From a virus (Duplodnaviria; Caudoviricetes), in IMG/VR virus record IMGVR_UViG_3300029305_003192: DNA of 64,000 nucleotides; one strand, given 5' to 3'. A program made the position numbers and the translations under genes. Below, one piece after another: positions 1 through 64,000 of this stretch. Each line of letters opens with the position of its first letter. Positions within the stretch are counted from its first letter, which is position 1. The notes below the pieces were generated by a model, which searched no databases, had not been told where the DNA came from, and worked only from the letters and a program-made list of their open reading frames with translations.

Positions 1-378
1 CGCTACTACAAATGCGGACAGCTTCTGTCCGAAACAACCGATGTTGTTGAGGCTAAATTCGGTAAGGTTAAGGGCGAGTCAGTGGGTGAAGGTGTGATGA
101 TCGAGTTCTATATTAAGCATCATGATATCATCAAAAAAGGTGACAAGATGTCAAATTATATAGCAGCGAAGGGTGTAAACTCACATGTCATTCCTGAAGG
201 TCTTGAACCATGGAGCGAATACCGACCCGAAGAAGAGGTCAGTGCATTCATTACACCTATCTCAATTTCTGCACGTAAAGTACCATCTATATATCCGGCC
301 ATGTTTGGTAATAAGGTTCTTATCGAAGCTAAGAGACAGATGGTTGAAAAGTATAAGAAAGCCCGCGGTTTAAAATAA
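1..378 (+). CDS. rpoB: Phage RNA polymerase beta-like subunit, C-terminal fragment (5' truncated by window edge; probably virion RNAP)
   Basis: Frame is open from base 1. GDKMSNYIAAKGVNSHVIP..P matches the beta GDK..G.KG segment and TPISISARKVPS matches NP.g.psRM. Stop is followed by a non-coding gap. Confidence 0.85.
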   Translation, partial: RYYKCGQLLSETTDVVEAKFGKVKGESVGEGVMIEFYIKHHDIIKKGDKMSNYIAAKGVNSHVIPEGLEPWSEYRPEEEVSAFITPISISARKVPSIYPAMFGNKVLIEAKRQMVEKYKKARGLK

Positions 379-400
379 TAATATGTATTAAACTTGTATG

Positions 401-720
401 TAAACGGATAAACTCCATACCTTGAATCATTCGGTATCTGTAAGCTTTGCTTTGATTTCTGTACGTTTGCATGCTTTAAGCGTATTCGGTGATTACACAG
501 GGCGGTTCGAGCCCTGCTGCGTGCTTGGTATTCGGGATGCACATTATCCGTGTTCCTTCGTTTGCAGGGGTCATTACCCAAGACCCCTGCATTCCACCTT
601 AATCACAATATCTTGAAGTATAATATCGTTCAATTTCGCAGATACGATATCTCGGAACAGTAATTTCCAATCTCATCATTGACTCAGATATAGCATTCAA
701 GATGTGATATAAATCATCCT
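401..720 (+). ncRNA. Candidate structured small RNA
   Basis: No credible ORF. AACT-N6-TA late-like promoter at 391-402; hairpins CAGGGC-GGTTCGA-GCCCTG and TGCAGGGGTC..GACCCCTGCA; ends at the palindrome at 722-753. Confidence 0.35.
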
Positions 721-721
721 T

Positions 722-753
722 ATACCCAGGTATCCATATGGATACCTGGGTAT
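722..753. terminator. Perfect 32-bp palindrome, bidirectional terminator-like
   Basis: ATACCCAGGTATCCATATGGATACCTGGGTAT lies between convergent units; a second hairpin with an A-tract follows at ~770-802. Confidence 0.7.
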
Positions 754-804
754 TCGTTGCCGTTATAAGAAAAAAAATACCGGAGCATTGCTCCGGTATT
801 TACA

Positions 805-1266
805 TTACTTCTTTCTCTGTCTCAGCTTCTGTCGTATGGCTGCCAAAGTTTCATCACTTTTACCAACACGTGTCTTTGGATGACCGTCTACAGCACGGAA
901 CTTGATAGAGAATGAGCGAGGAGTTATACCTCTTTCTTCACCGCATCCATATATAAGTATATTAACCTTAAGCTTAGGATTAAGTGTATCTACAGCCAGA
1001 TATATTATATGTGCCAGTCTCACCAACTGGTAGAATATATGGAATTCCTCATTCATACGAATTTTAATATGTATCGAGTTCTTATCGAATGTCATCTTCT
1101 TAATAGCATCTATTATATTACTTATATCCAGATTATCAGGGTCGAAATTACCTCTAATCGAATATACATTACTGCCGATTATTATCATGAAATTAGAACC
1201 TCTGTAACTGATGCTAATCGGCTTATCATCATTAAGGTTCTTTGCTTTATAATGTATCTTGTACAT
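805..1266 (-). CDS. Hypothetical protein, early-type single-gene unit
   Basis: 153 aa; SD GCAGAAAGGA; TATATATTAT promoter at 1292-1301; terminator at 776-802. Confidence 0.8.
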   Translation of the reverse strand: MYKIHYKAKNLNDDKPISISYRGSNFMIIIGSNVYSIRGNFDPDNLDISNIIDAIKKMTFDKNSIHIKIRMNEEFHIFYQLVRLAHIIYLAVDTLNPKLKVNILIYGCGEERGITPRSFSIKFRAVDGHPKTRVGKSDETLAAIRQKLRQRKK

Positions 1267-1347
1267 TTTACCACGTCCTTTCTGCAGTATGATAATATAT
1301 ATTTAACCCCCGTATGAGATTGCTCTCATACGGGGGTGGGTTGTTAG

Positions 1348-1611
1348 TTAAGATCCTCTATTTTTAACCTTATGGTCTCTCACATAAATTGCAAGAAATG
1401 ATGCGAGGTCATTAAACGGACATCCTGGATGGTCAATACCACGCTTGACTCCTGAATGAATATCACCATAGTTTGGTATTGGATAAATATCAATGGTATG
1501 AATTCTTTTCGAAACTTTGGCTCGGTATATGTCCAGGGCTACTCGCTTTGCAGGTTTCTTAGAAACCTTATCAAACAGGGTCTCTGTCAACATCATTTGC
1601 GTAATCAACAC
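1348..1611 (-). CDS. Hypothetical protein
   Basis: 87-aa ORF overlapping the end of the upstream gene, followed by hairpin 1306-1336. Start uncertain. Confidence 0.5.
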   Translation of the reverse strand: MLITQMMLTETLFDKVSKKPAKRVALDIYRAKVSKRIHTIDIYPIPNYGDIHSGVKRGIDHPGCPFNDLASFLAIYVRDHKVKNRGS

Positions 1612-3223
1612 TTTCGTCTCTCTGCTGGAGGAGGTGTGTAAATACCTTCACGAATTCAACGAAGTAAGGTACCGGATTAGGCTTGCCGACGCCACATACA
1701 GTGTTCATGATAGCAATAGCCGCGGTATCGTCTGTGTAGTTTCTACCATCGATAGTGATAACCGGAATATCAGTACATTCAACCTTGGATACCTTCAGTT
1801 CAGGAATACCCAATGCTCTGCATACGACAGATGTGTTATGAAGTACATCATCAATGCTGCACTTGTCAGCAACACCGAAGAAGAATGTATAATCTTCAGT
1901 AGCGAACTTCTTACCATCTTCTTCACGGATGGTGATAGGACGGTCAACTGCAAAGATAACTGGAATGAGTGTGCACTCATCAGCCTTGCAGTACTTCATC
2001 TTAGCATTGACAAATGCGATATCGGCAACGTATGGAATTGAATCCATTACCGAGCCATTTACGATTGGGAATGATGCTGGAGAACCGTGCTGTGTCTTAA
2101 GCTTGATATATGGTCCATCAAGCCAGTCAGCATTTACGCAGAGACAAGAGTGGTTGAAGATTCCATTACCAATCTTAAGCTGGTTTATGGAACCACCGCA
2201 GTTACATTTCTCATGTGGGATATAGAATCTGTCCAGCACATAAAGAAGTGTCTTCTTATACATAGCCGGAGTGAACTTTCTCCACATCTTGGTCATTGCC
2301 TCAATTGTTGCGGAATAGTTTGTGAACTGATTACCGTCAACGAGTGCTCTGAGAAGTTCAACGTTTACCTCGCCGTTTTCTCTGAGAAGAACGGATGTGG
2401 AAGCATTGCCGTTTGTTTCGAACTTCTGCATGGATGTGTCTTCTGTAGGTTCTACTACATTTAAGCTTTCACCTACAGTCTCGCCGATAGCAGCACCTGT
2501 TGTTTCGTCCGGACACTTACCCGGACAGTGTGGACATTTCTGATTTGCCATAGTGGGATCCTCCTTATGATTTTTTGATTTATCGTGTCGGTAGTTCTGA
2601 ATTCTACCGCAAAGATACAATAACTTGTCTGAAGTATCGAGATATTTGTCCTTCATCTCCTGACTAAAATAGTCAGCACTCGTTCTACTTCTTAATGTAC
2701 CGGCAATGGAGTATACCAGGTTTTCGAGTAACTGAAGGTTCTTCATATCATAATGCCAATCCCAGTACTTTTCTTTAGCTGCCATACTGATACCATTGTC
2801 GTCTGAACACGAAGTGTTATAACCGAGAATCCCAGCTAATCTCTGGGTGCCCTCATTGAATAAATCGGATTCGATATCATAATATAATACATTATACAGA
2901 GCGCCTTCCCAAGGATCCTTCTTACACTCGCGTTTATAGACACGTTCGCTAATAGCAATCTTCTTCTCGAGATCACGCAACGCCTCGAGTAAGAACTTCG
3001 GAATCTTATTGGTATAGTCCATGATAATGATATCACAAACGGCGCGGTTAGTATTTCCTGTAAACGGAAATTCCATCAGACTATGATAACAACCTTCATC
3101 TGTCATATCGAACGCGACGCAGAGCTTCTGCATGAGTTCGAAGAATTTGTATGAACCCCATTCATATTTGTGAAGGAGTTCTTCAAGTATCTTGGCACAA
3201 TCGCCAGTATGAATTTCGCTCAT
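1571..3223 (-). CDS. Hypothetical protein, apparent fusion of two genes (internal start at 2551)
   Basis: 550 aa with SD AAGGAGG; a second AAGGAGG sits 8 nt before the in-frame ATG at 2551 (MANQKCPHCPGKC). Confidence 0.8.
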   Translation of the reverse strand: MSEIHTGDCAKILEELLHKYEWGSYKFFELMQKLCVAFDMTDEGCYHSLMEFPFTGNTNRAVCDIIIMDYTNKIPKFLLEALRDLEKKIAISERVYKRECKKDPWEGALYNVLYYDIESDLFNEGTQRLAGILGYNTSCSDDNGISMAAKEKYWDWHYDMKNLQLLENLVYSIAGTLRSRTSADYFSQEMKDKYLDTSDKLLYLCGRIQNYRHDKSKNHKEDPTMANQKCPHCPGKCPDETTGAAIGETVGESLNVVEPTEDTSMQKFETNGNASTSVLLRENGEVNVELLRALVDGNQFTNYSATIEAMTKMWRKFTPAMYKKTLLYVLDRFYIPHEKCNCGGSINQLKIGNGIFNHSCLCVNADWLDGPYIKLKTQHGSPASFPIVNGSVMDSIPYVADIAFVNAKMKYCKADECTLIPVIFAVDRPITIREEDGKKFATEDYTFFFGVADKCSIDDVLHNTSVVCRALGIPELKVSKVECTDIPVITIDGRNYTDDTAAIAIMNTVCGVGKPNPVPYFVEFVKVFTHLLQQRDESVDYANDVDRDPV

Positions 3224-3299
3224 AGAGCATCCTCCTTTTATTATAGGTTACAGTAGAGTTGTCATGATAATTTAATTTAACAAGAACGAGAATATAATT

Positions 3300-4925
3300 A
3301 CCGATTAGTAAAGAGATAGAATCTCTCGGTATGTTTCGTCTATGAAGATACCGGACGTGGCATACCTCGTCGAATAATCCCATGGCGACTACAATCGTGG
3401 ACTAACCAACCACAAGGGTTGTAGTGAGGCCGGGTACAAAATCATACACTTCAGTATGAGAGTAGTTTCCGGGAGAAGGCCTATACGGGTGGGGCTTGCC
3501 CCAACTTTCCAAATGTATCAGAGAGTCAGTGAGATTTCGAGAGCTCTCTGGAGTTTATAATAGTTATATAGAAACCTTTAATTACTGTGATACATATAAC
3601 ACAGCATGCTTAATAAGATAAACATCTATTGGTTATCATTAACCAATATTGGGAGAACTTGATTATATACTTCTCTATGGAGTGCGTCACGAAAGCCTAG
3701 TTGGCAATAGTCTTCATGAAGTATATAAACGAGCAATTCCACCACTCACCATGTGTGAAAGAACGGCTAGTACCACTTGGGGCGGATGCATATCCCTAGG
3801 AAGATATGTGTACGTATTCGCAGAAAGAGCCCTATGAAGGTGAGGTACCTGTAGCAGACCGCTATTAACCTAACTTTGAAGCAGGATTAATAGTTGGAAC
3901 TCTGTGATGGCTGCCGCGGAGAAGTCGGGCGATGGCAAGTTCGTCATGCTCCGTATATGATTCTTCGGAGTCATATGTTGGAAGAATAGTAGGGTGATAA
4001 GTCTCTGGAGCACATGAGTAAATATGAAGAAGTAACAGTGGATAGATTATACGTTTGGTATCAGGCTTCAATGATGAACCACGTATCAGTATTACGACAT
4101 TAAAAGTTCGATGTTCACGAATGTCGGGTACGCTCAATGTTCGCTATCAACAGTCTCAAATATTAAAGCTAACTTCTATATGATGCAGATTATTTACATA
4201 GTGGATTAAGGACCCATTATGTAAGTAATTTTCACTTTGTCTTAAAATCGCCGGCCTGCGTCCGGCTTTAAAGATTGGCAGTGCACGAAGTGCTCTAGTG
4301 CGACAGCACTACTATTGTCCGGCTCTGTCTGAGAATTACATCTCTACCGTTCCGGCATAGCCGTTGAGCGGGAGAGTGGAATTCGAGTCACAGCAACGTA
4401 AAAGCAATAAGGGTAAAAGCAAAATGCCGGACCCTTGCGGAGCGTCGCTGGCGGACATCAGGGGAGCCAGCAGCGGAGATAGCACACCGCAGGTGAAGCT
4501 CGCCGCAGGCAATGTGCATATCCATGAGACGAAGCCTATTATAAATTGATAACAATTGTTGACAGAGTCATATATACATTTGCAGCTCTTTCGACCGTTC
4601 CAATAAAGGTCGGAAGAGTGCAAATCAATACAAATATATGGCTTCGGCTGTCGCAATATTGTTACTATATTTTGGAAGGTTGGGGGAGAAGGTCCCTAGG
4701 AGGAGGGGTATCCCCTCCTTAACCTGCACCGTCCTCGTATAGTACCAACTCTTTTCTTCCAACAGCATTTCTTATACCAGCCCTTTTGTACCAACTGAAA
4801 GAGTTGGTACTATTTAGCGTCCGACCTCCTTTAAAGGACCCCTCGTTTACATGGAAAGGAAGAAGAGGGAGGACGCGTTCCAATGTATTATTAAGAAAAA
4901 TAATGGCCGCCGCGTCAGCGGCATA
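3300..4925 (+). ncRNA. Candidate very large structured non-coding RNA (or structured origin region)
   Basis: No credible ORF for ~1.7 kb. Dense helices whose G-U pairs work on the + strand, a cUUCGg tetraloop at 3963-3968, and a 15-bp long-range helix 3499-3513/4671-4685. Confidence 0.5.
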
Positions 4926-4967
4926 TTGTTCTTTGAATAGTAGATATTTAATATGGACTTCAAAGAG

Positions 4968-4977
4968 TATATATCAT
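4968..4977 (+). promoter_or_regulatory. Early-type promoter motif TATATATCAT
   Basis: The same motif precedes non-structural units at 7154(+), 30044(+), 50569(+), 1292(-), 21397(-), 46531(-), 61935(-) and all four cassettes. Confidence 0.6.
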
Positions 4978-4993
4978 CACATATGAAAGGAAG

Positions 4994-5497
4994 GTGTGTA
5001 TACCAATGAATACACGTAAATTAAGGACTTTGTATTATGGTTATTGGAACGACCAATTACTATGTATATCTACAGAGTTGAAATCTGTGAAGAGTTATCT
5101 GAAGAATACGAGACATTGTGATGGAGAAGCAGTAGATATAGATGAACGGCATAAGAGGTTCGAAGACCTTACAGTAGAGGAAGAGAACCTACTGCTCGCT
5201 AAGTATAACAAAAAATATATCACTGCTAAAGACGGTAGGATAATCCTCAGAGATTTCAATCTCTTCATGGATAATATACTTAATGCCGCAGATACATTAG
5301 AGTTCCTAGATAAGCTATTCAAGTTTAATGGGCTTGTAGATGCTGCTAAGATATGTAGGTACATTCTCGATACACCATATCTCAGAGGTAGACTATTCCA
5401 GAGATTCTTCAATAACCACGACCTTGTGAAGCTTGATGTTATATCATACTTACACATGAAGAAAGAGTGTCCGTCATATATGATGGACGATGAATAA
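4994..5497 (+). CDS. Hypothetical protein
   Basis: 167 aa; SD GAAAGGAAGG; early-type promoter upstream. Confidence 0.8.
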   Translation: MCIPMNTRKLRTLYYGYWNDQLLCISTELKSVKSYLKNTRHCDGEAVDIDERHKRFEDLTVEEENLLLAKYNKKYITAKDGRIILRDFNLFMDNILNAADTLEFLDKLFKFNGLVDAAKICRYILDTPYLRGRLFQRFFNNHDLVKLDVISYLHMKKECPSYMMDDE

Positions 5498-5545
5498 GAT
5501 ATATCCAATGACTATGATGTCATTGGATATTTTTTGTACCAGAGC

Positions 5546-5606
5546 AAAAAATCAATCACCACCAAGGTATCTAGAACCGCCAGGTACGTACCTGGCGGTG
5601 ATTGAT
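5546..5606 (-). terminator. Cassette terminator, copy 1, with invariant loop
   Basis: Stem 5551-5569/5589-5606 plus U-tract on the minus strand. Contains AGAACCGCCAGGTACGTA, identical at 11645 and 39090. Confidence 0.75.
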
Positions 5607-5617
5607 TTATCTGTGCA

Positions 5618-5905
5618 TTATATAATACGCAGATCGAACCCCTCGTCTCTGAGGGTTTTGATAGCTGGATAGAAATCTCTATCCAGCCTGATACACTTAG
5701 AATCGTGTATCATATTTACTATGTACAGAGAAGTGACGCCCAGGAATTCTAATGATTCCTTAATTGCACTGACAACGTCCGATGGCAGCAAAACCACAGA
5801 TGTCGAGTAGATATCGATCGAATGGATCGACGAGTTCGTGAAACCTTTGAAAACCTCCACTCTCGTGGTACTCTTTTCGATAGTATTAATAGATTTCATT
5901 GTCAT
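5618..5905 (-). CDS. Hypothetical protein, cargo of cassette 1
   Basis: 95 aa; SD GCAGAAAGGA; lies between the shared cassette leader and terminator. Confidence 0.8.
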   Translation of the reverse strand: MTMKSINTIEKSTTRVEVFKGFTNSSIHSIDIYSTSVVLLPSDVVSAIKESLEFLGVTSLYIVNMIHDSKCIRLDRDFYPAIKTLRDEGFDLRII

Positions 5906-6032
5906 AAGTACTTCCTTTCTGCCTTATAAAGGCTATGATAGTTTTATTAGTTCGGAGACTATCAACTCCTTTATTCTTACTAATATGATATATATGTCAT
6001 ATACACGGAAATCACGGTGCATAGAAATACCC
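5906..6032 (-). promoter_or_regulatory. Cassette promoter plus pseudoknot leader, copy 1
   Basis: 5976-6032 matches 39597-39653 at 55 of 57 nt. Leader pairings GGAG/CTCC and GATAGT/ACTATC are interleaved. Confidence 0.75.
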
Positions 6033-6051
6033 TAATGCCACAATTATTGAA

Positions 6052-6063
6052 AACATTCAAGTA
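6052..6063 (+). promoter_or_regulatory. Late-type promoter AACA-N6-TA
   Basis: Matches the AR9 non-virion RNAP late consensus. Also at 9705(+), 25715(+), 25672(-), 44208(-), 46856(-), 53738(-), 55023(-), 61964(+). Confidence 0.65.
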
Positions 6064-6098
6064 ATGATAAAATTCGTCAGAGAGGAGGGAATATATTC

Positions 6099-6524
6099 AT
6101 GCCTGCAATGGATTATAGTACAATCCGTATCAGTATACTGAACTCGCTGAAATTTCACGAAGAATATGATAGAGCCATGAGAAGTACATTCATATTCATC
6201 TGCGAATTATATCTGCTGTGGCAGCTACTCATATATGGTATAGCAAGGTCATCAAGTCTTCCAACAAGCATAGTTGGATTTGTACTTCTTACATGTACAT
6301 ATGTGACTTTGCGTATCTATAGAAAGAATGCTGTAGAGCTTGAGAAGCATGGTGAAATCATACTTAGCTATCATACTAATGAATTTGATAATGATAACTT
6401 AAAGAAATTCGGCAAAGTTGCTGAGAAGTATGACATTGGGCGAAAGAGTATATTTGCCATGAATGTAATTAGCTCGCTCTACGTGCTGATATTTTCAATT
6501 GCCACACTGATAGTGCATTTATAA
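6099..6524 (+). CDS. Membrane protein (about 3 TM segments)
   Basis: 141 aa with hydrophobic stretches; SD AGGAGG; late-type promoter. Confidence 0.8.
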   Translation: MPAMDYSTIRISILNSLKFHEEYDRAMRSTFIFICELYLLWQLLIYGIARSSSLPTSIVGFVLLTCTYVTLRIYRKNAVELEKHGEIILSYHTNEFDNDNLKKFGKVAEKYDIGRKSIFAMNVISSLYVLIFSIATLIVHL

Positions 6525-6567
6525 TGAGGAGTTAAACCGGAGTAACCTATTATGGTTACTCCGGTTA

Positions 6568-7113
6568 TTATTTGCCCTTACGAAGGACGCTGAAGTTAAT
6601 CTTGCCGAGGTCTTCGAATTGTTTAAGTATCTCCTTAGCATTCTCTGGTTTCTTCCAGTACTTTGGAGAATTCTTAGCTGTTGGACTAAATTCCATCTTA
6701 CAGTGGTCGACTATAAAGGATTCGAACGCACCAGCCGGTAATACGATAGGCTGGTCGAAGAAATCCTTAAAGTAGGTATTGAGAAGACCATCACCCTTAG
6801 ACAGGAAGTATTTCTCCAGGCACAGGTCACCATATCTGATAACTGGCGTTATTGCATATACAGTCTTCCTAGGCTGCTGTGGTGCAGAGATAATCTGCTT
6901 TACAATTATCATATATTGGTGCATTGTATCAAGGTCTTTCTCAAGATAAGCAAAGAATATCTTACTTTCTCTTGTCACTGTCCCACTAACTACTGGACCT
7001 TTCTCGATCATTTTCTTGAGGTCCGTTACTAATGCAACGAATTCACTATCGATATTTAACTTGGCTTGCAATACATCATCAACTGAGTATGGCAGGTTTC
7101 TTTTAAACTTCAT
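6568..7113 (-). CDS. Hypothetical protein
   Basis: 181 aa; SD AGAAAGGAGGAG; bidirectional hairpin at 6535-6566. Confidence 0.8.
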   Translation of the reverse strand: MKFKRNLPYSVDDVLQAKLNIDSEFVALVTDLKKMIEKGPVVSGTVTRESKIFFAYLEKDLDTMHQYMIIVKQIISAPQQPRKTVYAITPVIRYGDLCLEKYFLSKGDGLLNTYFKDFFDQPIVLPAGAFESFIVDHCKMEFSPTAKNSPKYWKKPENAKEILKQFEDLGKINFSVLRKGK

Positions 7114-7200
7114 TAGAACTCCTCCTTTCTTAACTGTTATCCGGTTGGGGAAATATATATCATATCAGCGGCAAATGACTAAAATAAAGGAGATGTTAAT

Positions 7201-8469
7201 ATGAGTAAATTGGAACGTGATAATATCATTTGTCTTATGCAAGATGGGACATGTCAAATGACCCATAAGAATGAGCTAAGGAGATTCTTCAATAGTAACA
7301 ATGTAGAATTTGCTCTGATACCTTTAGATAGTAAAGGTCATCAGTATACTGCATGTAATATGGTACCTAAGAAGTTTCGCTCATTCTATATCGAGTTCGA
7401 CTTGTATCTTATAGCTCCTGGTGGAGTTGACTGGATTGATGTTGAAGATGCGATATGTGAAAATGTGCGGCATTATAGAATCCAATGTGATACATTTGTC
7501 GACTTTGTAAGATTCCTTCAGAGCGTATGGTTAATGTGCACTGTATCCGAGGGTTTTGATGTCGGTATAGATAACCCTATGTCGGCATACGTGTTCGAGT
7601 TTTCTAATGTAGCCTTCACATATGTTACTAAGAAGGAAATTATTAAAGATAGACTCAAAACCAAGGATGGGATGATATCGACATCATTTCAGTTCATGGG
7701 ATTTATTGAAGCTATCATGGATATTGTGTTTGGTACACGAAAGGTTGATTCGGTATTTCTTGATGATAATATTATCATTATAGACTCGAAGACTAATACG
7801 TGGGAAATAACAGAATTCCCTAATTCCGTTACGGACTTATCTGTGTATGACCGAAAGCGATTTCATATATTACCGTTCAATGAGGTAACACTCAGTGCGG
7901 CAGATACATCGTACCTTGATTTACTAATGATAAATAAGTCGATGAGTATGATACCATTGCAGTTTGCGGCAGTGGTGGATGTGCATTCATATACCGGCTC
8001 ACTGCTTGAAGGTCCCGGTAAGACATTGAGTGAGATATTACTGGATGTACACGGAGATGCATATGAGCGTGCATTGTCAATGAAGTCGTTCTCGGATAGC
8101 TTTGTTGATGATATACTGGAGCCTTACTATATTGCGCACATAAGCAATTTCGTGACCTCTAGTACTCTACTAGTTGCACTTCATGATTATCGACGTATCA
8201 TGCATATTATAGAAATCATTACCCAGATAGTATGCGGAACAGGCGCTATTATCGTTATGCAGATATGCTCAGAGGTGAGAGGATTTGCGGAATCAAGTAA
8301 TACTGCATTTCATTTCATATGCGGTGATATGGATGCATTTGATGGCGATGATGTATATGAATCATATCTGAGTGAGCTTCACATGTTCTATATGGACGAG
8401 TTACCGAGACGATATATTTATCGTAACCCGGAATCGATAACGGAGGCACCGTATGAGTTACCATTCTAA
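7201..8469 (+). CDS. Hypothetical protein, paralog of 8484..9650
   Basis: 422 aa; SD AAGGAG; shares VEFALI/AEYVLI, VPKKF/LPKRF and CDTFVDF/CKDFPTF with its neighbour. Confidence 0.85.
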   Translation: MSKLERDNIICLMQDGTCQMTHKNELRRFFNSNNVEFALIPLDSKGHQYTACNMVPKKFRSFYIEFDLYLIAPGGVDWIDVEDAICENVRHYRIQCDTFVDFVRFLQSVWLMCTVSEGFDVGIDNPMSAYVFEFSNVAFTYVTKKEIIKDRLKTKDGMISTSFQFMGFIEAIMDIVFGTRKVDSVFLDDNIIIIDSKTNTWEITEFPNSVTDLSVYDRKRFHILPFNEVTLSAADTSYLDLLMINKSMSMIPLQFAAVVDVHSYTGSLLEGPGKTLSEILLDVHGDAYERALSMKSFSDSFVDDILEPYYIAHISNFVTSSTLLVALHDYRRIMHIIEIITQIVCGTGAIIVMQICSEVRGFAESSNTAFHFICGDMDAFDGDDVYESYLSELHMFYMDELPRRYIYRNPESITEAPYELPF

Positions 8470-8483
8470 AGGAGGAAATGTAA

Positions 8484-9650
8484 ATGAAGAAGAAACTTGA
8501 CGAAGCTTTATCAGAAGCCGTCATACTACTACACCGTAACGGTGAGACATCCTTGGTTAGTCCAAGATTATTATCTGAGAAGGTACGAAAACCTATCAGA
8601 GAACGAGGTGCCGAATACGTACTGATTCAGACTGGTACCGGTGTACCATCATATGCATTTATTGAAACTGATAGTCTCCCTAAAAGGTTTACACCATTTA
8701 GAATCAGATATAAGATGAATGCGATTACTAACAATATCAGCGGAGCTACAGCTGCTGATATAGATTGTAAGACTATCGTTAATGAAGGTAATTGGGTTAA
8801 TATGGATTGTAAAGATTTTCCAACCTTCATAGGTCTACTTTATAGTATGCAACGAATATATTCATTATCGACATTAATGTCGTCTAAGTATGATAATGTG
8901 AATGATTATGAAATATCTAATCGCAAATTAGTCATCGGTGATATTGAAGTATTCATTAATGGGCAACATATCATATCACCTAAATTCTTTCAGAGAGACA
9001 TGGGGTCTATAATTGTCTTCCTTAGTGGGGCACTGGACTATACCTCCGAGCAGTTGCTGGAGTGGGTTAATCCTCCAAAGAAGTTATTCAGTATGCCCAA
9101 ACGCGTTATTATATACACACGTGAGAATAGATGGTCGTTTATATCGGTCAAGTGGTTTGAAGAAGCGATAGCATCAGATGATAGCGAATATATGGTATCC
9201 GCACTGAGCATGTTTAGGAACGATCTGATATTTATCCATATTACAGAATTAGCTGAATTCAACAGGTTCAATATATGCGGTGGAGAAACCAGACTGGCAG
9301 TATATATGAGTAATAATGACCATACATTTGAAGAAACATTGGACCATCCGCTCAATGTCATGGACGTAATGCAACATCCCGAAGTATTCTATATACAGCA
9401 TGCTGTAACCAGAACTCTGGTATCGTTGGATGATTTACTTACAGAGCTAAGTACTGCGAAGTATTTCATACTCATGGAGCGAATAGTTCTCGACCTTCTA
9501 GGGATTGATAAAGACTGCGAAATAGTGATGGATGTCTGTGCGATACCCAAGAAGGCTACACCGTTCATTATGTCATTTTATGGTCACGAAGCATTTGAAG
9601 AATATGGAGACCCTATATCAGAATTCACATTACTACTGGCTCAGAATTAA
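8484..9650 (+). CDS. Hypothetical protein, paralog of 7201..8469
   Basis: 388 aa; SD AAGGAGG; terminator at ~9663-9693. Confidence 0.85.
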   Translation: MKKKLDEALSEAVILLHRNGETSLVSPRLLSEKVRKPIRERGAEYVLIQTGTGVPSYAFIETDSLPKRFTPFRIRYKMNAITNNISGATAADIDCKTIVNEGNWVNMDCKDFPTFIGLLYSMQRIYSLSTLMSSKYDNVNDYEISNRKLVIGDIEVFINGQHIISPKFFQRDMGSIIVFLSGALDYTSEQLLEWVNPPKKLFSMPKRVIIYTRENRWSFISVKWFEEAIASDDSEYMVSALSMFRNDLIFIHITELAEFNRFNICGGETRLAVYMSNNDHTFEETLDHPLNVMDVMQHPEVFYIQHAVTRTLVSLDDLLTELSTAKYFILMERIVLDLLGIDKDCEIVMDVCAIPKKATPFIMSFYGHEAFEEYGDPISEFTLLLAQN

Positions 9651-9740
9651 TGAGTCAGTATCAGAAGTCCTTTAGTAAAGGACTTCTTTTTTTATATGGA
9701 CCCGAACACACCATTATATTAAACGAAAGGAGGGATAAAT

Positions 9741-10205
9741 ATGAAGATCCCTGATTTACCCCAGAGCCCTGTCATGGTGAGGATACTCATGGCTCAGCAC
9801 GCAACTGCATCAGAGGAATTACAAGCCTTCGTCAAGTTCTACGTTAAAAGCTTATTTTTCTGTGCACCGTGGCTACCATTATCATTAATCATCTTCCAGC
9901 AGTGGATACCTCTGGGTATATCATTAGCAGCGATAGCATACTGCTATCCGGCAATATTTAGAAGATTAAAGAGTATGGTCAACCTGTCTCAGGTTGGTCA
10001 GATTTCGTTTATAACATCAAACAACACTCGTCTTATAAATATGGAGGAAGTTCATAATACATCCCTCTTAATAAGTGAGATGAGGGGGTGTATCAAGGGC
10101 ACTAAAGCTGTCCTTGTAGTATTGAACGTATGTCTAGTTTCTTTAACCTTTTTAAATCTCGTGATAAACGTAATAAATTTAATTCTAGGAGGAGTATTAC
10201 TATGA
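9741..10205 (+). CDS. Membrane protein
   Basis: 154 aa, about 3 hydrophobic segments; SD GAAAGGAGG; AACA-N6-TA at 9705. Confidence 0.8.
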   Translation: MKIPDLPQSPVMVRILMAQHATASEELQAFVKFYVKSLFFCAPWLPLSLIIFQQWIPLGISLAAIAYCYPAIFRRLKSMVNLSQVGQISFITSNNTRLINMEEVHNTSLLISEMRGCIKGTKAVLVVLNVCLVSLTFLNLVINVINLILGGVLL

Positions 10206-10771
10206 ATATGGAATCTAACCCATCTTCACTCTATCGCAAGCTTACAGATGGCCGTGCACTGACTGAATTCCCAGAAGAGTACTTCGCACCAGTTGAATGG
10301 ATGTCAGGCAAGCCAGTAATCCGTACCTGTCGTCGTAAGAAGACGAACATTCTCGAATCATTCTACGAATGGACAATCTTCCTTACACGAAACTATGAAG
10401 TCGTACCGGACTATATGAACCGTCTTGCGATATTCTATCCAAACTTTTACATGATGAGATTCCGTTCTCGACAGAATAACCTGCTCGATATCGAAATCGA
10501 TTCAATCTATGACCTTACATCTACTGCATATACACCAATCTATATCGATTCGGAAACTATGCAGGAATCCAAGAAGAATGCAACTGCTATCCTCCCATCA
10601 CCAGACTACAGATGGGGTGGTACTAAGGTTGCTACAGTCCGTCAGGAAAATAATGAAATCGTCAGAAAGGTTGTACCTGTATCACTTACACTTGAATCGA
10701 GTAAGTCCTTCGGTATCATCTATGATGACATTAAGAACGGACGTATCCCACTTCCGGAGGTTATTGATTAG
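10202..10771 (+). CDS. Hypothetical protein
   Basis: ATG at 10202 follows AGGAGGAG and overlaps the previous stop (ATGA). Confidence 0.8.
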   Translation: MNMESNPSSLYRKLTDGRALTEFPEEYFAPVEWMSGKPVIRTCRRKKTNILESFYEWTIFLTRNYEVVPDYMNRLAIFYPNFYMMRFRSRQNNLLDIEIDSIYDLTSTAYTPIYIDSETMQESKKNATAILPSPDYRWGGTKVATVRQENNEIVRKVVPVSLTLESSKSFGIIYDDIKNGRIPLPEVID

Positions 10772-10929
10772 AAAAATCAAGTCCTCGGAACACTTCCGTA
10801 AACAGCCATAAGGTTAATGTATTCCATTTTAGATGGACCCCTTTTTGAACCCCCGTGAGTGATGAACTCACGGGGTATTTTCCGTCGTTGGACAATCATG
10901 TAATAAATATAACGATTGGAGATGATTAA

Positions 10930-11568
10930 ATGGCAGTAATGCCCCAGTTGGAATATAAAGGTTCGTTTGCTAAGTGCGTTGGTATAAAGGGTACCGATGC
11001 TTATGATATTGCGTTCAATAAACCTATGGAGTACTTCTATAGTGCAGATAACTACACCCATTTTATCAAGGGTTGTGAGAAGATGGTTAGAAGTCACGAA
11101 GATTACTCCAGGTTCAAAGACTATGTAATGAATGTAATCGGTATTGACTTCTGTCAGGTAACGCCAAACGTACGCTTAGGTGATGCTACAATTGAGATGC
11201 ACCATGCATTCTTCAACCTCTATGATCTTTGCGCAATTATTACTAACAAGAGATTGGAATGCGGTGAAAGAGTTAACACATTCACGGTGGCAAACGAAGT
11301 TCTTGATGAACACTTCGCCCTTCATATTCCGGTTGTAATGCTTGCTACGACAAACCACGAGATGGTAACCAATAGAGATATCTGGCTCAACGTTAAGAGT
11401 GGCTTCGGTTATATCTCTCAGTTTATCGAGAAGTATGCTCCATATATGACACCGGAACACAAGTACCGTATAATGACTACAATTAAGCTGTCTTATGAAA
11501 TCGATAGCTTTGATAATAATATCTTTGATGATACAGAAAAAATTAAACGAGTACTTGCGCATACCTAA
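10930..11568 (+). CDS. HNH-like (His-Me finger-like) protein, paralog of 23096..23908
   Basis: C..IEMHH..FNLYD ... EH ... L.TTNHE pattern; GACA-N6-TA promoter at 10891. Confidence 0.6.
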   Translation: MAVMPQLEYKGSFAKCVGIKGTDAYDIAFNKPMEYFYSADNYTHFIKGCEKMVRSHEDYSRFKDYVMNVIGIDFCQVTPNVRLGDATIEMHHAFFNLYDLCAIITNKRLECGERVNTFTVANEVLDEHFALHIPVVMLATTNHEMVTNRDIWLNVKSGFGYISQFIEKYAPYMTPEHKYRIMTTIKLSYEIDSFDNNIFDDTEKIKRVLAHT

Positions 11569-11616
11569 CTAATAATACCCAGTAACGGATAATCCGTTAC
11601 TGGGTATTGATTTAGG

Positions 11617-11678
11617 AAAAAAAATCACCGCCGCTAGGCTAACCAGAACCGCCAGGTACGTAACCCAGCGGCGGTGAT
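11617..11678 (-). terminator. Cassette terminator, copy 2, with invariant loop
   Basis: Stem 11624-11641/11661-11678 differs in sequence from copies 1 and 3 but still pairs; the loop 18-mer is identical. Confidence 0.75.
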
Positions 11679-11692
11679 ATTAAGTAACCGGC

Positions 11693-12235
11693 TTATTCGG
11701 TAGGAGCCGGTTTTGGAGGATTCTGCCTTGCCTTCTTTTCATCCTTTTTATCCTCCTTGAGGAGGTTTATGAGGGCCCTCTTAAGCCCCTCATCCTGAGA
11801 AGCCTTTTTGAGGAGCTCCTCAAGATCGCCGGTTGTTACCGGCTTAGTTCTGATTCTACGATCAAGTCTCAGGTGGTGTGCGGGTGGGAAGTCCACCGCA
11901 CACCTATAAAGCCCTCTGCCTGTGCAGAAAGCTTTATATGTCACCCCATCGGGGTGAATATCGGTCACCTCGGTGACCGTATAAAACCCGGGCTCTACTG
12001 AGCCCTTGATTGTCACACCGGTGTTGGTAATATCCAACACCGATGTTTGTGATGGCGATGCCGCGGCATCTCTTCTGGAAAGGCGCACGACCATGTGGGG
12101 GGTATCCCCCACCACAAGCTCTGCCCACTCGCCGTGGTAGAGCTTGTTGTCATCCATGAGCATCTTAACGATGCTTGAGGATGACGCCTCGTAATAATAG
12201 TTGTACAAAGGTCTGTTGTTATCGATCTTTCTCAT
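11693..12235 (-). CDS. Hypothetical protein, cargo of cassette 2
   Basis: 180 aa; SD GCAGAAAGGAG; visibly more GC-rich than flanking genes. Confidence 0.8.
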   Translation of the reverse strand: MRKIDNNRPLYNYYYEASSSSIVKMLMDDNKLYHGEWAELVVGDTPHMVVRLSRRDAAASPSQTSVLDITNTGVTIKGSVEPGFYTVTEVTDIHPDGVTYKAFCTGRGLYRCAVDFPPAHHLRLDRRIRTKPVTTGDLEELLKKASQDEGLKRALINLLKEDKKDEKKARQNPPKPAPTE

Positions 12236-12391
12236 AAGATCTCCTTTCTGCCTTTCGGCTACGGCGGTTTTGATCCTCGGAGACCACCAGTAACTCCTTT
12301 ATTAAGGTGATATGACGCGGTAGCTATGCTACATCATTCACCTCTTAATGCAATAATATGATATATACGCCATATGCCCGGAAATTACGGT
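12236..12391 (-). promoter_or_regulatory. Cassette promoter plus pseudoknot leader, copy 2
   Basis: ACCGTAATTTCCGGGCATATGGCGTATATATCATATT on the minus strand; leader pairings GGAG/CTCC and GGTGGT/ACCGCC, then GCC-GAAA-GGC. Confidence 0.75.
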
Positions 12392-12475
12392 CAAATAATA
12401 CCAACGTAAAAACTTAATAGTAATCCCTACTTGTCCAGGGATTACTATTTTAATAGCATAAAGGAGATGTTAGTT

Positions 12476-13243
12476 ATGAAGATAACGTATTTAAAGATTA
12501 GTGGCTGGGATGGTGCAATTCGTTCATTCTATATGTCACTTAACAACTACACACCTGACCTTGAGATGGAAATCAGACTCGGTCAGTTCTACGAGGAGCA
12601 AAATAATGCCATTGATGAGGCTAATGCCCTCGGTCTTACAGATTCTCCACTTTATGGAGCTAAGAAGATGGAGAATGACGTTACTGAATGGTGGGAAGAG
12701 CAGAAACGTAAGCTCATCAAGTTTGGTAACAAGCACATTACATTGCTGAAGTTCCTTGATATCACTATGACGGTACAGGGTCTGCACAGAGGTGCACAGG
12801 ATGACTTTGATGCACATGCCGCAAGATTCAATAGCCGTATTATCAGAACTTCCACAAGAACCAAGAATAATGAGCAGCTTATCGAGCTCTCAGATTTCTA
12901 TAAGGGAAAGATACTCCCATTCCAGGATTTGGATAAAGCTCTTGACCTCCCACGCTTTATTGAGTATGAAGGTACTATGTATCTTAAGACATCACTTGGT
13001 TATGTTAACAAGGCATATATCGGAGATAAGGATGTACGTAGGGGACTTATTCCACTTGCTATTTCATCCAACTTTACAGTCAAGGTACAGGCAATGGAAT
13101 ACTGCCATGTGGTACGTGAGCGTAATATGGATGGTAATGCTCATATCGAACTCAAGCAGCTTATTGAGCAGTCTATCCCAATGATTACTGCACAGGTACC
13201 AGAGTTCACAAGAGAATGGTTTATGAATAGCTGCTTACAGTAG
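12476..13243 (+). CDS. thyX: Divergent ThyX-like flavin-dependent thymidylate synthase family protein
   Basis: H..LLKF, DFDAH...STR, RGLIPLA..S, HVVRER...AHIEL follow the ThyX motif order, but canonical RHR is not intact. Start chosen from SD AAGGAG. Confidence 0.55.
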   Translation: MKITYLKISGWDGAIRSFYMSLNNYTPDLEMEIRLGQFYEEQNNAIDEANALGLTDSPLYGAKKMENDVTEWWEEQKRKLIKFGNKHITLLKFLDITMTVQGLHRGAQDDFDAHAARFNSRIIRTSTRTKNNEQLIELSDFYKGKILPFQDLDKALDLPRFIEYEGTMYLKTSLGYVNKAYIGDKDVRRGLIPLAISSNFTVKVQAMEYCHVVRERNMDGNAHIELKQLIEQSIPMITAQVPEFTREWFMNSCLQ

Positions 13244-13254
13244 GAGCTGATTAC

Positions 13255-13596
13255 ATGAAATCGAATTATAGAAGTAAAATCGTCCAGAAATCGGATGTTA
13301 AGAACGCAGTCCAGGAAGAGTGGAATAGTAAGCTCGACCAACTGTACGAAGACGTTACTAATGACGTCACTGCACAGTTTATGGCGACTGTATTCTGCTA
13401 TCTTAATATAAGATACCACTGGACTGGTAAAACCCTCAATAGTATTAAAGAGGGTATAGAGGACTTATTCACTCTAATGCAGAGAGACGGTATTGCAGGT
13501 AAGCCATTTAACACAGATAACTGTATTGAATATATGCGGTCTATAGGTGTTGAATTCGAAGACCGTCGTAATTCTAATGAGTCTGGAGATGCATAA
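13255..13596 (+). CDS. Hypothetical protein
   Basis: 113 aa; SD AGGAG; in operon. Confidence 0.8.
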   Translation: MKSNYRSKIVQKSDVKNAVQEEWNSKLDQLYEDVTNDVTAQFMATVFCYLNIRYHWTGKTLNSIKEGIEDLFTLMQRDGIAGKPFNTDNCIEYMRSIGVEFEDRRNSNESGDA

Positions 13597-13597
13597 T

Positions 13598-14014
13598 ATG
13601 TCATATAATAAATCATCGGAAGAAAGACTTATACAACTCGACTTGTCGGTGAACCTGGGCATGGACCTGGGTTCATCCAAAGTCACAGTACAGAATGTGA
13701 GGTTTAGTAAGATTATCGATAAACCTCACATGATTATATATTGCCGAAATATTCCGGATAACTTCTTGGAATCCTCACTATATGGTACACTGTGTATCAT
13801 ATACCAGCAGATTCTCGAGGCAGTATATGCAGAACCATCGGCGATTACTGATACGAATCTTATTAAGATTTGTGCGTTTACGTCTGCTGGTGTCCCAGTA
13901 TGCCCAACTATATCCACGATGAAGAGAAATGCTGAGAGTAAACGAGAGTATACATTTAAGCAGGTTGCATCATTCTCGGCTCTTATCGGATACGAATTCT
14001 GGAGGGATGACTGA
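13598..14014 (+). CDS. Hypothetical protein
   Basis: ATG at 13598 after GGAG, directly after the previous stop. Confidence 0.75.
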   Translation: MSYNKSSEERLIQLDLSVNLGMDLGSSKVTVQNVRFSKIIDKPHMIIYCRNIPDNFLESSLYGTLCIIYQQILEAVYAEPSAITDTNLIKICAFTSAGVPVCPTISTMKRNAESKREYTFKQVASFSALIGYEFWRDD

Positions 14015-14088
14015 TGAAAATCAGAATATGTATATTTCTTAGTTAGATTGGTCTTTGACCATTTTACCAAATGAATGGAGGTCTTACT

Positions 14089-14886
14089 ATGAATGATGAT
14101 GAAGAAGACGAAATCGATTACAGCGGCTTCATTCCAGGGGAATATGATGCCGAAGAATTATACCCTGCTCGAAATGCAACCGAGTTACAAGATACGATTC
14201 CGGAACTTGTAGTGGTTCCCGAGAGAGAACCAATATCGCTACGTAAAGAAGATTATAATCTTCAAGTCGATAATAATAATCAAAAATCGACACCCAATAT
14301 TGATGAGCTGGTGAAGGGTGACCCCCGCGAATTTCCGATGTTCATTCCTGATACCAGTAAGCTGAGAAACGATCAGTTGTACATGTTTCTGAATGTCATA
14401 TTAGATTATGTATCAGCCATCACTAAAGCACATATGGCCAAGCAATACATTTCTGTAGGTAACGAATTCTATATTGATCTCACAGATGCTGAGTTAGTAT
14501 ATGATGTATTGTGGAAAGTTTATCATGCTGATAAATTATTAAGTCAATTCATACATTTGTCGTCTAGCAAGGTGGACATCCTCGGGTTTGATGAGGCTCA
14601 TAACTTTCAAAAGTATCGATTACCGAGACTGGTTAAATTGTATCGTCACTGTATCAAAGCATACATGCTTAAGTATGGATATCATATTAAATTCCTTATA
14701 GATACGGAATATAATAGATGCACGATGGCAATCAGGGTTACTTATGATGATAGCTTTTCAGAAAAGTTATTCAGAATACTTCATGTCCGCGAATTTAAAC
14801 GTATTCAAGAGCTGATTAATAATGCGGATTACTATAAAAATATGCATGAGCCGAGACATACTGGTGGCGGTCTCACGATCGAATAA
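14089..14886 (+). CDS. Hypothetical protein
   Basis: ATG at 14089 after GGAGG; acidic N-terminus. Confidence 0.8.
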   Translation: MNDDEEDEIDYSGFIPGEYDAEELYPARNATELQDTIPELVVVPEREPISLRKEDYNLQVDNNNQKSTPNIDELVKGDPREFPMFIPDTSKLRNDQLYMFLNVILDYVSAITKAHMAKQYISVGNEFYIDLTDAELVYDVLWKVYHADKLLSQFIHLSSSKVDILGFDEAHNFQKYRLPRLVKLYRHCIKAYMLKYGYHIKFLIDTEYNRCTMAIRVTYDDSFSEKLFRILHVREFKRIQELINNADYYKNMHEPRHTGGGLTIE

Positions 14887-14901
14887 AAGGAGATGATATA
14901 A

Positions 14902-15288
14902 ATGATACTTACAACTATTTGCATTATCGTAATTATGGCTGTAGCTGCACTGATATTCGCCATTACAGCTACATATTTCATCAATAAAGTCTATGTACCA
15001 ATGAAATATAAGACAATGAACCTCACCACCGAGGAGATGTTCTCAGAGCTCGCACTTATCATTCAGAACGAAATCAATCTGTATGAGAAGAGTGTATTCG
15101 AGAACGGCGGTAAATTCCTCGATAATAGAGCGTTTGAGAACTATTATCGAGATATATGCAATAAAATAGGGGAAGATATTCCTCCAGAATTTTACGAGAG
15201 ATTCCAGTACTATATGAAACCTGATGCGGTTAATAAGTTCATTGCACGTACAGTACGGGCATATCTCGAACAGAAAATATCTGATTAA
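14902..15288 (+). CDS. Membrane-anchored hypothetical protein
   Basis: N-terminal TM segment; SD AAGGAG. Confidence 0.8.
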   Translation: MILTTICIIVIMAVAALIFAITATYFINKVYVPMKYKTMNLTTEEMFSELALIIQNEINLYEKSVFENGGKFLDNRAFENYYRDICNKIGEDIPPEFYERFQYYMKPDAVNKFIARTVRAYLEQKISD

Positions 15289-15303
15289 AGGAGGTACTGC
15301 ATC

Positions 15304-15819
15304 ATGGTTATGGGTGGCAAAGATATTGATGGTAAACCAAATCAGAAGACACTTAATGACTACGATAAGAAACTCAAAACTATGACTATACAGACACCAA
15401 TGTGCACTAACATCGTTGATGGTGACATCATTGAGCGTTATATGGCGGTGCCGTATGATTTAGGTTATGAATACCCCGAGATACCTGATGATCAGAAAGA
15501 TTATAGGGTTACTGCACAGGCTCTCCAGACTTACACTAATCAGATTGGTCATGTTACCGATGAATATATTGATAGTCAGGTAGCTTACCTGGAGAGCAAA
15601 CATGAGAAGCGTCTCGATACTCACGATGCAAAGATTGATAGACTGAAAGATATGACATACGATAACCGCATAATGTTTATACTCGGCATAGCGATATCAT
15701 TCATATTAAGTCTCGCTATCATGGCAGTAATACTCGAATACGAAATCAAACCAGAAATAGTCGAGCAGGTTCGTATGGAAATACTCGCAGAGGAGGCACA
15801 TAATGAAGAGGTACGATGA
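15304..15819 (+). CDS. Single-pass membrane protein, paralog of 16326..16757
   Basis: Coiled coil then TM; SD AAGGAGG. Confidence 0.8.
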   Translation: MVMGGKDIDGKPNQKTLNDYDKKLKTMTIQTPMCTNIVDGDIIERYMAVPYDLGYEYPEIPDDQKDYRVTAQALQTYTNQIGHVTDEYIDSQVAYLESKHEKRLDTHDAKIDRLKDMTYDNRIMFILGIAISFILSLAIMAVILEYEIKPEIVEQVRMEILAEEAHNEEVR

Positions 15820-15922
15820 AAATGATGAGGGTGTAGGTGTTCTCATGTTCATGATCGGTGCACTATCAGCACTGATAGTAGTTGGTATAATTTTTATCAT
15901 AGTACACTGCGTAGGAGGTTAA
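15803..15922 (+). CDS. Small membrane protein (39 aa, not in ORF track)
   Basis: SD GAGGAGG; MKRYDENDEGVGVLMFMIGALSALIVVGIIFIIVHCVGG; resembles the next ORF (DEDDGV + TM). Confidence 0.7.
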   Translation: MKRYDENDEGVGVLMFMIGALSALIVVGIIFIIVHCVGG

Positions 15923-15926
15923 TAGT

Positions 15927-16115
15927 ATGGCTGATAAATCTGAATCATCAGTAACCAAAACTGAAATATCGAAGCCAAAATCTGAGAAGATGGAGTACTA
16001 CGGTATTGACGAAGATGATGGAGTATTTGTAGTCATAATGATGTTTGGAATTTTCGTCGCGGTGGTAGCTCTTGGTATATTATACCTGATAGTTAGGAAG
16101 GAGATGGGAATATGA
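15927..16115 (+). CDS. Small membrane protein
   Basis: 62 aa; SD AGGAGG; one TM. Confidence 0.75.
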   Translation: MADKSESSVTKTEISKPKSEKMEYYGIDEDDGVFVVIMMFGIFVAVVALGILYLIVRKEMGI

Positions 16116-16333
16116 TGGAAGGACCAATGATGCCGGATAATGGACCGGCAATGAGTAATACTGAGAAGATACTATTGCTTATACATGAGATAAATGATAA
16201 GGATGAGGAGATCCTCTCACTGAAACGAGAAATTGTCAAGCGAGAATTGTGGATTTTTATACTATCAATCATGCTTGGAATTTCATCAATGACGATAATA
16301 TGCTCACTCATATTATCAGCCGGAGGTGCATGA
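16112..16333 (+). CDS. Small membrane protein
   Basis: 73 aa; SD AAGGAG; one TM; coupled start/stop. Confidence 0.75.
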   Translation: MMEGPMMPDNGPAMSNTEKILLLIHEINDKDEEILSLKREIVKRELWIFILSIMLGISSMTIICSLILSAGGA

Positions 16334-16757
16334 TATGCCAGATATACATGATAGAGACGATGATAATGTTGGACCCGTGATGACCCATTCCGATGATGAA
16401 ATGATCAAAGTTGTAACGTTACAAAATCTCAAATCATTCAAGGAGAAGTACGATGTGCAAACAGACACTAAAATCAATACGGCAATTGATAAGCATGATT
16501 CGCACATCAAGAATCTCTTCATACTATTGGGTATATTATATATCATCATGAATGTCGCATTTGGTCATATGCTGGACTTACAGGACCAGCAGATACTGGA
16601 GCTTGAGAACCAGATAAAGTTATTGAGACAGGAGGTTCATTATGCGACCACGCTCACGGCGACAGAAGAAGCAAGCATTGATAAACAAGCTACTCAAGAA
16701 ACACAAAGCATATCTGAAAGCGAAAGCGATGCAGGAAATGATTCCGTCGATAATTGA
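16326..16757 (+). CDS. Single-pass membrane protein
   Basis: 143 aa; SD GGAGG; TM then coiled coil. Confidence 0.75.
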   Translation: MHDMPDIHDRDDDNVGPVMTHSDDEMIKVVTLQNLKSFKEKYDVQTDTKINTAIDKHDSHIKNLFILLGILYIIMNVAFGHMLDLQDQQILELENQIKLLRQEVHYATTLTATEEASIDKQATQETQSISESESDAGNDSVDN

Positions 16758-16765
16758 CAAAAAAT

Positions 16766-16801
16766 AAAGAGAGGTATGGCAATATTGCCATACCTCTCTT
16801 T
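16766..16801. terminator. Perfect 36-bp palindrome, bidirectional terminator
   Basis: AAAGAGAGGTATGGCAATATTGCCATACCTCTCTTT between convergent operons. Confidence 0.75.
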
Positions 16802-16835
16802 TGAGTGTTAGTATTCTACTTTGTTGGTGAATGTA

Positions 16836-17126
16836 TCAGATTTCTTTCTTCTCTACGAGTTCTCCATCAGGATTCTTGCTGAAGTCGACTGATTCACCGT
16901 TACCATCGAAGTCGTTTGCAGCTTCGGCAATATCGTCAGAATCTGCAATTGGTTCATTACAACAGCAGCAACAATCGCCGTCTTCACATTCACAATCGCA
17001 ACCACAATAGTCGCAATCGTCAAAGTCGTGATAGTTCTCTGCCTCATAATCGTCAACCAACTTCTTAGCAATGATACCTGCTGCAACTCCTGCTCCCACG
17101 AGGAGAGCTCCTTTTAAAATACCCAT
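16836..17126 (-). CDS. Membrane-anchored Cys/Asp-rich small protein
   Basis: N-terminal hydrophobic helix followed by CDYCGCDCEC..CCCCC; SD AAGGAGG. Confidence 0.75.
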   Translation of the reverse strand: MGILKGALLVGAGVAAGIIAKKLVDDYEAENYHDFDDCDYCGCDCECEDGDCCCCCNEPIADSDDIAEAANDFDGNGESVDFSKNPDGELVEKKEI

Positions 17127-17184
17127 AATTTTATCCTCCTTTTAATTTAAGTAATTTATATACAGCCCATGGGTTGGCTGAATA

Positions 17185-17613
17185 TCATGTGTTAATTTCG
17201 CATAGACGGTAGTAATCTTTAGCGAGGTCTATGAAGTGTACCGCTACGAACAGTCTGTCGGCATCTTCATCGTCGTCGAATAGCTTAAGAGCCTCATCCA
17301 ATTCCGATGGAGAGATTTCGTAATCCCATACATCTCCTGTCGATAAGCCTTTACTGCTAAGCACCTCTTCATATGTGTCATAACTGTTATCCGTCTCGGG
17401 TACTATGCAATCATATACTACCCAGCATAAATCAGAACCCGTGATGGCATGGTCGATTAACCATGCACAAAGGGTCTCCTTATATACATTAATTGATTCG
17501 GGATCATTACAATCCCGTATATCGGATTTGAATGCCTTAATCTTATCATCCGTCTCGTTTAGAATTTCTTCAATCCTATGCATACGGGCCATGGTTCTTT
17601 TAACTCCCTCCAT
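17185..17613 (-). CDS. Hypothetical protein
   Basis: 142 aa; SD AAGGAGG. Confidence 0.8.
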   Translation of the reverse strand: MEGVKRTMARMHRIEEILNETDDKIKAFKSDIRDCNDPESINVYKETLCAWLIDHAITGSDLCWVVYDCIVPETDNSYDTYEEVLSSKGLSTGDVWDYEISPSELDEALKLFDDDEDADRLFVAVHFIDLAKDYYRLCEINT

Positions 17614-17625
17614 TGGAGCACCTCC

Positions 17626-18369
17626 TTATACAAATAACCTTACGAGTGGTAAGATTATATTGACGTAGTTAAAGCTTATGTCTAAATCTGGAATGTCTAT
17701 CTCAGATATGTTATCATATAGATACGATTCACCATCAAATGAAACATGAAACTGAGATGATGAATTGAATTCTCTATAATAGTCGAACTCTAACTCGCGT
17801 TTCTTGTATGCGAGTACAAGCTCACTGAGATATTTATTCATTACGGACTTATCACCATTTGCGGATATTGCAGTATCTACCACATCCTTTATCAGGTGAA
17901 GTATTCCGTTCTGATGCAATGATGCTTGCTTCTGAAGACCTTTAACATCTACACCATTATCGGTGATATAAAACTCAAAGTTTCCTATCATTAAGAATGA
18001 GTGGTATATACCTTTCGGTCGGAATGTTATTGGACCAAATGACGTCTTCGTTGGGGTCTTCGATATTATGAAACAAGCGTCCTTCTTGATAGTTAAGACA
18101 TCGAGGTCGATATCAAGATTATTGGATTTGATAAACATCATCATGATTTCATCAAATCCGTTCTCAAGCTTTGTCGCAAGTTCTTTGTCACGTTGCATGA
18201 GAAGACCTACAGTTACTTTACGTTTATCTGGTGGCATACTACGAATCTGCTCAATAGACTTAGGTGGGAGTAGTTCATAGTACTCAAGCAGTGATACATT
18301 AGCTTGCTTTATATCGTATTCCACGATGGTACTGTTGAGTACCATCGTGGTTGTAGGTGCCATATTCAT
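17626..18369 (-). CDS. Family B DNA polymerase palm-like protein (short or split subunit)
   Basis: EYDIKQAN (motif A-like), IKKDA (motif C-like) and VDVKGL, all in 247 aa. Confidence 0.5.
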   Translation of the reverse strand: MNMAPTTTMVLNSTIVEYDIKQANVSLLEYYELLPPKSIEQIRSMPPDKRKVTVGLLMQRDKELATKLENGFDEIMMMFIKSNNLDIDLDVLTIKKDACFIISKTPTKTSFGPITFRPKGIYHSFLMIGNFEFYITDNGVDVKGLQKQASLHQNGILHLIKDVVDTAISANGDKSVMNKYLSELVLAYKKRELEFDYYREFNSSSQFHVSFDGESYLYDNISEIDIPDLDISFNYVNIILPLVRLFV

Positions 18370-19163
18370 TAGAAGTACTTAGTTGTGTAATCATTGATTG
18401 CACACTTCTCATAGAACTTCTTAGCGAATGCGATGAGCTTCTTACGAGCACTCTTGGATACGGCTCCACGCTTCAGGCAGTTGCAGAGAATATCATCTGA
18501 TACCTCATCGATGTCAGAGCCTCTCTTATTGGATTCAAGCTCTTCTGCAAGCTTTCTTCTCTTCTGACGCAGCTTCTTGAGCTTCTTCTCACGCTCATGA
18601 ATGTCATCATCATCGAAGATATCATACTCGCCATACTCAAGGTCGTCGACAAGCTTGTCGATTTTCTTATCGAGTCTCTTGAGTTCATTAGCGATATTAT
18701 CGTGAATATCACCATCAATGTATTTGTGAGCCTTGGTGAACATCACGCATACTGGGCCGTCCTCTTCTTCGAGCTTGAAGTAAGAGTTCATCTTTCTGAT
18801 AAGAATCTTAGCACAGTGCTTGTACGCCTTCTTACCCATAACGATGAATACGTTCTTATTAACAGGCTCTTTGGTAATTTCCTTACCTTCAGATACCTGC
18901 ATGAAAGCGATTGTTGCAATCGCTTTCTTTGCTTCGTTACATTCGAGCCAGCCCTTGATTTTCTTATCCTTGATATTTTCGGATACACCCTTCTCAGTAA
19001 GGATTGCTGGGGGCTCGAGAATCTGGAATGAATCCGAAGCACTTACTGCTCCGAGATTTGAGATTTTGTCATTATCAGTGGTATTGATTACCACGTAGCG
19101 ACCCTTCTTACAGAGTCTGCTGATATTATGAAGGAAATCCTTCTCACTAATTACTACTATCAT
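18369..19163 (-). CDS. Hypothetical protein with coiled coil
   Basis: 264 aa; SD AAGGAGG; coupled to neighbours. Confidence 0.8.
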   Translation of the reverse strand: MIVVISEKDFLHNISRLCKKGRYVVINTTDNDKISNLGAVSASDSFQILEPPAILTEKGVSENIKDKKIKGWLECNEAKKAIATIAFMQVSEGKEITKEPVNKNVFIVMGKKAYKHCAKILIRKMNSYFKLEEEDGPVCVMFTKAHKYIDGDIHDNIANELKRLDKKIDKLVDDLEYGEYDIFDDDDIHEREKKLKKLRQKRRKLAEELESNKRGSDIDEVSDDILCNCLKRGAVSKSARKKLIAFAKKFYEKCAINDYTTKYF

Positions 19164-20289
19164 TTATATCCTCCTTTGGTATGAAGAGGGGCTGATCCTC
19201 TGTTGGTTTTGTTATCTTGGCATCTTCCAATGCTGTGTGGAAAGCCGAGAATTCTTCAAAGGTTAACAGCGGTACACTTTCAGTACTCATTCTAACCTTA
19301 GGAATGTCTGGCTCGTCGCTAGTGTCAGTGCTGGACGGTAATTCGTTAAATACTGACATATCTTGAGGAGTATTGAGAAATACCTCTTCGGCTGCAGCAC
19401 GATCGGCAATTTTCTTCTTGAGTTCCTCGGACTCTTCTTTGGAGATGAACTCCATCTCACCAGTGTCTTCACCAGTGATTTTGATATACGTGATGTTTTC
19501 AGTGCCCTGATCATCAGCACTGACAACTTCAACTACCGCCTCATCATTATAATCATCAACGTCTTGATGCATCTGATTGAGGATTTCAAATGTCAAGTAC
19601 GGCATCGCACATGACTTGTTACTACAACGATAAGCTGTGAAGTCTGCATTTGGTTCTATCCATGAACCGCACATATCACATCTCAGAGCCTCCTCGTTAC
19701 CACTTATCTTATATAAGTAAGCATAATCGATGAAGACCAACTTATCGTTATCTCTCTTACCAATATTACAATAGTTCTTAGGTGTGGTACCTAAGTCCTG
19801 CATAACGTATCTTGCAGAGAGATAATTAAGCATATCTCTTATCTCACCTTTACGACTTTCGAACTCTTCGAGTGAGATGAGATTACAATATTCTGCTACA
19901 GCTATAAGACGGTTAGTCTCATACACCTTCGCAAACATATCAGGTTCTTCAATGGAACGTAGATATTCCGAAAGGTTATCAACGCATCCTCTCTTATCCA
20001 TCGCAATCTTATAGACATAGTTATTCTTAAGAAATACGATACGGTTTGAACCAACACCTACTTCAGTAAATCCAAGAGGTGTCAGCTTTGCATTGATAAG
20101 GTCAGCTATATGATTAACATTTGACTGACCATTAATGTTAAAGTCACCGTTGACGCATTTGTACAAGAACTCTTTGAGTTCATTATCAAAGTACTCTGCA
20201 ATTCTTGATCCTTTGCGAGAACCACCTTTCATCTTTTCGAGAATCGGGTTCTCATGAAACTTTAACTCATCTAATGGATTAAGTTTCAT
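19147..20289 (-). CDS. Protein kinase-like protein with C-terminal Zn ribbon
   Basis: GVGSNRIVF Gly loop, VYKIA Lys, N.SE, QDL....N.G catalytic loop, FIDYAY (DFG-like), then CxxC...CxxxxC. Confidence 0.7.
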   Translation of the reverse strand: MKLNPLDELKFHENPILEKMKGGSRKGSRIAEYFDNELKEFLYKCVNGDFNINGQSNVNHIADLINAKLTPLGFTEVGVGSNRIVFLKNNYVYKIAMDKRGCVDNLSEYLRSIEEPDMFAKVYETNRLIAVAEYCNLISLEEFESRKGEIRDMLNYLSARYVMQDLGTTPKNYCNIGKRDNDKLVFIDYAYLYKISGNEEALRCDMCGSWIEPNADFTAYRCSNKSCAMPYLTFEILNQMHQDVDDYNDEAVVEVVSADDQGTENITYIKITGEDTGEMEFISKEESEELKKKIADRAAAEEVFLNTPQDMSVFNELPSSTDTSDEPDIPKVRMSTESVPLLTFEEFSAFHTALEDAKITKPTEDQPLFIPKEDINDSSN

Positions 20290-20292
20290 AGT

Positions 20293-21351
20293 TTACCTCC
20301 TTTTGATGATATCATCGAAAATCTTTCCGTCGATATCAGAAGCTACTCCAGATGAAGCTCTGGATAATGAATGTGCTAAACTTCTCAGCTGGTCACGTGT
20401 CTCTGATAAGCTTCCTTCATATTTCTTCCAACGCTTCTTCTGCTTCTTCAATTCCTTCTTGCTCTTGGTTGAGATACCGAGTTCTCGAGCAACGAAGTTT
20501 GCATATGATGCATCCTTACCACGAAGCTTCTTAAGACGCTTACGAACACCGCGCTCGAATCCATTCTCAACGAAGACTCTGCTCCAGTCGAGAATATCTG
20601 ATGCCTTTCGATTACTAAGTAACCTCTGATCGGACCATACATAAGATTCAGTATTCGAAACGGTTTCCCATCCATCGTCCTTGTCATTATTCATCATGTC
20701 ATAGTACTCTGCAAGCTCTGCTATGGACATCTTGCTAGCGTCAATATCATCGATATTCTGCATACCGAATCCTTCCTGACTAGCAAAGTATTGTGCAACG
20801 ATGTCGTAACTAGCTGCACTATTTGTATCATTACCGATACGCTCATGTCTGTCTTTGGATGAGAATCCTCTCTCCTGAATCTTGAGAGCTCTCTTTCGGA
20901 ACTTCTTTCGAGCCAGCTCAGCTTCAACCTCATTATCATCTCTCGATGTTGAGAATTGTGCATCTGAGAGGTCCCTGAGTTCCAAAGGCTCCAGGGGTTT
21001 AATAAACGTACCCATCTCGATAGGTACGTTACCGGATTTCATTATCGCGACATTCTTCTTGCTCATCTTCAGCTTTGGTCTGTCACGATAACCAGGTGGA
21101 TACTCTCCGTTATGCTCTTCAGCATACATCATAATCATGTCCAATCCACCATAGTAGTCAATTATCTGTCCGATGTACTTGTCGTAAATGTACACTGCGT
21201 CCAGATACTTGTTAAAGTCCTTCGGAGACTTCTGCAAGTTAACGATTGCATAATACGCCTCCGGAATATCCGTATCAATACTCTCGTACCAATACGGGTC
21301 TTCATCGAACTCGTTTGTTAAAATGGTATTACACCACTTTGGCAATTCCAT
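20293..21351 (-). CDS. Hypothetical protein
   Basis: Start at 21351 after GCAGAAAGGAGGAG; early-type promoter at 21397. Confidence 0.8.
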   Translation of the reverse strand: MELPKWCNTILTNEFDEDPYWYESIDTDIPEAYYAIVNLQKSPKDFNKYLDAVYIYDKYIGQIIDYYGGLDMIMMYAEEHNGEYPPGYRDRPKLKMSKKNVAIMKSGNVPIEMGTFIKPLEPLELRDLSDAQFSTSRDDNEVEAELARKKFRKRALKIQERGFSSKDRHERIGNDTNSAASYDIVAQYFASQEGFGMQNIDDIDASKMSIAELAEYYDMMNNDKDDGWETVSNTESYVWSDQRLLSNRKASDILDWSRVFVENGFERGVRKRLKKLRGKDASYANFVARELGISTKSKKELKKQKKRWKKYEGSLSETRDQLRSLAHSLSRASSGVASDIDGKIFDDIIKRR

Positions 21352-21471
21352 AATTACTCCTCCTTTCTGCATTATGGATGGCTTAATGCCGTTCGTATTA
21401 TATATACTTCACGGCACAAGCGGCATAAAACGAGTAAGACCCGAAAGTCTTACTCGTTTATAAATACCATA

Positions 21472-22104
21472 TTAGTTTTGTAAGTGAGCTGAGCGTTCCC
21501 TCTTTACAGAGCATCCGCCCTGTTCAAGCTTCTCAACAAGTGCAGAGAGCTTATGTTCCACAATACGGAGATTAGCAATCTCATCTTCGTAGTCCTTGAT
21601 AGTCTTACTGTAGTCAGTAATATGAAAACCCTTACCGACGTATCCACTGAGTACCTGATCGATTTCATCGTAGTCGATAATTGGTCCATAACTATTCTTG
21701 ATAATCATGGATGTCGTATGAATACCATTAGCAAGTGTATAAGCCGTACTACTGAGTCGCTTTATCTCGGCAAGCTCATTACTAGTAGAACGAGATATGA
21801 GCAACTCAGCATCTGCGAACACATTGTATGTATCTACAAGAAATGGATAGAACACCTTTGCTACTTCACCAGCAGACGGAACCTTATCCTTCCATTTGTT
21901 AACGAAAGCCTTTGCAACGGATGCGGTGAATTTAAAGCTATCCATGCTATTATAGAAATCCTTCTCGAGGTCAATATCATCTTTCAGTCTCTGACCGACA
22001 TTAAGTACGTCTGCCAGTGTTGTCTGACCGGAATATGCCATCTGAGAGAGAATCTCCAAGTTAGTCCCAAGTTGAGCAATCAGTTCGATGACCTGATTAG
22101 CCAT
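21472..22104 (-). CDS. Hypothetical protein
   Basis: 210 aa; SD AAGGAGG; terminator at ~21428-21459. Confidence 0.8.
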   Translation of the reverse strand: MANQVIELIAQLGTNLEILSQMAYSGQTTLADVLNVGQRLKDDIDLEKDFYNSMDSFKFTASVAKAFVNKWKDKVPSAGEVAKVFYPFLVDTYNVFADAELLISRSTSNELAEIKRLSSTAYTLANGIHTTSMIIKNSYGPIIDYDEIDQVLSGYVGKGFHITDYSKTIKDYEDEIANLRIVEHKLSALVEKLEQGGCSVKRERSAHLQN

Positions 22105-22165
22105 GTTTATCCCTCCTTTAGTAAAATATAATCGGTAAGCGAGATAACCCGCTTACCGATTATGA

Positions 22166-22642
22166 TTATTCTTCCTCGTCATCATCGTCTTCGTAACGTT
22201 CTTTTTCATAATCGTTATATACGTGACGTACGTAAAAATCTTCGAAGCTGAGGACTCTACCCTGCAGTAACTTTGCTAGGTACATAGTAATTCCATCATT
22301 GATTTCGTTCAATGATTCTTCATCACGTATGTCCTCCTCATCGACAGATATCAGAATATAGTTCTTACTCTGAGTCCGGATTTCGATATTATGAGAAATC
22401 AGAAGTATGATTCCATTGACCGGTTCTATGAGGTCCGAGCGACAGATGACAGCTACAACCTTTTTACCATCAATCATGTCAAACCTATCGCTTGAGTTGA
22501 TAGGGAAGAACTTGTTGATGTTCCTAAGGATGTCGCATAACGTCAGTCCGTTCTGGTCCAAATTCATATATACGATCTGAATATCGCTTACTGACTCAGG
22601 AAAAAATGTCTTGATAAATGCTTTCTTATCATTCATGCACAT
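22166..22642 (-). CDS. Hypothetical protein
   Basis: 158 aa; SD GAAAGGA; acidic tail. Confidence 0.8.
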   Translation of the reverse strand: MCMNDKKAFIKTFFPESVSDIQIVYMNLDQNGLTLCDILRNINKFFPINSSDRFDMIDGKKVVAVICRSDLIEPVNGIILLISHNIEIRTQSKNYILISVDEEDIRDEESLNEINDGITMYLAKLLQGRVLSFEDFYVRHVYNDYEKERYEDDDDEEE

Positions 22643-22703
22643 AACATCCTTTCGAGGTTGTGAATTTTTAAATCATTATTCTCTTCCTCTAGAATATTAT
22701 CAG

Positions 22704-23093
22704 TTAGCCGGAGAATTTCAAATTATCGAACTGGTGCGTATCGGCACTGCCTTTGCACATGATGAAGTATTTACCCTTCTTCAGTTTATATTCCTTGATA
22801 GTTGTATATCCAAGCTTCCTATAGAGGTTAATCGCGGGCTTATTGTCAACCTTCACGAATAGATAGATACCTTTCCCGGGGAATCTCTTCTTCACATCAG
22901 AATGCATCACACCCATTAGATTGGTTGCAAGCCCTTGACCTCTATATGCTGGATGGGTTTCAACGTCAGATACAAGAATCCAATCGAAGTTCTCTCGGCT
23001 ATAATCATGTATCTTCAGTGATGATATAGTCATACCATCTTTATTCTGGAAGAGGTATGTATTATCATACTGCTTGAGTTTATACTCTAACAT
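22704..23093 (-). CDS. GNAT family N-acetyltransferase
   Basis: VETHPAYRGQGLAT (motif A) and N..AINLYRKLGY (motif B). Confidence 0.9.
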   Translation of the reverse strand: MLEYKLKQYDNTYLFQNKDGMTISSLKIHDYSRENFDWILVSDVETHPAYRGQGLATNLMGVMHSDVKKRFPGKGIYLFVKVDNKPAINLYRKLGYTTIKEYKLKKGKYFIMCKGSADTHQFDNLKFSG

Positions 23094-23095
23094 AA

Positions 23096-23908
23096 TTACT
23101 CACCTGATTCGACGGCCTCTGGTTCGACTTTAGCCTTTGCGGCTTTCTTCATTTGCTTTTCAGCCTTTTCCTTCTCTTTTTCCTCCTTGGCCATAGTACC
23201 ACGGTTGGTAGAGATAGTTTCAAGCCATTCCTCTTTTACTTCCGGTAACGGTGTACCTTCGTTGATATTAAGGTAAACAAACTCTGGATTCGCAGCCTCA
23301 GACTGTAAGTCACCACACTGCATCGAGAGCTGAACCTTGAGAGCCAGCTTCTTCTGAATGTGCTCAGCTTTAGTTTCAATAATGTACTGATAGTGCTCAT
23401 AAAGCTTCGCATAGTCGAAAAAGATATGCTGTAAAGGAATGAATACTTTATGACTGTCCACCAATTCATGCTGGGTTTTACTAAGCGGGATGAGACCCAC
23501 AAGCCCAGCATAGTGCAGTTCCATGACACTTTCTGCAATATCGAGCGTATTAAGGGGTTCATTTTGCTCCTCTCTCCTCAGAATCTCCAGGTCTACGATA
23601 TCATAGAGTGGAAATGGTTCATGATGGATTTCGACTGAATATTTCTTGCCCTCACCTTTTGTTACCGCGGGCAAGATGGCACAATGTACCATGTTGTACT
23701 CGTTCTTGAGAAGTGCGATATAATCTTTATACTCAGTAGAAGCTCTGATATAACGCTCGCACTGCTTGATAAGCTTATCTCTCTCACGATTGTTTCTTAT
23801 AAGGTGTACGGTTCTTTCGGGCATCTCATCAACGGTAACGTTGATGGTTTTCGTCTTTCTCTTTGGTACCCTGTCCGCACTAATATTTCTCATTGATATA
23901 ACACTCAT
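23096..23908 (-). CDS. HNH-like protein, paralog of 10930..11568
   Basis: C..VEIHHEPFPLYD ... ELHY ... LSKTQHE. Confidence 0.6.
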   Translation of the reverse strand: MSVISMRNISADRVPKRKTKTINVTVDEMPERTVHLIRNNRERDKLIKQCERYIRASTEYKDYIALLKNEYNMVHCAILPAVTKGEGKKYSVEIHHEPFPLYDIVDLEILRREEQNEPLNTLDIAESVMELHYAGLVGLIPLSKTQHELVDSHKVFIPLQHIFFDYAKLYEHYQYIIETKAEHIQKKLALKVQLSMQCGDLQSEAANPEFVYLNINEGTPLPEVKEEWLETISTNRGTMAKEEKEKEKAEKQMKKAAKAKVEPEAVESGE

Positions 23909-24156
23909 TTTGCTGAAGTCTCCTCATCAATGATAGCCAGAAGCCTAGCCTCGTATGCTTCGACACATTTGCATATCTGACCATAGGCTTCTGTCGTATC
24001 ATGAATTTCTTCCGTTAATGTCCTATACATAGATGAACCGCGTTCATATTTAGCTTTTGCCTTTTCAAGCATAGTAATAGTGGATGAGTACTCAATCTTT
24101 AGTCGTCTATAACAGTTGAGACTGTTTGTGACGGATTCACGTGATGCATCTATCAT
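23905..24156 (-). CDS. Hypothetical protein
   Basis: 83 aa; SD GAGG; coupled to the next gene. Confidence 0.7.
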   Translation of the reverse strand: MIDASRESVTNSLNCYRRLKIEYSSTITMLEKAKAKYERGSSMYRTLTEEIHDTTEAYGQICKCVEAYEARLLAIIDEETSAK

Positions 24157-24192
24157 AATCTTTACCTCATAATTATTAGTAGTGAATAACGG

Positions 24193-25644
24193 TTAGAAAA
24201 GGTCGTTGATATCGTCCTTAGTGATAAGCGTCAGATCACTTTCATCAGGAACGATTGGAATATGCTCTGGTGGAATCTCTGGTTCATCAACACCTTCAAT
24301 CTTATCGAGATATGCGACGAACAGATGATACTGTCTGAATCTGAAATGATTCTTCTTTTCATCATAATCACGTTTAGTCGTATTGAAGAGTGTAATCTTG
24401 ATGGAATCTTCCGGTTCTACCTCATCTGCAGGTGGGTCGGTAGATACATACAGTTCATTAGATTCGAAAAGAATCCTGTTGAACTTACCCTGGTAGTCAT
24501 GATAACCAAAGTCGATTTCATCCCAGCCAATTTCAATCTTATCGATAGTTTCAACCAGTGTTTCGGTGGACTCATATCCTTCATAATATGTATCGGTCGC
24601 ATACCCGAAGAAGAAGAGCCTGAATGGGATTTCATCATGTTTAACAGTACGTGTGATGGTGGAAGTACCTGGCTGAATCTCGATTGTGGTATACTGCCAG
24701 TGGTCATAGTTGGGGCTCTCTGGAAGGTCAGGTCTATCTACTGGGAGGTAGAACTTATGAACTTCCTCACCATCTTCCAGACTAGGGAGCTCTACCTTTT
24801 CGTAGTCCGTGAAGAAAATAGATGGACAGAAATACTTAGTACCAATAACTGGGTCAAAGTCGTGGGTTGGGGCTACTGTATCATCCTCCATAAACACGTA
24901 TCTATATGTCATTGGTGTTGACAGTGGATACTGCTTATAGCATGTCATAAAGTCCTCAAAGCTGTGGAAGCCATATGCGATGATAGAGTTAGCATAGTCC
25001 TTGAGTTCTGGGTCAGTGATAAGTGTAAGGAATCCTTCATTATCAATACATGGGCTATATGGCACGTATACATAATCGAGAAGCTTCTTCTGGAACATCT
25101 CGAGAATACGGTCCCTAGTAATATTGAATGATGTGAAGAGATATCCCTTATCATTCCAGCGGACATAAATATCGTGTGTATTATTAGTGTCAGTGCCTGG
25201 AGCACATTCATCGCAGAGTACCTCGCATGTCTTACAACCGCAATTACAGCTACCGTAATAGTCATATGCAATGAATCCATTAGGGAATGTGAATGTGGCA
25301 GTATTACCATCACCACGGATAATAGCAAGCTCGTTGAGATTGTTTACTGGGAGCTCATAATATCCAGGATAGAGAATCTTAACGATACTCTTGATAGGTG
25401 TAAGATCAGTTACCAGACGATGGATATCTGATACATAATTAGCATTTAATGAAATCGGAACCAGGAATATATTTGCGAATTTAACCTTGGAGGCTATTTC
25501 ATATACATCGTCATATGCACCAGGGAAAGTAATAAAGACAAACAATGATGAGGACGCTGGGTCGCTCAACATTGGAATTGCGGTATAACCACCCTCCGGA
25601 TCAGGAGGCTGAAATATACCTGTTAAAGCGAGTAATGGTATCAT
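24193..25644 (-). CDS. Hypothetical late (probably virion) protein
   Basis: 483 aa; SD GAAAGGAG; AACA-N6-TA at 25672-25683, back-to-back with the promoter of the divergent gene. Confidence 0.75.
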   Translation of the reverse strand: MIPLLALTGIFQPPDPEGGYTAIPMLSDPASSSLFVFITFPGAYDDVYEIASKVKFANIFLVPISLNANYVSDIHRLVTDLTPIKSIVKILYPGYYELPVNNLNELAIIRGDGNTATFTFPNGFIAYDYYGSCNCGCKTCEVLCDECAPGTDTNNTHDIYVRWNDKGYLFTSFNITRDRILEMFQKKLLDYVYVPYSPCIDNEGFLTLITDPELKDYANSIIAYGFHSFEDFMTCYKQYPLSTPMTYRYVFMEDDTVAPTHDFDPVIGTKYFCPSIFFTDYEKVELPSLEDGEEVHKFYLPVDRPDLPESPNYDHWQYTTIEIQPGTSTITRTVKHDEIPFRLFFFGYATDTYYEGYESTETLVETIDKIEIGWDEIDFGYHDYQGKFNRILFESNELYVSTDPPADEVEPEDSIKITLFNTTKRDYDEKKNHFRFRQYHLFVAYLDKIEGVDEPEIPPEHIPIVPDESDLTLITKDDINDLF

Positions 25645-25754
25645 TATCGTTATCTCCTTTCACAAGGTAATTATAAGGGTGTTTCTGGTTCAGCTTGATA
25701 AGAACAATGCCGGAAACAGTTCGATAACCTAATTGAAAGGTGGTGTGACTACAA

Positions 25755-28625
25755 ATGGCTAGTACCGAAATATCCGGTAGAATATTTCAAAAGAGTCTTA
25801 TGGAAATGATTCATGGACTTGCTTGGAAGAATGGTTACTTAGCTAAGAAAGAAGAGGCTAAATGTGATAGAATCTATACTGATAGGTACGAATCTGCTGC
25901 CAGAAAACTTCTTCAATATTATTCGGTGTCTGACCTTAAGAAGATTGCCGATTGTAATGAAACCCGATTCAATAATTTATTGAATGAACTGAAGCCTGAA
26001 CTTGCACATCTCCGTGATTATCTCATTACATTCTGGTCGTATGAGGAGCCCAACGCATATTACCGTATGTTATATGGTAAACCACCGTTGGATTTTGAGC
26101 CGAAATACGGCGTGTATGTGCAGCGTGATAATCCATGGGGATTGGATCATAGAGTCCCTGTCCATGATGCACCATTCAACATTTTAGTCTTGGTTGAAAA
26201 TGCTGGGGTATTGGATTATTATAAGAACCTGATTGAGCAGGATAAGACATTTCTATATGTAACTCATATGACACATAGAAAGATTTATCCATTCGTAGCC
26301 AGACTTGCTCAGGACTTCGATCTTTTATATGTACCAGAAGCAGAAATAAGCGTATTATCACGTGATTTCCGAGAAACATATCAGATGTGTCGCGATTTCA
26401 TTGTGATTAGATATTACTCTGAGGCATACTACAACCGGTATGAATATTATGAAGGTATGGTAGGTATGTCAATACTCTTTCAGACCATTCAGCAGATGCA
26501 CGTTAAATATCTCGAAGCCGATATTACCAGAGACTTCTATGATCTCGACTCGATTAAAATCGTATATGAGGCATATTCGGTACCGTTCTTTGAGAATATA
26601 CCAATCTTCTATCACCAGAAAATTATTAAGGCGATGAACCGCCTGCTTATGTATAAAGGCGGAAACCAGGTATTCTTTGACCTCTGTGCATTGTTCGATT
26701 TTGAATCCTTAGATGTATTCAAATACTACCTATGTAAGACAAATGCACAATATGATGAAAATGGTCGACCTATAATCGTCCCTACTCCAAGTGGCAATAT
26801 CGATTACGAGCAAACATATAAGGTCTTCTTTGCTAAGGGACTTTTGGACGGTGATCCATTTCTCGATATCACTAATGAAAACAATCATCTTGACTATTGG
26901 CCAGTTACGGCAGCGGATCCATATTGGATTAACGATGAAGACCTCATACAAAAAATTTACCGTACGGATTACAACTATACTGAGACCAAATATATCGGTC
27001 TTCAGATGGTATTCAGTATGACAAAGTTTATGTTCGAGAGCTGTTACTTCATGCAGATGCTTGCACATAACAGACGAACGGTTTCCTATATACGCGTATC
27101 GCATGGCAAACTTGGGGCTGAAATTGACCTGTTTACACTGGTCGTTTATATTCATGCCATTATATATAGACGGCTTGGATACGTCGGTAATATCCCCAGA
27201 ACACTTGAGCAGCGTGGTCGAGTGATGGGATTTAACTTTAAAGACGACCTTAGGCATGTAATTGAGGACCTTCGATACCATGAAAGTGAATTTCATAAAT
27301 ATCATTCATCATCCAGTACAGATATTAAGGTACATGGTCCAAATGTGCAGGTTAACAACGATAATATCGTTGAGGGCACAGCACGTATCAGTGACGACGG
27401 GTTTATTACGTTCACTCCTAATAAACCGGTAGATGGTGTGCATCCTAGCAGTGGTAAGGTCTATGTTGATACGGAAAAGCACAAATCGTATATATGGGAC
27501 ATAACCCTCGACAATCCAAGATATGTGGAATATATCGTGGATAATAAACATCATGAAGATTTAGATGGAGATGACCATAAATATAATGTCGGATCAAATA
27601 TTTATGATGACCTGATGATGATTAGAGACACTTGTGATGTATCCAACTTACTTGACATCCTTGAGAATATGTATATTACAAACGACAGTTCATGTGTTAA
27701 AGTATATAATAACATCAAAGAATTGTATCAGCTTCTTGAGGATAGAATTCTGAGATGTAAAGACCCCGATACATATTTCGCATATAAGCATCTTTACAAA
27801 CTGCTCCTTACAACCGAAGAAACTGCGGACATATTCCTTAAATCGGACGGTACCGTAGCGGATAACATAATCGAACTTCTCGAAGACTTGAACCCATCAT
27901 TATCTGTCAGAATATCCATGATGACGGATACACAATTGGTACAAGAATTACAATACTCACTTGCTGCACTTGAAAAGATAGGTGCCGAACTTAAGTATAT
28001 CCAGAGTTATGGTGGTATGCATGGTAAGATTATCAGTGAATATCTCTATCAGCTCATCAGGGTATTTAAATCCGCTAAGGTTGACCTTGTGGATTTTAGA
28101 GCCATCTATGTTATAGATGGCCGTATGACTAACTTGATTAAGTTCATGGTGAAGTTAAAGCTTCAATCAATGGAGCGAGATTTACCTAACGGCTCCACCA
28201 TCGACCTTATCGACGACGTCCGTCTAAGAATGATTGGCGGATGTAATCGTGAGAATAAGTATGACTTATTCATCGCTAGAAATTCAGTTACTGGTAATTC
28301 TGAGTATAGGTCTCATACATGTACGGGACTTATGTCTAGACCACAGTGTGCTAATTGCACCGAGAAAAATAAGAAATGTGGGTGCGTAGTTCGAGAACCA
28401 TTTATGTTCGAGAATAAATTTGACATGCTCTTCAGATTAAGTCGATATGTCGAAGATGATTTCGCTGAAGACTTCAAAGATATTATCATCAACAGAACGT
28501 TCGTCAGACGTCACGCAATCGCTAATGACAAACTACCACTTATTGATGATATCAATCTCGCTATTAGGGATTCTATCATTAAAGATACAAACATGTTTGT
28601 AGATAAGTTAATCAAACTTGAATGA
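25755..28625 (+). CDS. Large virion structural protein, probable baseplate wedge/tail component
   Basis: 956 aa; late promoter at 25715. YEEPNAYYRMLYG and NRLLMYKGG...LF resemble jumbo-phage baseplate wedge proteins (recognition only). Confidence 0.6.
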   Translation: MASTEISGRIFQKSLMEMIHGLAWKNGYLAKKEEAKCDRIYTDRYESAARKLLQYYSVSDLKKIADCNETRFNNLLNELKPELAHLRDYLITFWSYEEPNAYYRMLYGKPPLDFEPKYGVYVQRDNPWGLDHRVPVHDAPFNILVLVENAGVLDYYKNLIEQDKTFLYVTHMTHRKIYPFVARLAQDFDLLYVPEAEISVLSRDFRETYQMCRDFIVIRYYSEAYYNRYEYYEGMVGMSILFQTIQQMHVKYLEADITRDFYDLDSIKIVYEAYSVPFFENIPIFYHQKIIKAMNRLLMYKGGNQVFFDLCALFDFESLDVFKYYLCKTNAQYDENGRPIIVPTPSGNIDYEQTYKVFFAKGLLDGDPFLDITNENNHLDYWPVTAADPYWINDEDLIQKIYRTDYNYTETKYIGLQMVFSMTKFMFESCYFMQMLAHNRRTVSYIRVSHGKLGAEIDLFTLVVYIHAIIYRRLGYVGNIPRTLEQRGRVMGFNFKDDLRHVIEDLRYHESEFHKYHSSSSTDIKVHGPNVQVNNDNIVEGTARISDDGFITFTPNKPVDGVHPSSGKVYVDTEKHKSYIWDITLDNPRYVEYIVDNKHHEDLDGDDHKYNVGSNIYDDLMMIRDTCDVSNLLDILENMYITNDSSCVKVYNNIKELYQLLEDRILRCKDPDTYFAYKHLYKLLLTTEETADIFLKSDGTVADNIIELLEDLNPSLSVRISMMTDTQLVQELQYSLAALEKIGAELKYIQSYGGMHGKIISEYLYQLIRVFKSAKVDLVDFRAIYVIDGRMTNLIKFMVKLKLQSMERDLPNGSTIDLIDDVRLRMIGGCNRENKYDLFIARNSVTGNSEYRSHTCTGLMSRPQCANCTEKNKKCGCVVREPFMFENKFDMLFRLSRYVEDDFAEDFKDIIINRTFVRRHAIANDKLPLIDDINLAIRDSIIKDTNMFVDKLIKLE

Positions 28626-28639
28626 AAGGAATGATTATA

Positions 28640-29545
28640 ATGGCACAGATTTTAAAGGATAATCTTGGACTCTGTGAGATGATTAATCGTGACCAGGAGA
28701 TTATTGCTAGAAAGCATGGTCTTCCGGTTATGAGAGGCGTTCTCTATAAGGTAAACATGGACTCCAATGGTGACCCAATTTTCGATAAGCTCGAAAAGGT
28801 CAATGAAAATACTGTAGTACTCGGAGGTGCCGTTCTTGCACTCGAGAAACTCTTCGGCAGGGGTGCCAAGTACCTCCCAGGTACTCTTAATGAAGAGTAT
28901 AAAGTTAACGACGCGTTTGATGTCAATCCGCAGCAGACATATATCAGATGCTTTGGCGTAGGTACGGGTGGTGCTCGTGATACAATCGGTAGCGTTCTCG
29001 ACCCGGACTTCAAGCAGAAGTTCCTGAATGATATGATCCCGTTCAGAATCTCTGATACAGAAGATCTTGCTGATACAATCGACCCCGAAGTTGCAAAGAA
29101 GTATTTCTTCAGACGTCAGATTTATGAGAATCCTAAGCCACTGTGGGGCTGGTATCTCAAGGAATTTGAAAATCCTGATTCTATACCTCAGCCTTCATCA
29201 TACTGGAAAGATGTTCCGGATCCTAACTCTCTCGGTACGGAAGTAAGTAGTAATCCAGAACCATATACACTTATCGGCGAGAATGATAACCTCATCGAAT
29301 GTTTCGGTGAATGTATCATCAAGCTCGAAGAAGATGACCTCAGACCTTGGTTCCAGTATAACGGTAGCCTTCCTACTGCACGATATAATACATTTGGTCT
29401 CTTCACTGGAGCGAAGACACCTATCGTATCAGGATATGTTGACTATGTTGGAGTAAGACTTTTCTCAGTGGTTAACTTCAACAACGTTGCCCTCGATATG
29501 CCTACATCTGCAACATATCTCTATCGTGTATATGCTGCTATCTAA
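28640..29545 (+). CDS. Virion structural protein, probable baseplate/tail-fibre attachment component
   Basis: ENTVVLGG, FGVGTGG, YLKEFE, ARYNTFGL, LFSVVNF and terminal YRVY pattern; follows the large wedge-like gene. Confidence 0.55.
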   Translation: MAQILKDNLGLCEMINRDQEIIARKHGLPVMRGVLYKVNMDSNGDPIFDKLEKVNENTVVLGGAVLALEKLFGRGAKYLPGTLNEEYKVNDAFDVNPQQTYIRCFGVGTGGARDTIGSVLDPDFKQKFLNDMIPFRISDTEDLADTIDPEVAKKYFFRRQIYENPKPLWGWYLKEFENPDSIPQPSSYWKDVPDPNSLGTEVSSNPEPYTLIGENDNLIECFGECIIKLEEDDLRPWFQYNGSLPTARYNTFGLFTGAKTPIVSGYVDYVGVRLFSVVNFNNVALDMPTSATYLYRVYAAI

Positions 29546-29834
29546 ATTACTTAAAAGAAAGAAGAAATTTATTGCTGTGCATGTAAATGGCTTTGTCAAT
29601 TCAGATGGAACTGAGAATGTACATGGGAGGTTTCAATACGACTTTGAAGAATCACTCGTAGGATTTACGTCGAAATTGAAAATCATAGACACCATCAGTG
29701 GACATTATTATGTTAACACTATAGGACCTGAGTATAGATCAGAGAACTGCAGCTCAGTTAATATGCTCGAAATCTTTCAGCGGTTAAATTTATATATCCG
29801 CACTAACAACTTCAATAATGAGAGGATTATGTAA
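29532..29834 (+). CDS. Hypothetical protein
   Basis: ~100-aa ORF overlapping the previous stop; no clear SD. Confidence 0.4.
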   Translation: MLLSKLLKRKKKFIAVHVNGFVNSDGTENVHGRFQYDFEESLVGFTSKLKIIDTISGHYYVNTIGPEYRSENCSSVNMLEIFQRLNLYIRTNNFNNERIM

Positions 29835-30117
29835 TGTCGCCCTCAAGCATTATATGCGTTTATCGCACAGGGATTGACTTTTCTATTTTGGACAATGCCG
29901 GTATGAGACACCTCATCAACGCATATGGGCGATCCTCCTCCTCTCTAAACTGTCGTCATGGCAGGACCTACCTAAATACAACGATGATACCCGGATGCCT
30001 CCGTATGGGCATCCGGGTATTTCGTATCGTTTAAATGTCAAACTATATATCCTTACATGGTAAAAAAGACCGATGAGGTCGACAAAATGTCTAATATTGT
30101 AAAGGAGGTAGATTTCT

Positions 30118-30603
30118 ATGAGACATCGTAGAATCCCCACTAAGGAGAATTATTATCTCGATATTGCAGAAGCAGTTGCAGGAAGGGGTACATGTATTAG
30201 AAGATGCTTCGGTGCGATTATAGTTAAGGATGACAGAATCATATCCACTGGATATGTTGGAGCACCTAGAGGTGAAGAGCATTGTTGTGATACCGGAAAG
30301 TGTATTCGACATGAATTGAATATACCATCTGGTGAACGATATGAATTATGTAAGAGTGTCCATGCCGAGATGAATGCTATCATAAATGGTACTGCATCAG
30401 ATATGATTGGTTCGACTATGTATTTAGTTGGAAAACACGTCACTGATGACGGCACACTCGGAGAGTATGTGGATGGTACATCACCATGTAAACTGTGTAG
30501 ACGTATGATAATCAATGCACGTATTGCTTATGTGGTAATAAGGAATGCTGATGGTATTACTTGGAGAAAGTATCCCGTATCCGAATTACCTGAATATAAA
30601 TAA
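30118..30603 (+). CDS. dCMP deaminase (Zn-dependent)
   Basis: HAE and PCKLC motifs; GAIIVKDDRIISTGY.G; SD AAGGAGG. Confidence 0.93.
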   Translation: MRHRRIPTKENYYLDIAEAVAGRGTCIRRCFGAIIVKDDRIISTGYVGAPRGEEHCCDTGKCIRHELNIPSGERYELCKSVHAEMNAIINGTASDMIGSTMYLVGKHVTDDGTLGEYVDGTSPCKLCRRMIINARIAYVVIRNADGITWRKYPVSELPEYK

Positions 30604-30636
30604 CTTTAACTTTAAGATCTTAGGAGGGTCCAAATT

Positions 30637-32816
30637 ATGGCAAAGAAATCAATGGATAATATTGAGGTTAAGATGGGAGACCCAACGTGGGTAATTCCAG
30701 CTATCAATAATCTCACTACATATTCGACCGACGAACTTGTTGACCCAGAGGGCAAGTTCTCCAAGTATGCTATTCAGACATACGGTAAACTTGGTTACTT
30801 CACTGGTACAGAATCCGATGATGATTACGAACTTAAAGGCGTAATTGATTGTAAAGACCCGATTCTCAGTGAAGAAATTCAGGCTCTTCGTCGTAAGATT
30901 TATGATATGAATCCAAAGGGTAGGAGATATGGTACTGATATTATATCAGCACATGTATATACCCGTGACTTTGATAATGACTGTAGAGAGGATATGCTTA
31001 CTGGTAAAGGTTTTAGGATATCCAATCACGAGTCGTTCGATAAGAAGAATCAAAAGATACCAGACGGTCTTCAGAGCCCAGAATTCGGTAGTGACTTCGG
31101 CGACGACCTTGAATTTGCAGAAAGATATAGATGTGTATGTGGACTCAAGATGGGTCAGATGTATGAACATGAAATCTGCCCAGAGTGTAATACAGAAGTT
31201 CAGTACTGTGAGGTAGACCTTGAGAAGACTGGATGGATTTTCATCGAGGGTGGATTTAAAGTAATCACACCTATATATTACGCGAAGCTCGAAGCACTCC
31301 TCGGTAAGTATGATAGCCAGGACTCAGTTATCGGAGCAATCATCCGCTGTAACTATAAAGATGCAAAGACAAATGAGGAACTTGATGAAGCTGGTCTTAC
31401 AGATAGAGACCGAGAGATGATTGTTAAGCATCCATTTATCCGTAAAGGTATGGCATGGTTTGAACAGCACATTCTCGAAGTTCTCGATTTCTATAGGAGA
31501 GCTAAGCCCGGTAAGGCTAAATGGTTCGAAGAAATCATTGATAATATAGACAAAGTATTCTGCTCGAGAATACCAGTATATACATCAGTTCTCCGTATGG
31601 AAGCTCCTGGTGCAAAGGATGAGAAGGTATTTAGAACCAAAACTAATACCTGCTATCGTTCAATCATCAGGTCCGCAAACATGATTAATGATTTGGTATC
31701 TCGTCACTATGTAAAGAATGCTGACGATAATGCACACTTTACAACCACTTATGATATCAGTGAAATGACATCAATTGACAGATTCAGCGCTCAGATTCAG
31801 AAGGACCTCAAGGACCTCTTCGAAGAAGAGTTCACAATTCTGTCAGGAAAAGAAGGATATATTCTTGGTAAGGTAGTATCTGGTAGATACAACTTCTCCG
31901 CAAGAAACATCATCATCTCTGGTGGTGCCGACCTTCACTCAGACGAAATCATGGTTTGCTATTCCACATTCATTGAGCTCTTTAGATATGAGCTCACAGC
32001 ATACTATGCTAAATATAATAACTGTACAATATCAGAGGCCAATGATGCAATCCTGAAAGCACAGTCACGATTCGATAAGCAGGTATATTACACCATGCTC
32101 TATATGGTTAATACGAATGATATCCATGTAATAGTTAACAGAAATCCGTTAGCATATAGCGGCTCCCAGTCGTGAGGCTGGTGAGAAAACTCTACTTTAT
32201 ACGGGGAAATGCTAGCCACCTCTTTTGAGGTTCCGTGCTACATTTACAAGCGTTAGCATAATCCGTAGCCAGGTCTCAGTTTACTGAGACAAGGTTCAAC
32301 GACTATCGAAAGGGTAATCCGATACTTACATCGGGTGAGTAACCGAGTAGAGTAGGGCCAAGTGGTAGGTTTCTAGATGATATTAGTCTAGAGTGATTCC
32401 TTTAAACCGAAATGATGAGCATCTCATAAGAGTTTATGAGTTGGTGATATAGTCTACGCAACATGGTAACATGTTGAACCCAGTACTGGGTTGATGGTAA
32501 TTAACGACTACCATTTACTTGCACGGCAATTAACTATGGATCATTCCTTGCACTTCGTATCGTTCATGTTAAATCTGATATTGGAGATAGAACTCTCACC
32601 GTTAATAAGCGTATCCTCATCGTTATGGGTGCAGACTTCGACGGTGACCAGGAGAATATATTCAGAGTATTTGGCGACTCACTTAACGCAACTATTGCGA
32701 GACAGATGAACCCGAGATATACGCTCTTTATCGACAAAAAGAATAATCAACTCAATCGAGCGTTGATGCCTACGAAGGATGAAGCTATCGGCTTCTATAC
32801 CTTCAATAATATCTAA
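30637..32816 (+). CDS. rpoC: Phage RNA polymerase beta'-like subunit (probably non-virion RNAP); spliced join(30637..32149,32527..32816), 600 aa
   Basis: Zn finger CVCG...CPEC and GRYNFSARNII; splicing restores NRNPSINYGS; catalytic GADFDGD is in exon 2; lies in an early-type operon. Confidence 0.9.
32150..32526 (+). ncRNA. Group I self-splicing intron (377 nt, no homing endonuclease ORF)
   Basis: P1 CCGUUA/UAGCGG has the U-G pair at the 5' splice site. P ACGGGGAAA (~32201), Q AATCCGTAGCC (32260), R GTTCAACGACTA (32294), S GATATAGTC (32446), P9 hairpins and terminal G at 32526 are present. Removal restores the reading frame. Confidence 0.93.
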
Positions 32817-32834
32817 CGAAAGGGTTATGCTAAA

Positions 32835-33104
32835 ATGCCAGATAAACTCGAACTCAATATTGCATCAATTACAATCATCATTGATGTGATCGAATTAACC
32901 ATCGTATTTCTGACATGTATGCTATTTATAATATCTCGCAAGTATCTATATAATAAATTCGAGATTCGATGTGCTGTCACTAATGGTGATAAGCGTAAGT
33001 TTAATCTCATAAATCATATTATTACCGCTATCGTTATTGCGATGGCGGTAATAATCCCTATTGAAATAATAATAGATGGGAGGGCATGTTGGCCTTGGAT
33101 ATAA
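32835..33104 (+). CDS. Small two-TM membrane protein
   Basis: 89 aa; SD GAAAGGG. Confidence 0.7.
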   Translation: MPDKLELNIASITIIIDVIELTIVFLTCMLFIISRKYLYNKFEIRCAVTNGDKRKFNLINHIITAIVIAMAVIIPIEIIIDGRACWPWI

Positions 33105-34204
33105 GATTCAATATGTATAAGGTCAAGTATGATAAGCTTGACCATTTAACACGTACGCTGTTTCATTCACAGCATATATCAACCGTAAATATATACATCA
33201 GTCTCGATGACATATATTGGCATTGCCGCAACGGTCAGTCCAATCACGAATTCCAGTGCTGTGGTAATATGGCACCAAAGCAGTTGGTGTCCAATGTCCT
33301 TAATATTATAGCACACTATCGTGAATGGGCGGTTAGAAAGAATTTGACAGTTAAGGTATATGCATACTACACAATGTCTACCATATTCGAGAACCGTAGC
33401 ATACGTCACGATTATAGAAGTAATTACATTAGCAGAAGTGATATAACTAATGCAGACTGCTACTATGTAAATAACTGTATCCGTGAAGCTGCACCAATTC
33501 TCAAGACAGTTACACAGTATATCGATGGCGTATACGTTGTTGATACTAGAGGATTGGAACCTTCCGCATTTCCACATCTCATGGCTACCGAACTATCCGA
33601 CAGTCCTGCAGATTGGAACTTCCTCATAACTAAAGACATCGTCGAATTCCAGTATGCATACTATGATAAGTTCTCGGTGATTTATCCGAAGGGTGATGAC
33701 TCAATGCTTCTGGATACTCCTTCAACATGGAGGCATATTGCCAATAAGGAGAAGGTGGAGAGTGAATATCTCTACAAATACCCAGATGCGTTCTTACCAA
33801 TAACACTCGCTATTGTTGGTGACAAGAAACGCTCCATCCCGAAGATAAAGGGACTTAGCTGGAGAACTATGATGAGAATGATGGATGATATTATAGTTGA
33901 TAATACTGGACTTGACCCATATTCTCATGCTATGAAATTCCTCGACTCTTTGGAAGCTAAGAACTACAAGATGTCCGAAATCCAGACAAATCTTAATCTG
34001 GTTCAGCCATCCACTAATGCAGCACTTGCTAGTGATGTAGTTAAGGAGAACATTCGTCTACAGTTCATTGATACGCCCGACTATAATAGTTTAATGGAGC
34101 TTAATCGCAGTCCGGAATTGTTTGCATCATGCCCAATAAATATAAGGTTCCTTACACGGGTAGGAGATGTAAAACCAATAAGCCCGTTCAAGCTAAATTA
34201 TTAA
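33086..34204 (+). CDS. 5'-3' exonuclease / flap endonuclease (T4 RNase H-like)
   Basis: H3TH motif LAIVGDKKRSIPKIKGL; ITKD...QY; several canonical acidic residues look degenerate. Confidence 0.7.
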   Translation: MLALDIRFNMYKVKYDKLDHLTRTLFHSQHISTVNIYISLDDIYWHCRNGQSNHEFQCCGNMAPKQLVSNVLNIIAHYREWAVRKNLTVKVYAYYTMSTIFENRSIRHDYRSNYISRSDITNADCYYVNNCIREAAPILKTVTQYIDGVYVVDTRGLEPSAFPHLMATELSDSPADWNFLITKDIVEFQYAYYDKFSVIYPKGDDSMLLDTPSTWRHIANKEKVESEYLYKYPDAFLPITLAIVGDKKRSIPKIKGLSWRTMMRMMDDIIVDNTGLDPYSHAMKFLDSLEAKNYKMSEIQTNLNLVQPSTNAALASDVVKENIRLQFIDTPDYNSLMELNRSPELFASCPINIRFLTRVGDVKPISPFKLNY

Positions 34205-34251
34205 AAGAAAGCCCATATGGGCTTTCTTTTTTGTGTTAGGAGTGATATAAG

Positions 34252-35535
34252 TTGAAAGCAATAGATAGTATTAACTTCCGAATGTGTAAGTATAAAATGG
34301 ACCGTATCCAGTTAACGGTACCAGGGTTATCTAAACCATATCAGGTTAATACTCTGGCTATAGGTGACCTCGTAATAGAAAAGGACTTTGATAATTACCA
34401 GTACCCATACTTTCGTGTAACTATAGGTGTACCTAATAAGGTGCGACGCCTCATGCGTAAGAGTCATACTCAAATAACTGCGTATGTTCGTATGGTATAT
34501 GCATACTTCAAGACCCAGGATACGATAGGCTTACCGGATATGCATACGCAGGAGTATATATATCTATCCGAGAATTTCTATGTGTTTATGGAAGACCATA
34601 GCCCAGATGTAACTATGGACGTTGAAGAGCAGATTGAAAAGGAAACTCTTCCAGACGGTATCGTTACTGGTTTTGATAATCTTACCACTATAGAGATATT
34701 ACTTTACAAGAAGGCCGACCTTAATCTGGTCAAGCAGACACCGACTAAGGTGTATCGTAATGTTACCCTTCTCGATAGTCTCGTAGATTATATGAATACC
34801 GTTGGTATGACCAAGGTATTGATGACACCCCCGAATAATAACCTGAAAAGATATAAACAGTTTCCATACCCACCCATTAGAGTCGACGAGCAGATTCTCA
34901 GAGTATGTGGGGATTATGGTATTCATAAATGCGGTACAACTTTATTTTTCGACTTTGATAAGACCTATCTTATCGAGAAGGTTAATAAATGCACTGCATG
35001 GGTACCCAATGAATATAAGACAATCTATGTAATTGAACCGACTGCCGCGGCACATGTGTCCACCGTAATTCAGGGATGTAGTTATGAATCTGATCATTGT
35101 GGATATTGTACGATGACAAGTGCTACATCATCCGCAGATTCGATGGAACGTGAACAGGTGTTCGGTTCACGAATGGATGTTATTGATAAGAAGACAGGTA
35201 ATTACGTCGATGTGTCGGCAAACACTACAACTATTTCCGGTGGTGGTGGAAAATCACGTACTATTACCTCATATGACGGTGATGCGTCTACCGCATATGC
35301 TATACGACAGCGAATGATTGAAGAATCAAATATTCTCACTGCTGTACTCGATGGTACAGACCTTACAATGCTTGCACCAAACAAGTTATACCAGTTAGTA
35401 TTCTTATCATCCAATCTTTCTAAACATAATGGAGCATATAGGCTGAAGAAATTCACATGTGCGTTCCATGAGAATGATAGAGAATGGTTTACCCCTACAG
35501 TACTTGCTACATTTGTAGGAGACAAAATAAAATGA
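34252..35535 (+). CDS. Probable virion structural protein (baseplate hub-like)
   Basis: 427 aa, beta-rich; IEKDFD...P, YGI...G..LFFD and C-terminal LAPNK.Y...G.YRL (recognition only). Confidence 0.5.
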   Translation: MKAIDSINFRMCKYKMDRIQLTVPGLSKPYQVNTLAIGDLVIEKDFDNYQYPYFRVTIGVPNKVRRLMRKSHTQITAYVRMVYAYFKTQDTIGLPDMHTQEYIYLSENFYVFMEDHSPDVTMDVEEQIEKETLPDGIVTGFDNLTTIEILLYKKADLNLVKQTPTKVYRNVTLLDSLVDYMNTVGMTKVLMTPPNNNLKRYKQFPYPPIRVDEQILRVCGDYGIHKCGTTLFFDFDKTYLIEKVNKCTAWVPNEYKTIYVIEPTAAAHVSTVIQGCSYESDHCGYCTMTSATSSADSMEREQVFGSRMDVIDKKTGNYVDVSANTTTISGGGGKSRTITSYDGDASTAYAIRQRMIEESNILTAVLDGTDLTMLAPNKLYQLVFLSSNLSKHNGAYRLKKFTCAFHENDREWFTPTVLATFVGDKIK

Positions 35536-35540
35536 CGGTA

Positions 35541-36102
35541 AATACCCCAGTACCATAAATGGTACTGGGGTATTTTATGTAAAACTATAGAAAGGTTGCA
35601 TGTCTAATGCAAGCATATGTACTCAATAACAATGACCGGCAAGGGGTAGCTCTCACATTAACAATATGAAATCATGGAGTGATTTTTAATGAAATTGCTT
35701 TATGAATACCTGAGCGCGGAAATGTATGTAACGTTCACGCTACTCTCAATACACGGGCAACTGTTCGCAACATCGTCCGCCGTATATATCAACGAGGTCT
35801 CGGCACAATCCGTTACAAGTGGCTTACGCAACATTAAGTAGATTAAGCTGTATTCATTAGTCGATGAAATCATGAGCAAGAAAATATCGACGGATGTCTT
35901 TGCGAAACTTGAACACGCTTTGGCCGGAAGAATCCGCCATTTGAACTTTTTATCACGTTAACAGGTCCTCGCCACGTTAGTGGTGTTATCTCCGGGCATT
36001 TTATCGGTATAAGATATCGGGTATCTTCGAAACTACCCGGCCTTTGTCATTGTGTATCATAATAGGACGCATTCCGCCTATAGTGAATGGCAAGTCGTCC
36101 TA
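35541..36102 (-). ncRNA. Candidate ~560-nt structured ncRNA
   Basis: GACA-N6-TA promoter at 36101-36112; 5' hairpin TAGGACG..CGTCCTA; closing helix ACAATGAC..GGGTAG / CTACCC..GTCATTGT spanning ~425 nt; no ORF; terminator at 35541-35574. Confidence 0.6.
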
Positions 36103-36128
36103 CATATATGTCATATGGTGTATAGATT

Positions 36129-38999
36129 TTAAATGAAGAGTTTATCATTCTCAACCTGCTTGAGACGAATACGAGATGAGTGGAATTTCTTCATACCTGC
36201 ATTAACGAATGTATTAGGAACTGTAGCGAAGTTGATACCTACATTCATGAGGTCCATTTCATATGGTCTGGAGCCAATACATGCTGAGCATATCTTCTCA
36301 CCAATACAGCACATTGGTGAACGTACTTTGATTGGTTTATTGATAAACTGCTTATAGTTCTCGTCGGTGACAGTAACTAATTTACCCTCACCTACGATGA
36401 CATTCTGACCTTCAAGGTCACGCCAATTATCCTCGGTGTATGTCAATGTTAAGTAACCCTTAGTATGACAATCTGAACCCTCTTCGTCTACTACGGTAGC
36501 GCCGAACAGAGCATAGAACTGCTTTGTTACATAACCAGCATCGGCTGTACCTACGGACTTAGGATATGAAGCAGATACCACCATGTTACCAGCTTTTGCA
36601 ATTTCGTCCTTTCTAAAGCCTTCTACATAGCTCGACTTAATAACGTCAAACTGACCTGTACCAGCATTATAAATAGGACCAATCATAGTATTGATATTCT
36701 TAAGCTGGTCATCGACTTTAGCCTTAGCACCAGATGCGAACAAAGTTCTTGATGTATCGGCATCAATTTTCTTCTTAAGCATATCTACAAGCTCATCCTC
36801 AAGAGCAGCCACTTCATCCAATGTCGGATTCGGGTTTTCTTTGAAGAATTGCTCCTTACGGGCAATAATCTTCTTGTCTGGAATAATTGTAGCCTCTGTC
36901 ATAGACGATGCGAAAATAGTAGTTGTCTTATATGCATAGAACTGAATAGCCTTAAGGAATGGCCATACTTTATCCGTGGTAATTCTATCATACTTAATAG
37001 CTGTAGCTACAAGGGCAAAAAGTTTCTCATACCCCTTCTTATCAATAGGGATATTCCAGTATCCATCTGGGATAATCTCAACGATATATGGCTCAATGAT
37101 AATCTTATTGAATGTAAGAATACCCAGGGTTGTTTCAACCGGTTTCTTATTGGTATACTGATTAGCAGCAAGAGTTACTGTATCATAATGAATATATTTG
37201 GAATTCTTAATCTTCTTGGTTTCAAGGTCGGTAGTCGTAGCAAACCATTCAGTTAACTTCTTCATACCAATATTCTTGTAGTTGGTATTCAATATCTCAG
37301 CAACAGCATGGGCTGGTGCAGGCTTACCCTTAGGGTTAAACTGCATCATAGAGTAAAGACCAAGTACACCCTCGTTACCCAGGGTCTTAATAAGTTTACC
37401 CTGACAGTCGATATAGTGCTTCTTAGACATGATAATATTCATTGTCTCGTCGTTAGCTTCCTTAGAGAACATAGCACGATGAGATGTTTGGTCGCCATCA
37501 TAGTCACCGCCGATAGCTTCGAGGAACGAGTTATCCATATTAAGAGTATCGTTGAACGCTACTGCCACCTGCTCCGGTGGTGCATCAGGTTCTACTACTG
37601 GGTAATATGGAAACTCTTTCTCAATACCCTGAATTCGAAGCTTTATTGGTGTAGTTTTGATGGTTGATAATACATGAATCATTGATGGGAAGATACCAAA
37701 GTATGAGATAAGTGGATATCTAGTAACCCACGTGGTCTTATCTGACGAGACCTCGACCGCTGCGATATATAGTAAATCAGTCCAAGTGAAATCACGATCA
37801 GCGATAGGTGCCATACCATCAGCATTCGGATTCTTCGGATCAAAAGGTCTTCCTGCAAACTTCAGTGGAATAATCTTCTGACCACTCGGAGTCTTGATTC
37901 GTACAGTCACGGGTTCAAATCTTGTCTCATAGTTATCAATGAACTTATCAATTCGCTTCTTGATAAGATCTGCAGTATAATCCTGCATTGGGTCATCAAG
38001 CTCATATGATTCAACATTACCGCCTTTAAGTGCCAAATTAAGTCGGTTACCCGATACTTCAAACTGCTCAGAAAGGTAATTGGCTACCCAACGAGCAATG
38101 AATGGGAATAATGTAACACAAAGCTCAGCAAGTGGAATACCTGTATGATTAACGTCAATAGGCACTTCATCCGGAGTATCATACTGGTCAAGTACCATAC
38201 ATGAGATAACTGAACGGTGACCATAGTCCGGAGCTTTACCTACAACGTACTTATTGAAGAAACCATCGGATTTCTCAATGATACTTCTGAAGTATTTATG
38301 GAGTTCCAGAGTCTTAAGCTGAATGCGATACTTCGCAGCATGACCCATGAATAAGAATGTCTTATCATTCAATGACTTTGCAAGACGAATGATATCGATA
38401 TACATATTATTGACCTGTGGAATCTTAGCAGGTCCATCGCCGGTTCTTTCCACATCTCTGTAGAATACCGGCTGTACTACGAACTTATTGATGAATATTT
38501 CATTCGGTTCAAATGACTCAATCATATCGATACGTTCGTTACGCTCTCTGGATTTATTACGCTTCCATTTAATCTTTGAGTAGTTCTTGATAAACCAATC
38601 CAATCCACAGTTAGCTGGATTAGCCTTCGGGTCATCATCTTTAAGTTTAATGAGGTCACCATTTTCAGTAACCTCCCAACACCCTTCGCCGGCGATACAC
38701 TTCGATATATTCTGCTGAAGTTTAGTAAGGATTTCATAAACGAATGGATGTATGATAGTTGTATTGAGATCGATATAAGCATACTGGCGCTTACGTTCAT
38801 CGACTGTCTTACCGAATATCTCTTCGGAGAATAATCCATCCACTGTAGGGATACCTTCTCTCTCAAAGGATACTGGATTGGTAACAGGCTTCATTCCGAG
38901 ATACTTAATAGACAGGTCAATTACTTCTTGCGTCTGGATGTCTACCTTTAATGGGACATCCGGTCCGACGGTGCGGACATCTGGCATTTCGTTAGCCAT
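36129..38999 (-). CDS. rpoC: Phage RNA polymerase beta'-like subunit (probably virion RNAP)
   Basis: DGLFSEEIFG, GKAPDYGHRSVI, TRYP, catalytic GGDYDGD, SGAK, TADAGY, VRSPMCC...ICSAC.G; AACC-N6-TA late-like promoter at 39028; start after AAGGAGG. Confidence 0.92.
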   Translation of the reverse strand: MANEMPDVRTVGPDVPLKVDIQTQEVIDLSIKYLGMKPVTNPVSFEREGIPTVDGLFSEEIFGKTVDERKRQYAYIDLNTTIIHPFVYEILTKLQQNISKCIAGEGCWEVTENGDLIKLKDDDPKANPANCGLDWFIKNYSKIKWKRNKSRERNERIDMIESFEPNEIFINKFVVQPVFYRDVERTGDGPAKIPQVNNMYIDIIRLAKSLNDKTFLFMGHAAKYRIQLKTLELHKYFRSIIEKSDGFFNKYVVGKAPDYGHRSVISCMVLDQYDTPDEVPIDVNHTGIPLAELCVTLFPFIARWVANYLSEQFEVSGNRLNLALKGGNVESYELDDPMQDYTADLIKKRIDKFIDNYETRFEPVTVRIKTPSGQKIIPLKFAGRPFDPKNPNADGMAPIADRDFTWTDLLYIAAVEVSSDKTTWVTRYPLISYFGIFPSMIHVLSTIKTTPIKLRIQGIEKEFPYYPVVEPDAPPEQVAVAFNDTLNMDNSFLEAIGGDYDGDQTSHRAMFSKEANDETMNIIMSKKHYIDCQGKLIKTLGNEGVLGLYSMMQFNPKGKPAPAHAVAEILNTNYKNIGMKKLTEWFATTTDLETKKIKNSKYIHYDTVTLAANQYTNKKPVETTLGILTFNKIIIEPYIVEIIPDGYWNIPIDKKGYEKLFALVATAIKYDRITTDKVWPFLKAIQFYAYKTTTIFASSMTEATIIPDKKIIARKEQFFKENPNPTLDEVAALEDELVDMLKKKIDADTSRTLFASGAKAKVDDQLKNINTMIGPIYNAGTGQFDVIKSSYVEGFRKDEIAKAGNMVVSASYPKSVGTADAGYVTKQFYALFGATVVDEEGSDCHTKGYLTLTYTEDNWRDLEGQNVIVGEGKLVTVTDENYKQFINKPIKVRSPMCCIGEKICSACIGSRPYEMDLMNVGINFATVPNTFVNAGMKKFHSSRIRLKQVENDKLFI

Positions 39000-39062
39000 T
39001 ATATTTAACCTCCTTTGTGAAGTCAATTATATAGAGGTTTTCGAATCGGGTCTTCTAAAAGC

Positions 39063-39122
39063 AAAAAAATCAACACCGCCTAAGTAACTAGAACCGCCAG
39101 GTACGTACCTGGCGGTGTTGAT
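39063..39122 (-). terminator. Cassette terminator, copy 3, with invariant loop
   Basis: Stem 39069-39086/39106-39122 plus U-tract; invariant 18-mer at 39090-39107. Confidence 0.75.
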
Positions 39123-39133
39123 GTTAGTATGGC

Positions 39134-39523
39134 TCACCAGAGAAGGCAAGCCAGTTTATCCTCGATTTCTTCGAGGAGCTGGCGAGTTCCCTCGCCGATA
39201 TAGTACCCATACTTTTCTGCAAGTATGGATATGCTGGATGTTGGATAATCAGTGGAATTCATATCCACTAATACCGATGATATATCATCGGTATCTACTG
39301 TGATAAATAACGCCACATCCATTTTTCGTATTACGAAAAATGGAAGGAATGTACCATCACACTCGAAGAATCTTCCGTTCGCATGGATATTAGTGAAAGC
39401 GGTTATCTTTTTGAAGTCATCAACTGTGACAGTTGATTTCCGACTTTTATCCGTGGATAATTTGCGGATGATTTCCTTTGCATAGCAGGATGCTGTATTA
39501 AACTTATGATTGTAAGTATTCAT
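39134..39523 (-). CDS. Hypothetical protein, cargo of cassette 3
   Basis: 129 aa; SD GAGG; flanked by cassette elements. Confidence 0.8.
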   Translation of the reverse strand: MNTYNHKFNTASCYAKEIIRKLSTDKSRKSTVTVDDFKKITAFTNIHANGRFFECDGTFLPFFVIRKMDVALFITVDTDDISSVLVDMNSTDYPTSSISILAEKYGYYIGEGTRQLLEEIEDKLACLLW

Positions 39524-39653
39524 AATTACCTCAACTTTCTACCACTTTATCGTGGCGGTCAAAATGATTTATTTAGAAGGCCGTATTACCTTCTATCTTA
39601 CTAATATGATATATATGCCATATATACGGAAATCACGGTGCATAGAAATACCC
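39524..39653 (-). promoter_or_regulatory. Cassette promoter plus leader, copy 3
   Basis: 55/57 identity to 5976-6032; leader AGAAGG/CCTTCT stem and CCAC-loop-GTGG before AGAAAG. Confidence 0.75.
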
Positions 39654-39695
39654 CCATTACCTATTATAGGTAATGGGGGTATTTAATATTCATAT

Positions 39696-39956
39696 TTATT
39701 TCTCAAGCATGATCTTCTGACCATCACTGAGCTCTATGAGGAATGTCGCAGGCGCATTTTCGGATTCATTATCAGGAAAACTTACTACCGTCATAGTTTT
39801 AATCTCTTCGGGAATTAGTTGTATTGCCTGACAGAAGCGAGTGAAGTTATTGTAGTTATCACCAAGCAACTTTTCGCATTTCTCGAAATCGAACGAACCT
39901 CCCGACCTCGTGAGCTCGGTGAATACATCGATGCGATCAATTTTCTTCTTGGACAT
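39696..39956 (-). CDS. Hypothetical protein
   Basis: 86 aa; SD GAAAGAGG. Confidence 0.75.
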   Translation of the reverse strand: MSKKKIDRIDVFTELTRSGGSFDFEKCEKLLGDNYNNFTRFCQAIQLIPEEIKTMTVVSFPDNESENAPATFLIELSDGQKIMLEK

Positions 39957-39981
39957 CGGTTTCTACCTCTTTCACTAAGTA

Positions 39982-40167
39982 TTATGGGGACTGTCCTGTA
40001 AGAGCTGCTGCGAGAGCTGATGCCGCGTCATCAGCCCCGCCGTTAGCTTTCTTACGTTTAATACGGAGCTCTCTCAAGTATCCGATTTCTTTATATGTCA
40101 TCTTGAGTATTTGATCGATTGTAAGCTCTCCTTTGAAAAGGCTTAGCATCTCCTCAACGGTGGTCAT
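39982..40167 (-). CDS. Small protein, possible baseplate/tail assembly factor
   Basis: 61 aa; LTIDQILKMTYKEI..L pattern directly after the hub-chaperone-like gene. Confidence 0.5.
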   Translation of the reverse strand: MTTVEEMLSLFKGELTIDQILKMTYKEIGYLRELRIKRKKANGGADDAASALAAALTGQSP

Positions 40168-40175
40168 AGATTGCT

Positions 40176-41807
40176 TTAGTAAGTTATCTCCGCCTCGATA
40201 CTGCGGTGACGGAGAAAAACCAGCTGTGGAATGTTGAGGTTAAGAGGCTGTACATTGCCACAGTTTGGACACTTAGTCATGATAGTGAATGTTGGATTGT
40301 AATTCTTCTTATCAAGTGTGATATTGATAATAGCACGCTCAGTCTCAACGATTGTACGATAGTACTCGATGATTTCATCGATATCGGTGAGCTTGATGTA
40401 GCAGTCCTTACCATTATCATCTACTCCATCATATACATAGATTTCACGTGTCCACATTGCGTATACGTTGATGTAGTATTCAGGGTCATCTGTTTCCATG
40501 TTAGTTGCACTGAGTGTTGTAAGTGCATCATTGATGGTTGGAGCCGCGAATGTGTATACGTTCTTTGTGAATGTAGAACGAGCCTTGAAGGAGATGATAG
40601 TGTCATCACAAACTACCTTCATGCGGTCAAGGTCATCCTTAGCATCGAGAATGCGGTTGAGGATTTCCTTCTGAGTATCATCGATATCATCATACTTGAT
40701 GATAGACTTGGAGTTATATGTAGCTTCGAACTGCTTGCCACGACGACGTTCAGCCGGTGGGAGTGAATCAACACACTTTCTGGAGAAGCAGTTGAAAGCG
40801 GATGTGATCATTTCTGTAGAAGATGCTACATAGATAGCATAAAGACCAGTATCAACGTCATCGAAACGGAACCAGTTACAGAAATCTTCGAAGGTCATGA
40901 TAAGGTTACCTTCGACATCATACTTGTTTCTTGTGGTGGAGTTGTTGAAGTTGTCGTAAAGGAACTGAGCCTTCTTCTGGAGGAGAGAAATGTCAGATTC
41001 TGTAGATTCACCATTCTCATCAACTTCACCAATTACAGCATTTGTAAGCTGGAAGATGTTAGCACCATTAAAGGTAGCAAAGTCTCTTGTATTGTACATT
41101 GGGAGACCGTAATGTGAGAGACTGCAAGATGCTCTGTGGATAACCTTGAACTTCTCATCTCTCTGAACTTCACGTACGTTGAGAGTTTCGAGTTCCTGGT
41201 TATTAACAACCACAAGACGAATCTTCTCTGTACGCATGAGCTTAGCTTCCTGCTCAGGAGTAAACTCGATCTTGGAAGCGTCGCCAGCAGCAACCTCGAT
41301 GTTTACAATCTCTGGGTGTTCATTATAGTAGCTCTGCTTCTCTTCTTCAACCTGTCTGTTGAGACGGTTTCTTGCAGCTTTGTCTGCTTCGTTTGGGGAA
41401 AGACCTTCATTAACGATGAGATTCTTTCTGTATTCCATAATCTCAGCAGCGAGCTTAGAGGACACTTCATCATAGTGAGCTGGGTCCTTAGACTTAACAC
41501 CCTTAAGGGCATCTTCGATAACCTTGTTATAGTTATCGAAAGCGGATTCTTCAGTTGTATCCTTTGCGTTCAGATCAGCACCGACGATGATAGCATCTTC
41601 ATCATCTTCATCATCGTCGATGTCAGATGTGTCCATTGTGATAGCACCTGTTGCATAGTCGGGCTCATCATCAGGAACTGTATCAGCAGGAGCCTGTGTA
41701 AGCTCCTCCATATCTTCTTCTGTAACAGCGAGTGGGTCATTCTCTGGCATAGTTACGTCAGTAGCACCCTGTGCGAACTGACTAATAGCACTCTGTGGGA
41801 TATTCAT
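40176..41807 (-). CDS. Probable baseplate hub assembly chaperone (T4 gp26-like C-terminal domain)
   Basis: Acidic N-terminus; internal CxxxxC and terminal KCPNCG...LVF; SD AGGAGG. Confidence 0.55.
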   Translation of the reverse strand: MNIPQSAISQFAQGATDVTMPENDPLAVTEEDMEELTQAPADTVPDDEPDYATGAITMDTSDIDDDEDDEDAIIVGADLNAKDTTEESAFDNYNKVIEDALKGVKSKDPAHYDEVSSKLAAEIMEYRKNLIVNEGLSPNEADKAARNRLNRQVEEEKQSYYNEHPEIVNIEVAAGDASKIEFTPEQEAKLMRTEKIRLVVVNNQELETLNVREVQRDEKFKVIHRASCSLSHYGLPMYNTRDFATFNGANIFQLTNAVIGEVDENGESTESDISLLQKKAQFLYDNFNNSTTRNKYDVEGNLIMTFEDFCNWFRFDDVDTGLYAIYVASSTEMITSAFNCFSRKCVDSLPPAERRRGKQFEATYNSKSIIKYDDIDDTQKEILNRILDAKDDLDRMKVVCDDTIISFKARSTFTKNVYTFAAPTINDALTTLSATNMETDDPEYYINVYAMWTREIYVYDGVDDNGKDCYIKLTDIDEIIEYYRTIVETERAIINITLDKKNYNPTFTIMTKCPNCGNVQPLNLNIPQLVFLRHRSIEAEITY

Positions 41808-41828
41808 TGTAGATTCCTCCTATTGAAA

Positions 41829-42260
41829 TTATTTCTCATCAAATTTAGATATGATGTATGTAAGAATTTGGTCACCTTCAGTTATATCGATGGTTCGATA
41901 TGTGATTACCGAACCCTCTATGAAGCCAACGAGAATGCGTATTACATGTATATTACGCTCTTCCCAATAAAATGTGGTCAACTTAAGTGTTCCTATTGGT
42001 ATATCAGCCAAGTATTGTGCACACTGTCCTCTGATTTCACTTTCGAGTTCCGACATACCGCTCATGAGCTCTTCGAATTTATACATGGAGATATGTACTC
42101 CAGCATTAGGCTCATCACTATATGTACCTTTCTCAAGGAATATCAGTTCACATATAAGTCTTATCCACATATCGGCATTAACTGTTTCTTTCGGTGAACC
42201 GAAATCACCGACTTCAAAAGTCGGTTCCTTAACTACTGTAGAGGTAGTTGATGCGGCCAT
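41829..42260 (-). CDS. Probable gp25-like baseplate wedge protein
   Basis: LIFLEKGTYSDEPNAGV motif; 143 aa; gene context. Confidence 0.55.
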   Translation of the reverse strand: MAASTTSTVVKEPTFEVGDFGSPKETVNADMWIRLICELIFLEKGTYSDEPNAGVHISMYKFEELMSGMSELESEIRGQCAQYLADIPIGTLKLTTFYWEERNIHVIRILVGFIEGSVITYRTIDITEGDQILTYIISKFDEK

Positions 42261-42354
42261 AATGGACGTTCTCCTTTCTTTCGAAGTCTATTTTACATCT
42301 CTGTAATAATAGCTAAAAAAATATCCGGTTTACCGAAAGGTAAACCGGGTGTTG

Positions 42355-42822
42355 TTATTTCTTATCGTCGTTATCTTCTTTCTTTTCTTCATCCTCTTCG
42401 CGGGATTCTTCCAACTCTTCCAGAAGCTTAGTAATGTCCTTAATTTCATGCATACCCTTAGTAACGGTCTTGAAGAGAATCATCGTATTCTTAAATGACA
42501 AGAAGAATCGAGTGATATCATCTCCCAGAGCACCAAGTATTACTGCAATGCACAGGTATACTTCCTCAGGACCCTTATCTGCAAATAGCGTATGAACGAT
42601 AGTAATTATGATAGTTGGAAAGATTGCACTTACCACAGTAGTGGCAATTATGACACCAATCTTATGCTTTTTCTTTCGCTTACCAGTAGAAGGTGGTGCG
42701 TTCTTTATGAATTGTGACACGGCCGATCCCAGTAAGCATGGTATGAAATGAATCAGTGTAAGCATAAGAAAGTGACCAAGTGTGATTACTTCAGAAGGGA
42801 TTTCCATGTGTTTCACCACCAT
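42355..42822 (-). CDS. Holin-like membrane protein
   Basis: Three TM segments and a highly charged C-terminus; in a late operon. Confidence 0.5.
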   Translation of the reverse strand: MVVKHMEIPSEVITLGHFLMLTLIHFIPCLLGSAVSQFIKNAPPSTGKRKKKHKIGVIIATTVVSAIFPTIIITIVHTLFADKGPEEVYLCIAVILGALGDDITRFFLSFKNTMILFKTVTKGMHEIKDITKLLEELEESREEDEEKKEDNDDKK

Positions 42823-42842
42823 TTCTTATATGATTGTAGATA

Positions 42843-44177
42843 TTAACTGTCGGCAGGAGTAACATAGCCGTGCTTAGTCGCAGGGTCAATCGTCTGCTGG
42901 TCAGTTTTCGGATAGTACTTCTCCAGCTTCTTGCTGTTGAGGTAGTTGAGGTTAACGTAAATGATGAGACGGTATGTTGCGTATGGGTCGCTCTTATGTA
43001 TCGTGATATCCATCGTATTCCAGTTGATATCCCAATCCAGCGATGGGTCCAAATCATATGTCTCTTTAATAAGCTTGGCCCTAAATAACAGTGTTACCGG
43101 ATTCTCATGAGCTAAGTAATCCAGATATATCTGATAGTCCTCATCGCTTAAGAAAGGTTTGATATTGAATGAGTCATCCTGACCATCTTTATCCTTATCA
43201 GTACGGATAATGGCATTTGTATACTGACTGAATCCTTCCAGTTCCATATTCCTATCTATACCCATGAAGTTGAATGTAAAGATTGGAATGTAAGCCTGAC
43301 TGTTCATAGGCTCGTCTATAAAGTGAATACACGATTGTATCTTATTACGAATAGCGTCACAACCGTACAGATAGTAATTGGCCAACATATTGAAATCGCA
43401 TGTCGCTTTGAATGTTACAACGGAAGTATCCTCGATCATGTTCTTCTTCTCAGCCTCACTTACTGATAAGTCGGTGAATACTGTAAGGATATTCTGTAAG
43501 TAATATATGAAGAATTCATCTACGCTAGACGCATTATTCATCATATATGTTATTGGATATGACGACTGTGCCCTTATATAACGCAGGAATGCAGATACAC
43601 CATTAGCGTCATCCATTTGTATTCCGACATACCGAGCAATGGTACGGAGTATATTACGAGGAATCAGTGACTCGAGTGGTGTATGGATATATCTTGGAAC
43701 ATCCCATGGCAGTGTATTCTTAAGATAATGGTAGATATCATATCCGGCATATGAAGTACTGAGCTGGAGTTCTATATCGAATGTCAATCTATAACGATTG
43801 ATTCGAAATCCTACACCAAAACCACGCCTCTTATCCTGAATAAATTCCTGTATATCGTTACCTGGACCAAGCACCGCACCATCATAATTAGTGAAGTGTG
43901 TACCGCAAAGAAACAGGTCGTCGTTAGGTCCAACTATTTCGAGAGTTGGTCTAATAATCATACAGGGCTTCTGCTTTCTCTGTATGTCATTAGTAGCAAG
44001 AGTTGCCTTTCTATGTTTCTGAAAGTGTCTATATGCTACACGGGTAGATATAGAGCTATCTTTAAGAAAGTCTTTAGGGAGCATACCTTTGAGGTGAACC
44101 TCGAGAGCTTTAGCCACATTACCGTATACATGAGCAATGGATGATGTAGCCTCAGAGAAGATATGGTCCATTTGCAT
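42843..44177 (-). CDS. Late virion structural protein (neck/tail completion-like)
   Basis: 444 aa; AACA-N6-TA at 44208; KP.MIIRP motif, beta-rich. Confidence 0.5.
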   Translation of the reverse strand: MQMDHIFSEATSSIAHVYGNVAKALEVHLKGMLPKDFLKDSSISTRVAYRHFQKHRKATLATNDIQRKQKPCMIIRPTLEIVGPNDDLFLCGTHFTNYDGAVLGPGNDIQEFIQDKRRGFGVGFRINRYRLTFDIELQLSTSYAGYDIYHYLKNTLPWDVPRYIHTPLESLIPRNILRTIARYVGIQMDDANGVSAFLRYIRAQSSYPITYMMNNASSVDEFFIYYLQNILTVFTDLSVSEAEKKNMIEDTSVVTFKATCDFNMLANYYLYGCDAIRNKIQSCIHFIDEPMNSQAYIPIFTFNFMGIDRNMELEGFSQYTNAIIRTDKDKDGQDDSFNIKPFLSDEDYQIYLDYLAHENPVTLLFRAKLIKETYDLDPSLDWDINWNTMDITIHKSDPYATYRLIIYVNLNYLNSKKLEKYYPKTDQQTIDPATKHGYVTPADS

Positions 44178-44286
44178 AATAACTCACCTCGCTTTAGTCT
44201 AAGTGATTATACTGCTGTTTCGACCAAATACTACCCTCGGTCCATACAAAAAAATATAGCCACGTGCATATGCACGTGGCTATATG

Positions 44287-44739
44287 TCAGTCATTTAACC
44301 AGAATATGTGAGTATTAGCATCCGATATTTCTTCAATGGCTATAAGCATTGTCTCGGTGAAGTATAAAGCATCGTGCATATGCTTCATTAATCTTCTTAT
44401 GGTGAGTTTAGTAGCTTCATCTGAAAATATGTTCGATCTGAGCATCTCGCGAGCCCTATCTTCATGAACTATCTTAACGGTCATAGTATTGTCTTCGTAC
44501 TCATCGACAGGATAGAATATAACGAATTTTGTACCACTATATATCACTATTAGTGGTATTATCACTCCGTTGTATATGAACGCATTGCCGTCTTGAGTAA
44601 CCCCGAAGTAGTTCAGAATATTGTTGACCGTATCCATATCATCGATAGTAATTGTACCGTTAGTGATGTTTTCTACTAACTCATACATTAATTCTTGCAT
44701 TGCTTTGATAGATAGTCTATTGCTATTTTCTGTACTCAT
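44287..44739 (-). CDS. Hypothetical protein
   Basis: Start at 44739 after GGGAGG; 32-bp perfect palindrome at 44254-44285 downstream. Confidence 0.75.
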   Translation of the reverse strand: MSTENSNRLSIKAMQELMYELVENITNGTITIDDMDTVNNILNYFGVTQDGNAFIYNGVIIPLIVIYSGTKFVIFYPVDEYEDNTMTVKIVHEDRAREMLRSNIFSDEATKLTIRRLMKHMHDALYFTETMLIAIEEISDANTHIFWLND

Positions 44740-44875
44740 AAAATAAACCTCCCTAGTTATAACAATTAAAATATACCCGTAACGCCATGAAGACGTTACG
44801 GGCAAAGCAGAAAGGAGTCACACCGGTTATGGGTCAACCCAGTGTGGTATATCTGAAATACGGGAAACTGCTGAA

Positions 44876-45583
44876 TTAGTCAAGATACTTCTTACGTCTT
44901 GGCTGGTATGCCGGACGGTATCTTTCGAGATTACCATTGTTGATAGAAGCATAATACTTCTTAACAATGAAGCCTGTAAGGTTACGGTAACGGCGTCTAT
45001 CAGCCTTACCTGTGAGAACATCGATTGGGTTCTCGTTATCATACAGGTTGGAGATGATAACCTCTACAGGTTTGTTGCACTTGTTCTGTGGGTTATTCTC
45101 GTTATACTTCACGTTTCTTGCATCGAAGAGAAGTGTGAAGATTTTGTTAGGATCGAGCAGTACGATGATATACTTACCCTTCTTACCAAGCTCGTTGAGA
45201 GGCTTGTCCTTATCACCCTGAATACCGTACATGTTTACGAACTTCTTGAAGTCCTCATTGTACTGTGGGATACCGTCGACGAATACGTTGTCCTTACCAA
45301 CCACGTTCTGTACGATGTTAGTATTGGACTTAGGTACCCATACCTGGAAGGATGTCTGGAATGCTCTGCGGTTCTGCTTGGATTCTGTATCGTACTCTGA
45401 GTTCTTATCATCAACCCAGGTATCGATCTTGACAGTGAATTCACCATCAATATAAGTTGCAGCAAGTGCAGTGATATTCTTTTCAACGTCTTCCTTGCTG
45501 ATAGTAAATGCTGCCATTGTAAGCGGACAGCCACATGTGTTGTATGCGAGAACGTCACATACGTTGTTATTTGCGTTTGACAT
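44876..45583 (-). CDS. Hypothetical protein, codon usage of a highly expressed gene
   Basis: 235 aa; SD AAGGAGG; basic C-terminus. Confidence 0.8.
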   Translation of the reverse strand: MSNANNNVCDVLAYNTCGCPLTMAAFTISKEDVEKNITALAATYIDGEFTVKIDTWVDDKNSEYDTESKQNRRAFQTSFQVWVPKSNTNIVQNVVGKDNVFVDGIPQYNEDFKKFVNMYGIQGDKDKPLNELGKKGKYIIVLLDPNKIFTLLFDARNVKYNENNPQNKCNKPVEVIISNLYDNENPIDVLTGKADRRRYRNLTGFIVKKYYASINNGNLERYRPAYQPRRKKYLD

Positions 45584-45658
45584 TTGAGCTTCCTCCTTGA
45601 AATTATTGTTAGTTCTTTAATACCGTTAAATGTATTAATGACGTTATTCTCTCCATCA

Positions 45659-46501
45659 TTAATTCATAATGTCTGAGAGCTTATCGTTATACATCTCTAG
45701 GGTCCCAGCCACTTTAGGTCCCCAGCTCTCATCACAATAGATAGGTCCTATCTCATATAGAGTTTCATATCCCTTATCTATGTACGAGTTCCTGAGTAGT
45801 TCAGCAGTGTATCTATAGCACTCAGCAACACTGTCGAATTCTCTAGGATAATCACCATCCATTATACCGCATGCATTATTGGCATTACGATATTCCATAG
45901 GCCAGTCTTCAGAGTCACATAATCCAGACTCCCATGTTGATATTGCGAGTATTGTTGTCGCTGATATTCCATACTCATCCTCTATAGCTATAAGCTCATC
46001 TACAGCTAGTGCTACTGGATGGTCTGGCGAATACTCGCGGTATCGTCGTTCTATAGACCACTGAATTAGTTCCAACAGATGCTCTCGAGATGCACCCGTT
46101 ACATTCTGAATGTCGTTCCGGTCCATAGATAATTGTGCCACCTGTGGAGTAGTTTGATGTGATGCATAAACTTGAGTATCAGCTACTTGTCTTTCAATAG
46201 TCAGATTGTCAATATCCTCAAGTTCTTTTCGCATCGCTTCGATGGTATCCTTCATGCGGTCATTCTCAGATATCAAGTACTCGACTTCTTCATTGAGATT
46301 GTCGTTATTGGCCTGTAATAATTCCATCTCAGCCTGAACTTCAATCATCTCATTATGAATTCGTCGAGTCTCCGATATAACCGCTATTATCAGAAAAGCT
46401 ACAGAGACTATGATGACCATCCACGTTACTATCATAGTTAACATGGAGTCAAACTTAGCCACCCGCTTCTTCTCTGATTCTAAATCAGTCTTTATCTTCA
46501 T
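45659..46501 (-). CDS. Membrane-anchored glucosaminidase/lysozyme-fold peptidoglycan hydrolase
   Basis: TM + coiled coil + LAISTWESG, NNACGI, FDSV.E, Y...G..TL.EIG.IYC; start at 46501 after AAAGGAGGTG; early-type promoter. Confidence 0.8.
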   Translation of the reverse strand: MKIKTDLESEKKRVAKFDSMLTMIVTWMVIIVSVAFLIIAVISETRRIHNEMIEVQAEMELLQANNDNLNEEVEYLISENDRMKDTIEAMRKELEDIDNLTIERQVADTQVYASHQTTPQVAQLSMDRNDIQNVTGASREHLLELIQWSIERRYREYSPDHPVALAVDELIAIEDEYGISATTILAISTWESGLCDSEDWPMEYRNANNACGIMDGDYPREFDSVAECYRYTAELLRNSYIDKGYETLYEIGPIYCDESWGPKVAGTLEMYNDKLSDIMN

Positions 46502-46552
46502 CGGTTTTTTCACCTCCTTTCGCAGTATTATCATATATACTTCTTCAAATAA

Positions 46553-46856
46553 TAAAAAAGTCCCCCATATGAGCATAGACGGGCTCATATGGGGGTATAT
46601 ATAAAAACAAAACAAGAGGCACTGAATAACCAAACTTGTTTATTAGAATTATCATTCGCAGCTTATTGTGTATCCTTATGTCCTATGATAATTAAAAAAG
46701 TACTAGAGGAGGCACCAGCTGGAACTAGTGCCTCATATGTACCAATTTCATAGGAGGATCAACAATAAGCAGGAACTTCCCGGCACTATTGCACCAGGTC
46801 TTCAAGCAAATTGCAAATGAAGAATCAAACGCACTCGCAATCAGCAGAGGACGTCT
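46553..46856 (-). ncRNA. Candidate ~300-nt structured ncRNA
   Basis: AACA-N6-TA at 46856-46867; G-U-containing hairpins on the minus strand; long stem 46661-46771; own terminator at 46553-46594; no ORF. Confidence 0.55.
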
Positions 46857-46870
46857 ATATATTTGTTGTA

Positions 46871-47752
46871 TTAGAAAAGGTCTTCTAACGGATCGAAATC
46901 GTCGGATTCATATATCTCCTCATGTGCTGATTTCATTGCCACGGAAACTTCATCTTCAAAATAGTATTCGACGATGGATTCCATAGCAGGGTCGAAGTCT
47001 TCGTCACACATATGAATTATTGAATCGAGGGCGAGTGATTGCTGATACTTCTTCTTAGCCTCGAGCTTCATAACCTTCTTATCTTTGCCCTTCTCTTCAG
47101 CTTTGGCAATCTTACGATCAAGTTTCTTAATCTCAGCTTCGCCAACAGAACGCAGCCATGTATTGATTGTATTTACGGCAGCTGCGCAAATACCAGGTTT
47201 ATTCAACTGGGATACAAGGTCATTTTCATGACTGAAGCCCCTGAAGTTATCCGAAAGGTATTTGAGAATCTTAATCTTATCTTCGAGTTTTCCGACCTTC
47301 TTATCCTTACCTTTAGCCTTAGACTTTTCAATCTTCTTCTCAAGGCGTCTTACTGTATTATCAATAACTGCAGGGCTTGTAATAGCAAGACAGATGAGAG
47401 ATACAATTACGCCATTCGCTAATGTGATCGGGAGTACCCCAAGACTAGCCATAAATCTTGTTGTTGCAACTCCCAACTTAGATACAGTTGCTCCATTTAA
47501 TGCTGCAAGACTAACGCCCAGTTGTGTCATTACACCCGTATTATACCCATGCAAGATTACCATGTGTAAGAAGGCTGGGATGGTTCTGATAGCACGAGCT
47601 TCTTTTTCACTCCTTGCCGCTTCGGTAGCGGAGAAGTCATAAATACCCTCAATACCCAAGATACTTTCCATTGCAGACATTTCTGTAGCAGTAAGGTCGG
47701 TATCATCAATACCGTAATCGATGTCATCGAAAATATCTTCAAATAATTCCAT
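46871..47752 (-). CDS. Probable internal head protein with protease-processed acidic propeptide
   Basis: Acidic ends with ATE/AME motifs; duplicated K..K.KGKDKKV.KLE.K unit; hydrophobic core. Confidence 0.6.
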   Translation of the reverse strand: MELFEDIFDDIDYGIDDTDLTATEMSAMESILGIEGIYDFSATEAARSEKEARAIRTIPAFLHMVILHGYNTGVMTQLGVSLAALNGATVSKLGVATTRFMASLGVLPITLANGVIVSLICLAITSPAVIDNTVRRLEKKIEKSKAKGKDKKVGKLEDKIKILKYLSDNFRGFSHENDLVSQLNKPGICAAAVNTINTWLRSVGEAEIKKLDRKIAKAEEKGKDKKVMKLEAKKKYQQSLALDSIIHMCDEDFDPAMESIVEYYFEDEVSVAMKSAHEEIYESDDFDPLEDLF

Positions 47753-47770
47753 TTATATCATTCCTTTCGT

Positions 47771-50539
47771 TTATTTACTCTTAATCAAGTCACGCTTGAT
47801 GGAGTTAACTATCTTACGGAGACCAGATACATACTGGGCAAAGTTCTTAACATCCTGACGGGATATATGATCGTTATCGCCCACAAGCTTACCGAGTCGT
47901 ACATTGAGCTTTCTGCAGTTATCGTTAAGAAGCTTCTTACCAGCTGCTACGGTCTTATTGAATTCCTTAGTATCTTCCTTAGTCTTATCGCCAGATTCGT
48001 ACTTAGAATAAGCTGAGATAATAGCGTTAGCGGCTTCATTGAACTTAGTGCTCTCATTCTTGATTACTTCAAGATACTTATCACAATCTTCGACTGTAGT
48101 AAGCTGTCTTCTGAGAGTTGGTTCGGTATGAGCAAGTAATTTCTCAACCTCCGTAGAATCCTTGGACTTATTAAATACTGCCGATTCGTTAGCTATGGAT
48201 TCTTTGGCAGAGCTCGATTTCCGGTCGCGCTTACCTATAAACTGAATACCGTATAAGTATCCATCAAATCCCATATCGACCAAATCTATCTGGTACTCAT
48301 TCTGTATATCTAGACTGGATAATGCTTCGCTCAATGCTTCACGAAGAGGTTTAAATCTAGGAGTGTTTTCAACCATCGATAATTTAACATTGTTAGTGGA
48401 TATGATAGGTATAACACGATATTTCTTAGCATAAGAAATATCGACAGATTTTACGACCAAATTTACTGATTGTAGGCTGCTACGAAAAGTACTCTGCAGT
48501 CTTTCGAACTGAGCGGCAGTGTATAATTTGCGTTTCTTTTCAAGGTTCTTGACCAACCCGTCGATAGTCCGCTTATCCGCATCGCTTACCGCAGCAATAC
48601 ACTTATTGCCAACATCCTTAAATATTGCCATATCGGAACTATCTGTAATTTCTCCGAGCCTTTTAGCAGTGTTTATGATACCATTTCTATTCTGCTTAGC
48701 ATCTACTGCATCTATAATATATGCAACGGCTTGATCTCCTGGAAGCCCATGGTGCATGACCCTTGCTACTTTCCTAGCGGTAGCACCCTCCATAGCCGCA
48801 GCTTCCTTGGCTTCCTGAATATTGTCGGTCATAGTGCCCTTGTCAACAGGTTTAACGTCTTCGGTGTGCTTTTCGTCGATATCTTTGACATCGTCGCGGA
48901 GTGTCATATAGAGCCAGTTATTCTTCTTATCATATGTCTTGAATCCATATGTCTTGAAGATACCAATGGCTTTCTTATTATCGATATGAACCTTGAGGTC
49001 TGTAGCATGGAACTTTCTTACAGCTACATCAAGAAGCTGGAATGAGAGCTTCTTACCTCTGAACTTCTTAACTACCTCAAGTGTGTCAATCCATACCTTA
49101 TCAGAACGGATATCGATTGAGATAAATGCAGCAAGCTCTTTCTGCCAGAAGTACATACACCCTCTGAGCTTCTCCGCATTCTTATCAACCTTCTTAAGCT
49201 GGTCATATTCATCCTGATATTTCTTAAGCGCATCGTCGTTCATATGAACGCAATACATAGACTTCAGTGAGATTGGTTCTTCCGGATCTTCCTGATAGTC
49301 TCTTCTGAGATTAGTAGCGATTGATTCGAAAGCCGGGTCAACATGGTTGTCGTCAGACATTTCGAATAATCCTTCAAATAAATCGTTCATTGTTTCATCC
49401 CCTCCTGCGGCAGATTCTTTAGCATCTGATATGGCTTTAGCACCTTTAATATGAAAATCTACAGTAATACGACGGCTCTCGTAGCTATCGAGTGTATCCA
49501 CATCCATTTTGATCGATTTACCACTGTTGGATTTTTGTATCTTGTATAACTCTTCCAATATTTCATCTTCAATCGGTTCACTTAACTTATAAAATGTATC
49601 GAAGTATTCGTCATCCCTCTGATCACCGGATGCGTACCACGCTACAATACTAATTGTGTAGTGGCCGAGAACATCCTCTCGATATTTAGAATACCACGTA
49701 ATATTATTTACAATGGGTAATTTACCATCAAATGATAAATTATCAGCATAATCAAACTCGTAGTCTTTTGGAAGCTTCGACTTATACTTAGATACTACAC
49801 GATGTACCATCGACATTATCTTTGGGTATATCGGTTTTATACCTTCACACAGATCCTTCTCATAGAGTGCTTTCTCAGCATCTTCCAACTTACTTAGGTT
49901 TTCGTCCTTCCTCTTCTGCTGTCGCTCTTCTTTAGTGGAAAATATGCGGTCAATGGCTTTATCGAAGAGCCCCTCCATAGCAACACTTTCTTTAGCGGCT
50001 TTGGATTTCTTATATTTGAGCACGTAAATATACTTACCTACTTCCATACTATCCATCTCGCAATTTGGATATTTCTTCTCAAGTTCACCCTTTATCAACT
50101 TATAGAAGTCGTATCCATAATTGGTAAGTCCGCCACTTACATTAGTTATATCGGATGTTGCGGTAACAACTGGAGCCCAGTGTTCATCACGCATCTTATC
50201 GTCGCTAATAGACGCATTGAAATCGAAATTAGCAATATTGCTCTTTAGAATTTTATCGTTCTTACCCAGCTTAACGATACCCTTGTTTAATCGGTCCTTT
50301 ACAATATCTGGAGCCATTGATTTAAACTTAGACCTGCACCATTTAGCAGCCTCTTTGAGCTCTCTAAGCTCATCATTGGTAAGCTGACCAGCCTTATCGG
50401 CATCAATTGTATGTACCACGTGAGCAATGCCGGCTCCACCGACTCTTGCCACTGTAGTAGCAGCCATCATTTCTAAACCTTCGGTAGCTGGTTCAATGTA
50501 TATGTCAAATAACTCGTCAAGAGACGAATAATCGTTCAT
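47771..50539 (-). CDS. Multidomain probable internal head polyprotein containing a GNAT domain
   Basis: Repeated AKES..AME/ANE linkers; LEV.KKFRGKKLS...N.KAI.IF..YGF GNAT motifs; GACA-N6-TA at 50576. Confidence 0.65.
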   Translation of the reverse strand: MNDYSSLDELFDIYIEPATEGLEMMAATTVARVGGAGIAHVVHTIDADKAGQLTNDELRELKEAAKWCRSKFKSMAPDIVKDRLNKGIVKLGKNDKILKSNIANFDFNASISDDKMRDEHWAPVVTATSDITNVSGGLTNYGYDFYKLIKGELEKKYPNCEMDSMEVGKYIYVLKYKKSKAAKESVAMEGLFDKAIDRIFSTKEERQQKRKDENLSKLEDAEKALYEKDLCEGIKPIYPKIMSMVHRVVSKYKSKLPKDYEFDYADNLSFDGKLPIVNNITWYSKYREDVLGHYTISIVAWYASGDQRDDEYFDTFYKLSEPIEDEILEELYKIQKSNSGKSIKMDVDTLDSYESRRITVDFHIKGAKAISDAKESAAGGDETMNDLFEGLFEMSDDNHVDPAFESIATNLRRDYQEDPEEPISLKSMYCVHMNDDALKKYQDEYDQLKKVDKNAEKLRGCMYFWQKELAAFISIDIRSDKVWIDTLEVVKKFRGKKLSFQLLDVAVRKFHATDLKVHIDNKKAIGIFKTYGFKTYDKKNNWLYMTLRDDVKDIDEKHTEDVKPVDKGTMTDNIQEAKEAAAMEGATARKVARVMHHGLPGDQAVAYIIDAVDAKQNRNGIINTAKRLGEITDSSDMAIFKDVGNKCIAAVSDADKRTIDGLVKNLEKKRKLYTAAQFERLQSTFRSSLQSVNLVVKSVDISYAKKYRVIPIISTNNVKLSMVENTPRFKPLREALSEALSSLDIQNEYQIDLVDMGFDGYLYGIQFIGKRDRKSSSAKESIANESAVFNKSKDSTEVEKLLAHTEPTLRRQLTTVEDCDKYLEVIKNESTKFNEAANAIISAYSKYESGDKTKEDTKEFNKTVAAGKKLLNDNCRKLNVRLGKLVGDNDHISRQDVKNFAQYVSGLRKIVNSIKRDLIKSK

Positions 50540-50604
50540 TTGGGTTTCACCTCTTCTTTCTAATAGATTATATATTATACAGGTGTCTTAAGGAGGCGAT
50601 AATT

Positions 50605-51663
50605 ATGGATACTTCTATCAAAGAAGAAATCATTCAGCAACTAAGTCAGTTGCCAGTATATAATATCTCATCTAATGGTATTCAGCATACTGTTAGATGC
50701 CCATATTGTGGGGACTCAAACAATCCCACACATGGTCATTTCTCGATTCGAATCGACCCAAATGACCCCCTAGACCCAATGTTATATAGCTGTTTCAAGT
50801 GCCCCTCTTCAGGGATTCTTACAGCTCAGACATTAACGGACCTGGGTCTGGTTATAGATAGCTCCATCTTGTCTGGACTATCAAAGATATCTCAGGCATC
50901 ATCAAGAGTGCATAAGATAACTATGATAAAGACTGAGCAGTTAGAGGTACCGGTTGTCAGTCCAAGTGAAGTAGCACTGAATAATCTTGATTATATTAAC
51001 ACTAGACTCGGTACTAATTATACTGTAACCGAATGTGCTGCTATGGACATTATACTTGACTTACATCAGTTCATGCGACATAATAAGATACAGTCATTGT
51101 ATATGGGTAACCCGATATCGGACGCATTGATTAACTTCATAACGTATCATTACGTAGGCTTCATAAGCAAGAATCGCAATACTATAGCATTCAGATACAA
51201 TGGTATCAATGCAGATAAGTTCGATGAGCAGCCGAAGAGGTGGGTCAAATGTAAAGTCAATCCAAAAAATATGGATACCAACTCATTCTATTCACCACCA
51301 GCTACTATTGACATCTTATATACGCACCCAATCAATATTCATATTGCTGAAGGTCCGATGGATATACTGTCGATAATGCAAAACTGTAGAATCACTGATA
51401 GTGATGATTACTTTTACGCAGTATGTGGATTTGGATATAGTGCGATACTTACTAACATAATCCGTATGGGACTTAATACGGGTCTCAATTTACACATATA
51501 TGCAGACGGTGATAAGACTGATGGTGAGATACTTTACCAACTAAATAAGTCCAAGCTATTAGACTGGGTAGAGCACCTCTATATTCATCGTAATGGTACA
51601 GGTGAGAAGGATTTCGGAGTACCGGCGGACAAAATAAAGAATACCTATAGGAAGGTATTCTAA
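50605..51663 (+). CDS. DNA primase (Zn finger + TOPRIM)
   Basis: CPYCGD...CFKC, IAEGPMD, YADGD, EKDFG. Confidence 0.85.
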   Translation: MDTSIKEEIIQQLSQLPVYNISSNGIQHTVRCPYCGDSNNPTHGHFSIRIDPNDPLDPMLYSCFKCPSSGILTAQTLTDLGLVIDSSILSGLSKISQASSRVHKITMIKTEQLEVPVVSPSEVALNNLDYINTRLGTNYTVTECAAMDIILDLHQFMRHNKIQSLYMGNPISDALINFITYHYVGFISKNRNTIAFRYNGINADKFDEQPKRWVKCKVNPKNMDTNSFYSPPATIDILYTHPINIHIAEGPMDILSIMQNCRITDSDDYFYAVCGFGYSAILTNIIRMGLNTGLNLHIYADGDKTDGEILYQLNKSKLLDWVEHLYIHRNGTGEKDFGVPADKIKNTYRKVF

Positions 51664-51707
51664 ACAGATAATCCCACAAGCCACATGGCTTGTGGGATAT
51701 TTTTTTG

Positions 51708-52283
51708 TTATTCTGTAGCTTCAGCTGGTTCGGTTGTGGTAGTCTCAGTTTCTTCTGGGATAGTTTCTTCACCCTTTTCCTGAGCTTCTGCGTTTGTAGC
51801 TTCTTCAGCAGCCTTAGCAGCTCTTGCTGCAGCTTCTGCTTCTCTCTGCTGTCTTGCAAGTCTCTTTCTTTCGTTCTTGGAGAGACCGTTGGGGATAATA
51901 TTAACAGGAGATGCCTCTGTAGGTGTCTCAACAGCCTTGGATGTATCAACCGGCATATCAGGTGTAAGCTGGGATACGGCCTTAGCAGTACCAGTAACAG
52001 GTGTACCTGTGATGGCGTTATTAAGTGCTTCGCTTGTAAGGTCCTTCTTATCAGGATTGAAGCGGTCGCGGTCATTGAAGTTAGCAGTTGTAAGCTTGAT
52101 AGACTTAACGGACGCCTTATCAACTGGTGTAGGGTATTCCTTTACATTATATCCGCCGTATACGAGCTTCTTAACGAGGTCTTCGCTAAAATATCTCGCA
52201 CTTACGATTGGACCATACATCTTGAGAGGGGCAATCCAATCGATATTGTGTACGGTAATGAGTCTTGTCTTTGTATTAGCCAT
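51708..52283 (-). CDS. Hypothetical late protein with low-complexity Ala/Glu/Thr tail
   Basis: SD AGAAAGGA; downstream of the head-protein gene. Confidence 0.75.
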   Translation of the reverse strand: MANTKTRLITVHNIDWIAPLKMYGPIVSARYFSEDLVKKLVYGGYNVKEYPTPVDKASVKSIKLTTANFNDRDRFNPDKKDLTSEALNNAITGTPVTGTAKAVSQLTPDMPVDTSKAVETPTEASPVNIIPNGLSKNERKRLARQQREAEAAARAAKAAEEATNAEAQEKGEETIPEETETTTTEPAEATE

Positions 52284-52304
52284 GATAATCATTCCTTTCT
52301 TTTA

Positions 52305-53711
52305 TTAACCCTCGTAGCCCGGAGGACATTTCACATATACGCCATATGTCTTAGGGGCAATCTTCTTATCGAGAACCGCTCTACGCAGTTTCTGCAGAGA
52401 TTCCTTGGTAGACTTAATCTTAGCATCGTACTTGTGATAGTCACCATTCTGTCTACAAGAGTCTTCGAAGTAGTTAAGCTGGTCTATCTTATGATAGATA
52501 AGGTCGAGCACATATGCTCTATCATAATGGTTTTCGATTTTGTCAATCTCAATCCATATATCGTCGATTGCGTAATCGGATGGAAGCACAGCTCTCTTTT
52601 TCTTCTTCAAGAAAGCTTCAAGTGCAACTTCATCACTTGTACCATATGCTTCAGCAGAAGCAATCTCGATAGCAGCTGTTCTTGGATTAGAACCTGTGAA
52701 TGTGTAAGACTCCATTGCTGCCTGGAGGGTATACTCACCCTTATCGATATTATCGATTACACTTTCCATAGCAATGAGCTTATTAGTATAGCGGTCCTTA
52801 AGACCATAACCACACTGAGCACAGATGTTGAGGATAGCGAATCTCATAGAGTAGCTTGTAGCACGTGCTGCTCTGTTAATAAGTTCAGCCTGGAGCTGTC
52901 CTCTTCTTCTCATAATATCCTTGATATTGATATTGCACCAGTTGACGTCCACGTGTACTTCATGACGACGAACGTCACTATTTCTAAGCACCGTAGTGCC
53001 GTATCTGGCAATGATCTTATTGATTGCATTGTAATATATCTCCCTGTTAATCTGTGGTGTAGGAATCTCCTCACCACAGCCATTTTCGGAAGTGTAATTA
53101 CAATTGGTTGCTACTGTTGGTGCAGTCGGATTAGCAAGCTCTGAATTGAGTGCAACGTATGCCTGAATACCAGTCATAGCAGTGATGAGTGGAATAGTAT
53201 AGAAGATGCTGACAAGTCTAGCAACATTGGCAGTATGAATCATTGTCAGATACGAGTTAGTTGTCATAAACTCATCAAATACTACATGTAGTGGTATGCC
53301 ATCCATAGTGTAATTGATCTGTGCTTTGATAAGCTCCCATATTTCATCTGGGGTAAAGTTGATAACAGTATTATCAAGCATATTCTTATCGATCTCGATG
53401 ATGATACGACAAATCTTTCCCCACTCAGGGAATATCTTGCCGAAGTTTCTATCAGCGAACTTACGGAGAATTGGAGTCATCTCGGATAATTCTGGATATA
53501 CACTGATACCAGAGAAGCCGTTCTTCGGGTCGATGATTTTGATAGTCACATTATATTTTTTGCTATCATCCTTAGTTGAAGACATCAGGTCCATATACTG
53601 AGCGATATGAAATCCGAGATCGGAGTTAACCGCACATTCATCCAGGTTAGATATAGCATTCTTGATTCTTTCAATTACGCCTGCCATAGAAGCAGAATCC
53701 ATAGTTATCAT
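52305..53711 (-). CDS. Virion structural protein (processed head protein-like)
   Basis: AACA-N6-TA at 53738; AME/ALE motifs; C-terminal YGVYVKCPPGYEG. Confidence 0.65.
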   Translation of the reverse strand: MITMDSASMAGVIERIKNAISNLDECAVNSDLGFHIAQYMDLMSSTKDDSKKYNVTIKIIDPKNGFSGISVYPELSEMTPILRKFADRNFGKIFPEWGKICRIIIEIDKNMLDNTVINFTPDEIWELIKAQINYTMDGIPLHVVFDEFMTTNSYLTMIHTANVARLVSIFYTIPLITAMTGIQAYVALNSELANPTAPTVATNCNYTSENGCGEEIPTPQINREIYYNAINKIIARYGTTVLRNSDVRRHEVHVDVNWCNINIKDIMRRRGQLQAELINRAARATSYSMRFAILNICAQCGYGLKDRYTNKLIAMESVIDNIDKGEYTLQAAMESYTFTGSNPRTAAIEIASAEAYGTSDEVALEAFLKKKKRAVLPSDYAIDDIWIEIDKIENHYDRAYVLDLIYHKIDQLNYFEDSCRQNGDYHKYDAKIKSTKESLQKLRRAVLDKKIAPKTYGVYVKCPPGYEG

Positions 53712-53768
53712 TCCTTTCTATAAGGTATTATAGCGATTACTAAGCTGTTTCGGGAAGGGCTCAAGTTA

Positions 53769-53940
53769 ACAAAAAAAAATGACAGAGGGTTGAGCAACGA
53801 CCCTCTGTCAAAACGGAGAAAATGTAGGAGGACATATCACGGTTGGAAGGCAAAATGATAATTTGTGTTGTAGCGACCCCTAATGTCAATAATCGCATAC
53901 AAGTAGGAGATATTTAATCCAACCGCTAATGTCCCATATA
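53769..53940 (-). ncRNA. Candidate ~170-nt small RNA
   Basis: TATATATTCT promoter-like site; closing stem GGACAT..CGGTTGGA / TCCAACCG..ATGTCC; terminator at 53769-53810. Confidence 0.4.
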
Positions 53941-53955
53941 GAATATATACGCGAA

Positions 53956-54870
53956 TTAGAGGTTCGTGTGAATGGATTCCACAATGCTTTCTATACGTTC
54001 CTTTAGCTTGCTCTCGATTGCATCTACCATGAAGTCTACCAACAATCCTCTCTTACGGAACTCGTCAGTCAATGCACGTTTCATATCATTATATATAGTA
54101 GCCACTGGAGTCGTTTCCCTAGTATAACCACACGTATCGGCAACGCATTGTACGGCAAGTATCGCCGATCTTAATATTGAATCATATGTATCATCATCAC
54201 CGGGCAATTTTAATCCCGTATATTGAAACCTAGATACTATATCCGGTTGAGTCATGACTCTGTTAAATATCCTACCAGCCATGGTACAGCACCTATCAGT
54301 TTCATCATCATACATGAGGGTACCACCCATCCACCAAGGTTTTAATTTATATCCAAATGCAACAGCGACGGAACTATTCAACGACATTCTCATGAATAGT
54401 AACACATCGTTCGATAATGGTGGCACCGAATTGCGTATAGTTTCATCGAATAATTTCTCAACATTCTGTAGGTTGAGGTCTATTCGTGGCTCGTCTACAT
54501 ATACACCGTCATATTCATCGTCGTCATCGATATGATCATTTGATATTGGAGTATTTATTGGTTCGGGGTCACACCCGAAGCGTATCATTAATGGTATGGG
54601 CTCAGAAGTTCTACCATCACAGTAGCTGTCTTTGATTATGAATATTGCACCTTCGTCAAGCGCGCCGGATAATGTTATTCTGCGTGTTATTGTCTCGTGC
54701 GGTTTATTAGTACCCATCCATACAATTGTACCAGTATCCTCATCAGACCCGAAGAACTCATGTATGTTATGTATGATAAGCTGACTCAGGTAGATTTTAA
54801 TCTCGAATTCTTCATCGTAATAAATAGGAGTTTCGTTAATTACAATAGGCTCTGCGTTTGTTTTAATCAT
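53956..54870 (-). CDS. Hypothetical protein
   Basis: 304 aa; SD GGAGG. Confidence 0.8.
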   Translation of the reverse strand: MIKTNAEPIVINETPIYYDEEFEIKIYLSQLIIHNIHEFFGSDEDTGTIVWMGTNKPHETITRRITLSGALDEGAIFIIKDSYCDGRTSEPIPLMIRFGCDPEPINTPISNDHIDDDDEYDGVYVDEPRIDLNLQNVEKLFDETIRNSVPPLSNDVLLFMRMSLNSSVAVAFGYKLKPWWMGGTLMYDDETDRCCTMAGRIFNRVMTQPDIVSRFQYTGLKLPGDDDTYDSILRSAILAVQCVADTCGYTRETTPVATIYNDMKRALTDEFRKRGLLVDFMVDAIESKLKERIESIVESIHTNL

Positions 54871-54898
54871 AGTTAAACCTCCATAAAATAAAGTATAT

Positions 54899-55023
54899 AC
54901 CCCGGAATCCTGTGGACGGATTCCGGGGTTTGATCAAAGGAGATGCTCTTGCCACTTTATGGCATTTTCGCTTTCGGTAAAGTGAAAATCAAGCAGTTAA
55001 TACGATTATGTCAGCTCGTATTT
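54899..55023 (-). ncRNA. Candidate ~125-nt small RNA with exposed anti-SD
   Basis: AACA-N6-TA at 55023-55034; three hairpins, unpaired UCUCCUUU, then hairpin 54900-54928. Confidence 0.45.
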
Positions 55024-55047
55024 ACATACTTGTTACAATTCGATTAT

Positions 55048-56646
55048 TTATATAATGAGCAGGAATGTCTCGAATTCATCGATGATAATATCGATGTCGA
55101 TGTCATCATTACTATGCTCATGAATAGCTGGGTCCATATCGACCCAAGTGAATGACGAATTGATGATAGTGGAAAGTATCTTCCTAATAGGCGAATCCTT
55201 AGGATTCAGCTGTTCGACATATTTGAACTTATTCTTCAGTACATGCTGGAAGTGAGCTGACTGCTCATACTTCTCAGTGAAGCGTCTGTTCTTAATAACG
55301 TTCTCCTTGAAGCGTCCACGTACTGTAGCAGTACATATCTGTGGAAGCAGAACCATTCCCTTATGCTGAAGGAATTTCTTGAGAACGATTGTAAGGTAAA
55401 CTATATCCTTCTTGGTGAGAAGGTTGATAGCAGTTGTATCATGGAAGAAGTTAGAGTAGAACATGTGAAGCAATCTCTGGATGAGAGAATTCAACACGAT
55501 ATTCTCCATATAGAAATCAAACTCTTCCTGTGGTATGTGTATGTTGAAGTTCCTTCTGATATTCTTCATAACCTTCTCGGAACTTGCCTTAGTGACGATA
55601 GGATTGGATTCATTCCTACGATAGATGCTCATTTCAATAGCCTCTGAACGTGAGAGGAAGTCATCATCATCCCTTACCAGGTCTTCAGCAGCAAGCTCAA
55701 CTGGTTTAGATGGGAACTTCTCATTTTTGAATTGCATATAGTTCTTAAGGATGATACCATCGAAATATGATACGATGGACTGCTCATAGTCAATCTTATA
55801 TAAGCTCTTGACAACGATTACTTTGTTGATAAGGTCATCGAGATATGTCTCGATGTTATCACCGTGAATCTGCTGCTTCTTAGCAAGCATTGACCTGTCG
55901 CTACCACATCTCTTAAGAATACGGTATTCTACGAAGTTACAGAGTGCACCGTAGATGGGAATACTACGCTGCTCGAACTTCTTAATGATGTCCATAAAGA
56001 TACTGATGAAGCAAGGAATATAACCGGTCTTCGTAGTAATGGTAGGGCTTACGTTAGTGAAGTGAATACAAGCGGGCATAATGAGTCTAATAGCAAATGA
56101 TATTGCTAAGATAACACTCGCATGCTCGTTTGTAATCTTCGGAGTAGAACGATAGCTACCATTCTTATCAGTATCAATAATTGGAATGTAGAGGTCATCA
56201 ACCATCTTCTGGATATTATCCATGAACTGCTCGGTCATAATTCTTTCGAGAATAAATGCCTTGAGTGATTCAGTGGTGAGGACCGATGTCTTGGTGTCAA
56301 TAATATACTTCAGTGAAAGATATGCCATAACGAATTCCTTGTCAGTATCGTAATACTTGATGAAGTAATTCATATGTGCGAGAATATCAGGCATTCTCTT
56401 TACGAAGTGCTTGAGGATGATATGATATGTACAGAGACTTTCAAGGTACTCTGGGTCAATATCATGGTCATCGAAGAGCTTGTCAAATCTTGCGATTATA
56501 ACATTCTCTTCATGGAAGAAGAATAAATCTTCCTTGTCGGGCTGCCAATAGTGAAGCTTTGGCCAGCCGTGAGGTGTAAACCTCTCTTCTGCAGTAGGTT
56601 CGTATGTATCTACTACTTCCTGCTGCTCGATGTTTTCATTAGCCAT
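55048..56646 (-). CDS. Hypothetical protein, possible sigma-like promoter-specificity subunit of the non-virion RNAP
   Basis: 532-aa helical protein with SD AAGGGAG. The ORF is solid; the function is a guess from size and context. Confidence 0.4.
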   Translation of the reverse strand: MANENIEQQEVVDTYEPTAEERFTPHGWPKLHYWQPDKEDLFFFHEENVIIARFDKLFDDHDIDPEYLESLCTYHIILKHFVKRMPDILAHMNYFIKYYDTDKEFVMAYLSLKYIIDTKTSVLTTESLKAFILERIMTEQFMDNIQKMVDDLYIPIIDTDKNGSYRSTPKITNEHASVILAISFAIRLIMPACIHFTNVSPTITTKTGYIPCFISIFMDIIKKFEQRSIPIYGALCNFVEYRILKRCGSDRSMLAKKQQIHGDNIETYLDDLINKVIVVKSLYKIDYEQSIVSYFDGIILKNYMQFKNEKFPSKPVELAAEDLVRDDDDFLSRSEAIEMSIYRRNESNPIVTKASSEKVMKNIRRNFNIHIPQEEFDFYMENIVLNSLIQRLLHMFYSNFFHDTTAINLLTKKDIVYLTIVLKKFLQHKGMVLLPQICTATVRGRFKENVIKNRRFTEKYEQSAHFQHVLKNKFKYVEQLNPKDSPIRKILSTIINSSFTWVDMDPAIHEHSNDDIDIDIIIDEFETFLLII

Positions 56647-56679
56647 AAGTGCAAACTCCCTTCATTAAAGTCAATGCGA

Positions 56680-57420
56680 TTATATATGCTTTACTTTATT
56701 AACCGAGCCAACTTTGGATACTCGCTGAACACGGGCAACCTTATTCTTATCGGTCGATAATGAGCCGTCTTTAGTAGTCACAACTGTCTCTTTCTTATCA
56801 CTGTGACCCTGACGCTTTTTCTTATCCTTTTCGCTACGTTTTGTACGTACCTGCATTGCCTTCTCAGGACTACGCATATACTGTACAATAGCTTCAACTC
56901 TAGGTACGTTGGTAGATTCTTTAATCTCCGAGAGTACCTGGATAGGATTAAGTTCTGTCAGGTAGAGTGCTGTGAAGTAAAGACTCTTCTCATATTTTAC
57001 GTCTTTCTTAAGCTCTTCCTCCTTCTTTGCTTTATCAGCAGGAGGTTCTAATGTTGCTTTATCGTAAAGCTGTTTAGCCCAAGGAATCAGGAATCCCTTG
57101 CGGTCAAACACCCTCGCATTCATGAATACAAATGATGGGCAGTTTGAATATACTCGGATATCATCTGTACGGAAATCCTTAAATGAACCATTCGCACGAC
57201 CAAACTGGAATTCAACCAGTACGTCATAGTTCATCTTAACCTTTTCGGATGGTATTCTTAAGTGTACAACGATACGGTTCGTTGCCTTAACAGTAAACCA
57301 TCTAGTGGCGATCTTATCTCGGACTTCTTCGTACCTTTTACGGTATTCTTCTTTCGTCTTAGCATCTGCTTTGACTTCTTTCATATACCCATTCAGTGAC
57401 AGTTTGTCCAATGATGTCAA
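56680..57420 (-). CDS. Hypothetical basic protein
   Basis: 246 aa; SD GAAAGGGG; IPSE...YDV..RVYSNCPSF motif; Lys-rich tail. Confidence 0.75.
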   Translation of the reverse strand: MTSLDKLSLNGYMKEVKADAKTKEEYRKRYEEVRDKIATRWFTVKATNRIVVHLRIPSEKVKMNYDVLVEFQFGRANGSFKDFRTDDIRVYSNCPSFVFMNARVFDRKGFLIPWAKQLYDKATLEPPADKAKKEEELKKDVKYEKSLYFTALYLTELNPIQVLSEIKESTNVPRVEAIVQYMRSPEKAMQVRTKRSEKDKKKRQGHSDKKETVVTTKDGSLSTDKNKVARVQRVSKVGSVNKVKHI

Positions 57421-57510
57421 CCCCTTTCATTTGATATAGGTTTAAGTATTATGTCCGTGGGATAATAAAAAGCAAAAAAAATATCAGGGAAGCTAATGCT
57501 TCCCTGATAT

Positions 57511-58467
57511 TTATATGATATTGGAGTTCCCCCGATATTTATATGATATTGGTATATACTCTTTAGATAATCTAGATATATTATCGAGAATACATGTGTC
57601 ATCAACCAGTTCGGGAATATATCTATCGATACGCAAACGTGCATTCTCGGCATATTCCGACGTGTGATATATTAGTCCGTACACGTCATATATTCCACGA
57701 ATATTGTGGAATAATGGGAAATTCATTACCCACGGATACCTATTAATATCAACACCGATAACAAATCTCAATAGTTGCTTCTCATTCACTGTTAGTAAAT
57801 TAGGAAGGTGTCTTGCAGCATCCGACCAGATATCTGATAAATACTTGGAGCCTATCAGCATATTAAATGCAGTAGTACCGCACATATTCGATATTAACAT
57901 ATCATGTCTAGGGCCTTCTTTTGGAATTATGCGATCCATATTGGTAATATGACTGATGTATGCATATACCCTCTGCAAACTACAGTATGTTGCATATACT
58001 GCATGTATTACATTATTATATATCTCAGTATTCTCAGATACGGCAAATGTATTATATCCTATATCGCAGTAATGCATCAACACTGTATTGATAAATCGAA
58101 ATATAATGTCATAATCATTCTGGTTACTACATTTATCCAGTAACGGGATCAGTTTTCCGATAGATAAGAAGCTAGTCGGAATCTCACAATTCCATAATAT
58201 GATAGTAGCACCTGCCTCTTCTATATTCATGAGATTGATTCCATGCATCATAATGGCAAATACGAAATCGTCGTAATACTTTTGGGCCGGTGCCACCGAA
58301 TTCCTAATGTTCAGATTACTGATTCTTCTAATGAGGTTTTCATGGGCCATACTACCTCCGTAACAATTATACCCTATACTGAATGATACATGTTTATGAG
58401 CACACACTAACGATAAAAGAACTCTCAGATTATTATATTCAGGATGGTTCTTCCCATAATATTCCAT
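57511..58467 (-). CDS. Hypothetical protein
   Basis: 318 aa; SD GGAGG. Confidence 0.75.
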   Translation of the reverse strand: MEYYGKNHPEYNNLRVLLSLVCAHKHVSFSIGYNCYGGSMAHENLIRRISNLNIRNSVAPAQKYYDDFVFAIMMHGINLMNIEEAGATIILWNCEIPTSFLSIGKLIPLLDKCSNQNDYDIIFRFINTVLMHYCDIGYNTFAVSENTEIYNNVIHAVYATYCSLQRVYAYISHITNMDRIIPKEGPRHDMLISNMCGTTAFNMLIGSKYLSDIWSDAARHLPNLLTVNEKQLLRFVIGVDINRYPWVMNFPLFHNIRGIYDVYGLIYHTSEYAENARLRIDRYIPELVDDTCILDNISRLSKEYIPISYKYRGNSNII

Positions 58468-58470
58468 AAA

Positions 58471-59304
58471 TTAATCCTCCTCCATTATTTCCCATTCAGC
58501 TGCATGCATTTCTAGGTCTGTCATTAGATAATCTTCAGTATCCATCATCCTGAATACCTTGACCAGCTTGTCTTCGAAGCCCAGGCATCTAGTATTATAA
58601 CTGCTGCGAATCCAACAGGATTCGTCATAATCACCGTAGTTTTCAATTACTGTCAGTATTATATATCTAACACCGTCGACGATATTGTAGCTAAATACCA
58701 CTTTTCGGCATTCGTCCTCAGTAGTATCGAAGTCGTTGAATTTGCCTTCCCATATAAACTCTACTTTATCGAGGAGTGTTAAAAGGTCTAAGCTAGTAGC
58801 CTCTTTAACTTTAAGGGCCCAGTATCCATCCTTTCCACCATAATAAAAGGGCGGTTTGGTGGTAATATTGGGTAGGGAGTCCACGAAGTCTGTCATATAT
58901 TTGAGGGCACGAAGTTGCTCTTCAAACGTATTCCATCTTAAATAGAATGCGAGTCCCATCCATTCACCGGTCCATGCGAGAATACATGGTTCGATACCGT
59001 TATCTTTTGCATGTTCGGTCGCCGATACGAACCTATCAATCACAGTGAATGGTTCGGCCATTGACTTAACATCAAACGCGATATATACATCATCGCCATC
59101 CTTGAGGATTTCTGTTGTGCGTGTAACGTGCCCGGAACAGCACGCCTTAGTATCATAACCTTTCTCCCAAAGGGTTATGATTAATGGAACCATGAAATCA
59201 TCAATCTCAATGAGTTCCGCCGTCGTACAGTCGGTACGTGGGCAACGATTACCCACGTAACTATCTCTGTAGCTGCTCTTACAGTATTTACATACCTTGG
59301 CCAT
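58471..59304 (-). CDS. Hypothetical protein with Zn ribbon and KGY.T..CCSGH motif
   Basis: CKYC...CPRTDC, then IDD...I..L..KGYDTKACCSGH. Confidence 0.75.
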   Translation of the reverse strand: MAKVCKYCKSSYRDSYVGNRCPRTDCTTAELIEIDDFMVPLIITLWEKGYDTKACCSGHVTRTTEILKDGDDVYIAFDVKSMAEPFTVIDRFVSATEHAKDNGIEPCILAWTGEWMGLAFYLRWNTFEEQLRALKYMTDFVDSLPNITTKPPFYYGGKDGYWALKVKEATSLDLLTLLDKVEFIWEGKFNDFDTTEDECRKVVFSYNIVDGVRYIILTVIENYGDYDESCWIRSSYNTRCLGFEDKLVKVFRMMDTEDYLMTDLEMHAAEWEIMEED

Positions 59305-59307
59305 ATT

Positions 59308-60378
59308 TTATTTCTCCTTCCACTCATCTTCAAGGTAGTACTTCGTATCTACAGCAATCACGTTAGATTCCATAAATACCATGTAGCCTTTAGGGTTACA
59401 GTTAAATACCTTGACAATTTCCTTGACTGTTGCTGATACTATAGAAAGGCCATCCTGAGTCTGGAACTCTGGATTATAAAGAATCCTTGCAGAAAGCTTT
59501 ACGGCATCTTTGATATCGTTGGACATGATTTGCATCATTGTACGACTTTCACCAATCATACATGATACATATTCACTGCCGATGAATATAGTATCGCCTG
59601 GCAGTACTCCTAAGTAGTGCTGAACGAATACTTGATATGGAATCTTACCATTGAATTTGTCATAATTCTTCCACATAGCTGTCAGGGTAATTGTGGGGTC
59701 ATTGAGGTCTCCTGTTTTTGTAACCATATACGGTGCAGGATGTGACATGTAGATGTCATTACTATTATCCATAACCACGATAGTACCGGGTACAATGCCC
59801 CTGTCGGCAAGTCTTGTTGAGCCTACGAATCTCGATGCGTAAATTTCGCTCATTCTGATAGCGATATCATCAGTTGTAGGTATCGTTATCAGTGGTAATG
59901 GCGCTTCATTAAGCGCCGGATACATAATAACAGTTACTGCATCGACCGATTTATTTTCACCTACGAGAGCCTGACCCTCATATTCAATCTGCAGTTTCGG
60001 GAAGTCTGCATTGTCTTCATAGTCCTTAAATAAAGGAAACATGAGAAGTGAATACCTATCATGCTCTTCGTCGTAGAATAAGTAGTTTATCGTACGTGAT
60101 ACGTCAAGCTCCTGAATCTGCTCATCGTTTTCATTATAAAATGTGATGAATTGCAGCGATGGTCTGTCACTGTCATAATGCCACTGCATGCAGTCGACAT
60201 TGGATACGTGTGAGAAGAACTTACCACATGTGATGTATACACTCACGGGTTCTTCGAACTCGTGGCTGTATTCGAGGCATCTTTTGTAGCCCCTTTCAGT
60301 GTCAATATGTGTTGGGTTGTAATTGGGATGATGTGCAAGCATCATCCCTTCAATATAGTTTTGGAATTTCATATCCAT
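59308..60378 (-). CDS. Hypothetical protein, paralog of 60378..61568
   Basis: Shares GIVPG..(I/V)M and F...Y.GV with its neighbour. Confidence 0.8.
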   Translation of the reverse strand: MDMKFQNYIEGMMLAHHPNYNPTHIDTERGYKRCLEYSHEFEEPVSVYITCGKFFSHVSNVDCMQWHYDSDRPSLQFITFYNENDEQIQELDVSRTINYLFYDEEHDRYSLLMFPLFKDYEDNADFPKLQIEYEGQALVGENKSVDAVTVIMYPALNEAPLPLITIPTTDDIAIRMSEIYASRFVGSTRLADRGIVPGTIVVMDNSNDIYMSHPAPYMVTKTGDLNDPTITLTAMWKNYDKFNGKIPYQVFVQHYLGVLPGDTIFIGSEYVSCMIGESRTMMQIMSNDIKDAVKLSARILYNPEFQTQDGLSIVSATVKEIVKVFNCNPKGYMVFMESNVIAVDTKYYLEDEWKEK

Positions 60379-61568
60379 TATTCTTCATCCTCCTCTTCTT
60401 CCTCATCCTTTTTACCGAATAATTCCTCAAAGAAATTCGCTACGTTCATGCTACCTATCGTAGCGTTCATAATTGCGTTAATGTCTCCCTCTGTGATGTA
60501 ATAGTCTCCGGATGGTATTTCAAACAGAATCGATTTAAGTGGGAACTTCTTTCGAAGTGCTTCCACCATCGATTTAACAGCCGGTACTGTAGCAAGTTTT
60601 GGTTCGAAACGCTCGTTCATCAACTGCAACATCTCATCATAAGTATACCTAGGTATTGATAATGTGTCAAGGCTATATGCCATAACCATCCCATTCATGA
60701 AATATGTCATACGCTCCTTTATCGTATCGATAATTAATACACCCGAAGAATATACCCCGCGATATCTAACCCAGAACTCGGTAGGGTTCATTGTTAGAGT
60801 ATACGGTCCTGACTGTTCGTCAAACAACTGCAGTTTAATCTTTCCGTCAGGAGATGGGAAATTGTCAGATATCTCTGTTATCACAGCGAAGTCTCGCTCG
60901 ATATGTTCCCAGCCAATACAGTGATTCTTTGCCATCATTATAACAGCACCAGGGACTATACCCTCCTTACTATGATGGGAAGAATCCATATTTGCCTCGA
61001 TATATTCTCTCGAAGCCGATACCGATTTATTATCCTCAGCTTGTGCCAATGTATAATAGATTACGGGGGCTTTATCCTTAGCAATCTTCATATACACAGT
61101 GATCCTAGATGGTCCGTAATCTGTCTCATTAGGAGACATGATGAAACGTTCCTCTTTGTTAACCCAAATCATTGGGTATCTTTCGGCATCCTTTTCATCA
61201 ATCCCTGAACCGTCAAACCAGTTAGGGATTGTGTCCATCGTGATATGAACCATATCCAGTCCTTCACTATCAGGGCCAGGGAACGTTACATTCACGAATT
61301 GGTTCTGTATACAAATTGTCATAGGCCTATTACTAAGGTCCTTATCTGTCCATACCTCGATGCCTGCGATATTGCTTCTGATACATATTGCATAAGCCCG
61401 AACTGTCGTGATTGTCGAGCTGTGCTCAAGTACGAGCATACAGGGTTTCTCGGTACTTTCATACGCGATATACCCATTCATATCTTCAACAAATGCCTGC
61501 TTATTTCGTTCATCAGACAGTGGCTTAGCGTTGATGAATACTCTGTCAAGATATTTGATATCAATCAT
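60378..61568 (-). CDS. Hypothetical protein, paralog of 59308..60378
   Basis: 396 aa; SD GGAGGTG. Confidence 0.8.
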   Translation of the reverse strand: MIDIKYLDRVFINAKPLSDERNKQAFVEDMNGYIAYESTEKPCMLVLEHSSTITTVRAYAICIRSNIAGIEVWTDKDLSNRPMTICIQNQFVNVTFPGPDSEGLDMVHITMDTIPNWFDGSGIDEKDAERYPMIWVNKEERFIMSPNETDYGPSRITVYMKIAKDKAPVIYYTLAQAEDNKSVSASREYIEANMDSSHHSKEGIVPGAVIMMAKNHCIGWEHIERDFAVITEISDNFPSPDGKIKLQLFDEQSGPYTLTMNPTEFWVRYRGVYSSGVLIIDTIKERMTYFMNGMVMAYSLDTLSIPRYTYDEMLQLMNERFEPKLATVPAVKSMVEALRKKFPLKSILFEIPSGDYYITEGDINAIMNATIGSMNVANFFEELFGKKDEEEEEDEE

Positions 61569-61882
61569 GCCTGCTCACCTCCAAGCCATTCGTTATACAT
61601 ATTGTGTACCATACCATCTGTGAGGTTAAAGTGATACTGAGACATGCCCCAGTTATCATTCAGGGTAATTTCGAGAATCTCTCTGAAATCTCTGATATTA
61701 CTGATTACCACACCAGATTTTTCAAGTTCTGCTTCTGTGACGGAAGCATACACTTCACCATTCTTATACAGGTGAATGATTCCCTGACTTGGGGTAAGTC
61801 TGAAGTTTCTTACCACCGATACAAGATAGTAATCGCTACCGAGCATACACTGACCATTTTCGTATAATGTGATTTCTTTCAT
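61565..61882 (-). CDS. Hypothetical protein
   Basis: Probable start MKEITLY after GGAGG; early-type promoter at 61935. Confidence 0.7.
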   Translation of the reverse strand: MKEITLYENGQCMLGSDYYLVSVVRNFRLTPSQGIIHLYKNGEVYASVTEAELEKSGVVISNIRDFREILEITLNDNWGMSQYHFNLTDGMVHNMYNEWLGGEQA

Positions 61883-61995
61883 TTTACATTCCTCCGTATT
61901 TAAAATATATGCCAGTATGTATTCTGACATATAGATGATATATACTTTGGTCACTATATCGAAAACATCGTATTAAAACGGAGGTGATGGATCCC

Positions 61996-62070
61996 ATGGA
62001 TACTCTAATTATGAAGCATCCGCCCGAGACCTTGGAGGTGATCCGACACATCTACCAGAGAAATTGGTAA
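61996..62070 (+). CDS. 24-aa peptide in its own late unit (not in ORF track)
   Basis: AACA-N6-TA at 61964; SD GGAGGTG; MDTLIMKHPPETLEVIRHIYQRNW; terminator at 62091-62124. Confidence 0.55.
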   Translation: MDTLIMKHPPETLEVIRHIYQRNW

Positions 62071-62149
62071 CTCTGGTTGACTCCAACTTTACCCAGTAAG
62101 CTAAATATTCATAGCTTACTGGGTATTACTAAAAACAAAGAAAAAAATA

Positions 62150-62433
62150 CAAAATATAAAGGGGGTACGGTATCGTACCCCCAACTTGTTTGTACCACAT
62201 GCTACATGATACACTCCTTTCTGCCCCTTCTCGGGACTACAACGGTTTTATGGTATGGAAGACCGAGGTAACTTCCTTTAGTAGCAGATATAAATATATC
62301 CGGCTTGAGAGAGTTCCGAATGGAACGATAAGCTGCCGTTATGATATATTTATCTACCCCTCATTCAATTATACTATATATATGCACAATATTCCGATAT
62401 TACGGTCTAATCCCTGGCACATAGAAAATACCC
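62150..62433 (-). promoter_or_regulatory. Cassette copy 4: promoter, leader, SD, ATG-TAG and terminator (no cargo gene)
   Basis: ACCGTAATATCGG..TGCATATATATAG promoter; GGAAG/CTTCC and CGGT/ACCG leader; GCAGAAAGGAG; ATGTAG at 62207-62202; hairpin at 62161-62182. Confidence 0.65.
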
Positions 62434-62459
62434 AGATAACCATATGGTTATCTGGGTAT
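62428..62459. terminator. Perfect 32-bp palindrome after the chaperonin gene
   Basis: ATACCCAGATAACCATATGGTTATCTGGGTAT; related to 722-753. Confidence 0.7.
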
Positions 62460-62462
62460 AAA

Positions 62463-64000
62463 TTACAGCAGTTTCGTAGTATGAACGCTGATAGGATTTT
62501 CAATTTTACTATTGACTGTGAGGGTCGGTAAACTGAGTCCTGTGAACCTCTCGAGTCCCTGCATGAATCCTGTCATCTGTGCTTCAGCATCCTCAATTCT
62601 GAGAGACTTCTGAATTTCCTTGTTAATCTTCTTATCATATCTCTTATTGATAGAGAGAAGCTGATTGGAAGAAAGGAGCATTGTGATGATACTTGTAGTT
62701 GCTCTGAGGATTTCACTATCAGTAGCAACGGAGTTGATAACTCCAGTACCAGCAGGTTCGAATTCTTCGGTGACGATATTGTAACCAAGATTCTTAGTTA
62801 CCGCATACTCAAATATAGCACACATGTCATATTTGAGCTCACGGAGTGCTGCATTTTTTTCATGGTCACAGAGACATCTGAAGAACGGATGCATGTGATT
62901 CTTAATTTCATTTCTTGATTCATCATCGATACCGTCCCATGTATATACTGTTGGGAGACATGGGTCATCTGCAAACTTATTGAGCATTACATCGATAGAT
63001 GTAAGCATGAATGCCTCTGCAATGTATCTGAGGATAGTATGGTTGATATAATCATCCGGTGTAGAATCCTCATTAGCTTCGATTGCTGTAACAAGGTCAA
63101 ATATAACGGACATAGTTTCGAGATTGAAGCCTCTGATATAACCGTTCTCATATGCCGAACGACATGCGAGTGTCGCGTCGAGCACAGCGTCTCTTGTGCA
63201 TCTCTTCTTGAGTTCGGAGTCTCCACCAACGAAGATTACGCCGGTATCACCGACGAACTTAACGAGTCTGAGGTGTGCCTCCATATAATCCTTCTCAAGT
63301 GTCTCTGCATGATGGAATACCTTTTCCTTAGCAGAGTTGAAGTCTTCCTTGAGTGCCGCAAGAGCCGCCTGATATGCAACTGTATCCTTTGAGTAATCTT
63401 CAAGAAGCAGATACTTTTCAGTAATAGTAAGTCTTGGGGCTCTACCGGCAGAACCTTCAATAATCGCGGATGGTTTCTGGCATTCCTGTGATGGGAACAT
63501 CATATGGAATTCATCGGAGTCTCCGTAATAATGCTCGTAGTTTTCGACCGTTTCATCAGATGCGTTCGTCTTAAGGAAGTTAAACATACGCACCTTTGTA
63601 TAGTTAACGATTTCAGAGCCAGTGAGAATAGCGAAGTCAGCAGCATAATCCTTGAGTGCCTTACTTGTAAGTGAAAGCTGGAAGAGCATTACTGAAAGTT
63701 CACCGGCATTTACAACCTTCTCAGCAGCACCCTTAATAGCAGAACCGAGAGCAGAAAGAATCTGGTCATCATAACTTGGTGCAAAGATGATAGCCTGAGA
63801 ATGTTCGCTGTTAGCCAGGTTGACGATATCATTGATAATGCTGTAGTGTTCGTTATACTTCACCATGTGGTCGAAGATGAAGACACGTGGATTACGAGTA
63901 TTTACGAACTCCTTATCGCCTCTGAGATAGAGAGGTGCCCAGAGCAGGTGACAGTCGAGTTTGTAACCTCTGTTAATTGTGTATGTAGTCTCATCAGTAT
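62463..64000 (-). CDS. groEL: GroEL-like phage chaperonin (5' truncated by window edge)
   Basis: Frame is open to the edge. GYKLD, NPRVFIFD, IFVGGDSEL...DAVLDATLACRSAYENG and GVINS...L..A.SI..MLLSS match the chaperonin apical and equatorial motifs. Confidence 0.88.
   Translation of the reverse strand, partial: TDETTYTINRGYKLDCHLLWAPLYLRGDKEFVNTRNPRVFIFDHMVKYNEHYSIINDIVNLANSEHSQAIIFAPSYDDQILSALGSAIKGAAEKVVNAGELSVMLFQLSLTSKALKDYAADFAILTGSEIVNYTKVRMFNFLKTNASDETVENYEHYYGDSDEFHMMFPSQECQKPSAIIEGSAGRAPRLTITEKYLLLEDYSKDTVAYQAALAALKEDFNSAKEKVFHHAETLEKDYMEAHLRLVKFVGDTGVIFVGGDSELKKRCTRDAVLDATLACRSAYENGYIRGFNLETMSVIFDLVTAIEANEDSTPDDYINHTILRYIAEAFMLTSIDVMLNKFADDPCLPTVYTWDGIDDESRNEIKNHMHPFFRCLCDHEKNAALRELKYDMCAIFEYAVTKNLGYNIVTEEFEPAGTGVINSVATDSEILRATTSIITMLLSSNQLLSINKRYDKKINKEIQKSLRIEDAEAQMTGFMQGLERFTGLSLPTLTVNSKIENPISVHTTKLL

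What the first reader, a model, noticed from the sequence alone, without database searches (positions are those of the whole stretch)
3300..4925. About 1.6 kb ORF-free, densely paired region: candidate giant ncRNA
Seen: by far the largest gap in a gene-dense genome. Helices include CCCCAACTTTCCAAA (3499-3513) with TTTGGAAGGTTGGGG (4671-4685), closing ~1.15 kb; TATATGATTC-TTCG-GAGTCATATG (3954-3977, cUUCGg); ATTTGCAGCTCTTTCGACC/GGTCGGAAGAGTGCAAAT (4578-4625); TTATTTACATAGTGG/CCATTATGTAAGTAA (~4190-4228); CCGGCAT/ATGCCGG (4352-4430); and ACTACAATC/GGTTGTAGT (~3388-3425). Their non-Watson-Crick positions are G-U on the + strand and would be A-C on the minus strand, which points to a + strand RNA. 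GGGAGAAGG is repeated beside both arms of the long-range helix. I found no group I core, group II domain V, tRNA, tmRNA or RNase P signature. Inference: a large ornate RNA longer than the ROOL/GOLLD/OLE classes, or a structured replication origin.
Basis: partly seen in the sequence, partly recalled or inferred. Interest (0 to 1): 0.82.

Follow-up and report, generated by a model that had tools for sequence, protein, structure and literature searches.

The report
Giant knotted RNA of gut jumbo-phages
This gene-free stretch of an uncultured giant phage is the gene for a previously uncatalogued folded RNA of about 1,400 bases, roughly twice the size of the largest 'ornate' phage RNAs; related phages keep its shape through compensating mutations, but no transcript or job has been shown.

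Summary
Confirmed and extended. The gap (3224-5005, largest in the 157-kb contig of an AR9/PBS1-like jumbo phage) holds a + strand RNA gene: an AR9-type late promoter (3285-3297), then about 1.4 kb ending in a G-tract (4682-4708). Syntenic homologues occur in seven lineages. The closing helix 3499/4685 is paired at all first 12 positions in the six lineages compared, 10 positions changing on both sides. Close relatives are 98-100% identical, above neighbouring codon third positions. Against a divergent relative 14 of 14 double changes are compensatory. Polymorphisms favour the + strand. All lineages share an outer frame in which a local hairpin (3490-3503) and the closing helix are mutually exclusive yet both covary, suggesting a strand-exchange switch. 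The frame encloses 250-1,270 nt; four long lineages share an inner core with a covarying kissing loop. No Rfam match. rRNA-mimic and ColE1-homology leads failed shuffle tests. Best reading (0.5): a late, stable, trans-acting ornate RNA working like ROOL/GOLLD; main rival (0.25): an R-loop replication pre-primer. Expression could not be tested. The scan noted this same stretch before, and unrelated 600-800-nt jumbo-phage RNAs, but no sequence look-alike elsewhere.

The parts
3285..3297 (+). AR9-type late promoter (AACR-N6-TAA); predicted start of transcription about 3296
   Evidence: AR9 consensus AACA-(6N)-TA/G (PMC5312081); same motif 35-55 nt before many genes of this genome; a match or near-match at the 5' end of the gap in all seven lineages
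3296..4725 (+). RNA gene, about 1.43 kb (3' end inferred; could run to about 4925)
   Evidence: conservation 98-100% in close relatives; covariation; folding z -6.3
3312..3326 (+). first hairpin, shared with L024/L064/L028 with a compensatory change; deleted in L010
3376..3489 (+). frame helix Pa after a conserved AAU (3 bp here, 4-7 bp in relatives) enclosing a 13-158-nt variable subdomain; here it holds hairpin 3442-3459 with loop 3448-3453
   Evidence: hairpin stem has two compensatory changes in L010
3490..3503 (+). switch hairpin S-RGG-CWWR-CCY; its 3' strand is also the start of the closing helix
   Evidence: one match per locus, single copy in the genome; compensatory change
3499..3517 (+). 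5' arm of the long-range closing helix
4666..4685 (+). 3' arm of the closing helix
   Evidence: 72 of 72 cells paired over 12 positions in six lineages, 10 positions with changes on both sides
3520..4240 (+). inner conserved core (window, L010, L024/L053, L064): helix 3750-3756/4010-4016 (3 compensatory changes), invariant blocks at 3582, 3620, 3742, 3760, 3819, 4025-4041, 4107
3876..3882 (+). loop of hairpin 3862-3893; 7-bp kissing partner of 4065-4071
   Evidence: paired in four lineages, one compensatory and one G-U change; both stems covary
4065..4071 (+). loop of hairpin 4049-4086; kissing partner of 3876-3882
4025..4041 (+). invariant 17-mer; complementary in three successive pentamers to 3449-3453, 3582-3586 and 3742-3746 (possible triple pseudoknot; inferred)
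   Evidence: invariant, so no covariation, and 5-bp stems are not above the shuffle null
4241..4660 (+). lineage-specific helical expansion (98-99% identical in close relatives, not alignable to L010)
   Evidence: compensatory change at 4591/4613
4682..4708 (+). G/purine tract at the 3' end, followed by hairpin 4701-4719
   Evidence: highest G-run score of each relative's 9-20-kb locus; one of two + strand G-run clusters in the genome
4726..4925 (+). variable 3' tail with hairpins 4788-4810, 4817-4876 and terminator-like 4906-4922; a 9-nt direct repeat (4743, 4788) with a deletion between the copies in L011
4968..4977 (+). early-type promoter motif serving the downstream 163-aa gene (so the RNA need not be its leader)
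   Evidence: AR9 early consensus in PMC5312081

Best explanation
A single-copy non-coding RNA gene of an AR9/PBS1-like jumbo-phage clade. Shown by comparison: a + strand RNA of about 1.4 kb (0.6-1.7 kb across the family) with a conserved outer frame (AAU, helix Pa, switch hairpin, 12-19-bp closing helix, 3' G-tract) and, in the long forms, a helical core with a loop-loop kiss. Inferred: the phage's non-virion RNA polymerase makes it late in infection; during synthesis the local hairpin 3490-3503 holds the 5' arm, and when the 3' end emerges it invades and closes the long helix, locking the ends; the closed, nuclease-resistant molecule then acts in trans as a compact, probably self-assembling RNA scaffold or RNP of the ROOL/GOLLD sort (binding or sequestering host or phage factors late in infection), peripheral domains being added or lost by lineage.
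For: Synteny of a 1.7-1.95-kb ORF-free gap in five long lineages and 1.0-1.1 kb in two short ones. Closing-helix covariation. Structure predicted from one sequence and tested on another: 14/14 (p 3e-5), 9/10 and 10/12 (p 0.01) double changes compensatory, stronger on + than on -. Identity 98-100% against 72-97% at codon third positions; core 75% in L010 against 46-47% at third positions of three neighbouring genes. Late promoter; own early promoter for the next gene. Kissing loop with a compensatory change, the kind of contact that builds ROOL/GOLLD cages (PMC12286853). Strong selection on more than 1 kb of interior structure far from the 3' end fits an RNA whose body does the work.
Against: No partner, abundance or oligomer shown. 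The inner core is absent from the short forms and the L028 interior is not detected by a profile of the core, so the body is not what the whole family conserves; the frame and G-tract are, which suits a cis role as well. Only seven lineages; the p-values ignore phylogeny; 5-bp pseudoknot stems are not above chance.
Confidence: 0.5

Rival explanations
1. RNA-primed replication origin. The transcript is a pre-primer like ColE1 RNA II or the T4 oriF/oriG transcripts: folding-timed strand exchange frees a G-rich strand, the 3' G-tract forms a persistent R-loop or hybrid quadruplex, and DNA synthesis starts in the tail.
For: Single copy, fixed position, divergent flanking genes. The features common to all lineages are the switch, the closing helix and the G-tract. 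The best match of the 3' profile in ColE1 RNA II is the G6 run just before its origin. Promoter plus persistent hybrid is the known T4/ColE1/mitochondrial layout (PMC4412123). Listeria phage LPJP1 has a late-type promoter and a G-run cluster in an AT-rich gap. Hairpins and a direct repeat lie downstream.
Against: No homology to RNA II (chain p = 0.16). Skew follows gene orientation; four-fold-site skew inconclusive. No AT-rich unwinding element downstream (GC 40-45%). Late rather than early promoter. No RNase H in the 65% of the genome held. Does not explain selection on a 1.2-kb interior.
Confidence: 0.25
2. Processing frame or ribozyme: the closing helix is a maturation stem (as around pre-rRNA) or part of a self-cleaving/splicing frame that releases or circularises the enclosed 0.25-1.27-kb domain.
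For: Long, sequence-free closing stem in every lineage; cargo of variable size; mutually exclusive helices at the junction; knotted, invariant core typical of catalytic RNAs (own knowledge).
Against: No Rfam ribozyme or intron match even at E 10 in three lineages; no flanking exons or ORF; no reverse transcriptase or RNase III in the held genome.
Confidence: 0.12
3. Ribosome-directed decoy: the RNA mimics rRNA or uses its 3' AGGAGG-rich tract to bind 30S subunits or translation factors.
For: Several Shine-Dalgarno-like words in the G-tract; short look-alikes of 16S/23S motifs seen by eye; GOLLD is reported to bind ribosomes (PMC12286853).
Against: No LSU model hit; colinear chain of conserved blocks no better than shuffles for 16S (p 0.42) or 23S (p 0.72); short forms lack the SD-like words.
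Confidence: 0.08
4. Not one RNA: DNA-level palindromes, protein-binding sites or several small RNAs.
For: No transcript shown; - strand folds about as well by energy.
Against: G-U-type variation is strand-specific; the 1.2-kb-range helix and the loop-loop pair covary.
Confidence: 0.05

Closest known systems
GOLLD (RF02032) and ROOL (RF03087) large ornate phage RNAs (PMC12286853)
   Same: Phage-encoded, ORF-free, large, many helices, kissing loops, conserved domain plus variable domain, function unknown.
   Different: No covariance-model match; 1.4-1.7 kb against 659 (ROOL env-120) and about 830 nt (GOLLD env-38); no tRNA island in the genome held; ends closed by a switchable helix; 3' G-tract; phage RNA polymerase late promoter; oligomers untested.
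ColE1/pMB1 RNA II pre-primer; T4 oriF/oriG; mitochondrial G-rich primer (PMC4412123)
   Same: Promoter, long folded transcript with alternative helices, G-run at the 3' end.
   Different: No sequence homology; no counter-transcript, unwinding element, RNase H or origin signal found; two to three times longer in the long forms.
Group I and group II introns, RNase P RNA, 16S/23S rRNA
   Same: Size, density of helices, a probably knotted core with variable expansions.
   Different: No model hit; no exons, no P7 or domain V signature; rRNA chain test negative.
phiR1-37 misc_4 intergenic RNA (PMC4848604)
   Same: Expressed intergenic RNA in a phage of the same broad clade, in a gap between the RNA polymerase beta gene and an NTP pyrophosphatase gene.
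   Different: About 300 nt, AT-rich, lacks the family motif; not shown to be homologous.

Membership tests
ROOL (RF03087) / GOLLD (RF02032) / OLE / raiA | Match to the family covariance model | tested here: not met
   No hit at gathering score or at E up to 10 in the window, L024, L043; none at E up to 1 in L028
ROOL / GOLLD | Often next to tRNA islands | tested here: not met
   ARAGORN finds no tRNA in the window or the 157-kb contig
Large ornate ncRNAs (as a kind) | Extensive secondary structure supported by covariation, no ORF | tested here: met
Large ornate ncRNAs (as a kind) | Conserved tertiary or quaternary contacts (kissing loops, pseudoknots) | tested here: inconclusive
   One 7-bp kiss with a compensatory change; other knots invariant and not above null
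Large ornate ncRNAs (as a kind) | Abundant transcript; RNA-only oligomer | not testable with these tools
ColE1-type RNA II / R-loop origin | Sequence homology to RNA II | tested here: not met
   Chain score p 0.16; no nhmmer hit; no plasmid match
ColE1-type RNA II / R-loop origin | Promoter plus G-rich 3' tract | tested here: met
ColE1-type RNA II / R-loop origin | Replication starts here (skew switch, nascent strands) | tested here: inconclusive
   genome only 65% complete
Group I intron | P3-P7 core and interrupted host gene | tested here: not met
   Same scan finds a group I intron at 32140 but none here; no exons
Group II intron / retroelement RNA | Domain V and a reverse transcriptase | tested here: not met
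rRNA-derived or rRNA-mimic RNA | Colinear similarity to 16S or 23S conserved motifs | tested here: not met

The most novel reading that the evidence does not exclude
A new class of RNA machine: a conserved outer frame that works as a co-transcriptional strand-exchange switch (catalytic, or priming DNA replication through its G-tract) and carries interchangeable structured cargo of 0.25-1.27 kb, the long forms being among the largest structured non-coding RNAs of bacteria and phages outside rRNA and introns.
Probability: 0.2. Interest if true: 0.9.

Novelty: new variant of a known kind. Interest (0 to 1): 0.72.

Why it matters
Very large structured RNAs are rare and the few known ones (rRNA, RNase P, introns, tmRNA, OLE, ROOL, GOLLD) either do central chemistry or form unexpected cages. 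This family is about twice the size of GOLLD/ROOL, has natural short forms (0.6-0.7 kb) and long forms (1.3-1.7 kb) that define a minimal frame and expansion sites, and shows a covariation-supported pair of mutually exclusive helices, so folding, structure and activity can be tested in vitro without the host. If it is a pre-primer it would point to the origin of replication of AR9-like jumbo phages, for which my literature search found no description.

Tried and rejected
rRNA mimic (peptidyl-transferase and decoding look-alikes seen by eye): rejected. Homology to ColE1 RNA II: not supported. Rfam in four lineages: nothing. blastn against cultured phages with window and L028: nothing. Exact DNA patterns in IMG/VR and JGI metagenomes: nothing or chance hits in coding sequence. 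GTDB genomes: no relative of the marker gene. Family motif in AR9, phiR1-37, LPJP1 and two distant IMG/VR phages: no credible match; lineage L046 has an 830-nt AT-rich gap without the motif. Decayed ORF: longest stop-free frames 42-119 codons, not shared. Whole-alignment covariation window vs L010 was not significant when the unalignable 4241-4660 region was included; it is significant on well-aligned columns. Skew analyses uninformative. RNase H, RNase III and reverse transcriptase absent from the held 65% of the genome.

Full report
Context. The window lies in a 156.8-kb virus record, about 65% complete. A 1,451-aa RNA polymerase beta-like gene ends at 378; its best cultured matches are Listeria phage LPJP1, Staphylococcus jumbo phages and Bacillus PBS1/AR9 at about 31%. 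The finding sits between a 550-aa ORF (- strand, ends of the gap at 3223) and a 163-aa ORF (+ strand, 5006), both without family. It is the largest gap of the contig. Close relatives come from JGI, ENA and Logan assemblies; that these are ruminant gut samples is my reading of the record names, not a tool result.

Observation. The listed helices are present. The 1,187 nt closed by 3499/4685 fold at -387 kcal/mol, z -6.3; two coding controls give -1.6 and -3.8, relatives -7.6 and -7.2. Rfam, ARAGORN and blastn give nothing.

Homologues. Through the flanking 550-aa protein and a conserved 212-aa marker gene I fetched syntenic loci: close relatives (L008, L011-L015), a divergent one (L010, flanking protein family 53% identical), three lineages at 77-78% marker identity (L024/L053, L064, L028-L030) and two at 47-50% (L043, L044). 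All have an ORF-free gap at this place. In close relatives 3296-4660 is 98-100% identical while codon third positions nearby are 72-97%; in L010 the core is 75% identical against 46-47% at third positions of three neighbours, and 4241-4660 does not align. No reading frame is kept.

It is a + strand RNA. At polymorphic paired sites pairing is kept 17:6 on + and 5:12 on -. With structure predicted from one sequence alone and scored on another, in well-aligned columns all 14 double changes from window to L010 are compensatory (expected 6.7, p 3e-5), 10 of 12 from L024 to L064 (p 0.01); the - strand does worse. These p-values ignore phylogeny and rest on few sequences.

Transcription unit (inferred). 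AR9 late promoters read AACA-(6N)-TA/G (PMC5312081). This genome has that motif 35-55 nt before many genes and at 3285-3297; all seven lineages have a match or near-match at the start of the gap. The next gene has its own early-type motif at 4968. Promoter-to-helix-end lengths are 1,390 (window), 1,333, 1,645, 1,516, 1,690, 620 and 688 nt. The 3' end is uncertain: hairpin 4701-4719, or the terminator-like hairpin 4906-4922; L024 has a clear hairpin plus U-run right after the G-tract.

Outer frame, common to all. A descriptor for the motif at 3489-3502 finds one hit per locus and one in the genome, and each hit is followed by a 12-19-bp helix to a distant G-run. Over the first 12 positions all 72 cells pair and 10 positions change on both sides; arms pair best with their own partner. 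The enclosed domain is about 1,070-1,270 nt in long forms, 250 and 415 nt in L043 and L044. Upstream, a conserved AAU precedes helix Pa (3-7 bp), which encloses 13-158 nt. The local hairpin 3490-3494/3499-3503 uses the same strand as the closing helix, and both covary. Two exclusive helices kept together suggest a strand exchange once the 3' end is made; that is inference. The G-tract extends beyond what the helix needs and is the top G-run score of each relative's locus.

Inner core, long forms. Window, L010, L024 and L064 share ordered invariant blocks, helix 3750-3756/4010-4016 (three compensatory changes) and a 7-bp pairing between two hairpin loops, 3876-3882 and 4065-4071 (one compensatory, one G-U change); stems of six or more pairs with compensation number 3 against 0.6 in shuffles (maximum 3 in 60). 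The invariant 17-mer 4025-4041 is complementary in turn to 3449, 3582 and 3742, which would be a triple knot, but 5-bp stems are not above chance. L028 keeps only short blocks; a profile of the core does not detect it.

Mechanism. Best reading (0.5): a late, end-closed, knotted RNA acting in trans as scaffold or cage, like ROOL and GOLLD, whose cages rest on kissing loops (PMC12286853); the argument is the strong selection on more than 1 kb of interior structure. Rival (0.25): an R-loop pre-primer, since frame and G-tract are what the whole family keeps and promoter plus persistent hybrid is the T4/ColE1 layout (PMC4412123); against it are no RNA II homology, no skew signal and no AT-rich unwinding tract. 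Processing frame or ribozyme 0.12; ribosome decoy 0.08, the rRNA look-alikes having failed; not one RNA 0.05.

Novelty. Not a member of any Rfam family; not found in cultured phages; my paper searches found no description. Earlier scan notes hold this same stretch and unrelated 300-800-nt jumbo-phage RNAs, with no sequence look-alike. It is a new family of a known kind, unusual in size and in its switch-like frame. Expression and function remain unshown.

Noticed in passing
window 32140-32476 (+): Group I intron (RF00028, 56.8 bits) in a 910-nt gap after a 512-aa ORF; host gene not identified by Pfam.
   Followed up: partly
window 5496-5950: Very stable hairpin cluster (z -11; inverted repeats) beside a 95-aa - strand orphan ORF (5618-5905) that is present in the window and L008, absent in L010-L012 and L015, and replaced by other small genes in L024 and L064 (an HTH_17 protein): an exchangeable cassette slot.
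   Followed up: partly
L044:3205-3390: A second late-promoter-like unit of about 150 nt with hairpins upstream of the family RNA in this relative; not examined.
   Followed up: no
L062:35830-36135 (Listeria phage LPJP1): In a cultured phage, a late-type promoter motif, about 290 nt of GC-richer sequence and a double G-run lie in an AT-rich gap before the RNA polymerase beta gene; weak score to the family frame (p 0.02). A testable analogue.
   Followed up: partly
L061:2141-2437 (phiR1-37 misc_4): Reported intergenic RNA ends at a C-run cluster (G-runs on the other strand), between RNAP beta and an NTP pyrophosphatase; a Ham1-like gene also flanks the RNA gap in L028/L029.
   Followed up: partly
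L010 genes matching window 5006-5497 and 10930-11568: These two genes are 92-98% identical to the window while their neighbours are 65-78%: recent recombination between lineages.
   Followed up: no
L008:13130-13924 and L013:5763-6557: NUMOD4-HNH homing endonuclease inserted next to the RNA polymerase gene in some close relatives.
   Followed up: no
window 12431-13243 and 30118-30603: ThyX-like thymidylate synthase and a dCMP deaminase-like gene; ThyX suggests thymine-containing DNA, unlike uracil-DNA AR9 (inference).
   Followed up: no
G000 beyond the window (window coordinates about 64680-65835 and 92905-94060): Two further gaps of about 1,155 nt by my ORF caller; not examined.
   Followed up: no

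Follow-up and report, generated by a model that had tools for sequence, protein, structure and literature searches.

The RNA leaders that we describe here resemble several known systems. The CPK-1 class of pseudoknots, founded by the operator knot of T2/T4 gene 32 (PMC3835772), consists of H-type folds in phage 5′ leaders with a stem 2 of 6–7 bp, a loop 1 of 0–2 nt and stacked stems. The PeSL cassettes of the T4-type phages RB49 and phi1 (PMC2839356) carry orphan cargo with a repeated early promoter and an upstream terminator hairpin, and are gained, lost and swapped by recombination. Engineered and riboswitch pseudoknots that impede scanning by RNase E (PMC9943677), and a flaviviral xrRNA able to block RNase J1 in vitro (PMC5760640), share a coaxial knot of 11–15 bp that lies upstream of the protected region and whose effect does not depend on sequence. 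CptI of Eubacterium rectale (PMC4627078) is a coaxial H-type knot with a 1-nt loop 1 and a long A-rich loop that is able to form an A-minor helix. Lastly, the early promoters of phage AR9 (PMC5312081) have the same core as those found here and the same 6-nt spacing to the transcription start (+1).

The locus that we compare with these lies in a window of 64,000 nucleotides of phage DNA, by which we mean the whole stretch analysed. A preliminary description had drawn four copies of an H-type pseudoknot on its minus strand, in the 5′ leaders of small cassettes, and all four were found where it had placed them. They represent a real, uncatalogued and clade-restricted cis RNA element. Unlike the gene 32 operator, this element is tied to no single gene or autoregulation; it is followed by a hairpin and a strong Shine–Dalgarno (SD) sequence, it belongs to swappable early cassettes, and classes of unrelated sequence replace each other. 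It differs from PeSL in that the promoter is of the virion RNA polymerase (RNAP) type rather than sigma-70, and in that the structure lies in the transcribed leader and itself swaps; a text search of the PeSL paper (PMC2839356) found no mention of a pseudoknot. The roadblock precedents are reporters, ligand-gated aptamers or eukaryotic virus RNAs, whereas the phage leaders are constitutive and natural, and the three-way junction of the flaviviral xrRNA differs from them in secondary structure. Missing here are the tandem arrangement of CptI ahead of its terminator and toxin gene, its 45-nt processed monomers and their single-stranded tails. AR9 leaders are mostly short and unstructured (PMC5312081), unlike the knot leaders. 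In the literature searched, which covered few subscription journals, we found neither such a leader nor a description of a constitutive, natural phage roadblock knot in a Bacillota host.

The genome and its host

The window is part of a 156.8-kb record, and the same genome extends up to 239.7 kb in other assemblies. It was detected in runs from animal faeces and gut. RNA run X24 contained scattered contigs only and is uninformative on expression. Outside the element, the window encodes the beta-prime subunit of a multisubunit RNAP (36129–38999, minus strand, 956 aa), which is related to proteins of AR9, LPJP1, phiR1-37 and Fusobacterium jumbo phages. Placed by this gene, the genome belongs to the jumbo phages of the AR9/phiR1-37/phiKZ type. 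The beta-prime gene is whole in the window and split in two in the relatives L206 (12265–15455) and L271 (3272–6459); a gap of ~240–290 nt separates the halves in close strains and is probably an intron. A group I intron match (RF00028, 56.8 bits) is found at 32140–32476 on the plus strand, at the end of an RNAP subunit gene. A long stretch of the window without a credible gene (3224–4990) is conserved in strains.

SD sequences are strong in this genome, and an AGAAAGG-type extension occurs in 16 of 147 genes, against 0.3 expected. This enrichment fits a Bacillota host; read from SD usage alone, a Bacillota gut host is most likely.

Early promoters and the position of the knot

Every copy sits 3′ of a 40-nt motif whose core matches the virion-RNAP early promoter of AR9. 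These motifs occupy, on the minus strand, 5979–6018 (cassette 1, predicted +1 at 5978), 12352–12391 (cassette 2, predicted +1 at 12351), 39600–39639 (cassette 3, predicted +1 at 39599) and 62367–62406 (cassette 4, with a deviant core, predicted +1 at 62366). Early transcription in AR9 begins 6 nt after the promoter core (PMC5312081). The promoters in the window have an AT-rich core with a predicted purine start 6 nt on, and the genome encodes a multisubunit RNAP; by their sequence they are virion-RNAP early promoters of the phiKZ-related type, with start sites predicted from the spacing. A sigma-70 scan at cassette 4 stayed at chance level. The leader motif as first described stands, but its description had missed both the virion-RNAP early promoter and the knots of unrelated sequence that occur in the same slot.

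The knot usually begins 5–17 nt past the predicted start. Stem 1 lies at +10 in copy 1, at +5 in copy 3 and at +11 in the relatives L195 and L022. Its position is further downstream in copy 2 (+55) and copy 4 (+91), where a hairpin starting at the 5′ end comes first.

Knots were scored by the weaker of their two stems, i.e. as "balanced" knots, with the chance level taken from dinucleotide shuffles. A score that summed both stems was dropped because terminator hairpins dominate it. The record holds 22 promoter cores and nine extended promoters. A balanced knot follows 9 of the 22 cores, compared with 12% of random windows (p = 7e-4), and one or two of these nine are probably due to chance. Of the nine extended promoters, six clear the balanced-knot cut-off without reservation, a seventh, that of a gene-less RNA, clears it but its MFE differs, and copy 3 is weak. 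Many early promoters in this genome have plain or hairpin-only leaders. Hairpin-only leaders that provide natural controls for the knot follow early promoters at G000 38290–38370 (minus strand) and 142915–142960 (plus strand).

Fold of the four copies

The H-type fold holds for copies 1, 2 and 4, and is weak for copy 3. Copy 1 (5936–5969; this and the following features are on the minus strand) has a 4-bp stem 1, GGAG/CUCC (5969–5966 paired with 5957–5954), a loop 1 of a single U, a 7-bp stem 2 (5964–5958 paired with 5942–5936), no loop 2 and an A-rich loop 3 of 11 nt that ends in AAA. This is the fold as originally drawn, except that stem 2 is one pair longer. A 5-bp hairpin (5933–5921) and then the SD (5920–5913) follow, together spanning 5913–5933. 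This SD-proximal hairpin is exchanged for a different paired stem in L196 and in run X13. Copy 1 alone has a nested alternative fold at similar energy, and the alternative is lost in the L196 orthologue.

Copy 2 (12260–12297) has a 7-bp stem 2 that reaches 9–10 bp if one bulge is allowed, and it shows two pair-preserving changes in L199. A 5′ hairpin that buries a further SD-like tract precedes it (12302–12348, kept in L199) and a GNRA hairpin with the SD follows (12241–12259). Copy 3 (39556–39595) combines a stem 1 of 7 bp with a stem 2 of just 3 bp; in L271 both stems are unaltered, while loop 3 and the hairpin are altered. Copy 4 (62237–62276) lies behind a long 5′ hairpin (62280–62361) and has a 5-bp stem 1 and a stem 2 made of 4 bp, a 2×2 mismatch loop and a further 3–4 bp. 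Loop 1 of copies 2 and 4 is 1 nt if stem 2 is extended.

We refer to these copies and their counterparts in relatives as class A. Conserved in this class are a G-A-G/C-U-C core in stem 1, the AAA that closes loop 3, and a GAAAG that is invariant 3′ of every copy. The hairpin before the SD is wholly different in sequence yet paired in 8 of 9 class A copies.

Statistical support and covariation

Compared with dinucleotide shuffles, copy 1 (p = 0.006) and copy 2 (p = 0.036) have better balanced knots than expected, copy 4 is borderline (p = 0.058, a value diluted by its long leader) and copy 3 fails. Strain orthologues reach p = 0.002–0.016. The same score is attained by only 2 of 140 other gene-upstream regions and by 4% of random 80-mers.

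The four copies in the window were aligned with five from relatives (L022, L195, L196, L199 and L271). MAFFT left the stems out of register, and the alignment was done by hand. In the nine copies 87 of 98 stem cells are paired, against 75.6 with the 3′ letters shuffled (0 of 20,000 shuffles as good), a count that is supportive rather than a formal test, as the alignment was fitted to the proposed structure and leans towards it. When six lineages are considered, 58 of 65 cells are paired (1 of 20,000 in shuffles). Both-side changes occur at seven pairs, namely pairs 3 and 5 of stem 1 and pairs 1, 3, 4, 5 and 6 of stem 2. The pairing count and these changes bear out the earlier proposal of a covarying cis RNA motif in the 5′ leaders. 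At the copy-3 site, the leaders of L019 and L021 lack a convincing knot.

The both-side changes also bear on the idea that the repeats have no RNA function and are kept as recombination homology for cassette shuffling, with the pairing a by-product or a DNA-level feature. The cassettes are mobile, as are those of PeSL (PMC2839356): they are missing at the corresponding sites in L195, L208 and L206, and their cargo is swapped. However, recombination homology needs neither both-side changes nor G-U pairs, unrelated sequences yield the same fold in the same slot, and the conserved homology is mainly in the promoter and the 3′ loop. We consider this explanation very unlikely.

Unrelated knots share one slot

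Three classes of knot with unrelated sequence, A, B and C, occupy the same slot after early promoters in one genome. Class B is found at three sites and has a stem 1 of 9–12 bp, a stem 2 of 5 bp and a loop 1 of 3 nt. Its copies are nearly identical, show no both-side changes and retain an unpaired SD-like tract at the 5′ end. Class C is found at a single site (G31439) and has a 6-bp stem 2. The CPK-1 stem 2 of 6–7 bp is present in copy 1 (7), L195 and L022 (6), class C (6) and copy 2 (7, plus 3 more), but not in copy 3 (3 bp) or class B (5 bp), and copy 1 also has the CPK-1 loop 1 of 1–2 nt without inter-stem nucleotides (L1 = 1, L2 = 0). In the modelled folds, the geometry of copy 1, L195, L022 and class C belongs to the CPK-1 class, and coaxial stacking is predicted.

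At the copy-2 site, a class A knot is present in the window and L199, a divergent class A variant in L195, and class B in L196, L203 and run X12, and the cargo is homologous (176–182 aa) whichever knot stands before it. In the window the copy-1 knot precedes a 95-aa protein. It is nearly identical in L196, where the protein behind it has 87 aa and is unrelated, and in run X13 it precedes yet another start. The copy-3 leader precedes unrelated proteins in the window and L271, and its site is empty in L206. Leader and cargo can each change without the other, and more than one knot is accepted in the slot. The shape of the knot, more than its sequence, seems to be what matters. By exchanging unrelated pseudoknots before a single gene, nature has in effect run an experiment that points to selection on RNA topology.

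A gene family that takes three knots, and a knot shared by unrelated genes, speak against a riboswitch, a specific antitoxin mimic and an autogenous operator; an operator of the gene 32 type is unsupported. An operator of a broader kind would be one whose shape is recognised by a single phage protein that shuts off or boosts the whole early regulon, like gp32. The CPK-1 geometry of copy 1, as in the gene 32 knot, would suit such a protein, as would the stem-1 core and the terminal AAA of loop 3 that class A keeps. But the unrelated cargos mean that it would not be autogenous, and it would have to recognise three unrelated sequence classes with differing stem and loop sizes in one slot. Gene 32-type operators also have an unstructured A/U-rich run from the knot to the SD, where the leaders here have a hairpin. 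We regard an operator as improbable.

The invariant GAAAG would also fit another alternative, in which the knots act, like the pseudo-ToxI of phage PhiTE, as decoys for type III toxins of the host (CptN/ToxN/TenpN). CptI has a similar geometry (coaxial stems, a 1-nt loop 1 and an A-rich 9-nt loop), comes from gut Clostridia and is processed at GA/AAG (PMC4627078). Early expression, the anti-CRISPR gene nearby and the gene-less copy 4 would fit a decoy as well. However, GAAAG is the ordinary SD extension in this genome, no 5′ site or single-stranded tails match those of CptI, and the high specificity of antitoxins for their toxins (PMC5086642) contrasts with the interchangeable knots. Type III antitoxins are tandem repeats of 31–62 nt (PMC3401426); the leaders share the H-type knot with an A-rich loop, but occur as single dispersed copies, never in tandem, which sets them apart from this group. 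Rfam gave no ToxI match, although in the RF02519 search of the genome the control itself was unmatched, so that this search has no bearing on ToxI likeness. There is only a slight chance that the knots are decoys.

A compact H-type knot with an A-rich loop 3 and an adjoining SD would also be compatible with a ligand-sensing riboswitch, similar to preQ1-I or SAM-II, that frees or hides the SD, and the knot strand can pair with the SD once the knot unfolds. The preQ1-I riboswitch has a loop 2 with a ligand-pairing cytidine; class A lacks loop 2 (L2 = 0), and hence the pocket cytidine. There is no conserved unpaired core and the cargos have no common pathway. The preQ1-I model RF00522 gave only a 10-bit chance match elsewhere in the genome, and no preQ1 match at the knot sites even at E ≤ 10, with the control above the cut-off in one genome. 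A riboswitch is extremely unlikely.

Distribution of the element

Rfam searches, with both gathering and E-value thresholds, covered single leaders as well as the window and the remainder of the genome; they returned only the group I intron at 32140–32476. The knot matched no family, in agreement with its initial description as an unnamed motif. Resemblances to the hammerhead, pistol and twister found no support in Rfam.

Among AR9 early leaders none of the 22 tested has a knot, the one hit overlapping coding sequence. Nor was a knot found in the leaders of JD-Fnp4, LPJP1 and 60 other jumbo-phage promoter sites, the latter chosen for an SD within 14 nt and thus biased to plain leaders. No class A knot occurs at a promoter in 160 loci around distant RNAP homologues (29–49% identity). 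A descriptor scan of 7.7 Mb on both strands gave 16 matches, compared with 11 in reversed controls, and the promoter-linked matches are all from this phage clade. DNA pattern scans for the promoter or the knot in the records of IMG/VR, JGI metagenomes and GTDB that were open to search gave nothing usable, and BLAST of the leader against GenBank phages gave chance matches. The plain leaders in this genome, together with the lack of a knot in AR9, JD-Fnp4, LPJP1 and the 60 other sites, indicate that the knot is dispensable for early expression.

Cargo genes and gene-less cassettes

Cargo ORF 1 (5618–5905, minus strand, 95 aa) and cargo ORF 3 (39134–39523, minus strand, 129 aa) belong to no family, and unrelated cargo is found at the site of the latter in L271, L019 and L022. 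Cargo ORF 2 (11693–12235, minus strand, 180 aa) is a member of a fast-evolving orphan family, with 42–70% identity between strains where the flanking genes are over 90% identical; such divergence would be typical of a host-conflict protein. The three proteins are without assignment in Pfam, PHROG, NCBIfam and Atlas. One class B knot precedes a gene of the DUF1874/AcrIII-1 family with the GH motif intact. Ring nuclease genes of this family lie on early cassettes at different sites in L003 (15433–15828, minus strand; G000 45432–45827) and L019 (9491–9889). The two are 52% identical, have the GH motif in both, and suggest a host with type III CRISPR.

Cassette 4 (62140–62366, minus strand) is a gene-less unit of ~210 nt (z −3.8). 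Downstream of its knot, 62161–62236 on the same strand holds a hairpin, the SD, an AUG-UAG start-stop within a hairpin (62207–62202) and a terminator (62182–62161). The unit is either a vacant cassette or a small RNA. A gene for a GroEL-like chaperonin (phrog_5725, E 2e-23; 62463–64000, minus strand) is directly upstream. L022 has a gene-less, multi-domain early RNA of ~420 nt (10830–11254, minus strand; z −7.1) that can form a pseudoknot at +1 and has no Rfam match. As the knot is kept in cassette 4 and is able to form in the L022 RNA, it needs no protein product. A further gene-less, highly structured early RNA of ~220 nt, in L004 (6940–7186, minus strand; G000 about 50940–51185), ends in a terminator (z −5.9) and also has no Rfam match.

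Shine–Dalgarno sequences and the role of the knot

The 5′ strand of stem 1 is SD-like in class A, as was noted when it was first called a decoy SD. Plain early leaders (at 7153 on the plus strand of the window, and in other jumbo phages) have a AAUAAAGGAG-type SD ~5–20 nt past the start that is used directly, and the class A strand shares its sequence and position. Among 19 leaders, 16 have a purine tract between +5 and +12. Probably the ancestral leader was plain, and the stem-1 strand is its SD, captured as structure was added. No start codon is conserved behind the decoy SD, and a uORF after it was rejected as not conserved.

Masking the knot lowers pairing of the SD in most leaders, e.g. 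from 0.63 to 0.00, from 0.66 to 0.01 and from 0.51 to 0.11; for copies 1–3 of the window this unmasking by the knot fails. The 3′ end of the knot is 0–20 nt before the SD in all coding copies. This proximity, and the drop in pairing, would suit an element that only enhances translation or insulates folding, as a 30S standby or loading element or by keeping the SD single-stranded, with any gain in stability secondary. There is a precedent in tisB, for which a 5′ pseudoknot is reported to be essential for standby translation (PMC7708055). The unpaired 5′ SD-like tract of class B, moreover, resembles STAB-SD elements. On the other hand, the knot persists in gene-less cassette 4 and at +1 of the gene-less L022 RNA, and the SDs are strong already. 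Standby at tisB also requires protein S1, which plays a lesser part in Bacillota. An enhancer or insulator alone is in our view unlikely, and it can hold together with a role in mRNA stability.

With about even confidence, we favour a role as a 5′ roadblock that depends on the fold and would both hinder mRNA decay and leave the SD open. The interchangeable sequences argue against recognition by a ligand, toxin or cargo and for a physical role, in which the knot would act by its topology and not its sequence. Two coaxial stems (11–17 bp), with the A-rich loop 3 in the minor groove of stem 1, would form an obstacle within a few nucleotides of the 5′ end and slow decay that depends on this end, either by the exonuclease RNase J1 or by scanning endonucleases of the RNase Y/E type. 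The messages of small early proteins, e.g. the AcrIII-1 ring nuclease, would persist longer as a result. The folded knot would also sequester pyrimidine-rich strands that are otherwise able to pair with the SD, and the small hairpin would keep the SD exposed whichever cargo is recombined in.

Published results are consistent with the steps of this roadblock. Scanning by RNase E is impeded by H-type knots of 11–15 coaxial bp but not by orthogonal hairpins (PMC9943677). In Bacilli, long stretches of mRNA are shielded by 5′ structures (PMC3997798), and RNase J1 can be blocked mechanically by folded RNA (PMC5760640). In AR9, the 5′ ends of early transcripts appear dephosphorylated at a time when host mRNA declines (PMC5312081). 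Against a roadblock, the knots of copies 2 and 4 lie 55 and 91 nt downstream, where a 5′ hairpin would already protect the end. To our knowledge, there is no demonstration of a simple H-type knot stopping RNase J1; the known 5′ stabilisers in Bacillota are hairpins, bound ribosomes or proteins. Of the functions first suggested for the motif, a 5′ stabiliser nevertheless fits best, the gene 32-type operator found no support and the type III antitoxin mimic is unlikely.

A wider proposal, which we offer tentatively and with some doubt, is that the leaders could form a family of natural RNAs that obstruct nucleases without a ligand and that correspond in function to the xrRNAs of eukaryotic viruses. 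The xrRNAs are defined by a ring topology, in which RNA loops around the 5′ end, and they stop a 5′–3′ exoribonuclease at a fixed position. With at least three sequence origins, they would be portable stabilisers, shuffled with the promoter for new anti-defence genes during the destruction of host mRNA. The knots, of 35–45 nt, are natural candidates for asking whether a plain H-type knot blocks RNase J1 or Y in Bacillota, and might serve as portable stabilisers of mRNA in Gram-positive hosts. Candidate anti-defence genes are flagged by the promoter-knot signature as well: an AcrIII-1-family protein is encoded on one such cassette, and the remaining cargos are orphans.

Terminator-like elements at the 3′ ends of the cassettes

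Terminator-like elements close cassette 1 (5545–5612), where a conserved large loop is able to pair with the 5′ arm, cassette 2 (11618–11680) and cassette 3 (39060–39125), all on the minus strand. Similar terminators are found at G000 146480–146560 (plus strand) and 32520–32600 (minus strand) and at L271 3142–3210. A pairing between the leader and the 3′ loop was considered and dropped; copies 2 and 3 are compatible with it, but it is disrupted in L199 and missing from copy 1. The cassette terminators have a sequence-conserved loop of ~20 nt, and their 5′ arm can pair either with this loop or with the outer strand before the U run. The pairing of arm and loop keeps 9–10 of 10 pairs, with one both-side change, and the terminator may be a conserved two-state 3′ element, or else a site for recombination or protein binding.
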